Shown: piece by piece, positions 1 through 64,000 of the stretch
How positions within the stretch are numbered: position 1 is the first letter of the stretch
How the letters are laid out: every line of letters starts with the position of its first letter
Source of the DNA: Octopus vulgaris
Lineage: Eukaryota
Direction: 5' to 3'
Assembly: GCA_951406725.2 (NCBI GenBank)
Contig: OX597815.1
Location: 13,702,001-13,766,000 of the forward strand
DNA: 64,000 nucleotides
Position numbers and translations under genes: made by a program
Notes under the pieces: model-generated
Database searches by the model: none
What the model saw: only the letters and a program-made list of their open reading frames with translations
Told to the model about the DNA's origin: nothing

Positions 1-43
1 TTACGCAGGTCGCCCGGCGTGCTAACGTTTCTGCCAGCTCGCC
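1..43 (-). mobile_element. 5' head of tRNA-derived SINE family C (cut by window edge)
   Basis: Reverse complement GGCGAGCTGGCAGAAACGTTAGCACGCCGGGCG matches the heads of copies at 18630-18865 and 57835-58003. Confidence 0.8.
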
Positions 44-139
44 TATGAAGCGAACTCATATAGACACACAAACACACATACGGTTACAACAATACCAACA
101 ACACGACTAATAGCAATGGCAACAACAGCAACAGCAAGT

Positions 140-503
140 GGAGGCCCAATGGCCCATTGGTTAGGGCAGCGAACTCGCGGTCGGAGGATCGCGGTTTCGA
201 TTCCCAGACCGGCCGTTGTGTGTGTTTATTGAGAGAAAACACCTAAAGCTCCACGAGGCTCGGACAGGGGGTGGTGGCGACCCCTGTTGTACTCTTTCGC
301 TCCAACTTACCCTCACTCTTTCTTCCTGTTTCTTGTCCCCGACTTCCTACGCAACCGCTGAGCCTGGATGCGCATTCAACCATCAGTCGATGCTCTCGGT
401 GTCGGGGTTGACCTGCTTTCTCTTCTGTGGGTCTTACAAATAGCAAAGGACCACGTTTCGGACTTCTCCCATCTTGCGAGCTCTGGGACGAAGAGCGTTC
501 GCC
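140..503 (+). mobile_element. tRNA-derived SINE family A, with tail type 1
   Basis: A-box TGGCCCATTGG and B-box GTTTCGATTCC; head shared with 9759-10114, 33816-34184 and 47611-47902; flanked by a CAACAGCAAC direct repeat (probable TSD). Confidence 0.85.
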
Positions 504-663
504 CAACAGCAACATCAACAGCATCTATCACGATGGTAGCAGCATGGGTGAACACACAAACACAACGAGGTACAAGAAAGGTACATAAAGTCAGTGTAAA
601 GGGCAGCAGCAGAGCCAACGGTGTAGGGGAGGGTCATAGTGCTTCTAAAAACAATGACACTAG

Positions 664-704
<41 letters not shown>

Positions 705-2756
705 CAAATGTACATACACACACGCATACAAACACAGACACATGTGCATGTATGGATACACATCATAGAAGAACAGAATGGAATAAGCAGAGTAAGTTTA
801 CACACAAAGACGGCAAGTGTTACTGAGGAGGTCATAGATGTGTGACGAACGATTTCTAGACAATAGACATGAGTTAGAATAAGAACAGTAATAAACGAGT
901 GAAAAACGAACATATAATGCGTGTGTTAATTTGACACACACACACACACTCACTTTCATTTGTGTAGGTTTGCTGGTACACACCATTGTTGTGAGCCTAA
1001 GGTTATTTACTTCCATTTCCCCGAACCTCACGCTCTACTTATTAATGATAGGTGTTATCAACTCTTTGTTTGTGTTCCTTGACGTCGTGGGGATTCATGT
1101 TTTACATTAGATTAAAATTTGTATGAATCATTTTTTAATAGATAAACATCGATGTCTCATAGAAATGTAATGTATTTTTCCAAAGCTCTCGACCCTAAAC
1201 GCCTCACCTGTTACTGTTACAATATTGTATCCTTACTCTATATTTCATTCAGAATTCGGTAGTATCCAGCGGCGTCCAACACCCAAATCACATTTTAGAG
1301 CTTTCTTTACCGATAGTCTATAGAAACTAGAGCCAGCACTGGAAGTTACGACGTTTCATATAACGAAGACGTCAAAGCAAGCTATGCGATCGTAAATAGA
1401 ACACTAGGTAATGGTTGTATGTTCAAGCTGATGTAACCTGGACGGATACCTTTCGGGACTTACGGCCTTCGATGCTGATCTACAGAAATACACTCTGGGC
1501 ATAGGAAGTTCATCAATTTTTCCAAGTCTTTATTTTTCCGAAAGAGTACAGCGATTTCGGTATCCGTTGAGGTTTAAATTTGTTCAACTTGTTGTTGTCG
1601 CAGATGTGCCCGAAGTTTCACGTTTCCGGAAATTCTGCATTCGTTCATCCACGTAAAATTATGTTCTCGATTGTGATTCGGGTAATAATTATTAGGAAAT
1701 TAGTTATTAGAGTTCTCTCATAGTAGGTCATGACATCATAAATATTAATAAGTATATTTATAGAGTGCTTTGGTGAATTCTTACCGTGAACATCTAATTA
1801 TACTTCACCCAATGTCAATGTATGAGTAATGAATATTTGCATTCCGTTTCGCAGTTTGTACTGTGATAGTAGCACATTTTATTTCGTTTTTGGTGGGGAA
1901 GTTTATTATGATTGTGTATTTGACTTATTTTCATCCTTTATTTACAGATTGGTTGGTAGTTATTTTTGCCTATGTTGACTGACAACTTCTTAATATCTTT
2001 ATACCTACGCACTTACGAAAAATATCTTATACATCTTTAAATCTGGAGGAAAAAGTCGCTGCTCATATATTTAATGAAAACAATACTAAAAACGATCTTA
2101 CTGTTTATTAGAATCATTATTATTACTAATATTTTATTAATGATAATAAAAATAATAAGAACTATAATTGGAATAATAATGGTAATAATAATATTGTTAG
2201 TTGGAGCAATTTTAGTAATTTTATGAATAACAAATTTTGTAACGTCGAAAAATACTAGAAGACTAATTATTCACATTATAAGATTTTATATGCTGTTGGA
2301 ATATGAAAAAATCAGCAAATACATTGAAAGACCTAAAGATTCCATCACGTGTTATACATGAATTGAATTAATTACACTACTATAATATCTAATGTCTAAA
2401 CTACATTTGCCAAAAGAGTAATGAATAAAGTTTTACATGCTTCCACTCTGTCCTTTCGTGTAACTCACCAAGAAACGTAAAGGTTGTGATTTTCTGCTTC
2501 GTAGTCAATTTGTCAAATTATATTCAATTGAATATCGGAGAATTTTAAATAATTTTCAGATTTTAGGTGTCACTTCAGTAAGAGGTAAATGAATGTATAA
2601 AAGAACACGTAAAATATTTAGGAATTCAATTCGGTTTTGGCTTCTTTATATCAGAGATAAAGCAGCAGTCATTGTGTTGCTAAATTCAGATATGCGGATA
2701 TTAAATAACTAAATTAAAAAAAGAAGCACACACACACGCATAAACACATACACACA

Positions 2757-2796
<40 letters not shown>

Positions 2797-3365
2797 GATA
2801 TAAATATATTTATATACTAATATGAGAATACTTACATATAACATATATAAACATATACATATATACATATATCTACATATATATATATATATATATATAT
2901 ATGTGTATGTAATATATATATATATATATATATATTATGTATATATGTATAGGTATATATACATACACACAAAGGCATAAGTAATATGTGTGAGTGTGTA
3001 TGCCCTTCTATATGCGTGGAGTTGAATATATGCATGTCTCTGTTTCCAAATTTACTTATATGTATCGTTATGCGCATTTATTCGACCTTTTTATTTTCAC
3101 ATGTAAAACTGACCGTCATCACAACTTACTCCTCATTCACATCGTTTAATTACGGGTGCCTTATGCTGCTTGTAAAACAAACTTAGGCATGGAAAGTAAG
3201 CCGCCCTGGTGATGGAGATATACATAAACTATACTACCTCCATTGGCAGCAAAGTGTCTAAACTTTAAGTAATATAATAGAACTAATTGGGAAAGGAATA
3301 GAGATTTGCAAGATATGCTGCCCGATATACGCATAACAACAAAAGTGTTTTAATCTGCAGTGATA

Positions 3366-4090
3366 ATGAGCACATCTTCCAAAACCTGTAATCGCAAAAT
3401 TACAAAAATGGAGCCATATCTTCACAAATGTAACGGCGCCAATACAACGAACGTAGAACGAGAGGAAGCCTTTCAGTGATGTAGATGCTGCAAGCACTCG
3501 TCCTCCTTTTCAAATTAACATTTTCATTAGTGAGACGCTTGTTGGAAGAGAAACATTTTACATTTTTTTGTAGTTGTTTTCATAAGGAAACTTTAAATTG
3601 CCAATGAATGTTTGACCAAGATGTTCAGTATTTTTTCTTAATCTTTCCAAATACCTTTGCCAAAATGTCCTCGATTAACTTTTGAACAATTTTATACACA
3701 AGTCACTTCATTTTTGATGGATATATGAGCACCTCTTCCAAAACCTGTAATCGCAAAATTACAAAAATGGAGCCGTATCTTCACAAATGTAACCGCGCCA
3801 ATACAACGAACGTAGAACGAGAGGATGCCTTACAGTGATGTAGATGCTGCAAGCACTCGTCCTCCTTTTCAAATTAACATTTTCATTAGTGAGACGCTTC
3901 TTGAAAGAAAACATTTTATATTTTCTTTTTGTAGTTATTTTCATAAGGAAACTTTAAATTGCCAATGAATGCTTGACCAAGATGTTCAGTATTTTTTCTT
4001 AATCTTTCCAAACACCTTTGCCAAAATGTCCTCGATTAACTTTTGAATAATTTCATACACAAGTCACTCCATTTTTGATGGATATATGAG
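3366..4090. repeat. Tandem duplication, two copies of about 360 bp
   Basis: ATGAGCACATCTTCCAAAACCTG...GATGGATATATGAG at 3366-3729 recurs with few differences at 3725-4090. Confidence 0.95.
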
Positions 4091-4838
4091 TATTATTCAC
4101 CTATTTAAAGCGGTCTTATTATATCCTACAGCTTTTGCTTACACAGCGTTCACAAAAAACATCAACAAATACCTATTGTATACTCCACTACGTTTGCGAG
4201 AATTCAAGCTCGTTACATATGTCAATCATTTTTTTCTTCTCTTATTATTGTCTGCCATTAACGATAAAATTGATCTACCAAGCAGATAATAACATGTTTA
4301 CCTCTTGAATGGTATTCAAGGCTAAGCACGCTTCACAAACAACCTAAACGCTTCAATGTCATACATGTATTGTTTAAAGGAACAAAGACCAGGTCAACTT
4401 CGAGTTTGTTTTGCTTCTGGTTCTCTCAATTACTACTTCTCTATTGTCCTCTGTTTCTTAGAAATAACAAGTTACTGAGCATTGACAGCATTTTTACTGC
4501 GATAGGTCTCATCACTTCTCTAATCACCATCACTTGCTAAACACTATGTATATTATACATATGCTGACGCAGTATCGTTGGACCCTGGGTGATATGTTTA
4601 TGCTATACATTAAAACTAGCAACAAAATACAACTGAAGTTCGAATGGTAGGTCTTACAACACTGAGTGGGTCGCACGTTTTTTATATAGGTAATACATAT
4701 ATGAAAATGGACCCATGCACTTTGTACACGCATATACACACACAGACGCTCATATACAGATATGTATGCACACATACATGCATACACATACGCATGTATG
4801 GATGTATACAGAAGGCATGCATATATGCACACACATAC

Positions 4839-4881
<43 letters not shown>

Positions 4882-5030
4882 CATACAAACGCACTCGCGC
4901 ACACACACACATACATATAATTACTTAAGTATATATATGTGTGTGTATGTATATATATATATATACATATATTCATGCACACACACACACTCACACACAC
5001 ACACACACATATATATATTTATATTATTTC

Positions 5031-5610
5031 TTTATTTATTTATTTATCTAGTTTCAGCTCACAAGCTGTGGCCATGCTGGGGCACCGCCATTTTGTGTTG
5101 CTACATGATTTTACTTCACGAATGCTTTTTAGCAAGTGTCATTTGGTGCATGAGAGAGTTCGATGCAGCTGCCCTCATCTGCACCTCCTGCCGTGAAATT
5201 GGTTCATCTGGGATACCTGACAAGAAGAGATCCAGTTTCATTTTAAAGACATCTGCGTCCACCCCACGCAGGTCTCTTAGGTTCTTCGGGAAGATATTGA
5301 AGAGCTGTGGGACTCGGAAGCCCAGGCTATCACAGTATCTTGTCCTACATCTTGATGGCAAATTTGGAGTCCTTGGCACTATACAGTGGCGCCCAGCTCT
5401 ATTTTGTGTAACTCTCGATGCCAAAGTTTGGGACAAGTCCTTCTAGGATCTTCCAGATGTATATTATGGCATATCTTTCTCGCCTACGCTCTAAGGAATA
5501 GAGTCTCAATCTCTTGAGTCTTTCTCAATAGCTTATATGCTGCACAGAGGCTATCTTCTTCGTGTAGCTTCGTTGGATCACCTCAAGTTCTGTGATTAAC
5601 TTGACACTGG
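5031..5610 (-). mobile_element. CR1-like LINE, 5'-truncated 3' end
   Basis: ORF 5116-5436 (SLGFRVPQLFNIFPKNLRDL...VFKMKLDLFLSGIPDEP) is a typical CR1-type RT C-terminus; 3' motif GGCGGTGCCCCAGCATGGCC...GAAAC followed by a (TAAA)n tail. Confidence 0.85.
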
Positions 5611-5682
5611 ATATTATGCAGAACATATTTATTAAATATATAAAAATCCCATCCTAACGTTATTTTTAGTATTATGTTATAT

Positions 5683-5743
<61 letters not shown>

Positions 5744-5789
5744 TAATGAGCCCTGTTCTTGGCAAACATACATGGCTGCAAAGATTGCA

Positions 5790-6990
5790 GACCAAGCTTT
5801 TCCCATTCATTACACTACCAAGGTGTCTTCGAGCTGCACGCGTAAATTCTTAATGAAGAATACGTGATCTTTAAAGACATTGACTCCCTTCTTTACCTGT
5901 TTCCTCCATCCGTGGCTATGACAAGCATTGCTCTCCCGGTGAGTCTCCTGCATTTCATAGGCCTTCAATAAGGAGTTTATACAATCATTAAATCGCAGTC
6001 TTGGCTTCTGCCGTGGTCGCTTTCCACTATCAAGTTCCCGATATAACATCTGTTTAGGGATCAATTCATTCTAACAAGGTGTCCAATGTACCCGATGTTC
6101 ATGCACCTTCATCTCAATACTCAGGATATCGGCTTTCCTTGGGACTTGTGTATCTGGAGTTTTTGAGGTCCAGCGAACACGAAGAATGTGTAGGTCCATA
6201 TCTCACGCGAGTAAAGGACAGATGTCAGTACATATGCACAATGCACACCAATTTTTTTTCGCTTTGTGATACCATGCTGGGACCAGACACGAGACTGAAC
6301 ATACCTGAAGGAATCAGTTGCTCTCTGCAGCCTGAAAAATGTCTCCTCATCCAGGGATCCAGAACGGTTGAGTGAGCTTTCCAGGCAGACAAACTTGTCT
6401 ACCACTTTCAGTATTGTTCCTTCAGCTAAAATAGCTGATACCACATCTGCGTTTCTTGGTGCAGGCACGAGCATTACAAGTCTTCCCAAGCTAACGCTGT
6501 GTCCAAATACCTTGCAAGAAGCAGAAATATGATTCACAAGTATTTGCATATCATCTACTGTATGAGTGACTAAGTGACACTCATCTGCGTAAAGGAGGTC
6601 ACGAAAAAGAAAGTGAAAAACTTTTGAATTGGCAGAGAATCGACACAGGTTAAAAAGACGGCCAGAAGATCAATACCCAACATGTATCCCAGAAGAGCTG
6701 TCCAGAGCAAATGCATGATTAAGAGTAGCAGCAATGTACAGAGAAAAGAGAGTTGGAGCGAGGATGTCACCCTGGTTGACACGATTCTCTATAGGAATGG
6801 GTCCCGCCATCCCACCAGCAACATTGACCCCTAGCTTCCAGCCCATCATGAAAGGATTTGATTATTGATGCAAAGTGTTCTGGACATCCAAGTTTGCCAA
6901 GTATTTTCCAGAAGGCGGCCCTATTCACAGTATCAAAGGCCTTGACTAAAATCAATGAATATCCATATTCTGCTCGTAACACGTCTCCTG
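5790..6990 (-). mobile_element. RTE-clade LINE remnant (frameshifted RT and C-terminus)
   Basis: Peptides LVKAFDTVNRAAFWKILGKLGCPEHFASIIKSFHDG and IPKQMLYRELDSGKRPRQKPRLRFND are characteristic of RTE/BovB-like ORFs. Confidence 0.9.
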
Positions 6991-7205
6991 CATATGTGTC
7001 TGTGTATAATTAGTGCCCACGCTATCGCCTAACGCTACTACACAAATTATCCATTTATTCTCTTTCCTTACACTGTAGAGAGAAAAATACATTGATTAGA
7101 AATATAAATGAACTGCATGTTCATTCTGTCTTGTTTATCTAGCTTATTCTTACTCCTTCTCTTTCTCCCTCCCTCTATCTTACTCTCTTTCTTTCTTTAT
7201 TTCTT

Positions 7206-7236
<31 letters not shown>

Positions 7237-9381
7237 GACTAACACACGCACATGCGTGCATGCACAGTACATCAGTTTGGTAATGAATGACTTACTGTAA
7301 AAGAAAATGGATAAGTACCAATAAGTAAATGCACCCATATATTATATGATATTCAATTCTTGTTGATCTCCCACCCATGTCAAAGATCGCATCATCTCCA
7401 ACAGATATTGGGAACTGGGAAAGTATAATTTATTTGAATGATTAATTGAAAAAAAAAAGAAATTGATTTATTCTAGAATAAACAAAATGCGGGTAAAAGA
7501 AAAGAGCTGTGAAAATAAAAACATAAACTCTTGTTGAAATATGATATTTTTAAATGCACTGATACAAAAACGCTATACCAACTTAAATGGAGATCACACT
7601 GTTACAAGCATTCGTACCAAGTCTGGTTTCAGATCTCCTTCTCTTCTGGACTACGCCTGCACAATGTTAAGGCCATTCATCTCTCTCTCTCCTTTAACTA
7701 AGGCTTCGAAAAGAGGCATTTGTCTTTACTGAAAATGTTTCAAACCGATGACAATTAAGCCCTTTAAGGGTTTATTTATTCATTCATTTATTTCATCTTT
7801 TATTGTGATTCACTCTTAAGTCATCTATTCTAAAAAGTTTGTTTAGCCGAGGTAACCTTTGGGACACAACTGATTCATGTGAATAGCCTTCAGAACTGAA
7901 GCAGCTATAAATGAAGTGAATACATTAACCAGTAGGGACAAGATGTGGAGAATGCGCAAATATATTAATCAGAAGAATACATTTAACAAACACAAATTGG
8001 GATCTGATTTAGAGGAATCTATCACATAGAACCCCTTTACAAGTTTATTTCTAGCACCCTGCTTTATATACGCACCAGGCTGAATCCATATAATAACAAA
8101 TTATTTTCATGATGTCAAGAAAATTATCTCCACGATTCCTTTTCTCTACATGGCTAATAGAAACATGTTTTCTTATCATCCCTATGCAGTCACTTGTACT
8201 TTTCGTTTACAAACCATGTGTACCTCAACAATTTTCATACTCATCGCCCCAGCATATATGACGCATGCAAAACAAACTAAGCCACAAGTCATTAGCAGAT
8301 ACCTCGAAGTTACTGTTGATATATATCACTAAATATACACTGAGTGAAAACCTAGAATATTCGATGACAAAATAAGACATTGATCATAGCCATATGTTGT
8401 TTGAGTCAATGTTTTCTTTTTATCATTATTATTTGCATCAAAATAAAATATTGCAAATGATTATTACAGCCACAAATTGTGTGGGTATTAAATAAATATG
8501 AAGGAAGTATTGTTATTACGTCAAGCAGTACTTTTTTCATGTAGGTCGAAACAACTCCAACAGAATGCGCAACTTTTATGCCGTACTCTACTAAATATGC
8601 CTGAAAATTTAGGAATTTTCACCAGGTCAGGCATTCCTTCAGAACCTGCATTGTAATTTATACTGTAAGGTCATTGGTGAATACAAACATCGTATATGGT
8701 ATCAAATGAAGAATGCGAGAGAACTGCGATATATATATATATATACATATATATATAAACGGGTGATATAAAAGAAACGAAGTGCTGGCCCAGTCTGACG
8801 CACAGAGTCTTAAAAACGTTAATAGTTTAATATTTATTTTAAATAAAAACAGAAAATTGTGAGAAAATGCCCTCAGAGGGTCAGATGCATCCTAGTGAAG
8901 TGGAAATCTCAGCTTACGTATTAGGAACCATTTTTGAGAATTTCCTTTTCGAGCGCCTCCTTACATCAGTCACATTTGTTTCTTTTTATACTTAATTTAC
9001 TTTGTTTCCCGCTTTTGTATGTGTGTGTGTATGTGTGTGTGTGTGCGTATTGGTGCACGTGTGTTGGTGTGCATGTGTGCATGTATGTATGTGTGTGTGT
9101 GCATGTTTGTGCGTGTGTTGTGTGTGTGTGTTTTCTTTCTAATGATATAACCAACTTTATTTTTTTGCTTTTCTTTCTATCTGTTTTTCCTTCCAGTTTT
9201 TATTATTCTTATCTTTATATTTATGGACTTAAACCAATTGAGTTTGCTCAACCATTATCGCCAAATTCAAATCGATTATTAGCTTAAGTTCACAGATTGA
9301 ACGTTCATGTTTACATGGTTATTAGTCTTCAACTTATAGGATTAAAAAATAAACTTGCTTCGTTTAATCAAACATCGTACA

Positions 9382-9434
<53 letters not shown>

Positions 9435-9758
9435 ATATAATTTGGACATTCGGCCATGCATTTCTCACTTAGTAGAAGGAACTAAATTTCGTCTCGTATT
9501 ATCTCTGCCTGTTTCAACTCACATTAACTTGAAATTTTACGCGTTATGCAGCCAGATTTGAGGAATAGAATATAACCATATTTCCTTAGTAGCGCTACGT
9601 CTTACACGAAACCAGTGGTAACAGTGTTATAAGGAATTGAAGTGAATAAAGACGGTGAGCTTTTTACTATACAGGAAAGGTATTGGAGAGTGGTCGAAAA
9701 GTTTCACTTCAGTTTGTCCGGCACGCCATCCCAGCCTTGACAAAACAAGTAGTCATGA

Positions 9759-10114
9759 CGACCAGGGTTCCAGTTGATCGGATCAACGGAACAGCCTGCT
9801 CATGAAATTAAAGTGCACGTGGTTGAGCACTCCACACACACATGTACCCTTAACGTAGTTCTCGCGGATATTCAGCGTGACACAGAGTTTGACAAGGCTG
9901 GCCCTTTGAAATACAGGTACAACAGAAACAGGAACAAAGAGTAAGGGAAAGTTGTGATGAAAGAATAAAGCAGGGTTCACCGCCAACCCTTGTCGGAATC
10001 TCGTGTAGCTTTAGGAGTTTTAGCTCAATAAACAGTCACAACGCACGATGTGAGAATCGAAACCGCGATCATTGATCGCTAATCTGCTGCCCTAAACACT
10101 GGGCCATGCGCCTC
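9759..10114 (-). mobile_element. tRNA-derived SINE family A, with tail type 2
   Basis: Reverse-complement head GGAGGCGCATGGCCCAGTG..TAGGGCAGC; tail matches 33990-34180 and 27260-27440. Confidence 0.85.
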
Positions 10115-10118
10115 CCGT

Positions 10119-11915
10119 TCTTAGATACTCGTGTTTCATGTGGTCTAACAACTATACTGCTATATCGATGTAGACGTTATAAGAATCCTACATTTAAGAA
10201 TTACAACAGTGACGACGAGTAATTAACAAACTCACGAGGAGTTACGAAACACACAAAAAAATTTTGCGCGAATTTTACAGGGAAAAGAAAAAACGTACAT
10301 TTCGGAAAATTTGTTGGCCTACATGCTCGAGTTGCAAAAACAGCAACAAAAGCAACTGGTACTACTGCAAGAACAGCAACAATTATTATTACAGCAAAAA
10401 ATGCTGCAATTAATGAATAGTAAGTCGTCAGGAAATGCTGTAAAAATGTTCTCACCAAATTATATTGCAAACTCGATAACAGACAAAGGAATTACCTTCG
10501 AGGCGTAGTATGGAAGATACGAACAAATCTTCGATGTAGAGTGCAAAGATTGGTCGATTGTATGTAAATGCATTTAATCTCAAGAAAATTGGCAGAAGGA
10601 GAACATGAACGTTACAGTAACAACGTACTCCCAAAGAAACCTTCTTAAAGATACAATAGACATGTTGTATAAAATTTTTAGTGAGAAAACCTCGTTGTTT
10701 AATACACTTTGGAAATGTTTGAACCTGGAAAAGAACAATGGGGAGCACTACATCACATATGCTGGTAGAGTTATCAGGAAAAGCGACAAGTACAAGCTGG
10801 ACGCGTCGGATATGTTCAATCGTCTGATATTTACTCAGGGACTAACTGTAGAAATAGAGGCAGAAGTAGGAACAAGAACTCTCGCTAAACTGGAACAAGA
10901 TCAAACTGTACCGTTACAAGTGTCAGAAGAGTGTAAAAGAAAAGTAAATTTAAGACACGACACAGAGAAAATTGAATATAAAGATTCTCCTAAGTGAAAC
11001 AAGTGCGAAATAAGAACAAACAGGACACGAATCAGCAAAGAAGTCTGTGTTTTGCATGTGTAGGCCGATACCTGAGAATTTCTTTTTTTTTTTTTTATTT
11101 AAGAAAGAAGAATGATTCAGTTGCGGAAAATTTGGACGTATAAAAACCAAGTTGACAATACGTTAGAACAAAGAAGTATGTCATGGAAACGAAATGGTAA
11201 TATAACAAAGAGAAAATTCGTAAATTTGTAAATTAAAAATATCAGAGTAAAAATACAATTACACTTGGGAAGTGATATTACCATTGTGAACGAAAAAACT
11301 TGGAAGTATGTCTGTAAGCCGAAATTAATTAAAGCTACAAAAGTGACACATGGGGTTACTGGCAAAATATAGGTCTTTCGTTGGTGAATTTTTGTTCAAT
11401 GTAGCATTTCGTGACCAAATTAAAGTTGCAAAAATATATGCACTAAAACATTCAATTAATCTATTCGACATAGAGTGGATGGAATTGTTCAAATAGTGGA
11501 ATATGTGTATTGGCCAAAAATTGATAGTGAAATCGAAATTTCCGTGAAAGGCTGTAGAGGATGTGCTCTGGCAACAAAATTACCCACGATAAAAAGTGAA
11601 CTTTGACCAAAATATAGATGCACCGTGGTCGAAACTATACATCGATTTCGCTGGTCCTTTAAACAAAAGTACTGGTCCTTTAAATAAAAGAAATAGAATG
11701 ACACTCCTTGAGAAAGCAAGAAAAACTCAAAGGGGGAGATACCCCTCTCGTGTGATGTGTGGTGTGTGCTAGTCGCTATAGATAAGGTGACATCGGTCAT
11801 TATAAGCAGAGTACGAAATAGACTTTCATAGATAGTCGTGTCTTTACTCGTCTAACAACTATACTGCTATAGCGAAGTGGGCGTTATAACAATCCTACAA
11901 TTAAGAGTTATAAAA
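10119..11915 (+). mobile_element. Decayed, internally deleted Gypsy (Mag-like) LTR retrotransposon
   Basis: LTR-end direct repeat (10119-10208 vs about 11825-11915); PBS-like GTGACGACGAG at 10209; gag-like ORF 10605-10997 (KIFSEKTSLFNTLWKCLNL); protease-like QLHLGSDITIVNEKTW near 11255; integrase-like YVYWPKID...CRGC...PWSKLYIDFAGP at 11500-11660; PPT AAAGGGGGAGA at 11729-11739. Confidence 0.85.
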
Positions 11916-12508
11916 CCTTAATAAGCTAGTTCTAATGGTTTTTACAGGTTCAGTAAAACTATTTCCTTTCGGCTGTGTCAAAGAGTTTTCCCAAGCTCAT
12001 GACTACTTGTTTTATCAAGGCTCGGATGCGTGCTGGACAAACTGAAGTGAAACTTTTCGACCACTCTCCAAACTCTTAGCGCAAAAGACCTCGATTTTTA
12101 TGGTTTCAAGTTAATCCTTACCCATGAAATAATGTTCTCGAATCTTTGAAAGATCACCCTGCCATCAGCAACTGCCGATATTGTTCAAGTCAGATCGTAA
12201 ATGGAGAATGCTCTATGTGGCTGTTGCACGCCGGATTTGAACTGATTTGAGCACCATGTACAGGGCTAAGGGGAAAAGGATTACAAAGAAGGTGCAGCCA
12301 GTTATAACATAATTTTCCAACATGAGCTACTTGGATGCTGTAGGTCCAGAGACTACTCTCATCTGGAAGCTGCGATAATAATCCCGAATGAGATCCATGA
12401 CATTCCTGGGGTCGTGGTATCTTCGAAGAGCCTCAATTTCAAGCTTGTGTGACCCGTAAGAATTTCCATAATATAGCTATAGAAACACCGGATCTCAACT
12501 TTGTTTTC

Positions 12509-12572
<64 letters not shown>

Positions 12573-12829
12573 TTCATCGATATCAACAATCCTATAGCTA
12601 AGAATGGTTATCATATTAAAAACATTTATTTTTGTTTTTAGCTACACTCGGGTAGAATAGGCGGAACCGATTTGACAAATACCTGATGGACGTAGTGAAT
12701 CATGAATGAAGGAAGATATATATATTTTCCCATTAAAGAGATTAGTATCACAACCACTTGTATCTTCTTGTAATTTATAGTTTTCACAGTGAGATCACGA
12801 TTGAATATTGTTCAACACTTTATATGTGA

Positions 12830-13193
12830 CTAGAACTATGACCCCGCAACGCTGGGTCATAGTGCTAGTGCATGCATATACAGCTGCGTGCGTGCGCACA
12901 TACACGCGAGTTCTGTCAAAATCTCCGACCAATCACATACAGCTAGCTGGCATTCAATTGGCCTATCAAGTTCCGGGCATTTTGATTGGGTTTTTGGATA
13001 GAAAATTCACCAAAAAGTCACTTCTATTGATTTTTAATGGTTTTGCGGGGAGACTGAGGAAATGTAAAGACGTGCAGGACCACCCTTGGACGGTTTTGAA
13101 CGACCATAGAAAGTGCGAGTCCTCTAACTAAAAAATTGTGGATTTGTATAAAGGACACACCCATAGACATTTTGCCGTTTATATATAGAGAGA
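12830..13193 (-). mobile_element. Non-autonomous Helitron-like element
   Basis: Minus-strand 5' TCTCTCTATATATAAACGGC (same as the 59030 copy); 3' hairpin followed by CTAG; A|T insertion context. Confidence 0.7.
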
Positions 13194-13255
13194 TATTGAA
13201 TTTCAACTATCCACAATTACGATACGTCGGGTATTTCATTATTAATAAAAGCATA

Positions 13256-13327
<72 letters not shown>

Positions 13328-13332
13328 GTAAC

Positions 13333-13497
13333 AATGAAGGGTGAAATTAATTAATTTGGAATAATTATCAATTACACCAAGTAGTCTTCGGCATGTAAAA
13401 GCCTCATTCGAGGAAAATTTAAGTAATACTAAGCAATTAAGGGTTTAGCAACGAATTGCCTTACCGCAGTAAGGCAATTCGTTGCTAAACCCTTAAT

Positions 13498-13498
<1 letters not shown>
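13333..13498 (-). mobile_element. PLE-like terminal fragment between (TA)n tracts, ending in a perfect 30-bp hairpin (13435-13498)
   Basis: Terminus homologous to 24445-24532 and 20275-20345; arms AATTAAGGGTTTAGCAACGAATTGCCTTAC and its reverse complement with a CGCA loop. Confidence 0.7.
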
Positions 13499-13545
<47 letters not shown>

Positions 13546-13548
<3 letters not shown>

Positions 13549-13603
13549 TAGGTAGGTAAATAGATAGATAAATAGATAGATAGATAGATAGATATACAGA
13601 TAA

Positions 13604-13697
<94 letters not shown>
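13546..13697. repeat. (TAGA)n microsatellite
   Basis: Read directly from the sequence. Confidence 0.95.
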
Positions 13698-13698
<1 letters not shown>

Positions 13699-13775
13699 TG
13701 TGTGTATATATATAACATACGCATACACACATTCATGCATACACGCACACACAGGCATTCTGTCTGTCTGTCTGC

Positions 13776-13828
<53 letters not shown>

Positions 13829-14074
13829 ACGCATATATATGTATATTTCGTGATAAAAACCGATATTGAAGTAAAATAAAGCCGTTGGTGTGCACCAAGT
13901 AAAAAAAAAGAAATCAAATATTGGTCATTAATCATGAGCAAAGACACCAAAGTTCCAGTCTACTAAGTCCTGAGAAAATGCTATTATATTGGGAACAGAA
14001 TGGTCATGTATAGAAAATCCAATATTGGCACAAGAAATAAGAGTGTGTACGGTTGTCATACGAACTTAGATATA

Positions 14075-14111
<37 letters not shown>

Positions 14112-14235
14112 GATATCATTTTCAAAAAAACTGATGGGGTGACAGATATATGAAGTTAACAGAGACAAGTAGGTAACGTACGTCTTCACTAAATGAACGA
14201 GAATACCATATATAATCTGAGATACTGAATATATC

Positions 14236-14274
<39 letters not shown>

Positions 14275-14280
<6 letters not shown>

Positions 14281-14873
14281 GTTATCGCCATACTAATATG
14301 GCATTCTTATAAAAATAAGAAAAAAGCTGTCCGCTTATTAGCTCCATGAGGCCATCGCCTTAAGTTAGCTATTTGATACACAAACTGTATCCATATAACC
14401 TTCGAACAAGGGAGGTCAGTCGCTCCACACTACTTGACCGGCAGCTACAGACGCGTTTCGGGGTATTGCCCCTTTTCAATGCAGCGTAGCCAGCCAGTAG
14501 GTGTCGCTTCCGACAATCTCTGTTCGATGGTTTTATTTACCTAGTTTCGGTGGAATACATCCACTTGTTTTCAATAATAGAAATATTAAAATAACTAAGT
14601 CTCTCTAAAAGAGAACAGCGGCAGCGTTCCCGGAAAATAATAGTTATCGCCGGTCAAGTAGTGTGGAGCGACTGACCTCCCTTGTTCGAAGGTTATATGG
14701 ATACAGTTTGTGTATCAAATAGCTAACTTAAGGCGATGGCCTCATGGAGCTAATAAGCGGACAGCTTTTTTCTTATTTTTATAAGAATGCCATATTAGTA
14801 TGGCGATAACTATTATTTTCCGGGAACGCTGCCGCTGTTCTCTTTTAGAGAGACTTAGTTATTTTAATATTTC

Positions 14874-14880
<7 letters not shown>
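14275..14880. mobile_element. HHR-bearing fold-back cassette with nested inverted repeats (A-HHR-B-A'-B'), flanked by (TA)n
   Basis: 14275-14442 is the reverse complement of 14649-14816; 14574-14651 is the reverse complement of 14802-14879; long (TA)n on both sides. Confidence 0.85.
14444..14485 (-). ncRNA. Type I hammerhead ribozyme (U3-A8 core variant)
   Basis: Minus strand: GCTGCA-TTGAAAA-GGGG caata CCCC-GAAA-CGCG-TC-TGTAGC; 6-bp stem I, 4-bp stem II, palindromic stem III, GUC cleavage triplet. Confidence 0.85.
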
Positions 14881-14951
<71 letters not shown>

Positions 14952-14956
14952 ATATG

Positions 14957-15064
<108 letters not shown>

Positions 15065-15673
15065 GTCCCGGGTTGAGTCGGAGTAAACCACAGTAAATAA
15101 GGTACGCAATACATAGCAGAGTAAAGTAATTTATTTTATAGAAGGAGCTATATATATATAGCGAGTAAGATATCCTATTTTTCGGGTATCTCTTTTGTGT
15201 TTGAACGTACACTGTATTCTTCTTTGAATAATGTATAGTCTATTGACTAATTTTTTTCTTTTTCACTAGACCACTGGTAACTGAGAATTTTTATATGAAT
15301 ATTCTTACTACCCTAAGATTTTAATTAATAATAAATATATATAAATACATATGTATATATATATATATATATATACATTGTGTTCCTTTTGTGTTATCAT
15401 TTGTCCTGGGTTAACTCACCAAAAAGAAAATTGCTTTGTGATCAGTTCGCTTCCTATGCCGACTGCATACTCATTCAATCATAAGGAGTGCTGAATTAAC
15501 AGAATGCCAATCATGGTAGACCGACTGCGTTCGAAGACTTTAACTTTACTTCCATTTGCACTTGGTTACACATTATACAGCGAAGAAGCTAGCCGTTTCA
15601 TAAGCCTTCAGTGAGATAGCCCAGGTGTCACATACATATAGCATGAAGGACAAAACGCCAACATACATAACAC

Positions 15674-16128
15674 GAAGGAGGAGGAGGAGGAGGAGGAGGA
15701 GGAGGAGGAGAAGGAGAAGGATGAGAAGAAGAAGAAGAAGAAGGAAGAGGAGGAGGAGGAGAAGGAGGAGGAGGAGAACAAGAAGAAGAAGAAGAAAAAG
15801 AAGAAGGAGGAGGAGGAGGGGAAGCAGCAGCAGAAGAAGAAGAAAGAGGAGAAGGAAGGGGAGTAGAAGAAGGAGGAGGAGGAGGAGGAGGAGAAGGGGG
15901 GGAGGAGGAGGAGAAGGAAAAGAAGGAGTAGAAGAAGGAGGAGTAGAAGAAGGAGGAGGACGAGAGGGAGGAGGAGGAGAACAAGAAGAAGAAGAAGAAA
16001 AAGAAGAAGGAGGAGGAGGAGGGGAAGCAGCAGCAGAAGAAGAAGAAGAAGAAGAAGAAGAAGAAAAAGAAGAAGAAGAAGAAGAAGAAGAAGAAGAAGA
16101 AGGAGAAGAAGAAGAAGAAAAAGAAGGA
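15674..16128. repeat. Polypurine (GGA/GAA)n compound microsatellite
   Basis: About 450 nt almost entirely of A/G; internal duplication at about 15768-15845 and 15969-16046. Confidence 0.95.
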
Positions 16129-16450
16129 ATATTAGATTCCTTGCTCTCTATATTATCATAAACATTGGAACGGAAAAGCTCCTATACGGTTGCCAGCATG
16201 CTAGAAATAAGAACCAAGTTGTCAGAAACCACAACCCACAAACTGTAAATGGAAATTGTACATTGAATAACGTAGTGGTAGATAAGCAAAATCATAGGAT
16301 GGTTACGTTTGGATTGCCTTACAAGTGGGCTAATGTGTACTTAACCAAAATTAATACATTGAGCTCAAGGTAACATTTTTGAATAGACCTATGATGAAAT
16401 ACATTTCACTCACAATGATCTCAAAGATGGTGCTTCTAGAATAAATTCAT

Positions 16451-16680
16451 TACTCTTTTATTCTTTTACTTGTTTCAGTCATTTGACTGCGGCTATGCTA
16501 GAGCACCGCCTTTAGTCGAGCAACTCGACCCCGGGACTTATTCTTTTTGTAAGCCCAGTACTTATTCTATCGGTCTCTTTTTGCCGAAACGCTAAGTGAC
16601 GGGGACGTAAACACACCAGCATCGGTTGTCAAGCAATGCTAGGGGAACATACATACACACAAACACACACACATACATAT

Positions 16681-16725
<45 letters not shown>

Positions 16726-16890
16726 TACGACAGGCTTCTTTCAGTTTCCGTCTACCAAATCCACTCACCAGACATTGGTCGGCCCGGGGCTATAGCAGAA
16801 GACACTTTCCCAAGATGCCACGCAGTGGGACTGAACCCGGAACCATGTGGTTGGTTAGCAAGCTACTTACAACACAGCCACTCCTGCGCC
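16451..16890 (-). mobile_element. tRNA-derived SINE family B with internal (TA)/(TG) microsatellite
   Basis: Head GGCGCAGGAGTGGCTGTG...GGTTCAGTCCC; tail GGCGGTGCTCTAGCATAGCCGCAGTCAAATGACTGAAAC; homologous to the copies at 21780 and 60055. Confidence 0.9.
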
Positions 16891-17615
16891 CTATTTGCAT
16901 ATTTTAAGAGAGTAGGATTTGTTATTTCAAACAGGTCAAACTATCAGGTAGAGATTCCCTTGCTGGATCGAATTGGTTATTTCAGTCGTTATTGACGTCG
17001 TCATTGCTATAGTTACCATCAGAAGTGTCTTGAAATTGTATCTGTAACACCTCAAATATTCTTACAACAATTGCTCTTACATTTCGTCGGTGGTCTTTTG
17101 TTCATGTTACATGAAATTTCTTCATGCATAACCTAGTAAGAAATTCTTTGATTTTATTGTATTTTCTATCTTTACTATCAGTTTCATTATTCACGAAATT
17201 ACTGTTAATGGCTGACCGAGCTTATTTTTATTATCTTAATCAAATGAGCTTTCCTCATTAATTTTTTTCTCTCAGCTATTTTCTTTTCTTTCTATTAAGA
17301 ATGAATGCTACGTTGTTCAGTAATATTCAATATTTCGGTATTGTTTTGCATTTTAGTCCGTATTTAACAATAGACTCTTTCTTTTAACTCACTGTTGTTT
17401 GGAAATATCCTTTCGTATTTAGTTAGTCATGTGTAACGGAGAATTAATGGCAGCACTGGCATCTGTTTATTCATTAATATACGAAGCTCTACATATAGAT
17501 TTACATTCAGAGATACACATGGACACAGAGAAATTACATAAATACATACACTGCTTTCCATCTTGCTCCTTTTCTCTCTCTCCCTCTATCTTTATATCGC
17601 TCTATCGCTATCTAT

Positions 17616-17663
<48 letters not shown>

Positions 17664-17769
17664 ATAGTAATGCAATACGAGAGTATTGCTTTCCAGTAAA
17701 GGATAGCCCGTGAGGGTAAAATTATGCATAAAAGTAAATAAATCGTTATGCCATTTATTTACTTTAATG

Positions 17770-17871
<102 letters not shown>

Positions 17872-18148
17872 CATATATATATATATATATTTAACTCACA
17901 CATACACAACTCACATGCACATATATCGATTATAAAATTTGTACACATTCACATAGACACACACACATACCCATGCACACCACATATGTGTGTATCTCTA
18001 TATATCTATGTACATATATAATGGAGTTCGCTGTAAAATCCCTCTAGTTAAACATACATATTGAAGTTGACCTGAGTAAACGCATGTAATTTATATAAAT
18101 ATGTATTTAGTTCACTATCGAGAGTATTTCCTCTCATGTTACTGCAAT

Positions 18149-18234
<86 letters not shown>

Positions 18235-18245
18235 TTATATATATA

Positions 18246-18431
18246 GGGAAAGTTCACGAAAAAAACAAAAAACGAAGACAGGTGGTGCACAAAACAAACA
18301 GATGTATTAGTATAACTCTCAGGTACTGAAAATGTCTTTTACATTTCGAGCCTACGCTCTTCTACAGAAAGGGACACAGAAAAAATAAGGAGAAAAATAA
18401 GGAGAGAGAGAAAAAATGTGTCTAGTGACTA
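18246..18431 (-). mobile_element. Short non-autonomous element, family D (PLE-terminus-like, minimal HHR-like motif at 18336-18371)
   Basis: Homologous to 21478-21665, 41462-41656, 51431-51620, 57480-57628 and 61113-61311; motif CTTT-CTGTAGA-A-GAGCgtagGCTC-GAAA-TG-TA-AAAG. Confidence 0.75.
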
Positions 18432-18629
18432 TATATGTATATATATATATTACTATATGTGTGTATATATATGTACGCAAACGCACACACGCACATACAC
18501 ACACGCACTCACACACACTACACACCCACACACAGCTACCACCACCCGCATACACTCACACGCACAGGGTTACTGCCACACAGACACTTGCTATTATACA
18601 CGCTCGCGCATAGCCACGCATACACACGG

Positions 18630-18865
18630 ATACCTATTTCTGTACTACCCACAAGGGGCTAAACACAGAGAGGACAAACAAGGACAGACAAACGGATTAA
18701 GTCGATTACATCGACCCCAATGCGTAACTGGTACTTAATTTATCGACCCCGAAAGGATGAAAGGCAAGGTCGACCTCGGCGGAATTTGAACACAGAACGT
18801 AACGGCAGACGAAATACGGCTAAGCATTTCGCCCGGCGTGCTAACGTTTCTGCCAGCTCGCCGCC
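18630..18865 (-). mobile_element. tRNA-derived SINE family C, near full length
   Basis: Head GGCGAGCTGGCAGAAACGTTAG...GTTCAAATTCC; central GCCTTTCATCCTTTCGGGGTCGATAAA. Confidence 0.9.
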
Positions 18866-19125
18866 CTAATACACACTTATGCTTTCCCCTCTTAGAACGA
18901 ACTTTGTCCTTCGTCCATTCCATTCTGGTAATATCAAAACGTAACCACACGTGGATTGTTTTCGATTTTCCCCCGTCTTTCATTTCTTCTGGAATTTCTT
19001 CTGTCTCCTGATTCTGGAGAAAGTAAAACACCCTTTCTTTCCTTCCATGAACGTCTCTTAATAAATTGCATGCACCACGTACGCATGTTGATGTTTTTTT
19101 TTGTGTTTCCTTTTCGCTTTTTGGG

Positions 19126-19177
<52 letters not shown>

Positions 19178-19606
19178 TCTATATCTATATATATATATAC
19201 TTATATTTATATTTACTTATATTTATATTCTCTTTTTTATATATATTCTACTTATTATACATTACTCTTTTATGTACACTGTTTTATGTACATTCCTTTA
19301 CGTACACTGATTTGTTCTGCTTTTTTATGTTTAACCCTACAGTCTCTTATGTGGTGGTTTAATAAAGTATGTGATTGAGTATTATCTGGTAATTGATATT
19401 TGATTTAGATGTATTTCTCCATTTTCTTATCTTGTATTAGTAATTTGTGGTAAATCATTTTACCTTTGCCCATATAATACAGTAAATGAATTGATTGGAT
19501 CGCAATCCTTAACATTTATGTATTAACTTTGTTGGGTACTTCACTAGCAGTATATTGGATATATGTTATACCATGGAGGGTTGCATTTACAACCCCTATC
19601 TCAATT

Positions 19607-19669
<63 letters not shown>

Positions 19670-19855
19670 AATATTAGGAAATAAATCCAAATTTACAGGG
19701 AAAAATCAGATTTAGGATTGAATCCAATTTTATAGTAAAATATTATATTATATTAAATTAGAGACAAAACCACTATTATGCAAATCAAACAAAGAAAGAC
19801 TTAAGCCAATACATTAATTAATTTATACAAATTTAGAAATTTAACAATTATAAAT

Positions 19856-19916
19856 AACCACTACGATCGTTTCATGTCTTATTTCAGCACATCTTTGAGA
19901 CATTCTTCAGGTGGTT
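19856..19916 (-). ncRNA. Type I hammerhead ribozyme (minus-strand copy)
   Basis: AACCAC-CTGAAGA-ATGTCT...AGACAT-GAAA-CGATCG-TA-GTGGTT on the minus strand. Confidence 0.9.
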
Positions 19917-20049
19917 TCAAAACCTAAAATATAATCAATATTTTTAAGATATAAATAATCTATCATAAAAATTTACTTATAATAAACTCAATTATTAAAT
20001 ATGATTATATCGAAATCGACTATTATATTGATTATATTTTAGGTTTTGA

Positions 20050-20110
20050 AACCACCTGAAGAATGTCTCAATGATGTGCTGAAATAAGACATGAAACGAT
20101 CGTAGTGGTT
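20050..20110 (+). ncRNA. Type I hammerhead ribozyme (plus-strand copy)
   Basis: AACCAC-CTGAAGA-ATGTCT(18-nt loop)AGACAT-GAAA-CGATCG-TA-GTGGTT: canonical core, 6-bp stems I and II, palindromic stem III, GUA triplet. Confidence 0.92.
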
Positions 20111-20217
20111 ATTTATAATTGTTAAATTTCTAAGTTTATATACATTAATTAATGTATTGGCTTAAGTCTTTCTTTGTTTGATTTGCATAATAGTGGTTTT
20201 GTCTCTAATTTAATATA

Positions 20218-20271
<54 letters not shown>

Positions 20272-20274
20272 AAA

Positions 20275-20676
20275 TAAGGGTGAAAAATTGAATATTAATT
20301 TGAATAATATCAATTTAAAAGCAGTGTGGTCTAGCATATTGAAAATCTGAAGTTTCAGAAATATTTATATTACATATATATAAGAGGGATGACCGGTAAA
20401 TGGACTTCCATTATACTATAAGATCCGCTATGGTCATACTACTAAGAAACGAATGTTCCCTAGAAAATTTTGTAAATGCCAGAACGTAAGTGAGCAAGAC
20501 AAATGAAAAGATACAAAATATAGATTAATCACAAAACAGGTTTCGTTGTTATCGCTTGCGTAATCATTTACATAATTGTCCGCAACTCATCAGTGTGAGC
20601 GTTTTGCAAATATAATTTCCAGAACTATACACGAGACGTCTACATGACCTTGAACATGTATACAGTACCATCACTT

Positions 20677-20680
<4 letters not shown>
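20275..20680 (-). mobile_element. PLE-like terminal repeat fragment between (TA)n tracts, carrying an HHR
   Basis: 3' end ...CTAGACCACACTG...TTCACCCTTATT-(TA)n is shared with the 13333 and 24530 termini. Confidence 0.7.
20529..20598 (-). ncRNA. Type I hammerhead ribozyme with long stem II and degenerate stem III
   Basis: TCACA-CTGATGA-GTTG...CAAC-GAAA-CCTGTTT-TGTGA. Confidence 0.7.
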
Positions 20681-20742
<62 letters not shown>

Positions 20743-20783
20743 TACCTCTCACTCTGTCTCTCTCTCTCTCCATATATATATAT

Positions 20784-20997
20784 AGGGCACTAAACTTTTA
20801 CAAATTTCACTACCAGTGGTCTAGCATGTACAAAAAGCCAATAGACGACATAATATTCAATATAAAATAGTGTACAGTTAATCACTAGAAGAAATTACCT
20901 ATAACAGGCAATTTCTACACGCTATGGGACTGTCAAAATGACTGGGTTTTCAGTCGTTTTTACTGTCTCCTACGTGTAGAAATTGCCTGTTATAGGT
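20784..20997 (-). mobile_element. PLE-like terminal fragment with fold-back hairpin (20897-20997)
   Basis: Terminus ...CATGCTAGACCACTGGT...GCCCTA-(TA)n; outer 25-bp arm ACCTATAACAGGCAATTTCTACACG is perfect. Confidence 0.65.
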
Positions 20998-21004
20998 GTT
21001 TAAA

Positions 21005-21330
21005 TGTACACCCACCCCTACACATTCCTACCCCACCTTCCCTATCCTTCTCATCCCCCATCCTATCCCACACACCTTCTGCCTACCCACAAACCCCAAC
21101 TCTACTTCTCATCCCCCATCCTATCCCACACACCTTCTGCCTACCCACAAACCCCAACTCTACGCCAACCCTCAGCCCGACCCACACCCCTCCCGTGCTT
21201 TCCCCACTCTCACCTTCCCCACCTCCCAACAACATCACACCACACCACACTACACCATACAACATTACACATCACATCACAACACACCACCCACACACTC
21301 ATCCCCACATTTTCACACCTACACATACAT
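21005..21330. repeat. C/A-rich low-complexity tract with a 58-bp tandem duplication (21048-21163)
   Basis: TTCTCATCCCCCATCCTATCCCACACACCTTCTGCCTACCCACAAACCCCAACTCTAC occurs twice. Confidence 0.85.
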
Positions 21331-21477
21331 ACACGCGCACGTTCAGACCACCAACCCTCTTCGACAGGCATACTCTCTTATACACACACGCACCGTCATG
21401 TTGGTGTCATCTTTAATTAGTTATCTTCCCTACTTCTTCCCCCTCGTGTGTGACCCTTCTGTCTGGCAGTCATCATG

Positions 21478-21763
<286 letters not shown>

Positions 21764-21779
21764 CGTCTATATATATATA

Positions 21780-22130
21780 GGCGCAGGAGTGGCTGTGTGG
21801 TAAGTAGCTTGCTAACCAACCATATGGTTCCGGGTTCAGTCCCACTGCGTGAGAGGAAACTGAGAGAAGCCTGTCGTATATATGTATATATATATATATG
21901 TATGTGTGTGTTTGTGTGTCTGTGTTTTTCCCCCTAGCATTGCTTGACAACCGATGCTGGTGTGTTTACATCCCCGTCACTTAGCGGTTCGGCAAAAGAG
22001 ACCGATAGAATAAGTACTGGGCTTACAAAGAATAAGTCCCGGGGTCGATTTGCTCGACTAAAGGCGGTGCTCCAGCATGGCTGCAGTCAAATTACAAGTA
22101 AACGAGTAAAAGAGTAAAAGAGTAAAGAGT
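21780..22130 (+). mobile_element. SINE family B, internally deleted
   Basis: Same head and tail as 16451-16890 but lacking roughly 65 nt after CCCACTGCGTG; (GTAAAAGA)n tail. Confidence 0.9.
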
Positions 22131-23658
22131 ATGTATATACATATATATGTATATACGTATGTGCGTGTGTGCTTTGTTTGTGTGTGTGTCTGTATGTGTG
22201 TTGTGTGTGTGTGTATGTACGAAGGTATGTATGTAGCGTCGCTCGCGTGTATATTCCTGAAATCGATTTCAGGCGTTATTCTTTCCATTTTTGACCTCAC
22301 ATTTTGAAATCTCAACTTTTTTTATATTGCACCAAATTTCAAATTTTGTAGCTGCAAATGTTCATTAGAGGATGATCAAACTAAAATTGTAAAAACATCA
22401 TAAAATTTGGTAAAAAAAAAAATCTAAATTAGTGACAAAATCTAGAAGTAGTCCCGTGGGATAAATGTTGACGTTCAGAATATTATTCATACACGGCAGT
22501 ATGAGAATGATATCCATTACAATATAGAATTTCCATGAATATGAGATAGATATTTGCAAGAAACTTAAATACTGAATTGAATCAATCATTTTGTAATATT
22601 GATTTCCTATTTTGGTAGAAGGCCATCAAATCCCGACGCGAAGGAAATTGGTAATCATTTTATCGAGGAGAGAAACGATAAAAAACAAAGACGATCTTGG
22701 TGGAATTTGAACTCAAAATGTAGAAGCAAACAAAATGCCCCCAAGTTTTCACGTTGCGTGTTGTAATAAATATTAATATTTGAAAATTATTTTACGTACT
22801 TTTGGCACGTATAGCTTATACAGTAACTTTTTTTTCATTTTGAATATTTTTTGAAAAGATTAGCGCCAAAACAGTCGACTTGATGAGTTCTATCATAGGA
22901 GCGAAACAAAAACAAAATTATTTCATAAAAACAAAATGTTTAGACTTTGAATTTGCCGAGTTAGTTACAAAACTTAGTTGGTGATAAATCCTAAATGGCG
23001 TTGTGGGTTAGTAAATGTTGACCTTAAGTTTATTATTCACACAATTCCGTGTTTATGTTTTATGTTTTCCAGTTCCAGCACTTGAGCTGTTGCCATGCTG
23101 GGGCACCGCCATGTGTGTCAATGATATTTTTTGAAAAGAGGAACACCACCACACTCATCTTGATGAGTTCCAATATATGAGGTAAAAATAAAATTTAAAT
23201 AGGTTTAGAATTTGATTTTTGGTGTTACCACATTTTTCGGCATATTTGGCCCAGTAGTTTCTTTTTTTATGTATATAGTTATCATGATTGGCTTCCTCTA
23301 GTGGAGATCTATCAGAAAAGTTGAATTTAAATATGTTTGGTTTTCTTTTGAAATAAGAATAATATTCGTAGTCAAAGTCGTTTTCAGGCGTTAATTTCCG
23401 TTTCATTTTTCGCTGGCTTTTACCTCATTATTTTTTTTTTCTACTGAATATTTCGGATATGAGTCATATGTATAGATTCCTCTCGCTGCGATATATCATA
23501 TCAGCGAAAATGAAATATAGATTTCATTAAAAAAATAATTGGACTCAAAGTCGGTTTCAGACGTTACTCTCCCGTTTTTACCTCACATATTTTACTGAAA
23601 CTTTTTTCTGCCGAAGCAATTTTAAAATATTGTAGCTGAAAATATAGCTTAGGATGTA

Positions 23659-23724
<66 letters not shown>

Positions 23725-24007
23725 CATACACACATATTCACATAAATATATGTATCAGTGGTGGTGTGCATGTGCGTGTCTGTCTCCCACTGCCGTTTGA
23801 CAGGCGTTTTTGATTTGTTTACGACTTGTAACTTAGTGGTTTGATAAAAAGAGATCGGTAGATTAAGTGCCAATCTTTAAAAAATTACCAGTTTCGATTC
23901 CGTTTTTCAAGGTGGTGTCTCATTATGGCCGCAATGTAATATCTGAAACAGATAAAAGATACAAGATACTCATTAACATGAATTATCGTCAGTAGAAATA
24001 TATATAC

Positions 24008-24054
<47 letters not shown>

Positions 24055-24057
24055 TAA

Positions 24058-24533
24058 TAAAGGGTTAAAAGCAACAAGTTGCTCAAAACCACATACCGAA
24101 AATATTAGAAATAGCAGCCAAAATTGGTCAGTATTTCCTCTACTAGTAAAAAGTCTCCACAAACAAACAGAATTTGTAAGCTGTATATGGCAAAAAAAGG
24201 CAGAAAACAATGAAAACCCAGCCTCTGGATTAATTATAGACGACTCGTTTCTGGATTAGAACCGAAGGTTCATTTCCTTGTCAATATAATATTTCCTATA
24301 GATCTAGAAATGCTAGGGGAAAAAACTTACCCGTTACACCAGTACGATCTGCAACATCGGACGGCTTAACGGAACTGCTAGCATTCGTACATCTATGCCG
24401 ACATGCGAATTCATATTTCCCTCCAAAATCTAATTATTATAACCCTTACCAAATATGGTCTTTTCCATACCGACAAATCTACTAGGTGAAATTGATTAAT
24501 TTTATTAAATTAATTATATTCCACCCTTTATTG
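24058..24533. mobile_element. Two outward-facing PLE-like termini between (TA)n tracts
   Basis: Both ends read ACCCTTTATT then (TA)n on opposite strands; contains an HHR at 24233-24290. Confidence 0.65.
24233..24290 (-). ncRNA. Type I hammerhead ribozyme (U3-A8 variant)
   Basis: ATTATA-TTGACAA-GGA..GAACCttcGGTTC..TCC-a-GAAA-CGagtCG-TC-TATAAT. Confidence 0.72.
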
Positions 24534-24592
24534 AATATATATATATATATATATATATGGATATATATGGATATATATATATATATGTATAT

Positions 24593-24633
<41 letters not shown>

Positions 24634-24642
24634 GATATATAT

Positions 24643-24708
<66 letters not shown>

Positions 24709-24869
24709 TGGATTTATTGTAACGAGCTGATGAAATAGACACATGACCCTTAGCCCAAAAATAAAGGAAGAAAAAGAATGCGTTCTCGCTCGTGTACTTT
24801 CCACCGTACACCTTGTAGCAATGATCTATGAACCTCTCATGGATCAGCCAGGTGTGAATATCAAATATT

Positions 24870-25225
24870 ATTTTGTTACAGGACTCTTCAGCTTGGCGAG
24901 GTTTTGGTCAAGGTCTCTCATAAATCTCGAACATCAGTATGCCTATGCGAACATGACACATTAGTCCCTTGTGCTTAGAAATGCTACAAGCTCTCAATAA
25001 TTTCACCGATGTGTACCAATTTGGTGCAAGGTAACTAATAAAATTTCCGCTCAATCAGCTCCAAGTCCTCCCCTTCGGGACTTCAACATCATCATTCCGG
25101 GGAAAACCATTGGATTAAATTAATCCACTTGCATAGGTTGCAAGTGAGTTCTCTAGCAACTGGAGGCCTGAGCAAGATGTGGAACGAAGAATCGGATCCG
25201 CTTACTCAGGTTTCGTAAACTAAAC
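24870..25225 (+). mobile_element. Highly decayed RTE-like RT fragment
   Basis: Peptides [20 protein letters not shown] and SSNWRPEQDVERRIGSAYSGF resemble RTE RT motifs. Confidence 0.5.
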
Positions 25226-25879
25226 AAAACATGTAGTAAAAAACATAGACTAACTTTTGATGGCGAAGATTATAGTTTAAAAAACTGTTGTCACATCCAC
25301 GCTCTTATATGATTGTATAAATTTTACTTAGTGGTAGAAGTCCTAACGCATTCATCAACTGAAACTTCGGTCTCTCTCTCTCTCTCTCTCTCTTGAACAC
25401 TCACTAGTTTAATTAATATCTCCATAACCTCTGCCATGGGAAGAGCGAGTAGCCAGAATATCAAATCCCTAATCGATGTCACGATGAAAGACTGTCGCAT
25501 CAATTTCTCTTCAGCAAACTGACAACCAGGAAGAGACAAAAAGATGCCCATTACCATAACAATATATCAAAAAAACTTAATTAAACACATATTAATTAAA
25601 AATTTCTAAATTAACCGCCAACGAAACCATTAAGGTATATAAGGGACAGATTAAATATTATAACCACCCAGGTCCCAAATGTACTAAAACAATAATAACA
25701 GTAATAGACTCAATAACAACAAGAGTCCTTAACTTGCTCCTACCATTGTTAATATTCCGAATAATACCCAATTTCACATAAATAAACAGTCAAAGGGAAG
25801 TAACCATGCTTCCTCTTCCTTAGCTACAATAGTTACGCTAGTTTTTTTTAAATAATAAATCTAGCAAACAATCACAGAA

Positions 25880-26600
25880 TCCTAATGAAAATATTTGCTT
25901 GATTATTCCATAGGTAAACAAGTAAAATGTAACCTTCCCCTCTTATTTCGTCAAGCTATAGAAAGAAACTTGCCTATTAATTAAAGGTACCAATCGATTT
26001 TGAACACACACCGTATCAGTGTAGGTTTCTCTAACACCAACAACGTTTCACAAATTATATCTTCACATAACAGCCTAACAGGTTACAATTTCTCTCCTAA
26101 TAATTCTAGTAACCTTGTTAAAACTAACAATAATATTAACGGTAATCTCTCCTTAAATGTAACCAGCATTTGCAATTGTGGCTCTAATAAAACCTGTGTC
26201 TTAATGAAAACTACCGAATTAAAAAATGCCGTATATCAATGCAAAGTTACCTCTGGTAACAACGAATTTTTTTTATAGGTCCATCCTCTACGTTTTTGAA
26301 ATGCAGACTAGCTAACAATTTCTCTACCTTCAAAGACAATCGAAGCGTAACTTCACTGGACTTAGTAAACTAAAATAGCACCTTAAAGACTCTGCCAAAC
26401 TTTTCTCCTTATCTAAATCTTTTCCCTATGATAAAGGGAACTCTTTCTGTCATCTTTGTACAGAAGAGCAATTTTTAATTCTCTTTTCCAAACATAAACT
26501 GGTAAACAGGTTTACGGAGAGAGTTTAAAATTGTACACACTGGAATAGGCATTCCTTCACTTTTTTTCAAATAGTATCTACCCATTTTCTGAAAGTTATC
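25880..26600 (+). mobile_element. Penelope-like element (Naiad-like): thumb/linker and GIY-YIG endonuclease remnant
   Basis: ILNTHRISVGFSNTNNVSQIISSHN...CNCGSNKTC...NAVYQCKV...FIGPSSTFLKCRLANNFSTF...PYDKGNSFCHLCTEEQFLI across frameshifts. Confidence 0.85.
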
Positions 26601-27116
26601 TTTTCTCTATTCTTCTATCTTACTTCCCATAACTTTTATTTCTCCCTTCTTTTTTTTTCTATTCCTACCTTAATCTATACAATTTTGCACGTACTCTCCA
26701 CTCTCTCTCTCTCTCCCTCCCTTTTTATCTTGTTTTCACTTTTCCCCCTCCCTATCTTTCTATATATTTTCTTCTTCTCTCGCCCTTTGAAGTATGTTTC
26801 CTTCACGACACTTAAATTTTTAACGTTCCCTCAATACTTGGCTTTCCATATGCGTATATATCTGTTTTCTCTCCTATATGTATGTATGCTATTTTTGTAT
26901 ACAAACGTGTATATGTTGTTAAGTAAATGTTTATCTGTGTATGTATGTGTTCGCGTCCTTTGCATGATTGTGAACGTACGTTTATGCGTATAAGTGGATG
27001 GTCGTAAACGTCTATTAACGTACACGTATGTATTTATGTATATGGTGTGAGTATATGTATAAGTGTATGTGTATGTATGAATGTATGTATGTGTCAGTGT
27101 GTATATGTTCGCATAT

Positions 27117-27447
27117 GGTGAGGGCGCGTGGCTTAGTGGTTAGGGCATTCGGCTCATGATCGTAAGGTTGTGAGTTCGATTCCCGGCGACGCGTTGTGTC
27201 CCTGAGCAAGACACTTTATTTCACGTTGCTCCAGTCCACTCAGCTGGCAAAAATGAGTTGTACTTGTATTTTCAAAGGGTCAGCCTTGTCACTCTCTGTG
27301 TCACGCTGATTTTCCCCGAGAACTACGTTAAGGGTACACGTGTCTGTGGAATGCTCAGCCATTTGCACGTTAATTTCACGAGCAAGCTGTTCCGTTGATC
27401 GTATCAGCTGGGACCCTCGTCGTCGTAACCGGCGGAGTCTTTTTTTT
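27117..27447 (+). mobile_element. tRNA-derived SINE family E (CORE-like centre) with tail type 2
   Basis: A-box TGGCTTAGTGG, B-box GTTCGATTCC; TSD TATGTTCGCATAT at 27104-27116 and 27448-27460. Confidence 0.9.
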
Positions 27448-27585
27448 TATGTTCGCATATATATATGTTCGTCTTGTTAAAAATATGTATATAGATATAT
27501 ATGTATATATATATATTTATATATATATACATATATATATATATATGTGTGTGTGTATGTGTATGTATTTGTATACACACTTGTA

Positions 27586-27635
<50 letters not shown>

Positions 27636-27779
27636 TGATTGTGTGCGTGTGTGTGTGTGTGTGTTGTATGTAACAAAGTAGGGAGACAAGTTCAAGTAGA
27701 TATCAATTCAATCTAAAATTTGTTTCTGAGTACGTTTATGTATGCGCATGCGCACATATGCATATAAATACATCATATT

Positions 27780-29142
27780 TTCCAGGACTTCCCATATCTG
27801 TAACAATGTCTATTTGATGAGTGCTGTTGTAATATATCTTTCCTCATTAGATTGAAGCATAGCTGACCATACTTCTTCTTGTCGGACGTATTTTAAGTGA
27901 TCCGTTGAAACATATGTAGGAGGGCAAAACAGGAAGTAGTAGTAATTGTGGTTCTTCAGTTCCTGTGTTGTGAATAAGGGGAGACAACTCTTTTGAGTTC
28001 TTCAATAAAAGCTGCTGATAAACCCCAGATTATAAAATTGTCATTTTAGCTTCATTTGCATTATCTTTTTTATATAATTGTTTGTTAATTTAACTTTCAG
28101 ATTTTAACACTTTATTTATATTATTTTCTAATTATATAAATTTGCATAGACAATTGCATTTCAGATTGTTATATCATAAATAATAAAGATGATGGTAATA
28201 ACAACAATAGTAAAAATGATATTTTAAGAGTATAAGTTTTTGCTTGAAGTGATGAATCTATGGTATCCTTATATATTTGTGTGAGTCCATCCATGAAGAA
28301 TGAGGTAGAAAAGGTAAGTTTGATCAACGAGGAGTTTGTATATTAAGTTTTGTTTGGAATTTTTCAATAAGGAGATTCTCCTTGTTAGTTCTCTCCTGTG
28401 TGGTGATGCCGTCTTTACATTGGTAGAAGGGGAATATATAGAAGGGGAATATATAGAAGGGGAAGCAAAAACTTATACTCTTTAAATATCATTTTTACTA
28501 TTGTTGTTATTACCATCATCTTTATTATTTATGATATAACAATCTGAAATGCAATTGTCTATGCAAATTTATATAATTAGAAAATAATATAAATAAAGTG
28601 TTAAAATCTGAAAGTTAAATTCACAAACAATTATATAAAAAAAGATAATGCAAATGAAGCTAAAATGACAATTTTATAATTTGGGGTTTATCAACAGCTT
28701 TTATTGAAGAACTCAAAAGAGTTGTCTCCCCTTATTCACAACACAGGAACTGAAGAACCACAATTACTACTACTTCCTGTTTTGCCAACATCCTAAATTA
28801 AACCAAACAACACATGGCCTTAATCCCATTGGATCCTAATACCTCAAGGTAATTTTTTCATGAACAATTATTAAACTCAAGATACACAACGAACTCACAA
28901 TGTATCGGAGTACTTATTTTTTTTTTATACATATTTACTACTATTATTCTTTTGCAAAAAACAATACAACTTTTTTTCCCCTTTCTCATTTTTAAAAAAC
29001 CTTTTCACCTAACTATTCTTGATAAGTCAAACTATGACGAAAACCGGTCTGAATAAATATATATTTATATATTTTTTCATTTTTTCAATTCATTAAAATT
29101 TTATTTCAATCGAGCATTCTGCATTTTTACAATTTTTCATTG

Positions 29143-29146
<4 letters not shown>
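27780..29146. mobile_element. PLE-derived inverted duplication (arms 27923-28245 / 28463-28786) followed by an HHR-bearing terminus and (TA)n
   Basis: Near-perfect arms of about 320 bp; minus-strand QID..MGSP RT-like motif near 27785-27820; HHR at 29014-29055. Confidence 0.75.
29014..29055 (+). ncRNA. Type I hammerhead ribozyme (U3-A8 variant, one core deviation)
   Basis: TATTC-TTGATAA-GTCA aacta TGAC-GAAA-ACCGGT-CT-GAATA. Confidence 0.7.
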
Positions 29147-29197
<51 letters not shown>

Positions 29198-30420
29198 TTA
29201 ATGATCACTTGGAATTTTTTTATTTACCAAGTTTGATTTCAACTCCTGTTCATGCAAATTTCTATATAAGACTTACGTAATAGAATGCCACTTGTTCATA
29301 CTTATACAAATGGTACTCTCCTATATTATATGTCATTCAAGGTTTGTGTTTTGCTTATATAGGAAGTGTATGAAAATTAAATAAAGATGAAAATAATTAC
29401 CATAATGAGGAAAAGATGTTGTAAGATGTAGAGAGTAAATATGGTGTCCAGAAGAAAGTAGATAAAAGCATTGTTAGGGGATAAATGAACAGTATAAGAC
29501 GAAAAAGAAGACGTCAGAGAAGAATTCAATCCTTGTTCAAGTGATTAATAGCAAATAATGATTCCTAATCCATTATTTGACATTTAAAGCTGTATTTAGT
29601 TCATAGGTTAATAACAACTTATAATTGATAGCAACATTGAGCACACATTTTAGAATCTACTATAGAAGCAATTTGGATTCGTAAATTACTTGGTTGGCAA
29701 ACTCTGTAGAGCATCGGATACAAATGCGATAATTTGACACGTAAGGTTATACAATGATTTCATTTCTTGACTCTAATGGCACTGACTTTCATCTTCACTA
29801 TGTCGATAAGAAGAAAGTATTGGGATCGATTTCTTCGACTATTTACCTACAAGCAAGGTTTTGGCATGCGCCTATGTAAGTAATCTATAACACTGAATTA
29901 GTTTGAAAGGGTTAATAAATTGACTGATTCGCTAAAGATATCATGTATAGCGACATGTTTATTTAGCTATTTAATTGATCATGTTACCTTCTCATGTGTC
30001 TCGAGATTAATGAGTATCAAGGAGCATATAATTAATTGCTTCATGATTAACATTAACTGATCGACAAATGGAATACCATAATGCATAGCAAGTGTATTGG
30101 ATACAAGCCTGCCTAGCATCCATTCATCAATTTTCTTTTACAAGTGTGTATGTGTGTGTGTTTGTGTGTGTGTGTCTACCAGCGTGTGTTCGAGTATACT
30201 CGTATGTATGTATATACACAAATGCATATGTATGTACATATATTTCAATATATGCTTATGTACACACGTACATGTACAGGTGTAGAGATGTCGATGCAGA
30301 TATACACACATGTTTGGATGTACGTATATAATGCTGTATCTAGAAAGAGAAAGAAAGTGAGATGAGATAGTAATACAATAAGAGAGGACACTAAGGGAAA
30401 GTACCTTGTATCTAATCATA

Positions 30421-30719
30421 CATGGGTTGGACAAAATAATGGTAACACCTAGCATCTTAGTATCGTAATTTTAAAATTTCTAAGAAACCGTCAAAAGTTT
30501 CTTTATTTTTATGTCTTTTGGTTTATTATTGTTGCTTAATATGTTTTGTTAAAATTGCTCTTTCTTTTCAGATATCATCAGAAAAAGGTAATTAAAATTT
30601 ATTAAGATTATTGATCTGTTGGAATTTCAAAGATGTCAAATTGTTGGTGCTAGCATGGCAGGCGCTAGCGTAAAGAAAAACAGCCAAAATGTTTGGTGCA
30701 TCAAGAAATACTGTCTCGA

Positions 30720-30721
<2 letters not shown>
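30421..30721 (+). mobile_element. Tc1-like transposon left end and transposase HTH remnant
   Basis: TA|CATGGGTTGGACAAAATAATGG TIR-like start; DLLEFQRCQIVGASMAGASV..TAKMFGASRNTVSK resembles the Tc1 paired-like HTH. Confidence 0.8.
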
Positions 30722-30753
<32 letters not shown>

Positions 30754-30754
<1 letters not shown>

Positions 30755-31048
30755 TAGCAGTATCGCCAGGCGTTGCTCGGGGTTGTAAGGGAGATAACTA
30801 TATAAGCATTTTTAGAGAGTTACTTCCCTTATATAATAGCAAAAAAATGCATTACAAATGGGAAAAAATGATGGTAATTTTTTTTTAAATCGTAGACTCA
30901 TCGTAGACGCGCGCTAATACCCAGAAGGGCTCGATATGAATCACGACTATAAGATACCCGCTTTTGGTTAAACTGTACCGCAAAGTGTGGGAGTAGTTAG
31001 GAATCTAAATCGTAAGAGACAGACACACAACGTCAGTTTTATATATAA

Positions 31049-31051
<3 letters not shown>
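30754..31051 (-). mobile_element. Non-autonomous Helitron inserted in (TA)n
   Basis: 5' TC; 3' CCCGAGCAACGCCTGGCGATACTGCTAG, matching the 59405 end. Confidence 0.8.
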
Positions 31052-31096
<45 letters not shown>

Positions 31097-31351
31097 TTAT
31101 ATAAACTTCTTTATGCATAAATACATATATATGTGTCCCACGCATACAGAAAACCTGCTTTTCCTGCCAAGGGCTTTATGTGTTCCATTACTAGGCTATT
31201 TTCATTAGTCATTGTGCGGTGATCGCTATAAGCTTTAAGCTTATAAAATACTATTATCATTATTTAAAGAATTGTAAAAATGGGCACTGCTTAACAAAAC
31301 CACTAACAATAAATAAAAAGCACAGGATAGTTTGTGTAAAAAAAGCAACTA

Positions 31352-31617
31352 ATAAAATAAATAAATGCGCCCTTTTAAAGCCTAGCAAGGCTCATGGGCT
31401 CGGTTTTCCGGTTTCAATGGCGTATGTGTTCCCCAGCTGGACGGGACGCCAGTCCATCGCAGCGTTACTCGTTTTTGCCAGCTGAGTGGACTGGATCAAC
31501 GTGAAATGAAGTGATTTGCTCAAGAACACAATGCGCGTCGCCCGGTCCAGGAATCGAAACCCCCAACCTTACGATCATGAGTTCAGCACCTTAACCACTA
31601 AGCCACGCGTCTCCACA
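31352..31617 (-). mobile_element. SINE family E head with tail type 3
   Basis: Head and centre as at 27117; tail CTGCGATGGACTGGCGTCCCGTCCAG...GAAACCGG...(ATTT)n; TSD AAAAAAAGCAACTA at 31338-31351 and 31625-31638. Confidence 0.88.
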
Positions 31618-32086
31618 AGAAAAAAAAAAAAGCAACTACGAACTAATTATATTTCTTAAATCTGATTGAAAAAAACAGTTTGGTTCGATAGTGTAATTGG
31701 TAGCGTAAACAGAGAGGTGTGGGTTCGGATCCCACGTGTAAGGAAAACTTACTTTACTGTCGAGTGCTTATATGTCCCACGATCAGACTATTCTCTTTAG
31801 TCATTGGGCGATATAAGCTTATAAAATTCTATTATATATATATATATATATAATATCTTACGAAAAGCAAATATAAAATACACGTGGAAATGTAAGGGTA
31901 AAATATGAAAAATCAACGAAAATGCATATTGCAAATAGAAAAAGACTATTTATGACATGTAGTGACAAATATATACATTTAGATTGACTGAGGTAGTAAT
32001 ACGAGTCATAAAGGTCATTATTTTGAGATGATTATAAGATGATAATAAAGTAAGAGAACAAAACGAACCAGTGGTTTACGCGAAGG

Positions 32087-32188
<102 letters not shown>

Positions 32189-32520
32189 ATATATATATAT
32201 ATATATATCATAATATTTTTACAAGTAATACACTCATACATATATATACCATATGCGTAACTATATGTCTTTATATGCATGTGTAGACGCGTATCTATTT
32301 CTATTATGTAAGTATATATATATGCTCAGAGAAACAGACAGGCAAAGGAAGCATGATATATGTCTATATGCTACGTTTATGCAAATGTTTTTTTTCTTTC
32401 TTTTATTCGTGTATATGCATATGTGAACCGGAAAACATGTTAGGTTTTTTTTTTCTTCCTCAAAGGCGAACGCACTGCAATTGTGACAAATCATCAAGTA
32501 GATCAAAATTAGAAGAAAAA

Positions 32521-32582
<62 letters not shown>

Positions 32583-33070
32583 ATATCTCTATGCTTTAGT
32601 AAATACACAAATGAGGGCCTCGGATCGATGAAATTAACAGTCGCTATGAGAGTTTATCATGAATTTGAACGGATATTCAACGTTGTCTTTGATGCTTAAG
32701 AGAGAAATGCAGGAAATGTTGCATCCATTAGCATATATCACATTGCTAATCCGCAGACACATTACATCAGCTCAGTTTATTGTCAATAAGTAATATCTAA
32801 TGCCTTTATTGTTGTCTCTTATTAATGGATTCTGCTATAAATCTAATGTTTTGACTACTGAAATATTCATTCAACTACATTACCTACATCATGATGTGGT
32901 ATGATATGATACGACCATTACGTCTTCAATTTATAATATATGTGATTTAGACACACAACCTTGCAACCACACGCACACACATGCACATACACACACATAT
33001 ATATATATATATATACATACATAAAGACATATATACATTTATATGTATATATGTATATATAAATATGTGA

Positions 33071-33107
<37 letters not shown>

Positions 33108-33815
33108 AATATATATATATATACATACGCACACACACATATATATATTCATATATATACACCATACGCTTGTGGTGAGCGTGCAACAAAAGCTAAGCTG
33201 CAATCGCGAAAAGAAATAAAATTTTGCTCGAAGACATTTTGATTTGTGCTACGTCACTAATGGGAAAATCTTAAACACATTTCTTCCTCCTTTCACGATA
33301 ATAATACTTGTTCATGGCCAACGTTATCTGAGCTGAGAGCGAGGTGCAAAATTGTAAAACATCAAGCAAGATGTTGTTAAGATTTAAAAAGAGGCGTCGT
33401 TGATACGCAACAGAAAATAGTATCATGATCCTTACCTATGTAATCAAAGAAGCCAAGATGATATTGGCATTAGGGGACTGAATAACGTTCTCAACGTACT
33501 CGCTCCGACTCATTGCAATCCCATTTGAAATCTTGCCGCGGTCAACTGTGTCTTTTGTCTGCTGGTGTTCGTTAAAAATATACCAAATCAGCGATAAATT
33601 TGCAAATCAGTGATTCACAAGAGATTACTAAGGGTATCTGTTCAAGCATTCCGTTTCATGATAAACATCGTTGGCTTGATAGGCAAAGACATGCATGTAT
33701 TGTGCAACTGCAAATTTCGTCAACGACACCATTTACAAGCTTGCGATACAGGTGTAGTCACAAGGTCCACCTAACCGACGATGTTTCTGTACATAATGAG
33801 TGTAACCAAGTTTTA

Positions 33816-34184
33816 GTTAGGGCAGCGGACTCGCGGTCATAGGATCGCGGTTTCGATTCCCAGACCGGGCGTTGTGAGTGTTTATTGAGCGAAAACACCT
33901 AAAAAGCTCCACGAGGCTCCAGCAGGGGGTGGTGGTGATCCCTGCTGTACTCTTTCACCACAACTTTCTCTCACTTTTATTTCCTGTTTCTGTTGTACCT
34001 GTGTTTCAAGGGGCCGGCCTTGTCACTCTCTGTGTCACGCTGAATATCCCCGAGAACTACATTAAGGGTGCACGTGTCTGTGGAGTGCTCAGCCACTTAC
34101 ACGTTAATTTCACGAGCAGGCTGTTCCGTTGATTCGGATCAACCGGAACCCTGATCGTCGTAACCGACGGAGTGCTTCCATTCC
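33816..34184 (+). mobile_element. SINE family A (5'-truncated) with tail type 2
   Basis: Homology to the 140 and 9759 copies; flanking AACCA(A)GTTTTAGT direct repeat. Confidence 0.9.
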
Positions 34185-36150
34185 AACCAGTTTTAGTCAT
34201 CACCGCAATTGCCAATGCTGAGAAAGAGTTGATTTGATTCGTGTTATGAATTTGTGTTTTTTCATTTATACAAAAATACTAAGGACAACAAACAAGAATT
34301 TTTGGATTGAATATGATATCATGACAAGCAATCCAGGTACTATGACCCCTAATACTAGTAACTCTAAGAGATATGAGAGTTGTGACTCCCTTTTACACAT
34401 GCATACAATAGGGATTGATCCCAAGCCTTATCACTGCAGGAAAAAACCTGTTATCGTTGAGTGTCCCAACTATGTCCAATGGATGAATTTCCCTTTAGGC
34501 TATAAAGCGTATATATATGCCGAGTAGTTACCCCATGTTCTCATCATATAAGGGTCACCATTGACGGGACTGTTGATTTCACGTGACGTTACCGGCCTCA
34601 CCTACATTCATTCTCAAATGGAGCCTCTAAATTCTACCTCCCTAGATATATACATACATACACCATCCCAAGTACTAGAATATTCCCTTTACATTATCTT
34701 AGTACGTAGACTTTGTGGCTTCCCCGCATGGAATTGCTCGCTATTCTTTGCCATCATGATACCTAGTTACTCGATAGGTTCTCTGACGTAAGCTTCTCGT
34801 GTAAGCACAAATTGTTCTCTGCATTGGCCCACTACGTAAAGTTTTCTTGATTTACTCTAATTATGTTAAGGCCTTATTCTTTTGCACCCCATCTAAGTAT
34901 ATTTTCATCCACCGCTACCCCGCCCTGACTCCTCTTTTTCATTAATTATCTTCTCAGTTCTCTCTAGGCAGACACCATCCTTCACTGTTAGTGAGCCCCT
35001 CTTAACCCCCAATGACGTTCCCTTTCATCACACTGACCTGAACTCTACTTTCTCCCCTCCTCTCCTTGCTTCTTCTATTCTATCTCTGATCATTTCCACT
35101 AAGTCATAGAAACCCTTCTCTATACATACATACATATGCATATATGTGTCTCTGTCTGAGTGTGTCTGTGTGTATGAACAGTATGTGTGCGTGTGTGTGT
35201 GAAGCATGCGGGCATGCGTGTGTGTGTGTAGCATGCGGGCGTGCGTGTATGTGTGTGTGCGTGTACAACGAGAGAGTGAAAGAAAGTGGAAAAATTGAGG
35301 CATTTGTAGACATAGGCATGTTGTATCCCGTTCTGTCCCGCAAACTTAGCGATCGTAAAACAGAGTTTTATGCAATAAAATGGAATTAAGTGTTCAAACA
35401 ATATACCTAACACAAGTGACTAAAACTGTACCAAAAGAGAAGAATAAAGCAATATATGTGCTTACTGGTAAGCAGTAGTTTGAGCTGAAAAACGAACGAA
35501 GAACCTTATGAAACCACGTCACAATATGAAAACGTTTCATATTTTTGGCTCATTCCCTCCTATTGTGTATATTATTCGGTATTATTATTATTCCTTATTT
35601 ATTTTATTTATTTATGTGCAGCGCTTATTCCCCAAATTTCACTACTGAATCCGAACTTATCAGAATAAAATACATTTTATACCAAAGAGTTGCATAGAGA
35701 TCAAACCTGTAAATGTTGCGTATGAAGGAGGAGGAATGAGAAATCCATACCATTGGTTCATTACATTTAAATGAATATAGATTCGAGAACATTCCAAATC
35801 TCATACGATTTTTAATCCTTCAGTAAATAATTTAATTTCGCCCGGTTGATTTTTATTAAAAAATCGTTTATAATTATTATGTGAATTTCTACGTTTTAAT
35901 TCTTGTTAATTATATAGCCGTAAGAAAATATCTTAAAATATAACGTATACTTAATTTTACAGTAAATACTTTACATAATCACCTATTTATGTAATCAACA
36001 AATTCGTTTCTAAAGATTTAAAATTAGTTAAACTACCCGAAGGTGTTATGAAATTTAAGATGAATTGATTCTTTAAAAATTAATATAAGAAAAACATGTT
36101 ATGTAACTTAAATGCATTATATGCAATGTTTTGTAAAATAGTCACCTTCT

Positions 36151-36196
<46 letters not shown>

Positions 36197-36348
36197 TACA
36201 TACATACATACATACATATGCATCTCTGTTTGTGTTTGCGTGTTGGTGCGTGAATGCATGTGTGAGTGTACAAGCGTAAGCGGATTTATGTATTAACACA
36301 CACACACACACACACACACAGACACACACACACACACACACACACACA

Positions 36349-37177
36349 TTGGAAGGGAGGACGCTCTGAAACTCCCATACTCCCTTCCTTCTGGAGAAAT
36401 TCTCATGGCGTCCAACAACATCAGAGACTTGGGAGTAACAGTGGACAACAACATAAGCTGGGCTACACATATAAGCAGCAAAGTTGACATGGCTCGCAGA
36501 ATGTGTTCCTGGATTCTCAGAACCTTCCAGTCGAGAGATTCCCACACTATTATCCTTCTCCTCTCCACTTTTGCCCGACCCCACCTTGAATACTGCTGTC
36601 CACTGTGGTCTCCCTACACAAAAAAAAATATTATGAGAATTGAAGCTCCCCAAAGGTCAATCACAAAAAAGATAGATGGCATGTCAGACCTTGACTACTG
36701 GGGTAGACTAGAGAAGCTGAAACTGTATTCACTCCAACGACGCCGTGAACGCTACATTATCTGTATGATGTGGAAAATATTCCATCAGCACTGTCCGAAT
36801 TATGTTGGCATCACCTTCAAAATACATCTAAGGCTTGGACCACGTGCCATCCGTCCACAACAAAAATCTAAATCGCATCACATAACGACAATACGGCACA
36901 ACTATTTCACCTCAATTGGACCCGCTCTCTTCAACATTACACCAGGACACGTCAAAAAAGAAACTGACCACACAAAATTCAAGAAGTCTTTGGACAAATT
37001 CCTTCAAACAGTCCCGGACAAACCACCCACACCCGGATATGTCTCCGCAAACAATAACTCTCTGCTCGAATGGGCCTTGGTGCCCAAATCCTGAATTGAA
37101 AGACTTCGCCAGGTGGTGCTATTAAGTTAGACATGGCCTGGGGCAATACTGGCCAAAACCTTTCTAAGTTATTCTAA

Positions 37178-37180
<3 letters not shown>
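36349..37180 (+). mobile_element. Young 5'-truncated CR1-like LINE with an intact 229-aa RT C-terminal ORF (36405-37094)
   Basis: DLGVTVDNNISW...RPHLEYCCPLWSP...LYSLQRRRERY...FKKSLDKFL; 3' motif GGTGGTGCTATTAAGTTAGACATGGCC, TTCTAAGT tandem tail, then (TA)n. Confidence 0.92.
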
Positions 37181-37227
<47 letters not shown>

Positions 37228-37744
37228 ATATAAATATATATATATACACATATATATAATTATTTGAAGGAATATTATTCCTAACTTACAGAGAAAAATT
37301 CAATTCATAACTCATTTAAAATCCAGATAGATAATTTAATCGTTGAACTTTGTAACAGATTTTGTTTATCAATATTGTTTGGATCTTTCTTGCATTATTT
37401 TGAGGTTGATCGTTGTTATCATTATTATTGTTGTTATTGACTGGATTTGTAGAGGACTGTTGTGGTTGAATATCTTCATAATGTATTGTTCATTTATTCC
37501 AATATTTTTGCACCTTTCTTTAATTTATGGGGCTTAAATGTTCCTTACTTTCCATTAGTAAATAATGTTCGCCATTATATCATTTTTATATATATTGATT
37601 GTTATAAGTTACGATAGATATAAATTATTATATGTATTTATTTAGATTTTTTTATATAAAAGGATCTAACGTATTACATTAAATTTAATTTTAGAATTAA
37701 TTTTGTTAGAATTGTTTTTAATTTTCGCTTAATGTATATCTAGT

Positions 37745-37878
<134 letters not shown>

Positions 37879-38036
37879 GTGTCCTGTACTCACGTATATT
37901 CATTTATATATGCATGTATGTATACATGTAGATGTAGGTACGTACATATATGTTTGTATGTATGCATATATTTTAATTATATATATATATTAAAGTATAT
38001 TTATTAATTAATTATTTTGTTATTCTAGCTTATTTT

Positions 38037-38144
38037 TAACCTGATAATTGGATATATATATATATCGAAGTGATTCTACTACTACTATCAATTAAATTTT
38101 ACTATAGTCATTTCTTAAATATAGCCACGAAACACGTGTCGTTA
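38037..38144 (+). ncRNA. Candidate hammerhead ribozyme with a long insertion in stem II (degenerate)
   Basis: TAAC-CTGATAA-tTGG...(about 75 nt)...CCAc-GAAA-CACGTG-TC-GTTA; C3-A8 mismatch. Confidence 0.5.
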
Positions 38145-38299
38145 TTCTACCAAATATATACGTTTTTTTCTTGCAATTTACTTAATCTTCGGTATATTAT
38201 TGTTATATTAATTTTAATATTTCTATTATATGCAATTTTCTAGATGGCGTAATTCAATTGTTCGTTTTGAATTTATAAAAAAGTGGTTTTATTCTAATT

Positions 38300-38337
<38 letters not shown>

Positions 38338-38759
38338 AATCGAGGTTGACAGAAGGAGAATGCAACACATATAATTCTTTGCACAAAACTGTTATATCCC
38401 TATCAATATTTCGGGGAATTATTTCTTTGCTACCTAGTGTTAAGTTCGTGGTACTTGTTGATGTTTACTCCCTGTCCTATGAACAAAGATTCTCCGTTCA
38501 TGACTCGTCGGATTTTCTTTATTTATGTGGCCTTCAGTAAGACGGTAGACTGGTATTTAAAGTAGATATGTTTGCTATTTCTAGCAGAGCAAACGATCAA
38601 ATACCAGTACCTACACATCAATGTGACCGATTCATCTATATTTCTACTTCATGTTGTAGTCCTTACGGAAGGATCTGAAGTATTTTAAATGTACATACAT
38701 ACATACATACATACATATGTACACACATACATACACACATACATACATACATAATCAGT

Positions 38760-40225
38760 CCCCCAAACCCCAAACTTATTAATGGTTTCATTATCTCTCC
38801 TGCCCCACACAAAGAATGCTACAAGTACTTAGGCATTGCTGAAAACATATCATACGAAAAAATTTAGAGTGACTCCAGTATATTATGACAGATTTTGAAA
38901 TATATTGCAGTCGGAACTCACCACTTACCCATATTGGATATGCACTGCCGGTGTTTATTCTAACATTTAGGATTCTTGGCAGGTCCAGTGAAAAATCCCA
39001 GATGATTGTTCCAGTCAAAAATCCACTCCATAGACGTTAAAAGCCGCAAGATAATGACATCAACTTGAGATCTTTATAAAAATAGTGATATCTACAGGGT
39101 CTCCCCAAAAAGAGATAAAAGGAGGTAGAGGCTTGAGATCAGTGCAGACAGTCTTCGGTAAACAGCAGCAGTAAACATAAATACATTAACTTAGTGCTGA
39201 AAAGTACGGAGAACAAAATACTACGTGTTTGTAGGGAGCCCGTCAGGAAGCACCCTAACCTTGATTACCTTCAATAGAACCCCAAAACAGCCGGATTAAC
39301 ATACCGCAACGATGACCCTGATGTGACACGCTCAGCATGCCAAAAGAAGGCCATGCTTGTTTATATTACCCGACGAGAGTATTATCACTCATGGACAAGT
39401 GACTGTTACATCATGTCACACTTCGAATGCTTTTGCAATCCAAGTGCTGGAGATTACTACAAAATACCCACTAAACAAAGGAGACAATGAAACCCTTGAA
39501 GTTCTATGATGCAACTACAGGTGCAAATTATATCATATATCTGTGGATGAGACATGTGACATGTGATTAGCAGATACCCCAAAATATTGTCATGGTACTA
39601 CCTCCCAATGCCACACGATGTTGTCGCAAAAACAATATACAATGCCATTGGGAGATAAAAATAAAACCACTGTGCTAGAGTAAATACGAAGAATACCCCT
39701 GTTAATGAATACGTACGCGAACATATAGAGAAGCTATACTGGTAGGACATTCCCATGAAAACATGTGATAAGTCTAAACATGATAGATCGGATATTTATG
39801 ATTGACACTGTTAAGTGAGATATGCACTGCCATAGAGGCCAGCCGTCCTACTGACACGAATATCTCTTTGAAAATCAAAGAGAAAGCTAATAACTATGGA
39901 TAACTCTATCGAAACCTTCAGACTCTATATCCAGATTTTAAATTTAAAAATTTATACAAGTAATATTTGATGCTCTTGGTTTGTAACTAAATGCCTATAT
40001 GACAATGTGAATAAGTTAGGGTTTTCAGACAAAGAACAGGACCAACTAACTTGCAAATTACAAATATAATCTGTAAGCAGAACAGTTAAAATATTCAGGG
40101 CTTTTCTCCAGTTTAAATTGTAGCATTAGTTTTGTTATCTACATTCCGACGATGGATATTCGTATCTTTGTTAGGGACGAGCTCCTTTGTCAGGAATTTT
40201 AATAAATTACAAAACAGAGGGGAAT
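38760..40225 (+). mobile_element. Decayed R4/Dong-like non-LTR retrotransposon (RT end, Zn-knuckle, restriction-like endonuclease) flanked by (CATA)n
   Basis: YKYLGIAENISY; GGRGLRSVQTVF; FAIQVLEITTKY; CNYRCKL...HVIS...YYLPMPHDVVAKTIYN; YW*DIPMKTCDKSKHDRSDI; IEASRPTDTNISLKIKEKANNY; stop near 40123. Confidence 0.85.
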
Positions 40226-40331
40226 ATGCACACATACATGCATACATACATATATACATACGTACATATATACATACATGTATACATACATACATATGTG
40301 TGTGCGTGTGTGTGTGTGTGTGTATGTGTGT

Positions 40332-40397
<66 letters not shown>

Positions 40398-41047
40398 TGT
40401 ATTTGTACGTTAGTATTGTTACTAAGGCGACCAGCAGCAGAATCGTTATCGCGCCGAACAAAATTGTTAACAGTATTTTTTCTTGCACTTTACGTTCTGA
40501 TTTCAAAAGTAGCCGAGTCCGACCTTAATCCGCAACAAGAAGATTTGTACTTTTTGAACCTTACTGCTAGAGTGATCAAGATATAGAGCAAAACGGAATT
40601 TGTCAATATTTCTCAATCCATTTTATTTTACCAAATCAAAGTATAACGTGGAGAATTTTGAGAAGACATATAAGGAAGGATGCCAATTACTTTGAAAAGC
40701 AGCGCAGTTTTCTCAAATATGTAGAACATAAAATGGCAGCTGCAGCAGCAGCAGCAGAGTTGCTGCAAACAGTGGCTTTGACAGCAACAAGTACCAAATT
40801 GGCAGCAAAAATGTAAAATGGACAGTAACAGTGACACAACTAATATTATCACCACCACTACTATAAATGGCAGCGATGGCATCGGCAACAAACAAGTGCG
40901 ATGATGAAGAAGTAACGCACTACAACAAAGCAACAGCATGATCAACTGAGAACCAGTGAGCTTATAATAGTTTGAACACATCTATTATTCCTTCTGTCAC
41001 GACTACCACCTTCAAAAATGCACACCCGACAAAAGGACATATATATA

Positions 41048-41116
<69 letters not shown>

Positions 41117-41119
<3 letters not shown>

Positions 41120-41360
41120 CCCCAAACATCAGGCTCTTATATCACTTTATCGTTGATAAAATGATATAAGGGCCTGAGGTTTTGGGGTTACATTTTAAGA
41201 AGGGTTCCAGGAAAACACGGAGTGGTTTAGGAACCCGAGGATATACCTCATGAAATACGTGTTGCGAAGTAATAAAATAGTAGGTATTTAAAATAAAAAT
41301 TAAAAAATTATTTTTAAATGGTGAGGTGTAGGGGCCTACTATCTCTAAATTAAAATATAT
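41117..41360 (+). mobile_element. PLE-like terminus with 5' fold-back hairpin (41117-41190) and decayed HHR (41171-41266)
   Basis: Homologous to 45465-45655; core mutated to CTGAGGT...GAAATACGTGTT. Confidence 0.7.
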
Positions 41361-41425
41361 TTCTTCATTGAGAATAATTTGTATCTCTGTTATGTCGGAA
41401 TGTTTATTCCCTTAAAAATAAAATA

Positions 41426-41456
<31 letters not shown>

Positions 41457-41461
41457 GCATG

Positions 41462-41652
41462 TGTACTTCGTAAACACCAGTCGCGTTTTTTTTCCCTCTG
41501 TTCGCCCACATCGGGATCTTTCTTTCTTCTTTCTTGCTTCTCTTATGTCGAAACGTCATACCCTCCTTCTTCCATTTTCCTGAGCGCCTAATAATAATAA
41601 TACTGTAATTGTTCCACGTGTTGTTGTTTTTTCTGTTTTCTCGTTTGGATTA

Positions 41653-41656
<4 letters not shown>
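41462..41656 (+). mobile_element. Family D-related element (HHR 5' half lost)
   Basis: CGAAACGTCA...TTCCTGAGCG...TTTGGATTAAC-(TA)n, homologous to 51431-51620. Confidence 0.6.
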
Positions 41657-41693
<37 letters not shown>

Positions 41694-41750
41694 AAAAAAT
41701 GAAGTTCGAAAATGCTGCTGTATTATACAATTTTTAATTTTTATATATAC

Positions 41751-41794
41751 ATTATAACATGTTTCAGTTCCTGAAATGAACCTTATCAAAAAAA
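41751..41794 (-). ncRNA. Degenerate hammerhead ribozyme (U3-A8 variant)
   Basis: TTGATAA-GGTTC atttcag GAACT-GAAA-CATG-TT; stem I weak; lies in a (TA)n-abutting fragment. Confidence 0.55.
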
Positions 41795-43436
41795 GTTATA
41801 TATAAAAAAAGACAGCTCATGCCGTCAAACACAAGAAATTCATTTATAATACACAACGGAGTCAGACATCTTAGAGTTCATGTATAGTTGATATATAGTT
41901 CATGTATAGTTGATATATAGTTTGAAGTATATGTTGAAAGTGTTCGATGCAGTGGCCCACGATGGCGATACGTATTCAATACAAAAAACAGATCAAAGTG
42001 GTGGAAAGCGGTCAATACAGAAGATTGATGTTTCCGAAAGAGCGAGGAATTCATTTTTACCTTAAGCAATTGTGATGACCCATGGTGGAAGTTCGCTGGG
42101 TGGTTCTAGTGAGTTTTTGTGAAGTGCTCGGTTTTATAATGCCTGTTAGGTGGTCAATCTAGCGTAGCGTGACATAGAGAGAGAGAGAGCGACAGAGAGA
42201 GAGACAGACAGACAGACACACACACATACAAACACACACATAGACAGAGAGGTACACAGACAGACAAACGAACAGGAAGGCAGTTAAGACGATAGGTAGA
42301 CACAGTGACACACAGCTATATCAGTCACCAACAACGCCAAACAAAGAGTCATTTTGTCACGCAGTCAGCGAAATTAAACGCCACACCCTAGCAAACGCCA
42401 TACATGAGCATGCAGTTGGAAAATAAAGATTTTGGAAGAAACTTATGGAATGCACTGTGGCATCAGATAATTTAGTCTCACCACAGTGAGAGGTTCAATG
42501 AAAGCAAAGATCCCCAATTGTCGACAGATGCATTAAGAACATGAACAGAAAGATAGGCTACCCTACGCTGACACAAGCGAAAACGTGCATAAGAATAGAA
42601 CCCGCGGGTGTATTATGACACGTGAACATAAGCAAAATATCCGCCTCCTCTCTACCATTAAGCATCAGTAGAGAAGATGCTAAGATATTATTAATATGTA
42701 GTTGTAATGATTATCTCCTACCACAATACCTGGGGAAAGATGCATTAAATTTCACAGTGTAAGATATTTTATCCTACAACAGAGTAATCCTGCGTGGGAA
42801 ATACGGAGAATTAAGAAAATCAAAATATCTAAAATTAGAATAAGGTTCAAGTTTAGCTTGAGTTGTTTCTGTAGCTTGTACAGGCAGAACTACCTATAAC
42901 AACGGCAACAGCAGTAGCAAGAGAAAGAAGAGTCAAATCTAAAACCACAACCAAATCAGCGAAAAACGTTACTTTTGAAAGAAGACGCGAAGCAGGATTC
43001 ACTCACCGCTGCTCCCACTAAAAGATGAAACACTAATAAAAATTACTTATACGCACATACGCATATGTTCATCAACATCTATCTCCGCCTTCCCACATCT
43101 CGTCAAATGACGGAGAGCTGATGAAAACAGGAGAAATTTAATTCGTCGGAGCACCGAGAGAAGAGACAGAAAATGAAGTAATCACTAAAAAACTTCAGTT
43201 CAGCCATCCCCATGCACACCGAAAAAAGGACACAGAGAGACAGACAGGCAGAGACACAGGTAGACAGACACACATACAAACAGACAGACACATAGACAGA
43301 GAGGCACAGAGATAGACAAATGAGATAGACAAAAGAAGGCAGTTAAGAAGGTGGACACAGTGACACACAAAAACAGGCAGACATTCAAATAGACAAATTA
43401 CAGACAGGTAGACAGACAGCCAGAGAAACGGTTAGG

Positions 43437-44108
<672 letters not shown>

Positions 44109-44734
44109 AAGTAGCCAAATATATTGCTCAGTGGTAACAAACACCAATAAGCATTAATGCTTCTACGAGTATCTCACTACATTGTCAGTAAATCTTAATC
44201 AACTACGCTTGAAACAAGATTTAATCAACAGACATATCTTTCATGCCTTCATATAATCGAAGAACGCAATGCTTTCATCCATTCCTCCGTATATTATTTT
44301 CTTTATTTTTCACTCTTATTTGCAGTTTTTTCAACCACACTTACAACAGAATGTTAATATTCTCAATTTTATAATAGAACAAATATGCTTTACGCGTATT
44401 TCTCTCCGTTTCTCCCTTGCCATATACGCAGATACACGTGCATGCACACACGCATAGACGCATGCAAACGTTCCGGTTTATCAACGAACGAGGTGCAAGA
44501 TCCACTATGCAGAGTGTAATGTCTATTATTCATTTATATAAATTGAATTTCTTTTCTCGCGTTTCCACTTTCCTCTAGCTGCATTTTTCTTATGGAAACT
44601 GATTTTTTCCTTCTTTCTGTCTTCGTTCATTTGATCGGAAGGCTATCTTTATTACTGTTTTTATATTATTTTTTGTTATATATAACTGCTCGAGCAAATG
44701 GATGAATCGTCATCTTCTGAACCGACAGAGATCC

Positions 44735-44957
<223 letters not shown>

Positions 44958-44970
44958 ATATATACATATA

Positions 44971-45042
<72 letters not shown>

Positions 45043-45481
45043 CATATATATATGTACATTTCTTTTACGTTACCTTTAAGTTATTTTTACTTTGCAAATT
45101 CTTAATTTTAAAAATGTTTATCATTCGTAACATTTGTAATTTTTCTTTTTGCATTTTGTCATTCGTACTATAGTTTTTATTCGAAAATATTTATTTGTCA
45201 TTGCCTTCATTATTATATCATCACAAGTATATATATTATCCCTATATATTATTAATTTTATATGAATGTTTACAGACATAAGTTATGTGAGAATTTAATT
45301 TTTGTAAATTTTTATTTTTTATTCGTATTATTAAATTTTTTATTTTCATTTGCTATTTTTTATTTGAGTTGAATTATGGCTGGCACAGTAAGGTCCGGCG
45401 AACCTCTTTACACTTACACATACTTATATGTTAAAATTAAAATAGAGTATTTAGTATCGAACTATGATAAAGTCATTTATA

Positions 45482-45575
45482 GGCCTGATGATTGAGGTTA
45501 CATTTTAAGAAAGGTTCCTGTATAACACTGCGTGCTTAAGGAACTGTACAAGAACCTCAAGAAACACGTGTAGCT
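45482..45575 (+). ncRNA. Type I hammerhead ribozyme with extended stem II
   Basis: GGC-CTGATGA-TTGAGGTT...GGTTCCT..AGGAACT...AACCTCAA-GAAA-CACGTG-TA-GCT; canonical core, 8-bp stem II. Confidence 0.88.
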
Positions 45576-45682
45576 GAGAAATGAGTAGTAAGTATTAAAT
45601 TTAATTAACATGCTTTTATATGGTGGGATGAAGGGGACTACTATCTCTAAATAATATATATATATATGTATGTATGTATATA

Positions 45683-45756
<74 letters not shown>

Positions 45757-45849
45757 CATACATATATATATATATATATTCGTTATAATATCATATATAC
45801 CATACCATATAGAATATAGGGCAGTTGTTTATTTTTTGTATGTGTCATG

Positions 45850-47235
45850 TAACAGTTTAGAAAAAAAAATATTGGTTTCATTTGTAGCGTGAACTAGACA
45901 TATCTTCAGTTCTTCTAAATGATAATTGTTCTCTGCAAATAATGTTTATTTTAAACCACAAGAACTCCGGTGATATTTCAAGAAATATTCCGCTTAAAAA
46001 ATTATGGCCGGCCTTGATAGCTGCGTTTTCCAATTTTGAAGCAAAAATTTCCGAAAATGTCGACAACTCCCCACGGCTTCCATCTTGGCGTTCATGTAGC
46101 CTCCTGCCTCATGTGAGTTCATAAGGATTATATATTCTTCTGCCATACACAATTTACATATTTTTGTTCCATTGCGACAGAGTCCTCAAGTTTCTAGTAT
46201 TTTCCACCTGATGTTAAAGGGCATATGATTTTCATTTAAGCGCCTATATATACTACGAGTGTCGATGTGTTGCGTCTTTCCGGGACCCTGAAAGAAGATT
46301 TGCGGTTGTTTCTCAGGCGAATTTTAAATTTGGATTCACAAGATCTGGCATAAATTTTAGTGTGTGTCCCTATGTTTACATTGTTGTTACTGATATTTGT
46401 CCTACTTCTGCTTGAGGCTACCTTTGCTTGGTACACTGTAGTCTCGATGTTACATGGGCATTCACTTCTAATCCTGCATAAACAACCTGCCTCTATCAGT
46501 GGTTTAGGAGTGCTAAATATTTGTCTCTTACCATTTGTGTGATCGCGTGAAATGCTTATCAACCAACCTAAGAAAAAGCTTACGAACGCATGTACGAACG
46601 TTTACGGAGAAGCAGGGAGCGAATCATAAGGTCTCGCGGTGGAGTTTCCTTTTATGATTACTCGATCTTTGTGTATATACTATATGGTCCTTGAACCCGC
46701 TGGCCGCTAGCGCCTCATTCTATGCGGGAGCCGCTTCGTTGAAAATATCTTTATTTGAAGATAAGTTTGAAATCCGTTTACTAATACCTTATATTAGGTT
46801 TTTGAACACTATGTGTGGGTGGCAAGATGCTGTATTAATGTATGATAGCCATACAGGTATGGTCTGTATGTGCCTCTGTCTAAATCAGGCGTGACATCCA
46901 AGTAGTTCACCACGGTGAGGTTATTCTGTATGTTGATTTTACAGCCAAAGTTGTTGAGAGTGTGTATGATGTCCTTTCTAAGCCTATTTAAAGTATGGCC
47001 TCTGGAGATGGTTATGGCATCATCTCTATATAAGCCGAAATGGATAAAGGGGAATTTATTACCTAGGGTGTCCAGAATGTAAAACCCTTTAAGGTTGCAA
47101 ATATCAGCGCTGTCGTATACCCTCATAGCGACGTTGACGGAGCCTTCAGGGTCAGTTCGTTTGACCCAGGTTGAACCCTGGCTGTATAGTAGCGTTTTTC
47201 TAGTGTGCATAACTATATCAATTTCTCTATCACTT
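45850..47235 (-). mobile_element. Penelope-like element (Naiad-like), decayed RT and GIY-YIG endonuclease
   Basis: RT: VAMRVYDSADICNLKGFYIL...GLYRDDA...VNYLDVT; EN: CLCRIRSECP...VYQAKV...FKIRLRN...NTSTL...IRWKIL...ICKLCMAE. Confidence 0.92.
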
Positions 47236-47610
47236 ACATGATATAATTATGCACGCTAGGAAAACGCTCCATCTCATTAACTTGATTAGTGCCTTATAGG
47301 AAGATATTCTGTACACTAGATTTTTCCCCTTGATTTCTAATCAAACACTGATGGGGCTACTACGTAGCCATACTTACCTGATCTACTAGAAACACAAAAA
47401 TGTCTCTCAAATCACATCCCGTCGAACTCAAAATATCTAAGGCACACTATCTTTCCACCTGTCATATAAACAGCAAAGAAGGGACGATGTTGGCATAAAT
47501 GAAATTGATTATAGATATTCTTGGTTTGTTGCTTTAATTCTCATCTCGATTGAACCCGCTTTAACGGTCGGGTAAAGCAATACTGGTTCGCAGTCTCAGG
47601 TTTCTATAAT

Positions 47611-47902
47611 CACTGTGATCACCGTTACCGACCAGGCTATCAGATGTTGCTACACATCGCTGGTCATCATGTGCTTCGCATTGTTTTAGCCAAATGACGC
47701 CACCCCGCTGGCTAAGCGAGCAGGCCAACAGAAGAAAGAGTGCGAGAAAGTTGTGGCGAAAGAGTACAGCAGGGATAGCCACCACCCCCTGCCGAAGCCT
47801 CGGGGAGCTTTAGGTGTTTTCACTCAATAGACACTCTCAACACCCGGTCTGGGAATCGAAACCGCGAGTCCGCTGCCCTAACCACTGGGCCATTGCGCCT
47901 CC
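47611..47902 (-). mobile_element. SINE family A with tail type 4
   Basis: Head GGAGGCGCAATGGCCCAGTGGTTAGGGCAGCGG; TSD AGGTTTCTATAAT at 47598-47610 and 47903-47915. Confidence 0.9.
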
Positions 47903-48628
47903 AGGTTTCTATAATACAGCACGTTAAAGCTGAAGCATTCAGTTAAATGCCACGAGAACAGGTAAACGTAAAACGTAGTACGAATACACATTGTATAATG
48001 GCACGTTTTAAAACGATAATCAAATAAGAGTTTCAAACTCAGCATTACACTTTATATGAAACAGATCTACTTCAGACAACTTGAGCTCTGCTAATACAGC
48101 ATTTCATACCTTTGTAAGATAGTGACAGAATACTGTTCTGCGAGACTTCGACTTCTAATACATGCTCTGGGGTAAAAGGAACACACAACGGCTTTTAGAT
48201 TACTGCTGCAGGAAGTAACGTTATCAAGATGCTTTGTCACTGTCCCTCTCAGAACAGAAACCTTGTCAGAACGTTTGCAGCAGGCTAGTTTCTATTAAAG
48301 CCGACCATGATTTAGGTCATGGAGAGAACTCAACGAGAATTATAGCCTATGATCCAATAAATTAATTTCAGTATATTCTAACCAATCAGCTCAGTTGCAC
48401 AAGTTCTGTCCGTCTCCTCTACTAAAATACGAACGTTCGATGTTTCTACTCACACGTCCAGTCTTCCTACGCGAACATTTGCATATCTGGTGCCGACCAA
48501 TAGAATGATCAATAAGAGCGAATAATCTTACATATATCAACCTTAACCAAAATACTTTCTTGCACATTAATCAGGCCTACTATATATATTGATATGGACC
48601 GACTGTTTTTTTCCCCCTACAATTTACA

Positions 48629-48718
<90 letters not shown>

Positions 48719-49197
48719 ATACAAGTTTACACTCGTGTACACTTCTACATCTACACATACACATATAAAAATCTACACTCATATACATACGTTGAAGAAC
48801 GTTCGGACGCATTGAAAAGCTGCTAAATCAGTGAAAGTTAAATAATATAATAATATAATTTGCAAAGATGGCCATGAACGACAACTATATTATAGTCTTG
48901 TCCGCTATTCTTTCATCTTGCTTTGCTTACACATATCGATCAGCTGTCATTGTGGAGGACATTGTCATTCCCATCTAGTCGTAGACATCCTGAAAAGCTG
49001 TACTTTAGCACAATCTACTAAGTAGATTTATAGTGGCCACTATTAAGAGAATGAAATGGGCGAAGAGGAGAAAAGAAAGATTTAGAAGAGGAAGAATTTG
49101 CAGGAAGAGAAGTAAGTAGGGAAAAAGGAGGGTTGGTCGGACCGAGGATATCATATGTATATAAGCACGCACGCACATACACACATACACATACACA

Positions 49198-49239
<42 letters not shown>

Positions 49240-49422
49240 AATACTTACATATATATATATATTTGTGTGTGTATATATATATACATATATATACATATAT
49301 ATACATATATATACATATATATATACATATACATACATATATATACATATATATATATATATTTATATGTATATATATATATATATTTATATGTATATAT
49401 ACACATATATATATACATATAT

Positions 49423-49489
<67 letters not shown>

Positions 49490-49686
49490 TAGAAAAAGAA
49501 AGAGACAGACAGACAGATAGACAGACAGAAGAAAAAGGTAAATCTGTAAACGGAGAAGAGGAAGTGGTTGAAGCGAAACATGATGAGAACGATGATGAAT
49601 GTTTGTGGAAGAAGAGAGATAGAGAAACGATGACGATGTCTGTTATACATTAAGCTTTCCACTTATCATCATCAGCAGCAGTCTTA

Positions 49687-49750
<64 letters not shown>

Positions 49751-49906
49751 TTTACTTTGCTTTGCTGAAATAATTGATTTATCAATCACACGCTATTGCT
49801 ATCTCCAACTTATCTTATTCATCACTTCATTTGTGCGTATGTCTCAGTATACACATATATATACTCACATGTATACATAAATATATATATACATACATAC
49901 ATATTC

Positions 49907-49944
<38 letters not shown>

Positions 49945-50053
49945 TCATATACATATGTGTACAAGTATACATCCAGACGCACACACCTATATATGTATGT
50001 ATAAATAAATATATATGTATATATATATGCATATATTTATATATAAATGCATA

Positions 50054-50164
<111 letters not shown>

Positions 50165-50165
50165 G

Positions 50166-50209
<44 letters not shown>

Positions 50210-50764
50210 TAGAGATATATTTATGTATTGATATAGTTGATATATATGTATGTTTGAATGTTGGTATTTATTTATGTGCTTCTTTTATTTCTATTCCGTT
50301 ATCCTTTCCTTAGATTCTGTACAATGGACGCAACGTCCATCCCCGTATTTATTAAGCATAAGTTGTAGAACGCTTGCCAGACATCTCTTTGTCAGCGGTA
50401 AACTATACCCAACAATACCCACCTACTAACTTCTTCAAACACGTTACATTTTCTTCCGTACTTATATCAACAACTTACACTTGTCTCTCAAGCCTTGCTT
50501 TCATCTAACCAAAGCATATGTCACCTCACTAATACTTCCATCTTTTTCCTTTTTATTTTATTTTATTTTATTTTATTTTATTTATTTCATATATATTTTG
50601 TATAGTGTTGTTTTGCAAATGTATTGATTTATCTTGTGTAAGTTTTAATGTACCTGTGTGCCTGCAGATGTGCGCAAATATGTATGCGTATGTGTGCATG
50701 TACGAGTGTATGTGTGTGTGCGTGTCCGCCTAAGGGCGTGTACAAATGTTTCATCCCGAGCAAG

Positions 50765-50812
<48 letters not shown>

Positions 50813-50842
50813 GATGTGCACATGCCTAAATTCTTGTATACT

Positions 50843-51007
50843 TTTGTTTCAGGCTTTTGACTGCGGCCATGCTGGAGCACCGCCTTTAGTCATTCAAATG
50901 GACCCCAGGGCTTATTCTTTGTAAGCCTAGTACTTATCCTATCGGTCTCGTTTGCCGAACCGCTAAGTTACGGCGACGGTAATCACACCAGCATCGGTTG
51001 ATAAGCA
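50843..51007 (-). mobile_element. SINE family B, 3' half
   Basis: Matches 16470-16635. Confidence 0.85.
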
Positions 51008-51347
51008 ACAATTCTTCGAACCATATCACATAATGATAGTGCATAGCTATTCACATTTTGGCACACACGGATATACAATACCTGATATATATAATATGTG
51101 GGTGTGTGATGTGTATATTTAATATTCATGTTACATAACTCTGTGCATGTATGTATATTAATATTGATGTATATAATACATGTATAAATATGTGAAGATG
51201 GAAATTGACATGCATATAACACTACAGGTGCTCATAATGAAACCTTGAAGTCACTGTCAGCATTTTTCTTGTAAATATTAACAAAGCCAGTATTCTACTA
51301 AAATGTTATATGTTAAATCTAAATATTTAAAAATGTACATATACGGA

Positions 51348-51427
<80 letters not shown>

Positions 51428-51488
51428 TGTATATCGTTGGCGATTTTCTTTCTCCGTCTTCCCTTTCTTGGACCTTTCTTTTTTCTGT

Positions 51489-51523
51489 GTTTCTGAGGAA
51501 GAGCCCCGCTCGAAACGTTAAAT
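51489..51523 (+). ncRNA. Minimal hammerhead ribozyme motif in a family D-related element (51431-51620)
   Basis: GTTT-CTGAGGA-A-GAGC ccc GCTC-GAAA-CG-TT-AAAT: canonical core with a palindromic AACGTT in place of stem III. Confidence 0.7.
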
Positions 51524-51642
51524 CGTCCTACTTTCTTTCCTTTCCTGAGCGTCCAATAACACTATACTTGTTCCACGTCCTCGCGTTGTTGTGTTTTCTC
51601 TTTGTTCATGTTTGGATTATCTATAATTACATACATATCTTC

Positions 51643-51680
<38 letters not shown>

Positions 51681-52322
51681 TCCTGTAGTTTCAGTTCAGA
51701 GCTGCGGCCATGCTGATGCACCGCCGTTTTGCTAGACTCTTATAACTGAGAGACTCCTTCAATATGTGACACTTGGTGAAGAATGGAGTTTGATGTAGCT
51801 ATCCTCATTTGCACCTCTTGCCGTGAGGTACGTTCATTTGGGACTCTCGACAGGAAGAGGTCCAGCTTTGATTTAAAAACGCCTACATCTACTTTGTGGA
51901 GGTTCCTCATGCTCGTTGGGAGAATATTAAAAGACTGTGGACCCCTTAACAGTAACTGGTCCTGAAGCGCGATGGGGTTGCTGGGATCTTTGGCACTATG
52001 CAATATCGTCCTGTTCTGACATTGGTGTAGCTTTCAAATTTGGCACAACTCCTTCCAGGATCTTCCAGATGTATATTACTGCATACTTCTCCCGCTTGCT
52101 CTCCAGGGATTAGGGTCTTAGCTGTTTCAGCCTTTCCAAGTACATGAGCAGTTGCAAAGAGACGATCTTATTTGTGAATCTTCTCTGTATTGCGTCTAGG
52201 TTGGCTGTTAATTTCACACTGTTGGGTGACCATTGCTGGGAGTAGTAATATAGGCGGCTGAGGACGAATGTCCTACAGAAGACCATCATGGTTCCCTTAT
52301 CTCTGATTCTGAATGTTCCCTC
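51681..52322 (-). mobile_element. CR1-like LINE 3' fragment
   Basis: GTFRIRDKGTMMVFCRTFVLSRLYY...GVFKSKLDLFLSRVP; same family as 5031-5610; ends at (TA)n. Confidence 0.88.
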
Positions 52323-53004
52323 AGGATCCATCCAGCCAGGGCTCTCAGAATCATCTACTATATATCCTAATAGACGAACAGGCTTGTATACCTGTTTGTG
52401 CATGTCTTTGGGTGTGTGTATGTATGTGTGTGCGTCAGTGCGTGAATATGTGAGTATAAAGTTTTACACACACGTACATATACTCATCCACATACACTAA
52501 TAAACTTTCCGATCACTTTTGATCGAAATTTTGCCCAAACGATGTTGTAAAAGTACAAGAACATTAGAACTAAATGCGTAGAAGTTTGTGTATGAGGTTG
52601 AAGAAATGCATTGGAGAAATGCGTATAATTAAATATGTGCAGATATCAAAGCACCCAACATTACATACAGATCAAACTGCGTCCTTTCTAGAAACAGACC
52701 TCGTCCTCCATTACATGTTACATAAAAGATTTTCAGTTCAACAAGCAATATCAGACATTTTTTTTTTTATCCCTCACAATCTAAACGTAACATCTTTTCT
52801 GTGTCTCTATAAAATCATCAACTAATGAAATTGGACAATACGCACAACATATGCTCTACGGAATCCACAACCAAATTTTCCTCAAGATTTCAAACATATT
52901 TTAGTCCAATTCTATACATTTGCCTTCAAAATGTCTAAACATAGAATTTATAGAGTTTAAACTACTACAAAATATAATATGCCAAATGGGAATCCAACTT
53001 TGCC

Positions 53005-53873
53005 TTGACTGAATGCATGGATTGTGCAAGGATTGTGTCTTTGTCTCAGATTCAAAGTAATGAAATGAACATCATTCATCTTGGCGTAGGAAAGGTTCAA
53101 GGAGACCAGCTATATATGCCTGAGAAAATATCTGTTTCCCATGATGTGATCAGCTTAGTGTGTCAGTGATCAAGTGTCAGTGTACGTGGCACTGACCGAA
53201 CAGAATCATTTGCCATGGCTTCGTCGTGCCAAGTTCACTGTTGAGAATATTCTCAACTCTCTCGCGGCGAACACGATCCATGATCAATGTTTGGTGGTTG
53301 AGGTTGCATGACGTCCAGACATTGGGTCATCTTCAAGACTCTCCCCTCTTTTCTATAATATCCTTGAGTTTGGATCAAAAACTAAATCAGTAACAAACAC
53401 GTAACAAAATTATATCTCTTCTCGATGTCATACATGCTACTGCACACACCACAAGGTACGTCGCACTGCCAGTACGCATGTGCCTTTATAATGATTAGGA
53501 CAGTTCACTTGCTATCCCACAGGAGTGTCAGGATTTCACCACAACACTTTCCTAAATGCAGCTGCCAAATTTGCACTATTGACAAGTCCGGATCATTGCC
53601 CCTAATATGGCAACCATGTCAATTGAAATTTCTTTGGCAGTAAAACTCTCATTCTACAGGTACTTCATAACACCAGAATGTCACATTTTGTCCACTTTCA
53701 AGGGGAGTCACAACTAGTCAGATTTGGAATATTCTTTGAACAGTCAGATATCGGTTTAGTTGAAAAAAAAATCAATTCATTTATAAATAAGAGTTGGAAT
53801 TAATGCACGCAAACTTTCACAGCTCTAGTCTCATTCCTTCGTAGTCAGCATACTAACTTTCAGTCCACCCTCG
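53005..53873 (-). mobile_element. Mariner transposon remnant (left TIR and N-terminal transposase), interrupted by about 300 bp of unrelated sequence
   Basis: TA|CGAGGGTGGACTGAAAGTT TIR; peptides ESLEDDPMSGRHATST, RERVENILNSELG, VPRTLTLDH, QDE...HYFESETKTQS. Confidence 0.82.
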
Positions 53874-55935
53874 TATACTCTCAACTGCTTTAGATCAAGA
53901 TATAGGTTATATTTTCCATTTTTTACTTGAAATCGAAAATTCCCTATTTCTTTTTTTATCAAACTATTATTCTTATTACTAGCCACCATTCCCCGAATAT
54001 CTCTTTAATAGTGAAGGCAGTCGTTTATTGAATCTCAGAATGCAGTTTTATGATCAGAAATATTTTCTCTAGGGTTACAAACAGATACCAGTGCAAACGT
54101 TTTGTAAAGCTGATGAAGATAGAGCAATAAAATACATTCATTATGTGTTCTTGTGTCAACCTCTATAATAAATATTATATGTTAAGTTCATCGATCTTGA
54201 GAAAGTTAAGCATATACGCAGGTGAAAAATTTTAGTTTGTCTAAACGTACGTTGAGCAATTGCGTAGCTGGAGTTATTGTATTAAAGTTTGAACTTTTGA
54301 CCAAGAAATATTCTCATATTTTCATACAAATAACATATCTTTGCTTACAGTAATTACCTTCGTATTCATTATATATTCCTTCAGCAAGTGTGATGGAGGT
54401 GATTGTAAACTTACAAGATCAGATTTTGATTGCAACGCATCAAACATTGTTCTTCGTACACACTGGAAAACAAATATTCAACATTGTCTGTTATCGTTAA
54501 TTTTTCTCGTAATTTATTAAGTGTGATTTATTTACTATTTATGTCTAGTTATCATTTTCGCGCTCATGTACTAAGTCTGTTAACACCAACTTATTTAAAA
54601 ATTTAGTGTCGTGTACCGAGTCAATAGACCAATAATCTATACGTTGTATTCGTAAAACCAATATTCAACATAAATTCCGATAGATTGCTAAATATTATCA
54701 AAATATGTTCTTTGTGGCTCGTCTTTTATTACAATGTTGTTGTCGATTTCGCAAATGAAGACAAATTGATTTTATGCCGTTTGGTACACTTTCGAGATGA
54801 AAAATTCAATACTAATTTAAGAATATTCTCTAGATCTTCGTCGATATTAAGATCTTCGTTCATTAAATTGTTATACACAAACACGAAGACCTAGCAACTT
54901 CGTACATAATTTTAACGATAGTAAATTATATTTGATGCTTCTAAAATATCATCTTGAAAATATATTCATCTTTATAAATGAATTATTACGAAAATGGAAA
55001 ATACACATTGTTTATTTTTTTCGCTAACGTGTTTCAAAAATGTTTTCGTACTCTACTCACCGAGTTTCTATTCTATATTAAAAAGATATATGTAATTCAT
55101 TCATCACCTGGATAATATCAACATTGATAATTGGTACCCCAATGATCCCCGATACTTAATTGTGTGTTTTTCTACATCTGAAAATGTGGTCAATGTTAGA
55201 CTGAGTGAGGCAATGGGCAGCTAGAATCGTGAGCATGCCGGGCAAAATTCTTTGCAGCATTTCGTCCGTCTCAGTTTAAATTCCGCAACGGTCGATTTTA
55301 CCTGTCGAGGTCGATAACATAAGTAATAGTTGAACGGTGGTGTTGATGTAATCGACTTAGATTCCGCTACTGAAATTACTGACCTTGTACTAAAACCTGA
55401 AACCAATATTATTAGACTGAGTAATGTAATCTACGTCAACCATTACTCTTAACATATAAAAGAAAATAATAATTTGAGGCTATTGATCTTCGATCACATT
55501 TACGATCATGCTTTTGTGAGTCTTAGAAATCATTTAAATCCGCTGGGTAATGATGATAATAATATATGAGCAATTTGCCGTTCCCCAGATTAAGTAGATC
55601 TGTTCTATCAAGAATATATATGAGAATTGCTCAAATGTCAGATACCGAATTAATAGGAATATATGGTTAGACAACGAAAAGCAATTTACCCTCGAGATGT
55701 TTATGCCGTAATATCGAAAGCAGGTAGTAAGATGAAAGCATACAATATCAAGAAGAAAAACATGAACAAGCTTCAAAATTGTTAATTCATAAGACAAGTC
55801 ATTGAAGTCGAAGACAAAGTCTTTAATTCTGATGATAAAATTTCTAACACACTTTGAACAACATTTCTCGAGGCGCACAGAAGACTATTGAAGTAAATAA
55901 TGGTCAACACGAAGAGAAAATATTGCAAAGTCAGG

Positions 55936-55972
<37 letters not shown>

Positions 55973-56352
55973 TATACATACGTGAGCATATATATATATG
56001 TATATTTATATATATTTATATTTATATTTATATTTATATATACATATATCTACTTGCGTACGTGTGTGTGTGTGTGTGTGTGTGTTCTGTCAATTAATCT
56101 TATTAAAATACAGAATTCTCATACCACCTTGATCAGAAAGCCACCATGCGAAGATGAAGCCCCAGTTAACATGATATCCACGATACATGAGAATTTATAT
56201 TCAGTATAGAGTTTTCAACATCATTAAGACGTCGTTCATTTTTCTTAAACTTAAGATTACATACTTATTTTAATATATATATATATATATATATATGTAA
56301 ATCTGATTAAATAAATTTTTATACAAACATACACACACGTACACACATACAT

Positions 56353-56436
<84 letters not shown>

Positions 56437-57065
56437 GTGTGTGTGTGTAATGTTGAGTCTAGAAGCTATAGCTAATATAATCTTAAAACCTAATTAAAAT
56501 GCGTGATTTAAAACTTCGGTAGAGTTTTATAATATACCTTCAACAGTGTACATTCTAGCAATTAGCGTTCTCTCATTTTGTATATTTAGACATAAGCGAA
56601 TAGTGATTACGTTGCTTACTCAAATAGAAACTATATTACACTATATACGCAACGGTAAATATAATATTGCTAATTTTGAAATAATAATTATTGTTCTGTA
56701 ACGAAAATCAATTTTCGTAAATAGCTCTCCGTAACAAGAGAATATTCCATTTATTAATATCTTCTTGGTGAATAGGTTTATGTGTTCCATATTTTTTTTT
56801 ACCAGCAACACTGGTCAGCATTAATAACGTTATTTGTTACATGTCTTCTGCAGCTCTGCAGTTCAGTCACTGGCTCATAATAGTGCTGAAGACTTGAAAA
56901 ACGGAAGAAATTCTGTGAGGTTCGTTACAGAGGGAATTTCCGAAAACGTACATCCTTTTCTGTTTTCCTCACCGGTATTTAAATCTCTCTATGATAACAC
57001 GTATAACCGATATATAAAGACACAACATGAATACATATGCTCACATATGTATATATATATATATT

Positions 57066-57436
57066 TAGTTTCAGCTCAGAGCTGCGGCCATGCTGATGCA
57101 CAACCGTTTTCCGCTACGCTGTTATTACTAGGAACATCTAATATGTGGCACTTGATGAAGAATGGAGCTTGATATAGCTACCCTCATTTGCACCTCTTGC
57201 CGTGAGGTAGGCTCATCTGGGACTCTCGACAGGAAGAGGTCCAGCTTTGATTTAAAAACCCCTACATCTACTTTGTTACTTTGTGCAAGTTCCTCAGACA
57301 CTTTGGGAGAATATGAAAAAGCTGTAGGCCCTTGAAACCCAGGCCGTTGCAGTAACTGGTCCTGAAGCGTGATGGCATTGCTGGGATTTTTGGCACTATG
57401 CAGTGTCGTCCTGTTCTGGCATTAGTGTAGCTTTCA
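57066..57436 (-). mobile_element. CR1-like LINE 3' fragment
   Basis: ORF 57268-57480 (RTGRHCIVPKIP...GLGFKGLQLFHILPKCLRNL); same 3' end as 51681. Confidence 0.88.
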
Positions 57437-57834
57437 TATGCGTGTGTGCGTGTGTGTGTGTTGAACCACTGACTCAACACGTTTTCTTTTTTCTTTTATT
57501 TCTATTTGTCGAAGATAGTAGGCTCCAAACGTAGATAGGTTTTCCATTTCTCCCGAGCGTCAAACGAATACATTTGCTTGTTGATCCTGCACCTGTGTTC
57601 ATCTTTGTTTTTCTATAACTTTGACCTATATACATAGTCGCAGGCGTTGCTGTAGGTTAACAAGCTTGTTACCCAACCACATAGTCCCAGTTCAGCCATA
57701 CTGTGTGCATAAAGATAATTTTTTAAAATTTCATTAGACATTCTAAAATACTATTAAATTTTATTTAGTTTTAAAAAAGGTAAAATCGGACAAAACTTAT
57801 GGGATGACCTGATACATATATGTATGTATAATAC

Positions 57835-58003
57835 GGCGAGCTGGCAGAATCGTTAGCACGCCGGGTGAAATGCTTATCGGCATTTCGTCTGCAGCTACGT
57901 TCTGAGTTCAAATTCCGCCGAGGTTGACTTTGCCTTTCATCCTTTCGGTGTCGATAAACGAAGTAGCAGTTCGGTACTGGTGTCGATTTAATCGACTGGC
58001 CCC
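57835..58003 (+). mobile_element. SINE family C
   Basis: Matches the reverse complement of 18700-18865. Confidence 0.9.
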
Positions 58004-58509
58004 ATGTATGTATGTACGAATGTTTGTAGGTATTACGTATGTGAACGGGTGTACATGAATACAATTCTGCCCGCAGTCATATCTACATGAATAGAGAATG
58101 TTTATTATTAATAACAATGTAAATATATGTATTGTAATTATATGAATGAAAGCTATGATACAATCGTTGCTGGGAATTGGATGAATGTAGAGGTTGAGAA
58201 TTAACTTTTGTTTTTACTTTCTTGGTAGTTTGCACTTTTCTTGTCTCTGGTTATATCTTTTATCTGAGATCCCCACCCTTGACCATTCGATGCTGCATTC
58301 CTGTTTCTATGCTGTTATTTCTGCTGCTGCTCCCAGTTTATTGTTTGGTACCTTTTTAATGATGTGTTTCTTCTGAAGTTTGCCAACCGATACCATTTCA
58401 TTTCTTTTGTTTAGCAATGATTTCATTTTAATGAGCTGCCTACGTGTAAACAGCATGAAGCTTTACTGTTGTATTTACAGAACGTGTTTATGAACTTTAG
58501 CCGACAGGG

Positions 58510-58730
58510 TATATATAAAGTTAGATAAACTTAGATATGTTTCGACCAAAGATTGGTCCAGGCCATGTCTAACTTAATAGCACCACCTGATAGGATTATT
58601 CGAATCCTGTTTAAGTCAAGTTTTGTTCAACTAGTGAGTTCTTGTTGGGTGAGTTGTATCCAATTATGGGTGGCTTATCTGGTATTCTTTGAAGGAATCT
58701 ATCCAGACTCTGTTTAAAGTTGATGGATAA
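58510..58730 (-). mobile_element. CR1-like LINE 3' end (same group as 36349 and 44836)
   Basis: FKQSLDRFLQRIPDKPP peptide and the same 3' motif and tail as 44836-44910. Confidence 0.85.
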
Positions 58731-59029
58731 GTATGAGCATCTTTTAGTTATTAGAAATAATTTTATGCCCACAAAGACATTGCTTACATCAGTATATGTG
58801 TGTAATATTGATTAAAATCAATAAACTCGAACAGTATAGTATCAGATCGACCTAAAATTCTGTGTGTATATCCTTTTTTTTAATTTACAGTTGGATTTAT
58901 TAATCGAATTATTTGCCAAGTGTGCGTTATTATGCAAATCGGTCGATCCACTTGAATTAATACATTACAAATAGTGTGTTCCAAGCAGTACATCCAAGGC
59001 AGACACAAGCGCATCTGATCTTTTTGTGA

Positions 59030-59405
59030 TCTCTTCTCTCTATATATAAACGGCAGTTTGTCTGTGTGTGTTTCTGTGTGTCTGTTTTCTCGTACCCTCA
59101 CTCTGACCACGGCTTTCAACCGATTCTGATGAAACTTGACACACACATAGCCCAATGTCATAATTCAAAACTAACCAGCGAAAATTTTGAAAAGTTCCCC
59201 CAGTTCTGAAAAAAATCGATAAATTCGACATGGGGTCGAGAATCAGAAACACAAACCACAGACTGTCTAGGGGACGCAACTCCACCTTTTTAACTCTCAA
59301 AAATAAATTTACCAATTTTTTTTCTATTTTTTGGCTATAACTCTCTAAAAATGCTTTATAGTTATTTTCCTTACAAACCCGAGCAACGCCGGGCGATACT
59401 GCTAG
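59030..59405 (+). mobile_element. Non-autonomous Helitron, complete ends
   Basis: A|TC 5' end; CCCGAGCAACGCCGGG hairpin 8 nt before CTAG|T. Confidence 0.85.
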
Positions 59406-60054
59406 TCTGTTCATAAATATATTTTACAAAGTAAAGCTGTTAACATCTATGTCAGCATAGTATACCCTAAAAGTGTATATATTTCCCTTTACAATACATT
59501 ATAGTATTGTAATCATATGAAATTTGTGCGCTCTGCATATTATGCACGTCTCTGAATATTTATACAAGAAGTATCGGCATCTATTATTGACAACTTTATG
59601 CTAAAATTTTCCTTTCCTTCAAGTTCCAAATATACTTTGACATAGAAATTATTTCTCTCGAATTTTATGAGTGATTTCAAATGTTTTGGTCATCTGACTT
59701 CGAATATTTCTTGTTTTAATAATACTTTGTAGTACTTGCATGGCTTTCTCTTCTAATATTGGTACAATGAAAATTGCATTTTTATAGCAGAAACTCAAGC
59801 TGAACATGCAAAAACGCACACTACTAAATTTACGATGTCATGAAGTATTTATTTATGTAGGAGTTACTCTTCCTTAACTTAAACAATACGATGTAAAAGC
59901 AATATGGGGATAACAGAAAGTCAATTGAAAGACGACTACTGTAATCATAATCCATCCTTACACACACCAAAACCTGAAGAACAGCAATTAGGAAACTACT
60001 TCCAGGATCGAATAAATGCAAACGTGGAACGCCTAGAAAAAAAGATGCAATATA

Positions 60055-60440
60055 GGTGTAGAAGTGGTTGTGTGGTAAGTAGCTTGCTTACCAACCACAT
60101 TGTTCTGGTTTCAGTCCCACTGCGTGGCACCTTGGGCAAGTATCTTCTACTATAGCTTCGGGCCGACCAAAACCTTGTGAGTGGATTTGATAGACGGAAG
60201 CTGAAAGAAGCCCGTCGTATATATGTATGTGTATGTGTATATGTTTGTGTGTCTGTGTTTGTCCCCCCAACATCGCTTGACAACCGATGCTGGTGTGTTT
60301 ACGTCCCCGTAACTTAGCGGTTCGGCAAAAGTGGCCGACAGAATAAGTACTAGGCTTACATAGAATAAGTCCTGGGGTCGATTTGCTCGATTAAAGCGGT
60401 GCTCCAGCATGGCCACAGTCAAATGAAAGGGATACTGAAA
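60055..60440 (+). mobile_element. SINE family B, near full length
   Basis: Colinear with the reverse complement of 16451-16890. Confidence 0.9.
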
Positions 60441-61055
60441 AGAGATTCTTTTGAAAGGATACAAATATATTCGTCCATTAAATTATCTAAATTTTTATTC
60501 GACTTATTATCGCTTGAATTCTGAAATTCCAAGTCACTACTTGGTTAAATAATTCAACTTTAAATCTGTTGACTTAACAACTCTGTTACCTCATGCAACT
60601 TGTTTTTAAACTATGGAAATTACGTCAACACAAGATTAAAATTTGCGCACATCGCAATGTCTAGTTAACATTATTAATTAACTCTAATAATGTTATGCTA
60701 CTTTTTGCTAACAGCAATTAAGTATCATTCCTGATTCTAAATTCTATTTTCTTAACTTCTGAAATGAAATTTTTCTATTAAATAGGTGTTATTTTGCACC
60801 GATACACATATATTCACTACTATAATTACAGAAAAAAAAAGCAGTGTGTTGTACATAAAATTCATATTCGTGCAGATGAATGGAGGCATGATATATAAGC
60901 CTGTCCTTACAACAGTATATGGCTAAATATGCAAAATCAGAGATAGCACAGATTTTTATACTTCGTTTGGAATCAGACCAAAGATTTCATAACCTACATT
61001 GGAACTATAACAATATGTGTAAATGTGTGCGTGTGAATGTCTGAGCATGTGAATG

Positions 61056-61437
<382 letters not shown>

Positions 61438-62221
61438 GTGTGTATGTTTGTATACTAGCTGATGTACCCGGTAAATCCCGAGGATAAAGATATTCTATTG
61501 AAACGTCTTATTACCCTGATGTAAGAAAGCAATTTCGTTATAACAGCCACAAAAAAATGTATTTTCCGTCGCGGAAAAGTACAAAACATATGTCAGCTGG
61601 AGGAGATGGAGATTATTGGATGTTGTTGAGAGAGGTTTTCGGTGGTTGGAGAGAAAGTAATCTGACTGTTCATGGCATTTTAAAGGTAAATGGATATGTA
61701 GGTGAACATATTGACACATAAGTAGATAGATAGGTACATAGGTAATACGGACAGACAAGTAGGAAACCTCCTATACACACACACACACACACACACAAAA
61801 CAAATCTGAAACACATGACAATATACACATGCAAACTTCACACAATCGCATACACATAAAGACACATACATAACAGACGTACGTACATAGTCACGCAAAC
61901 ACATACACATAGTCACTCTCGAACACGCACACACAAACACATATATACAATCACACAAACATACACAAACACGTGAATATGCAGAATACATACATACAGA
62001 TAGACATACATATATGCATAGACAGGAACACCAGCACATTGATGCACACACATGCGCACAAACAGACAAAAAGAACGCTGCTCCAATAACTGACGGAAAG
62101 CGGCGAAGATTTTCGAAGAAAAAATGTAAATAATAAATGAGTGTAAATTAAAACGGTGCGTGTGTTAGATAATAAGGCCTGAAGGCACAATATGTGTGTG
62201 TGTGTGTCTGTGTCTGTGTAT

Positions 62222-63610
62222 TAGTATAAATTAAGGGATTACTCCAAAAATATTACCGGTTTACTCTCCATTAGTTATTCAAAATATGTTATTCGACAGT
62301 TAACATATAAATCCAGTAAAGTTCATATAAGATACGAAATTCGAGAAATATTCCATTGGGTAAATCTGAATATATTTCATTAACAATATAGGTTTACTGC
62401 TGTAGAAAAATTGACAATAAGAAAAATTAGGATTACTTCGAAATAGCAATAGCATTACCTTTAATTCGATAATTATATACCGCCTTTTAAGACCAACAAA
62501 TGTTTCAATTGCACCGATTAGTAATCGTTACAATTAGAAGTCTACTAGAAGACGGTGCAGGTTCTTCAGTGTCTTAACTTGATATCCCTCGGTATGGCCG
62601 CTTAATGATTTTCTTTTATAAACACTGCGTCGTATAACTGAGAGCTTTCCGTTAAGTCAGACCACAAATACTCTCTATTTCAAGTTCTTATTGGATAATC
62701 ATTTACAGTCTATTTTTTCAAAACCTTGTATAGTTTATAACATAATTTTTCACTTATGCTTCACAAATATGAATTTCTTTATGCGCAAGCATCTTAATGC
62801 TTGCTCTTTTCTAGAATATTTTACCTTAACCTTGGATATGAAACTCCTGGAAAATTCTTCTAAACATAAATCACATTTATTGGTTCCAGTTTTGTATGGT
62901 TTTTCAATACAATTTAATTCCCATTTAATCGTATAGTCCTTGTCACTGTTCTTAAAAAACCAGATTAATTTGCTAAGATTCCTTTCGAACTTTTTTATTT
63001 TTGTCATTAAATGATCTGAAAGGATTTGCCAGTCTCCCCTTGAAAATGACTGTTGTCCCACCGAAGTAAAAGATTTCCTTACACTCAGATGTAACTATAT
63101 ATCTATATATTGCATTTTTAGTTTTACACTTACTTCCTACGTAACAGGATTCCCATTTAGAACAATTACAAAGATAGCCTTTATATTTCCCTCAGATTTA
63201 GTTTCAATTTGATAATTCATTGTAGAATTAAAATTAATTCCCAACAAGTTCCTTATTACTATTTACTCCTTTAGATAACGTTATCCTTCTATTCCTCGCT
63301 GAATTTTTATTCGAGTTGACGTCATTTCTTACGTTAACTTGAATTATTTCCCTTTGCATGACATTTAATTTCTTAGCGTTCCCTACTATTTGCGTTACTT
63401 TATTCCATTTGACGTTATTATGCTTCGAATTTATTACGCTATTCTGATCATAATAGCTTTTTTAAAATTTCAGATAATATTGTAATATTATGCGATGCTA
63501 TAAATCCTGCAATATTATGGCTAAGACAATAGCCCGATGTAATCTTATGCCTATTAAAAATCTTGTAATATTTGTTGTTTCTTGGAAATATTTTTGAATT
63601 GCTATATTAA
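62222..63610 (-). mobile_element. Penelope-like element (Naiad-like) 3' half: thumb/linker, GIY-YIG endonuclease and HHR-bearing terminal repeat
   Basis: YYKIFNRHKITSGYCLSHNIAGFIASHN; FYFGGTTVIFKGRLAN; LSKLIWFFKNSDKDYTIKW...PYKTGTNKCDLCLEE. Confidence 0.88.
62487..62577 (-). ncRNA. Type I hammerhead ribozyme downstream of the PLE endonuclease (slightly decayed)
   Basis: TTAAGACA-CTGAAGA-accTGCACCG...CGGTGCAatt-GAAA-CAttTG-TT-gGTCTTAA. Confidence 0.72.
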
Positions 63611-63729
63611 ACAATTATGTGTGGGCGTGTGAATATATATATGCTATATATGTGTATATGCTATATGTATATATTGTATATATAGCAATATTCAAAAATT
63701 ATGTGTATATATATATATATATATATCAT

Positions 63730-64000
63730 TAAGATCGTGGAAAAACCAAGGAGCTCCATCATATCACAATTATGTAGGAGGTACATGCACCAATGAGAAC
63801 GGCATTGTAAGATTAACATTGGAATTATCTGTAGAACTAGGAATGTAGTCTACAGTATAAGGTGCATACAGAGTGCTTGTAAAGACAAGAATATAACATG
63901 CATTGGTGAGATATCTAGAAGCATTGCGGAGAGACTAAATGGATATATGAGACAATATGACTACATAGGACAGTCCTCCATACTCTACCAATATGCCAGA
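63730..64000 (+). mobile_element. GIY-YIG endonuclease remnant of a second PLE type (cut by window edge)
   Basis: CRTRNVVYSIRCIQSACKDKNITCIGEISRSIAERL resembles the PLE VVY..C..C..YIGETSR..ER motif; starts right after a (TA)n run. Confidence 0.75.

Follow-up and report, generated by a model that had tools for sequence, protein, structure and literature searches.

Head-to-head insertions of a hammerhead-bearing retrozyme in Octopus vulgaris suggest priming of both DNA ends on one RNA

Introduction

The window analysed here, a stretch of 64,000 nucleotides of the Octopus vulgaris genome, contains at 14275-14880 two inverted arms of a repeat that carries a predicted hammerhead ribozyme, and the locus raises the question of how these arms were copied and joined. 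The first-pass annotation described them as nested inverted repeats left by a self-cleaved RNA through repeated template jumps, that is, as a genomic footprint of ribozyme activity in vivo.

Both non-LTR retrozymes and the likelihood that they depend on PLEs are already in the literature (Cervera and de la Pena 2020, PMC7229834; Li et al. 2026, 10.64898/2026.07.22.740005). The movement of animal retrozymes is described as unresolved (10.64898/2026.07.22.740005), and the formation of tandem and inverted PLE insertions has been named an open task (Craig et al. 2021, PMC8557442).

Sequences and methods

Monomer positions are numbered from the base directly after the predicted hammerhead cut (+1). 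From the genome 170 loci were fetched, of which 165 remained after the removal of 5 re-fetches. Set A comprises 44 loci from the first 100 matches to an internal 26-mer, set B 16 loci picked by the hammerhead core, set C 80 loci from the first 100 matches to the S1 end (Table 1) and set D 25 loci picked by a full-unit match.

The statistics of arm stops were obtained from 204 arms of sets A and C, with expected numbers scaled by the traversal of each position; sets B and D were excluded as they had been selected for the hammerhead or the full unit. Arms with less than 93% identity, shorter than 25 nt, at a locus edge or ending outside S1 and S2 were also excluded, together with 3 duplicate arms and 1 arm abutting N. 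Since BLAST ends include the microhomology, the real stops are a few bases more distant from the cut.

Structure of the insertion

Two inverted repeats were found at the locus, one of 168 nt (14275-14442 with 14649-14816) and one of 78 nt (14574-14651 with 14802-14879), and both are 100% complementary, as the first-pass annotation had stated. There is in addition a direct repeat with a period of 362 nt (14275-14289 equals 14637-14651), so that 14275-14651 is a single unbroken minus-strand arm of 1.04 monomers, which runs across an intact hammerhead site. The only head-to-head junction is the GCC that had already been pointed out, and because these three bases are common to both arms, the first base of arm 2 is equivalent to +8 or to a position as late as +11, in agreement with the reported start 7 nt past the cut. 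The second inverted repeat follows from the unit being a 362-nt tandem or circular monomer, and a second jump is superfluous. One insertion with one junction and two continuous arms makes up the locus (Table 1); the separate second inverted piece, the nesting and the repeated jumps that had been proposed are not borne out. Both 3' ends point outward, finish in CTATTAT and continue as (TA)n.

Table 1. Features of the insertion and its flanks (positions in the window)
Feature	Position	Strand	Description or basis
Left (TA)n target microsatellite	14229..14277		sequence
Arm 1	14275..14651	-	377 nt; monomer 161 to 362, then 1 to 175; 3' end is S1
3' end site S1, CTATTAT, monomer 175, into (TA)n	14275..14281	-	small hairpin before S1
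Predicted type I hammerhead	14427..14503	-	fold, covariation; predicted cut between 14450 and 14449
Sole head-to-head junction, GCC microhomology, 3 nt	14649..14651		sequence comparison
Arm 2	14649..14879	+	231 nt, continuous; monomer +8 to 238; 3' end is S2
3' end site S2, CTATTAT, monomer 238, into (TA)n	14873..14879	+	63 nt past S1
Right (TA)n/(TATG)n target microsatellite	14877..15061		sequence

The retrozyme family in the genome

The 33-nt hammerhead core has 786 exact copies in the 2.8 Gb genome and the internal 26-mer has 2358, while exact junction motifs of S1 plus TA and of S2 plus TA number 289 and 202, respectively. Among the 40 candidates that were scored, out of 1198, at least 44 places, the window included, match 373 of 373 bases at 100%. 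The copies are very young and on the order of a thousand in the genome, and the window insertion is a very young copy of this 362-base mobile repeat with a predicted hammerhead, in line with the very recent insertion that the annotation had inferred. It is moreover an ordinary member of its family, in which head-to-head arms were present at 30 of 44 loci in set A, 10 of 16 in set B, 63 of 80 in set C and 21 of 25 in set D, with arms that often exceed one monomer and reach up to 2005 nt.

The unit is AT-rich (GC below 50%), tandem, and taken to be non-coding. Its circular fold is strongly self-paired (z -6.8). The copies are dispersed, retrotransposed and carry 5'-truncated arms, and they show no LTR, PBS or PPT, the last two judged informally. 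Moreover, the family presents the insertion anatomy of PLEs, with an inverted truncated copy, a one-sided tail and a microsatellite target. We classify it as a non-LTR retrozyme. Among the listed runs that contain words of the unit none is coded as RNA, which is silent on expression either way.

An older subfamily, about 80-88% identical to the window unit, was seen at L091, L098, L117, L057 and L189; it keeps the S1 and S2 ends and its hammerhead changes are compensatory. Near-identical words of the unit (share 0.94-1.00) were also found in runs X1-X20, coded as six organisms when the labels are counted as given (A-G without H), and the family may therefore span related species, or the run labels may be loose.

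Predicted hammerhead ribozyme

Each 362-nt unit is predicted to contain one type I hammerhead. At the predicted cut the minus strand reads GAAACGCGUC/UGUAGCU-GCCGG, which puts the cleavage between 14450 and 14449, where the first-pass annotation had placed it; activity of the ribozyme is likewise a prediction. The core UUGAAAA lies at 14479-14473, and in it U3-A8 replaces C3-G8 (assigned by hand). Stem II occupies 14472-14460 (GGGG/CCCC) and GAAA 14459-14456; stem III, ACGCGU, is palindromic with two pairs, and stem I is extended. A U3-A8 core has been described as a variant in Schistosoma PLEs, and a short palindromic helix III implies that cleavage takes place in a dimer (PMC4209133).

The region folds with a z of -3.9. 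In an alignment of 10 hand-chosen variants 95.8% of cells were paired and 7 of 26 pairs had changed on both sides, the palindrome centre included; as these variants are mutually related and the tested structure was derived from one of them, the covariation is support rather than proof. The Rfam hammerhead gave 0 matches at the gathering threshold and was absent from the 10 weak matches too. In a recent study, 8 of 9 predicted Xenopus elements failed to cleave (10.64898/2026.07.22.740005).

Two fixed 3' ends and head-to-head joins

The 3' ends of the family lie at monomer 175 (S1) or 238 (S2). When all four sets were taken together, 103 pairs of arms with both ends typed combined one S1 with one S2 and only 2, both in set D, were of the same type; a further 19 pairs had one end at neither site. 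In the set free of selection for end type, 25 of 25 pairs were mixed (one of them a duplicate). Of 80 typed pairs, 73 were flanked by TA on each side.

The joins are rich in microhomology. The overlap was at least 2 nt in 68 of 86 joins, compared with 16% at random, with a mean of 2.7 nt against 0.7 for random joins, and filler sequence was present in 16 of 102. At 96 of 104 informative sites the two arms of a pair also had the minor allele in common (shuffled mean 14.6%, maximum 28% in 1000 shuffles), which points to one source haplotype, not strictly to one molecule. Inside single arms, minor alleles were common to the tandem units in 159 of 170 cases. Variants private to one locus occurred 15 times in every unit and 90 times in just some of the units, counts that do not decide between a circle and a linear multimer, and genomic evidence for a monomer bottleneck is weak.

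The 5' ends of paired arms are no nearer to each other than chance would have them (7 of 102 against 7.3). S2 arms stopping 20-35 nt behind the S1 arm numbered 9 against 4.8 expected (P 0.04), or 10 against 5.9 in all sets (P 0.06); the idea of a trailing polymerase was dropped, as this signal is weak. At four loci foreign sequence of 110-790 nt separates the arms (L062:2388-2523, L063:2002-2251, L092:408-516 and L159:2008-2798), and the insert of L159 resembles, by eye, part of another retrotransposon.

The window contains a further head-to-head two-arm copy in (TA)n, at 13327-13498 (142 and 30 nt), from another young family with 1602 search candidates. Its unit of 586 nt bears a C3-G8 hammerhead with a long stem II and is unrelated to the 362-nt unit. 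This second family has two classes of 3' end about 100 nt apart; 32 of 59 loci were head-to-head, with 26 pairs joining a long to a short end and one apparent same-type pair that was caused by the locus edge.

Stops around the predicted cleavage site

If arms were copied from self-cleaved RNA their 5' ends should accumulate at the cut, and the distribution of truncation points had been put forward as the way to see it. The distribution is indeed non-uniform, and it has no peak at the cut. Stops at -5..+5 numbered 5 against 4.8 expected and those at +1..+9 numbered 3 against 4.4 (204 arms), so that the claimed cleavage footprint is not supported. Of 203 passes that reach +20, 18 stop at +1..+20 and 181 proceed beyond -5; 112 of the 204 arms cross the predicted cut. 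The absence of a peak and this read-through argue that the template was mostly uncut, or re-ligated, at the site, with a cleaved share of possibly up to about 9% of passes.

Excesses of stops were found in windows picked post hoc from the histogram: at +10..+20 (15 against 5.7 expected, p 0.00065 uncorrected; 15 in S1 arms and 0 in S2 arms), at +36..+52 (32 against 10.1, S2 arms predominating) and, to a lesser extent, at 195-212 and 320-336. The first of these was higher on the first pass (14 of 85 against 3 of 44), and it may reflect a minority of templates that had been cleaved and then trimmed at the end. S2 arms, to which the near-cut arm of the window belongs, had 1 stop at +1..+20 against 4.1 expected, and in 5 of 92 pairs an arm starts at +1..+10. 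The stop rate correlated with the GC content upstream (rho 0.40; 0.8% of rotations as extreme), and pairing probability in the circular fold showed no significant correlation with stops (11% of rotations). Positions +8..+20 form the 3' strand of the extended stem I.

In the second family 37 of 43 passes read through the cut, and stops numbered 4 against 2.4 at +1..+20 and 7 against 2.3 at +36..+52. Both the rule of one end of each type and the missing peak at the cut recur in this family. The +36..+52 excess lies at an equal distance from the predicted cut in the two unrelated families. Stop positions differ between S1 and S2 arms in the first family.

Mechanism of insertion and alternatives

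Taken at the level of the family, the evidence suggests two-site twin priming on a single RNA, either uncut or circular. We put at roughly 70% the probability that the locus is one retrozyme insertion made by a PLE-type enzyme, with both TA ends copying one uncut tandem or circular RNA from two fixed sites. A Penelope-type reverse transcriptase-endonuclease would cut a TA repeat, and each broken TA end would anneal at one CTATTAT site and prime there, one at S1 and the other at S2 of the same RNA. The two cDNAs would halt at variable positions, oftener at GC-rich stems, and their 3' ends would then anneal across 2-4 bases to give the head-to-head join. Priming of both DNA ends on one RNA is the simplest reading of the two arms, the fixed S1 and S2 sites and the shared alleles. 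The start of arm 2 at +8 would be a stall in stem I of the hammerhead, or chance, and not run-off at a cut end. That the template was a ribozyme-made circle rather than an uncut multimer has slightly better than even odds. A simple stall model leaves unexplained why the +10..+20 excess is confined to S1 arms and higher on the first pass, and the difference in stop sites between S1 and S2 arms likewise speaks against this reading.

A more specific version, which we regard as tentative and somewhat short of an even chance, is that the twin priming is programmed: a dimer of the enzyme would hold both TA ends and start at the two fixed sites on one ribozyme-made circle, rolling past the ligated cut. 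If this is true, an inverted copy with a one-sided tail is the normal PLE product, and retrozyme loci are direct genomic records of reverse transcription around circular RNA.

The model of the first-pass annotation would have arm 2 copied to near the 5' end of a self-cleaved RNA, with 7-10 bases lost in joining. It accommodates the start of arm 2 at +8 to +11 and the mostly first-pass excess at +10..+20, and the +36..+52 excess of both families, at a shared distance from the cut, also speaks in its favour; it needs a dimer or longer RNA cut at the first site only, or two RNA molecules. We consider it unlikely, given the read-through and the lack of excess at the cut itself in both families. 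Moreover, the excess belongs to S1 arms whereas the near-cut arm of the window is an S2 arm, crossing of the cut by the partner is no rarer for S1 arms stopping at +1..+20 (5 of 13) than for other first-pass stops (4 of 20), and arms starting as near to the cut as arm 2 occur in some pairs anyway. The window locus is no evidence of ribozyme cleavage in vivo.

Fold-back self-priming, in which one cDNA snaps back at a microhomology and copies itself into an inverted arm, was put forward to explain Penelope copies arranged head-to-head (Arkhipova et al. 2013, PMC3846280). It would account for the shared alleles and the microhomology, and 60 of 101 pairs are compatible with it as well as with twin priming, which counts against the latter (37 pairs fit S2-first and 23 fit S1-first). 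However, 41 of the 101 pairs fit neither direction, which refutes fold-back as a general route, and in 29 pairs each arm carries at least 15 bases missing from its partner. The genome's retrozyme copies thus already disfavour it, and for the window, whose arms of 377 and 231 nt fit neither direction without an extra jump, it is very improbable. We give hardly any credence to two separate insertions in one TA tract, to later recombination or to an assembly artefact. TA tracts do gather several young elements, three of them within 28 kb of this window, and no short-read contig bridges the window junction among 32 of 540 records listed, but there is no TA between the arms, the S1 plus S2 rule is strict and alleles are shared. 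Contigs of public runs, in addition, show joints of left arm to right arm elsewhere, and one such joint recurs in 3 of 4 runs; taken to be the junctions of other copies, these indicate that the architecture is not peculiar to the assembly. As the genome offers young copies together with allele markers, a pair of fixed start sites and a candidate enzyme whose ORFs are intact, the question of insertion becomes directly testable.

Relation to known elements

In LINE-1 twin priming both ends of the target prime on one RNA, and head-to-head arms with a microhomology join result; the second site is an opportunistic one there, and most insertions are not inverted. In the octopus retrozyme the second site is instead fixed, most insertions have two arms, and the arms overlap when placed on the unit.

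The metazoan non-LTR retrozymes described so far resemble the octopus unit in being non-coding tandem units of 150-450 bp (350-390 bp in mussel) with one type I hammerhead each and a strongly self-paired circle, and in co-occurring with hammerhead-bearing PLEs (PMC7229834; 10.64898/2026.07.22.740005). The octopus unit differs in its U3-A8 core within a hammerhead of canonical size, and in its dispersed, mostly head-to-head two-arm (TA)n insertions with two fixed 3' ends; the word "inverted" is absent from the main text of PMC7229834. The EN-bearing PLEs Neptune, Poseidon and Naiad likewise form 5'-truncated partial tandems with a bias for (TA)n, and an inverted 5'-truncated head-to-head copy with the "tail" often on one end only; their tail is 30-40 nt against 63 nt here, and the octopus unit is taken to have no ORF (PMC8557442; PMC3846280). 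Since in octopus, unlike those PLEs, the whole unit repeats, alleles and read-through can be scored.

For a Poseidon PLE of Anolis, in vitro work reported two adjacent internal start sites of reverse transcription, cutting and extension of both DNA strands, a predicted dimer, no need of hammerhead cleavage and an absence of RNA-seq reads that end at the cut (Frangieh et al. 2024, PMC11167929). The anole start site is not homologous to the target and does not differ between the two strands (PMC11167929), whereas in octopus each DNA end has a different site, and both S1 and S2 end in the target-like CTATTAT. The lack of homology in the anole counts against the twin-priming reading, and its two start sites with extension of both strands count for it. 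For the rule of one site per end, for the shared-allele evidence or for a two-arm retrozyme architecture we found no published account in a search that had most subscription journals and supplements outside its reach.

Candidate enzyme

A search of the genome for GIY-YIG gave 148 matches. Among the elements there is a young family with an ORF of 781 aa comprising RT, a Cys-rich linker and GIY-YIG at the C terminus; RVT_1 scored just below its cut-off (E 1.2e-6, 28.9 bits against 29.6) and GIY-YIG above. We call it Neptune-like from this combination of domains rather than from a tree. Its 3' end bears a minimal U3-A8 hammerhead and passes into (TA)n at either of two sites, which lie about 30 nt from each other; the longer end follows a hairpin and CTATTAT. 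One end of each type was used in all 12 head-to-head copies examined (6 chosen as opposite-strand neighbours, 2 for the ORF and 4 among 14 loci by the long end alone), and among 100 short ends listed none was seen by eye to face another short end.

The Neptune-like element is a candidate for the enzyme of the retrozyme. The two have the U3-A8 core and the CTATTAT end in common, and their 3' resemblance is weak (P 0.05). In 40 GIY-YIG loci of the 148 matches, blastn with the retrozyme gave no match attributable to a PLE terminus, and as the Neptune-like element has no significant similarity beyond the weak 3' resemblance, a different family may be the real partner. At one locus a PLE ORF lies upstream of a retrozyme arm; a fusion was considered there and set aside, since the sequence in between reads N.

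At L193, L197, L199 and L203 the PLE RT ORF has another ORF, of up to 479 aa, upstream of it and overlapping it; this second ORF matched no Pfam family at the cut-off. The window itself carries, on the minus strand at 41683-42173, a 491-nt 3' fragment of the Neptune-like PLE that is 98.8% identical, includes the minimal U3-A8 hammerhead and terminates at the short site, in (TA)n.

Follow-up and report, generated by a model that had tools for sequence, protein, structure and literature searches.

The window analysed here, a stretch of 64,000 nucleotides from Octopus vulgaris (contig OX597815.1), contains a long hairpin with a hammerhead ribozyme motif on each strand. An inverted-repeat search of the window placed the arms at 19731-19941 and 20025-20235 (96% complementary, with a spacer of 83 nt). 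Trimmed of their (TA)n edges, the arms extend over 19740-19941 and 20025-20226, 202 nt apiece, with 4 mismatches at 20072, 20134, 20138 and 20143. Only the first of these is located within a ribozyme, in loop II. The 560-nt region has a folding energy of -310.8 kcal/mol (z = -37.6 against shuffles). The original prediction of near-perfect inverted arms of ~200 bp, with one hammerhead per strand and a difference between the two in loop II, is confirmed by this geometry, the core being found once on each strand. Of its bounds for the feature, 19666..20225, the start takes in a 70-nt tail that does not pair with the right arm.

The left flank is a (TA)n microsatellite (19609-19665), the apparent insertion target, since (TA)n flanks recur at sister insertions. 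It is followed on the minus strand by a "tail" of ~70 nt (19666-19739), present on the left arm only, whose outer end is the putative distal start of reverse transcription, as judged from the two end classes of the copies described below. The left arm proper is a hammerhead-bearing exon of a pseudo-LTR (pLTR) on the minus strand (19740-19923; acceptor side 19923, proximal end 19740) and contains a type I hammerhead at 19856-19916 (minus strand), for which cutting is predicted 3' of the A at 19862 on that strand. The next 100 nt (19924-20023, minus strand) are the retained 3' end of the pLTR intron, with the AG acceptor at 19925-19924; this sequence is found in longer copies and is missing from spliced copies. 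The unpaired loop of the hairpin (19942-20023, minus strand) lies inside this intron end. The inversion junction at 20024 is a 1-nt insert attributable to neither arm. On the plus strand, the same intron contributes 18 nt of its 3' end (20025-20042, AG acceptor at 20041-20042), followed by the tail-less, hammerhead-bearing exon of the right arm (20043-20226), which would begin at a proximal start of reverse transcription. The right hammerhead (20050-20110, plus strand) has a predicted cut after A20104, and its loop II differs from the left copy at 20072. The right flank is again a (TA)n microsatellite (20227-20268), and (TA)n on both sides masks any target-site duplication. The right arm is an inverted copy of the element's 3' end that lacks the 70-nt tail, and the intron end is retained by both arms.

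Several minor features were observed in the surroundings. The contigs of four public runs all read A at 20072, which is the family state; the T in the assembly may be specific to this copy or this individual, or else reflect an error of assembly. A 121-nt inverted pair (16579-16699 and 21877-21997, 91% complementary, 5.2 kb apart) brackets the hairpin; its halves are probably copies of one short interspersed repeat. The 40 long ORFs listed for the window revealed no host gene.

The hammerhead core pattern matches the window at 19864-19910 (minus strand) and 20056-20102 (plus strand), and none of 100 shuffled sequences. Both copies have the attributes of a type I hammerhead: CUGANGA and GAAA cores, helices I and II of 6 bp each, a weak palindromic helix III consisting of one C-G pair over a palindromic GAUC loop, and an NUH cleavage site. 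The cleavage triplet is GUA, with its A at 20104, in agreement with the cleavage position proposed originally. Stems I and II remain paired across families of differing sequence. The computed pair probability of helix III is 0.003-0.004, and the best fold of the isolated motif is not a hammerhead and does not stand out against shuffles (z about -1.1). Rfam gave no gathering-level match over the window and no hammerhead up to E 10, the matches being low-complexity chance matches only. Thus, the description of the two ribozymes as intact holds at the level of sequence, not of demonstrated activity.

Single minimal hammerheads are reported to be inactive and dimers weakly active (in the available text of PMC4209133), and the hammerhead of a Penelope-like element (PLE) of Anolis carolinensis requires protein to cut (PMC11167929, as far as its accessible text describes it). 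By analogy, the ribozymes here are predicted to be passengers. The arrangement at the locus leads to the same prediction. In a read-through RNA from either direction, the antisense copy would be transcribed first and the sense ribozyme after it; the two are perfectly complementary, and both are predicted to be silent passengers. It had also been proposed that self-cleavage competes with the formation of long dsRNA. Each transcript would indeed contain one ribozyme and its antisense; there would hardly be a competition, as the stems of the ribozyme have a computed probability below 1e-29 in the full RNA.

Used as a genome query, the hairpin gave 103 matches from the 40 candidates scored, out of 1,969. 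The left arm with its tail matches dispersed copies at 85-98%, and the left arm plus 70 nt constitutes the common 3' end of a dispersed repeat. Longer copies extend upstream into an ORF that runs in the sense of the hammerhead and contains reverse transcriptase (RT) motifs, a CxCx5C linker and a GIY-YIG domain. The layout of the full element is pLTR, ORF (RT, CxCx5C linker, GIY-YIG), 3' region and pLTR. The pLTR consists of a 28-nt first exon, a GT-AG intron of 0.7-1.4 kb, the hammerhead exon and the 70-nt tail. It also occurs upstream of the ORF in several copies, as in L072, with the end of the tail at 3509 and the ATG at 3576.

The Hydra clade of PLEs is defined by a single ORF with a C-terminal GIY-YIG domain, a DKT motif, a CxCx5C linker, CxxC/CxH motifs and (TA)n targets (PMC8557442, section 11). 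The octopus family follows the same plan. Single open frames of 733 aa (L078) and 695 aa (L082) contain the RT motifs and IYIG; DKG is replaced by DKT (QSDKTRNLY in P0004 and P0005); the linker CTCRDKSKC, as well as CYLC and CRH around the E and N of the endonuclease (EN), are present in P0001 and P0003, with no CCHH; the hammerhead is located in the pLTR near the 3' end, sense to the ORF; and the insertion target is (TA)n, sister insertions included. There are also differences. P0005 reads KWK at the N-terminal position where the clade has RWK, a conservative change. The tail measures 70 nt, compared to 30-40 nt in the clade. The element spans about 5 kb from the upstream hammerhead to the 3' end (L074), because its 3' region bears an intron, whereas Hydra-clade elements tend to be shorter, generally under 3 kb. 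An Asn-rich, in-frame stretch of ~90-130 aa between the RT thumb and the endonuclease (L078:3728-5929, plus strand; L082:3929-6016, minus strand) also sets the family apart from the clade; it resembles the N-rich inserts of rotifer Penelope elements described in the accessible part of PMC3846280.

The RT of the family is 39% identical to that of a second Hydra-type element (E = 8e-72), and pairwise RT scores are E = 2e-14 against a Hydra-1_Obim-like fragment and E = 0.002 against another PLE-type RT. Pfam and PDB searches gave no relevant match for the ORF, and a homolog search returned 12 proteins, mostly without name, two of them labelled Octopus bimaculoides. A first assignment to the Neptune clade was dropped on the definition of Hydra in PMC8557442. 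The assignment to Hydra draws on the motifs, the hammerhead, the (TA)n targets and the pairwise scores. Hydra-1_Obim from O. bimaculoides is listed as a member of the Hydra clade in the supplement of PMC8557442, with the remark "no pLTR" there. By contrast, the family described here has a clear pLTR, and it is separate from Hydra-1_Obim by protein and hammerhead sequence, compared by eye. Judged by its sequence, the window hairpin is the 3' end of a Hydra-type PLE, 5'-truncated and present head-to-head. The inverted PLE integration considered originally as the simpler origin is thereby supported, the sequence being the 3' end of an element with RT and GIY-YIG and the junction being unique.

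Other Hydra-type elements were encountered. A decayed one lies in the window at 46236-47246 (minus strand), with an RT 30% identical to that of the hairpin family; by eye it is very close to Hydra-1_Obim as given in the consulted supplement of PMC8557442. L046:6899-8698 (plus strand) contains a 599-aa open frame of a further Hydra-type family, with an RT 39% identical.

Genome-wide, 1,340 hammerhead cores were found (671 + 669; control 0) with a core pattern that covers several families. The first 100 core matches listed include 11 head-to-head pairs with differing gaps. Opposite-strand pairs with cores 40-70 nt apart gave 140/143 strand matches (control 0/1), corresponding to at least 140 tight pairs, while cores 125-155 nt apart, the spacing in the window, gave 7/7 strand matches at 9 places. 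The majority of the tight hairpins belong to a family with a different hammerhead (GAUU loop III; L110-L136), which has the last 70 nt of the arm (20152-20222) in common with the window's family. In both probable DNA runs, the summed contig depth over these 70 nt exceeds that over the hammerhead part ~100-fold.

The sequence 5' of the hammerhead in the tight pairs differs from that at the window locus. It corresponds to sequence located 0.7-1.4 kb upstream in long copies, where it is followed by GTAAGT, GTACGT or GTATGT; at the window locus, the sequence 5' of the hammerhead has AG as its last two bases, 13 nt ahead of the core. A second donor, ~200 nt past the ORF stop, is joined to the same acceptor in L051/L070, L063/L082 and L066. 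The join in the window's subfamily has AG-GT on both sides, and the joins in sister subfamilies show no microhomology. The use of two GT donors with one AG, together with the lack of microhomology in the sister subfamilies, indicates precise GT-AG removal. GT donors, an AG acceptor and exact genomic joins from two donors are the marks of a spliceosomal intron, which measures 0.7-1.4 kb in this family and ends 13 nt ahead of the hammerhead core.

In the window's subfamily, the genome contains 133 spliced and 65 intron-type arms (controls 0). Both types occur together in 9 of the 12 stem-II classes listed, counts that are not fully de-duplicated, and the exon-1 variants match between spliced and intron-type arms within classes. 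Three ORF-bearing copies are also spliced (L070, L079 and L082). The presence of both states in most classes, the two donors and the spliced ORF-bearing copies imply that intron loss happened many times. The spliced arms stop at an initiator-like site. Among the first 100, none extends 6 nt or more past TTAGTT and 4 extend 5 nt. TTAGT is a variant of the initiator. We infer from the copies that transcription starts at this initiator-like TTAGTT. The A of TTAGTT is reached by 22 of the 100 arms, and in 13 of the 22 it is preceded by a G where the template has T. This G suggests a copied RNA cap, and no more than suggests it, since for 7 of the 13 the partner arm could also have supplied the base.

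The Penelope element of D. virilis has a pLTR intron of 75 bp, kept in inserted copies (PMC2377424 and PMC4209133, in the text available), and Chlamys-3_cRei has a 5' UTR intron (PMC8557442, likewise). All three share an initiator, a short exon 1 and a spliceosomal intron that ends just 5' of the hammerhead. The octopus intron differs from that of D. virilis Penelope in its length and in the second, upstream donor. In the accessible parts of the papers on both elements the intron is retained, whereas here 133 of the 198 counted arms are precisely spliced. It is likely that the family inserts from spliced and unspliced RNA alike, with one RNA copied twice per insertion.

To characterize the inverted insertions, we compared 106 distinct head-to-head pairs, a search-selected set that includes sister families and was classed by script, with some arms classed as "other". 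Copies of the family end about 184 or about 254 nt past the splice acceptor. In 101 of the pairs one arm has the tail, in 5 neither arm has it, and in none do both. Both arms are spliced at the exon-1 donor in 29 pairs and at the upstream donor in 2, and both are intron-type in 11; no pair is mixed, and the remainder have a truncated or unclassed arm. A test from coordinates alone, based on 100 of the 133 spliced and 46 of the 65 intron-type matches, gave 21 spliced/spliced, 7 intron/intron and 0 of 28 mixed pairs, with 10.5 mixed expected (P = 2e-6). The two arms have equal stem-II lengths in 58 of 61 pairs (0.20 expected by chance). The 5' reach is unrelated to the tail: in 76 pairs, the tailed arm is longer in 35, the tail-less arm in 35, and 6 are ties. 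The 76 junctions comprise 40 overlaps, 7 blunt joins and 29 inserts, several of the alignments being clear outliers. Sequence identity between arms is no guide to a shared template: the two arms of a locus average 98.6%, the best other arm 98.9%, and the own partner is the best match in 25 of 66 pairs.

These pair rules favor two primings on one sense RNA over fold-back, as far as the sequences of the copies can tell. Two primings at two start sites on one RNA would explain why the tail, splice-state and 5'-reach rules all fit. The absence of mixed pairs is also compatible with two RNAs of the same class from one source locus. We found no counterpart to the three rules in the accessible text of PMC8557442, PMC3846280 and PMC4209133.

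We therefore propose, with a probability of roughly 0.8, that the window locus consists of two 5'-truncated PLE 3' ends placed head-to-head in (TA)n by two reverse transcription events on one unspliced sense RNA, with both ribozymes silent. In this model, the element protein would nick both strands of the (TA)n target. One cDNA would be primed at the end of the tail and another 70 nt further in, each would end at a variable point or at the 5' end of the RNA, and the two cDNA ends would then be joined and filled in. At the window locus, the tailed cDNA would have extended 100 nt into the intron and the tail-less cDNA 18 nt. Spliced, capped RNAs would give rise to the many tight double-hammerhead hairpins, because the 5' end of the spliced RNA is only ~41 nt ahead of the core. 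The ribozyme would reside in the 5' UTR of the mRNA, where, by prediction, cutting would require another sense copy or the element protein. A comparable biochemistry was described in vitro for a lizard PLE, in which RT starts at two sites and both DNA strands are extended (PMC11167929, in the part available). That element, Poseidon PAc of Anolis carolinensis, resembles the family here in its two internal RT starts bounding the tail, its AT-rich targets, the cutting and extension of both target strands, and a protein-assisted hammerhead that is dispensable for insertion. It differs in belonging to another clade, and the in vitro work, as far as it was accessible, covers neither inverted insertions nor splicing.

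An explanation of the splicing data without frequent template splicing is that a few intron-less masters spread as short non-autonomous elements, each pair arising from two RNAs of one master. An internal promoter would remain in spliced copies whose 5' end is the initiator, provided that it works like that of D. virilis Penelope (described in the text seen of PMC2377424), and such masters also predict the absence of mixed pairs. The co-occurrence of both arm types in most stem-II classes with matching exon-1 variants, the use of two donors and the splicing of ORF-bearing copies all speak against this explanation, which we consider unlikely. Fold-back, in which one cDNA primes itself or an antisense template copies itself back (the latter as proposed in the available part of PMC3846280), accounts for the concordant splice state and subfamily within pairs, as well as for the short overlaps at 40 of the 76 junctions, the palindromes at some junctions (L003) and the longer tailed arm at the window locus. 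A folded-back copy cannot, however, gain a tail that is missing from the first cDNA, yet the tail-less arm extends further 5' in 35 of the 76 pairs, and tail-less arms share their fixed end with solo tail-less copies. An antisense template would not be spliceable at sense GT-AG sites, yet 29 + 2 pairs are spliced on both arms. Fold-back as a general route is contradicted by these observations, and we regard it as improbable.

The resemblance to viroid-like RNAs noted in the original prediction raises another reading, namely an ambisense RNA, with one ribozyme per polarity, that is propagated as a single unit. Ambisense RNAs of the Avsunviroidae type have a rod-like fold and hammerheads in both polarities. 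The locus shares both traits, and one tight junction does recur, at 6 listed loci. At these loci the tail is on the start-site arm in 2 cases and on the other arm in 4, and three stem-II classes are represented, which argues that the junction re-forms independently and does not spread. Inversion junctions otherwise vary from pair to pair, and a search of the 2.8-Gb genome with the 32-nt junction of the locus, allowing 1 mismatch, finds the locus itself and nothing else. This check speaks against propagation. Moreover, the sequence belongs to a DNA retroelement, being the 3' end of a PLE with an ORF, and the ribozymes are exact mutual complements that are predicted to be unfolded. Propagation as a viroid-like unit is thus highly implausible. 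We find it equally hard to credit that the inversion is an assembly artefact. The contigs of four public runs (two probable DNA, two guessed RNA) show no joint over 19942-20228, no listed contig spans the junction, and the T at 20072 is absent from them; the hole in contig cover has no bearing on either expression or an artefact. The arms differ from each other at 4 positions and stop at the fixed proximal end of the family instead of running into the flanks, which makes an artefact unlikely, and the locus obeys the one-tail rule of 101 of the 106 pairs.

The locus can also be compared with animal non-LTR retrozymes (PMC7229834 and bioRxiv 10.64898/2026.07.22.740005, in the portions available), which likewise have a type I hammerhead with a weak palindromic helix III and are PLE-related. 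Retrozymes are head-to-tail tandem repeats that yield circles, whereas the window contains a single head-to-head pair, which is unable to release a unit by double cleavage. Dual hammerheads on opposite strands, 100-700 bp apart, were reported in Schistosoma mansoni (PMC4209133, text seen in part), and inverted truncated copies with a one-sided tail and (TA)n targets are typical of EN+ PLEs according to the section consulted of PMC8557442. The window locus, a head-to-head 5'-truncated copy with a one-sided tail, shows no difference from the inverted-pLTR units and dual minimal hammerheads described in the accessible text of PMC8557442, PMC3846280 and PMC4209133. By itself, it is an ordinary PLE stub of a previously described kind and should not be mined as if it were viroid-like: a screen of animal data for ribozymes in both polarities will encounter such stubs by the hundred.

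A scan for A-to-G changes compared 227 locus records, a redundant set, with 7 natural references. Signals at L084, L089 and L130/L131 proved to be mis-alignments of TA versus TG microsatellites; with these removed, bursts were found at three places. The clearest is at L036:1021-2189 (the same place as L024; G000:C3 near 175.99 Mb), on the sense strand, where 87 of 115 substitutions are A-to-G and 4 are G-to-A (P = 2e-21). The changes fall into two blocks, one for each copy of an internal duplication. There, 84 of 263 As after T or A are changed, compared to 3 of 67 after C or G (P = 7e-7). A preference for T or A before the edited A is the neighbor bias of ADAR. Background substitutions are symmetric (900 A-to-G, 846 G-to-A, 863 T-to-C and 903 C-to-T). 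The other two places, L042:600-2600 (= L013) and L076:6200-7800, have A-to-G-rich segments in both orientations and are rearranged, structurally complex and noisier. The segments of both orientations suggest that antisense or fold-back RNA may sometimes have been the template, a point that weighs against the model proposed above. The bursts suggest that double-stranded element RNA was edited and then reverse-transcribed. The dsRNA idea has support at the level of the family, from the burst in a sister copy; no ADAR-type burst was seen at the window hairpin itself.

The significance of intron keeping in PLEs is called unknown in the available text of PMC8557442, and the part of PMC3846280 seen leaves the origin of inverted repeats undecided between antisense self-priming and an unspliced sense template. 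A Hydra-type family with both spliced and unspliced insertions makes these two questions testable. Among the papers listed by the literature searches, we identified no report of intron-less PLE insertions or edited PLE copies. We hold it about an even chance that intron retention is not a fixed trait of PLEs, and that one sense RNA, mostly capped and spliced and otherwise unspliced or ADAR-hyperedited, is copied twice from two starts onto two target strands, the tight hairpins representing cases in which both cDNAs ran off the capped 5' end. If so, the family would offer the first view, at the scale of a genome, of the way in which inverted PLE insertions arise. The copies with exact intron removal indicate sense templates and locate the likely start site from DNA alone, while the tail, splice-state and length rules separate fold-back from the two-primer model and yield predictions for the in vitro PLE system. 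Genomic copies of the ADAR type would show edited RNA of the element entering the genome of the germ line.

Two further arrangements were seen in the family. At L084:4570-5888, an inverted insertion with both arms spliced has ~700 nt of RT coding sequence directly between the arms, which suggests a template jump. L087:883-1982 (minus strand) contains a head-to-tail array of about six 3'-end units of ~120-140 nt, without hammerhead, adjoining one longer copy.
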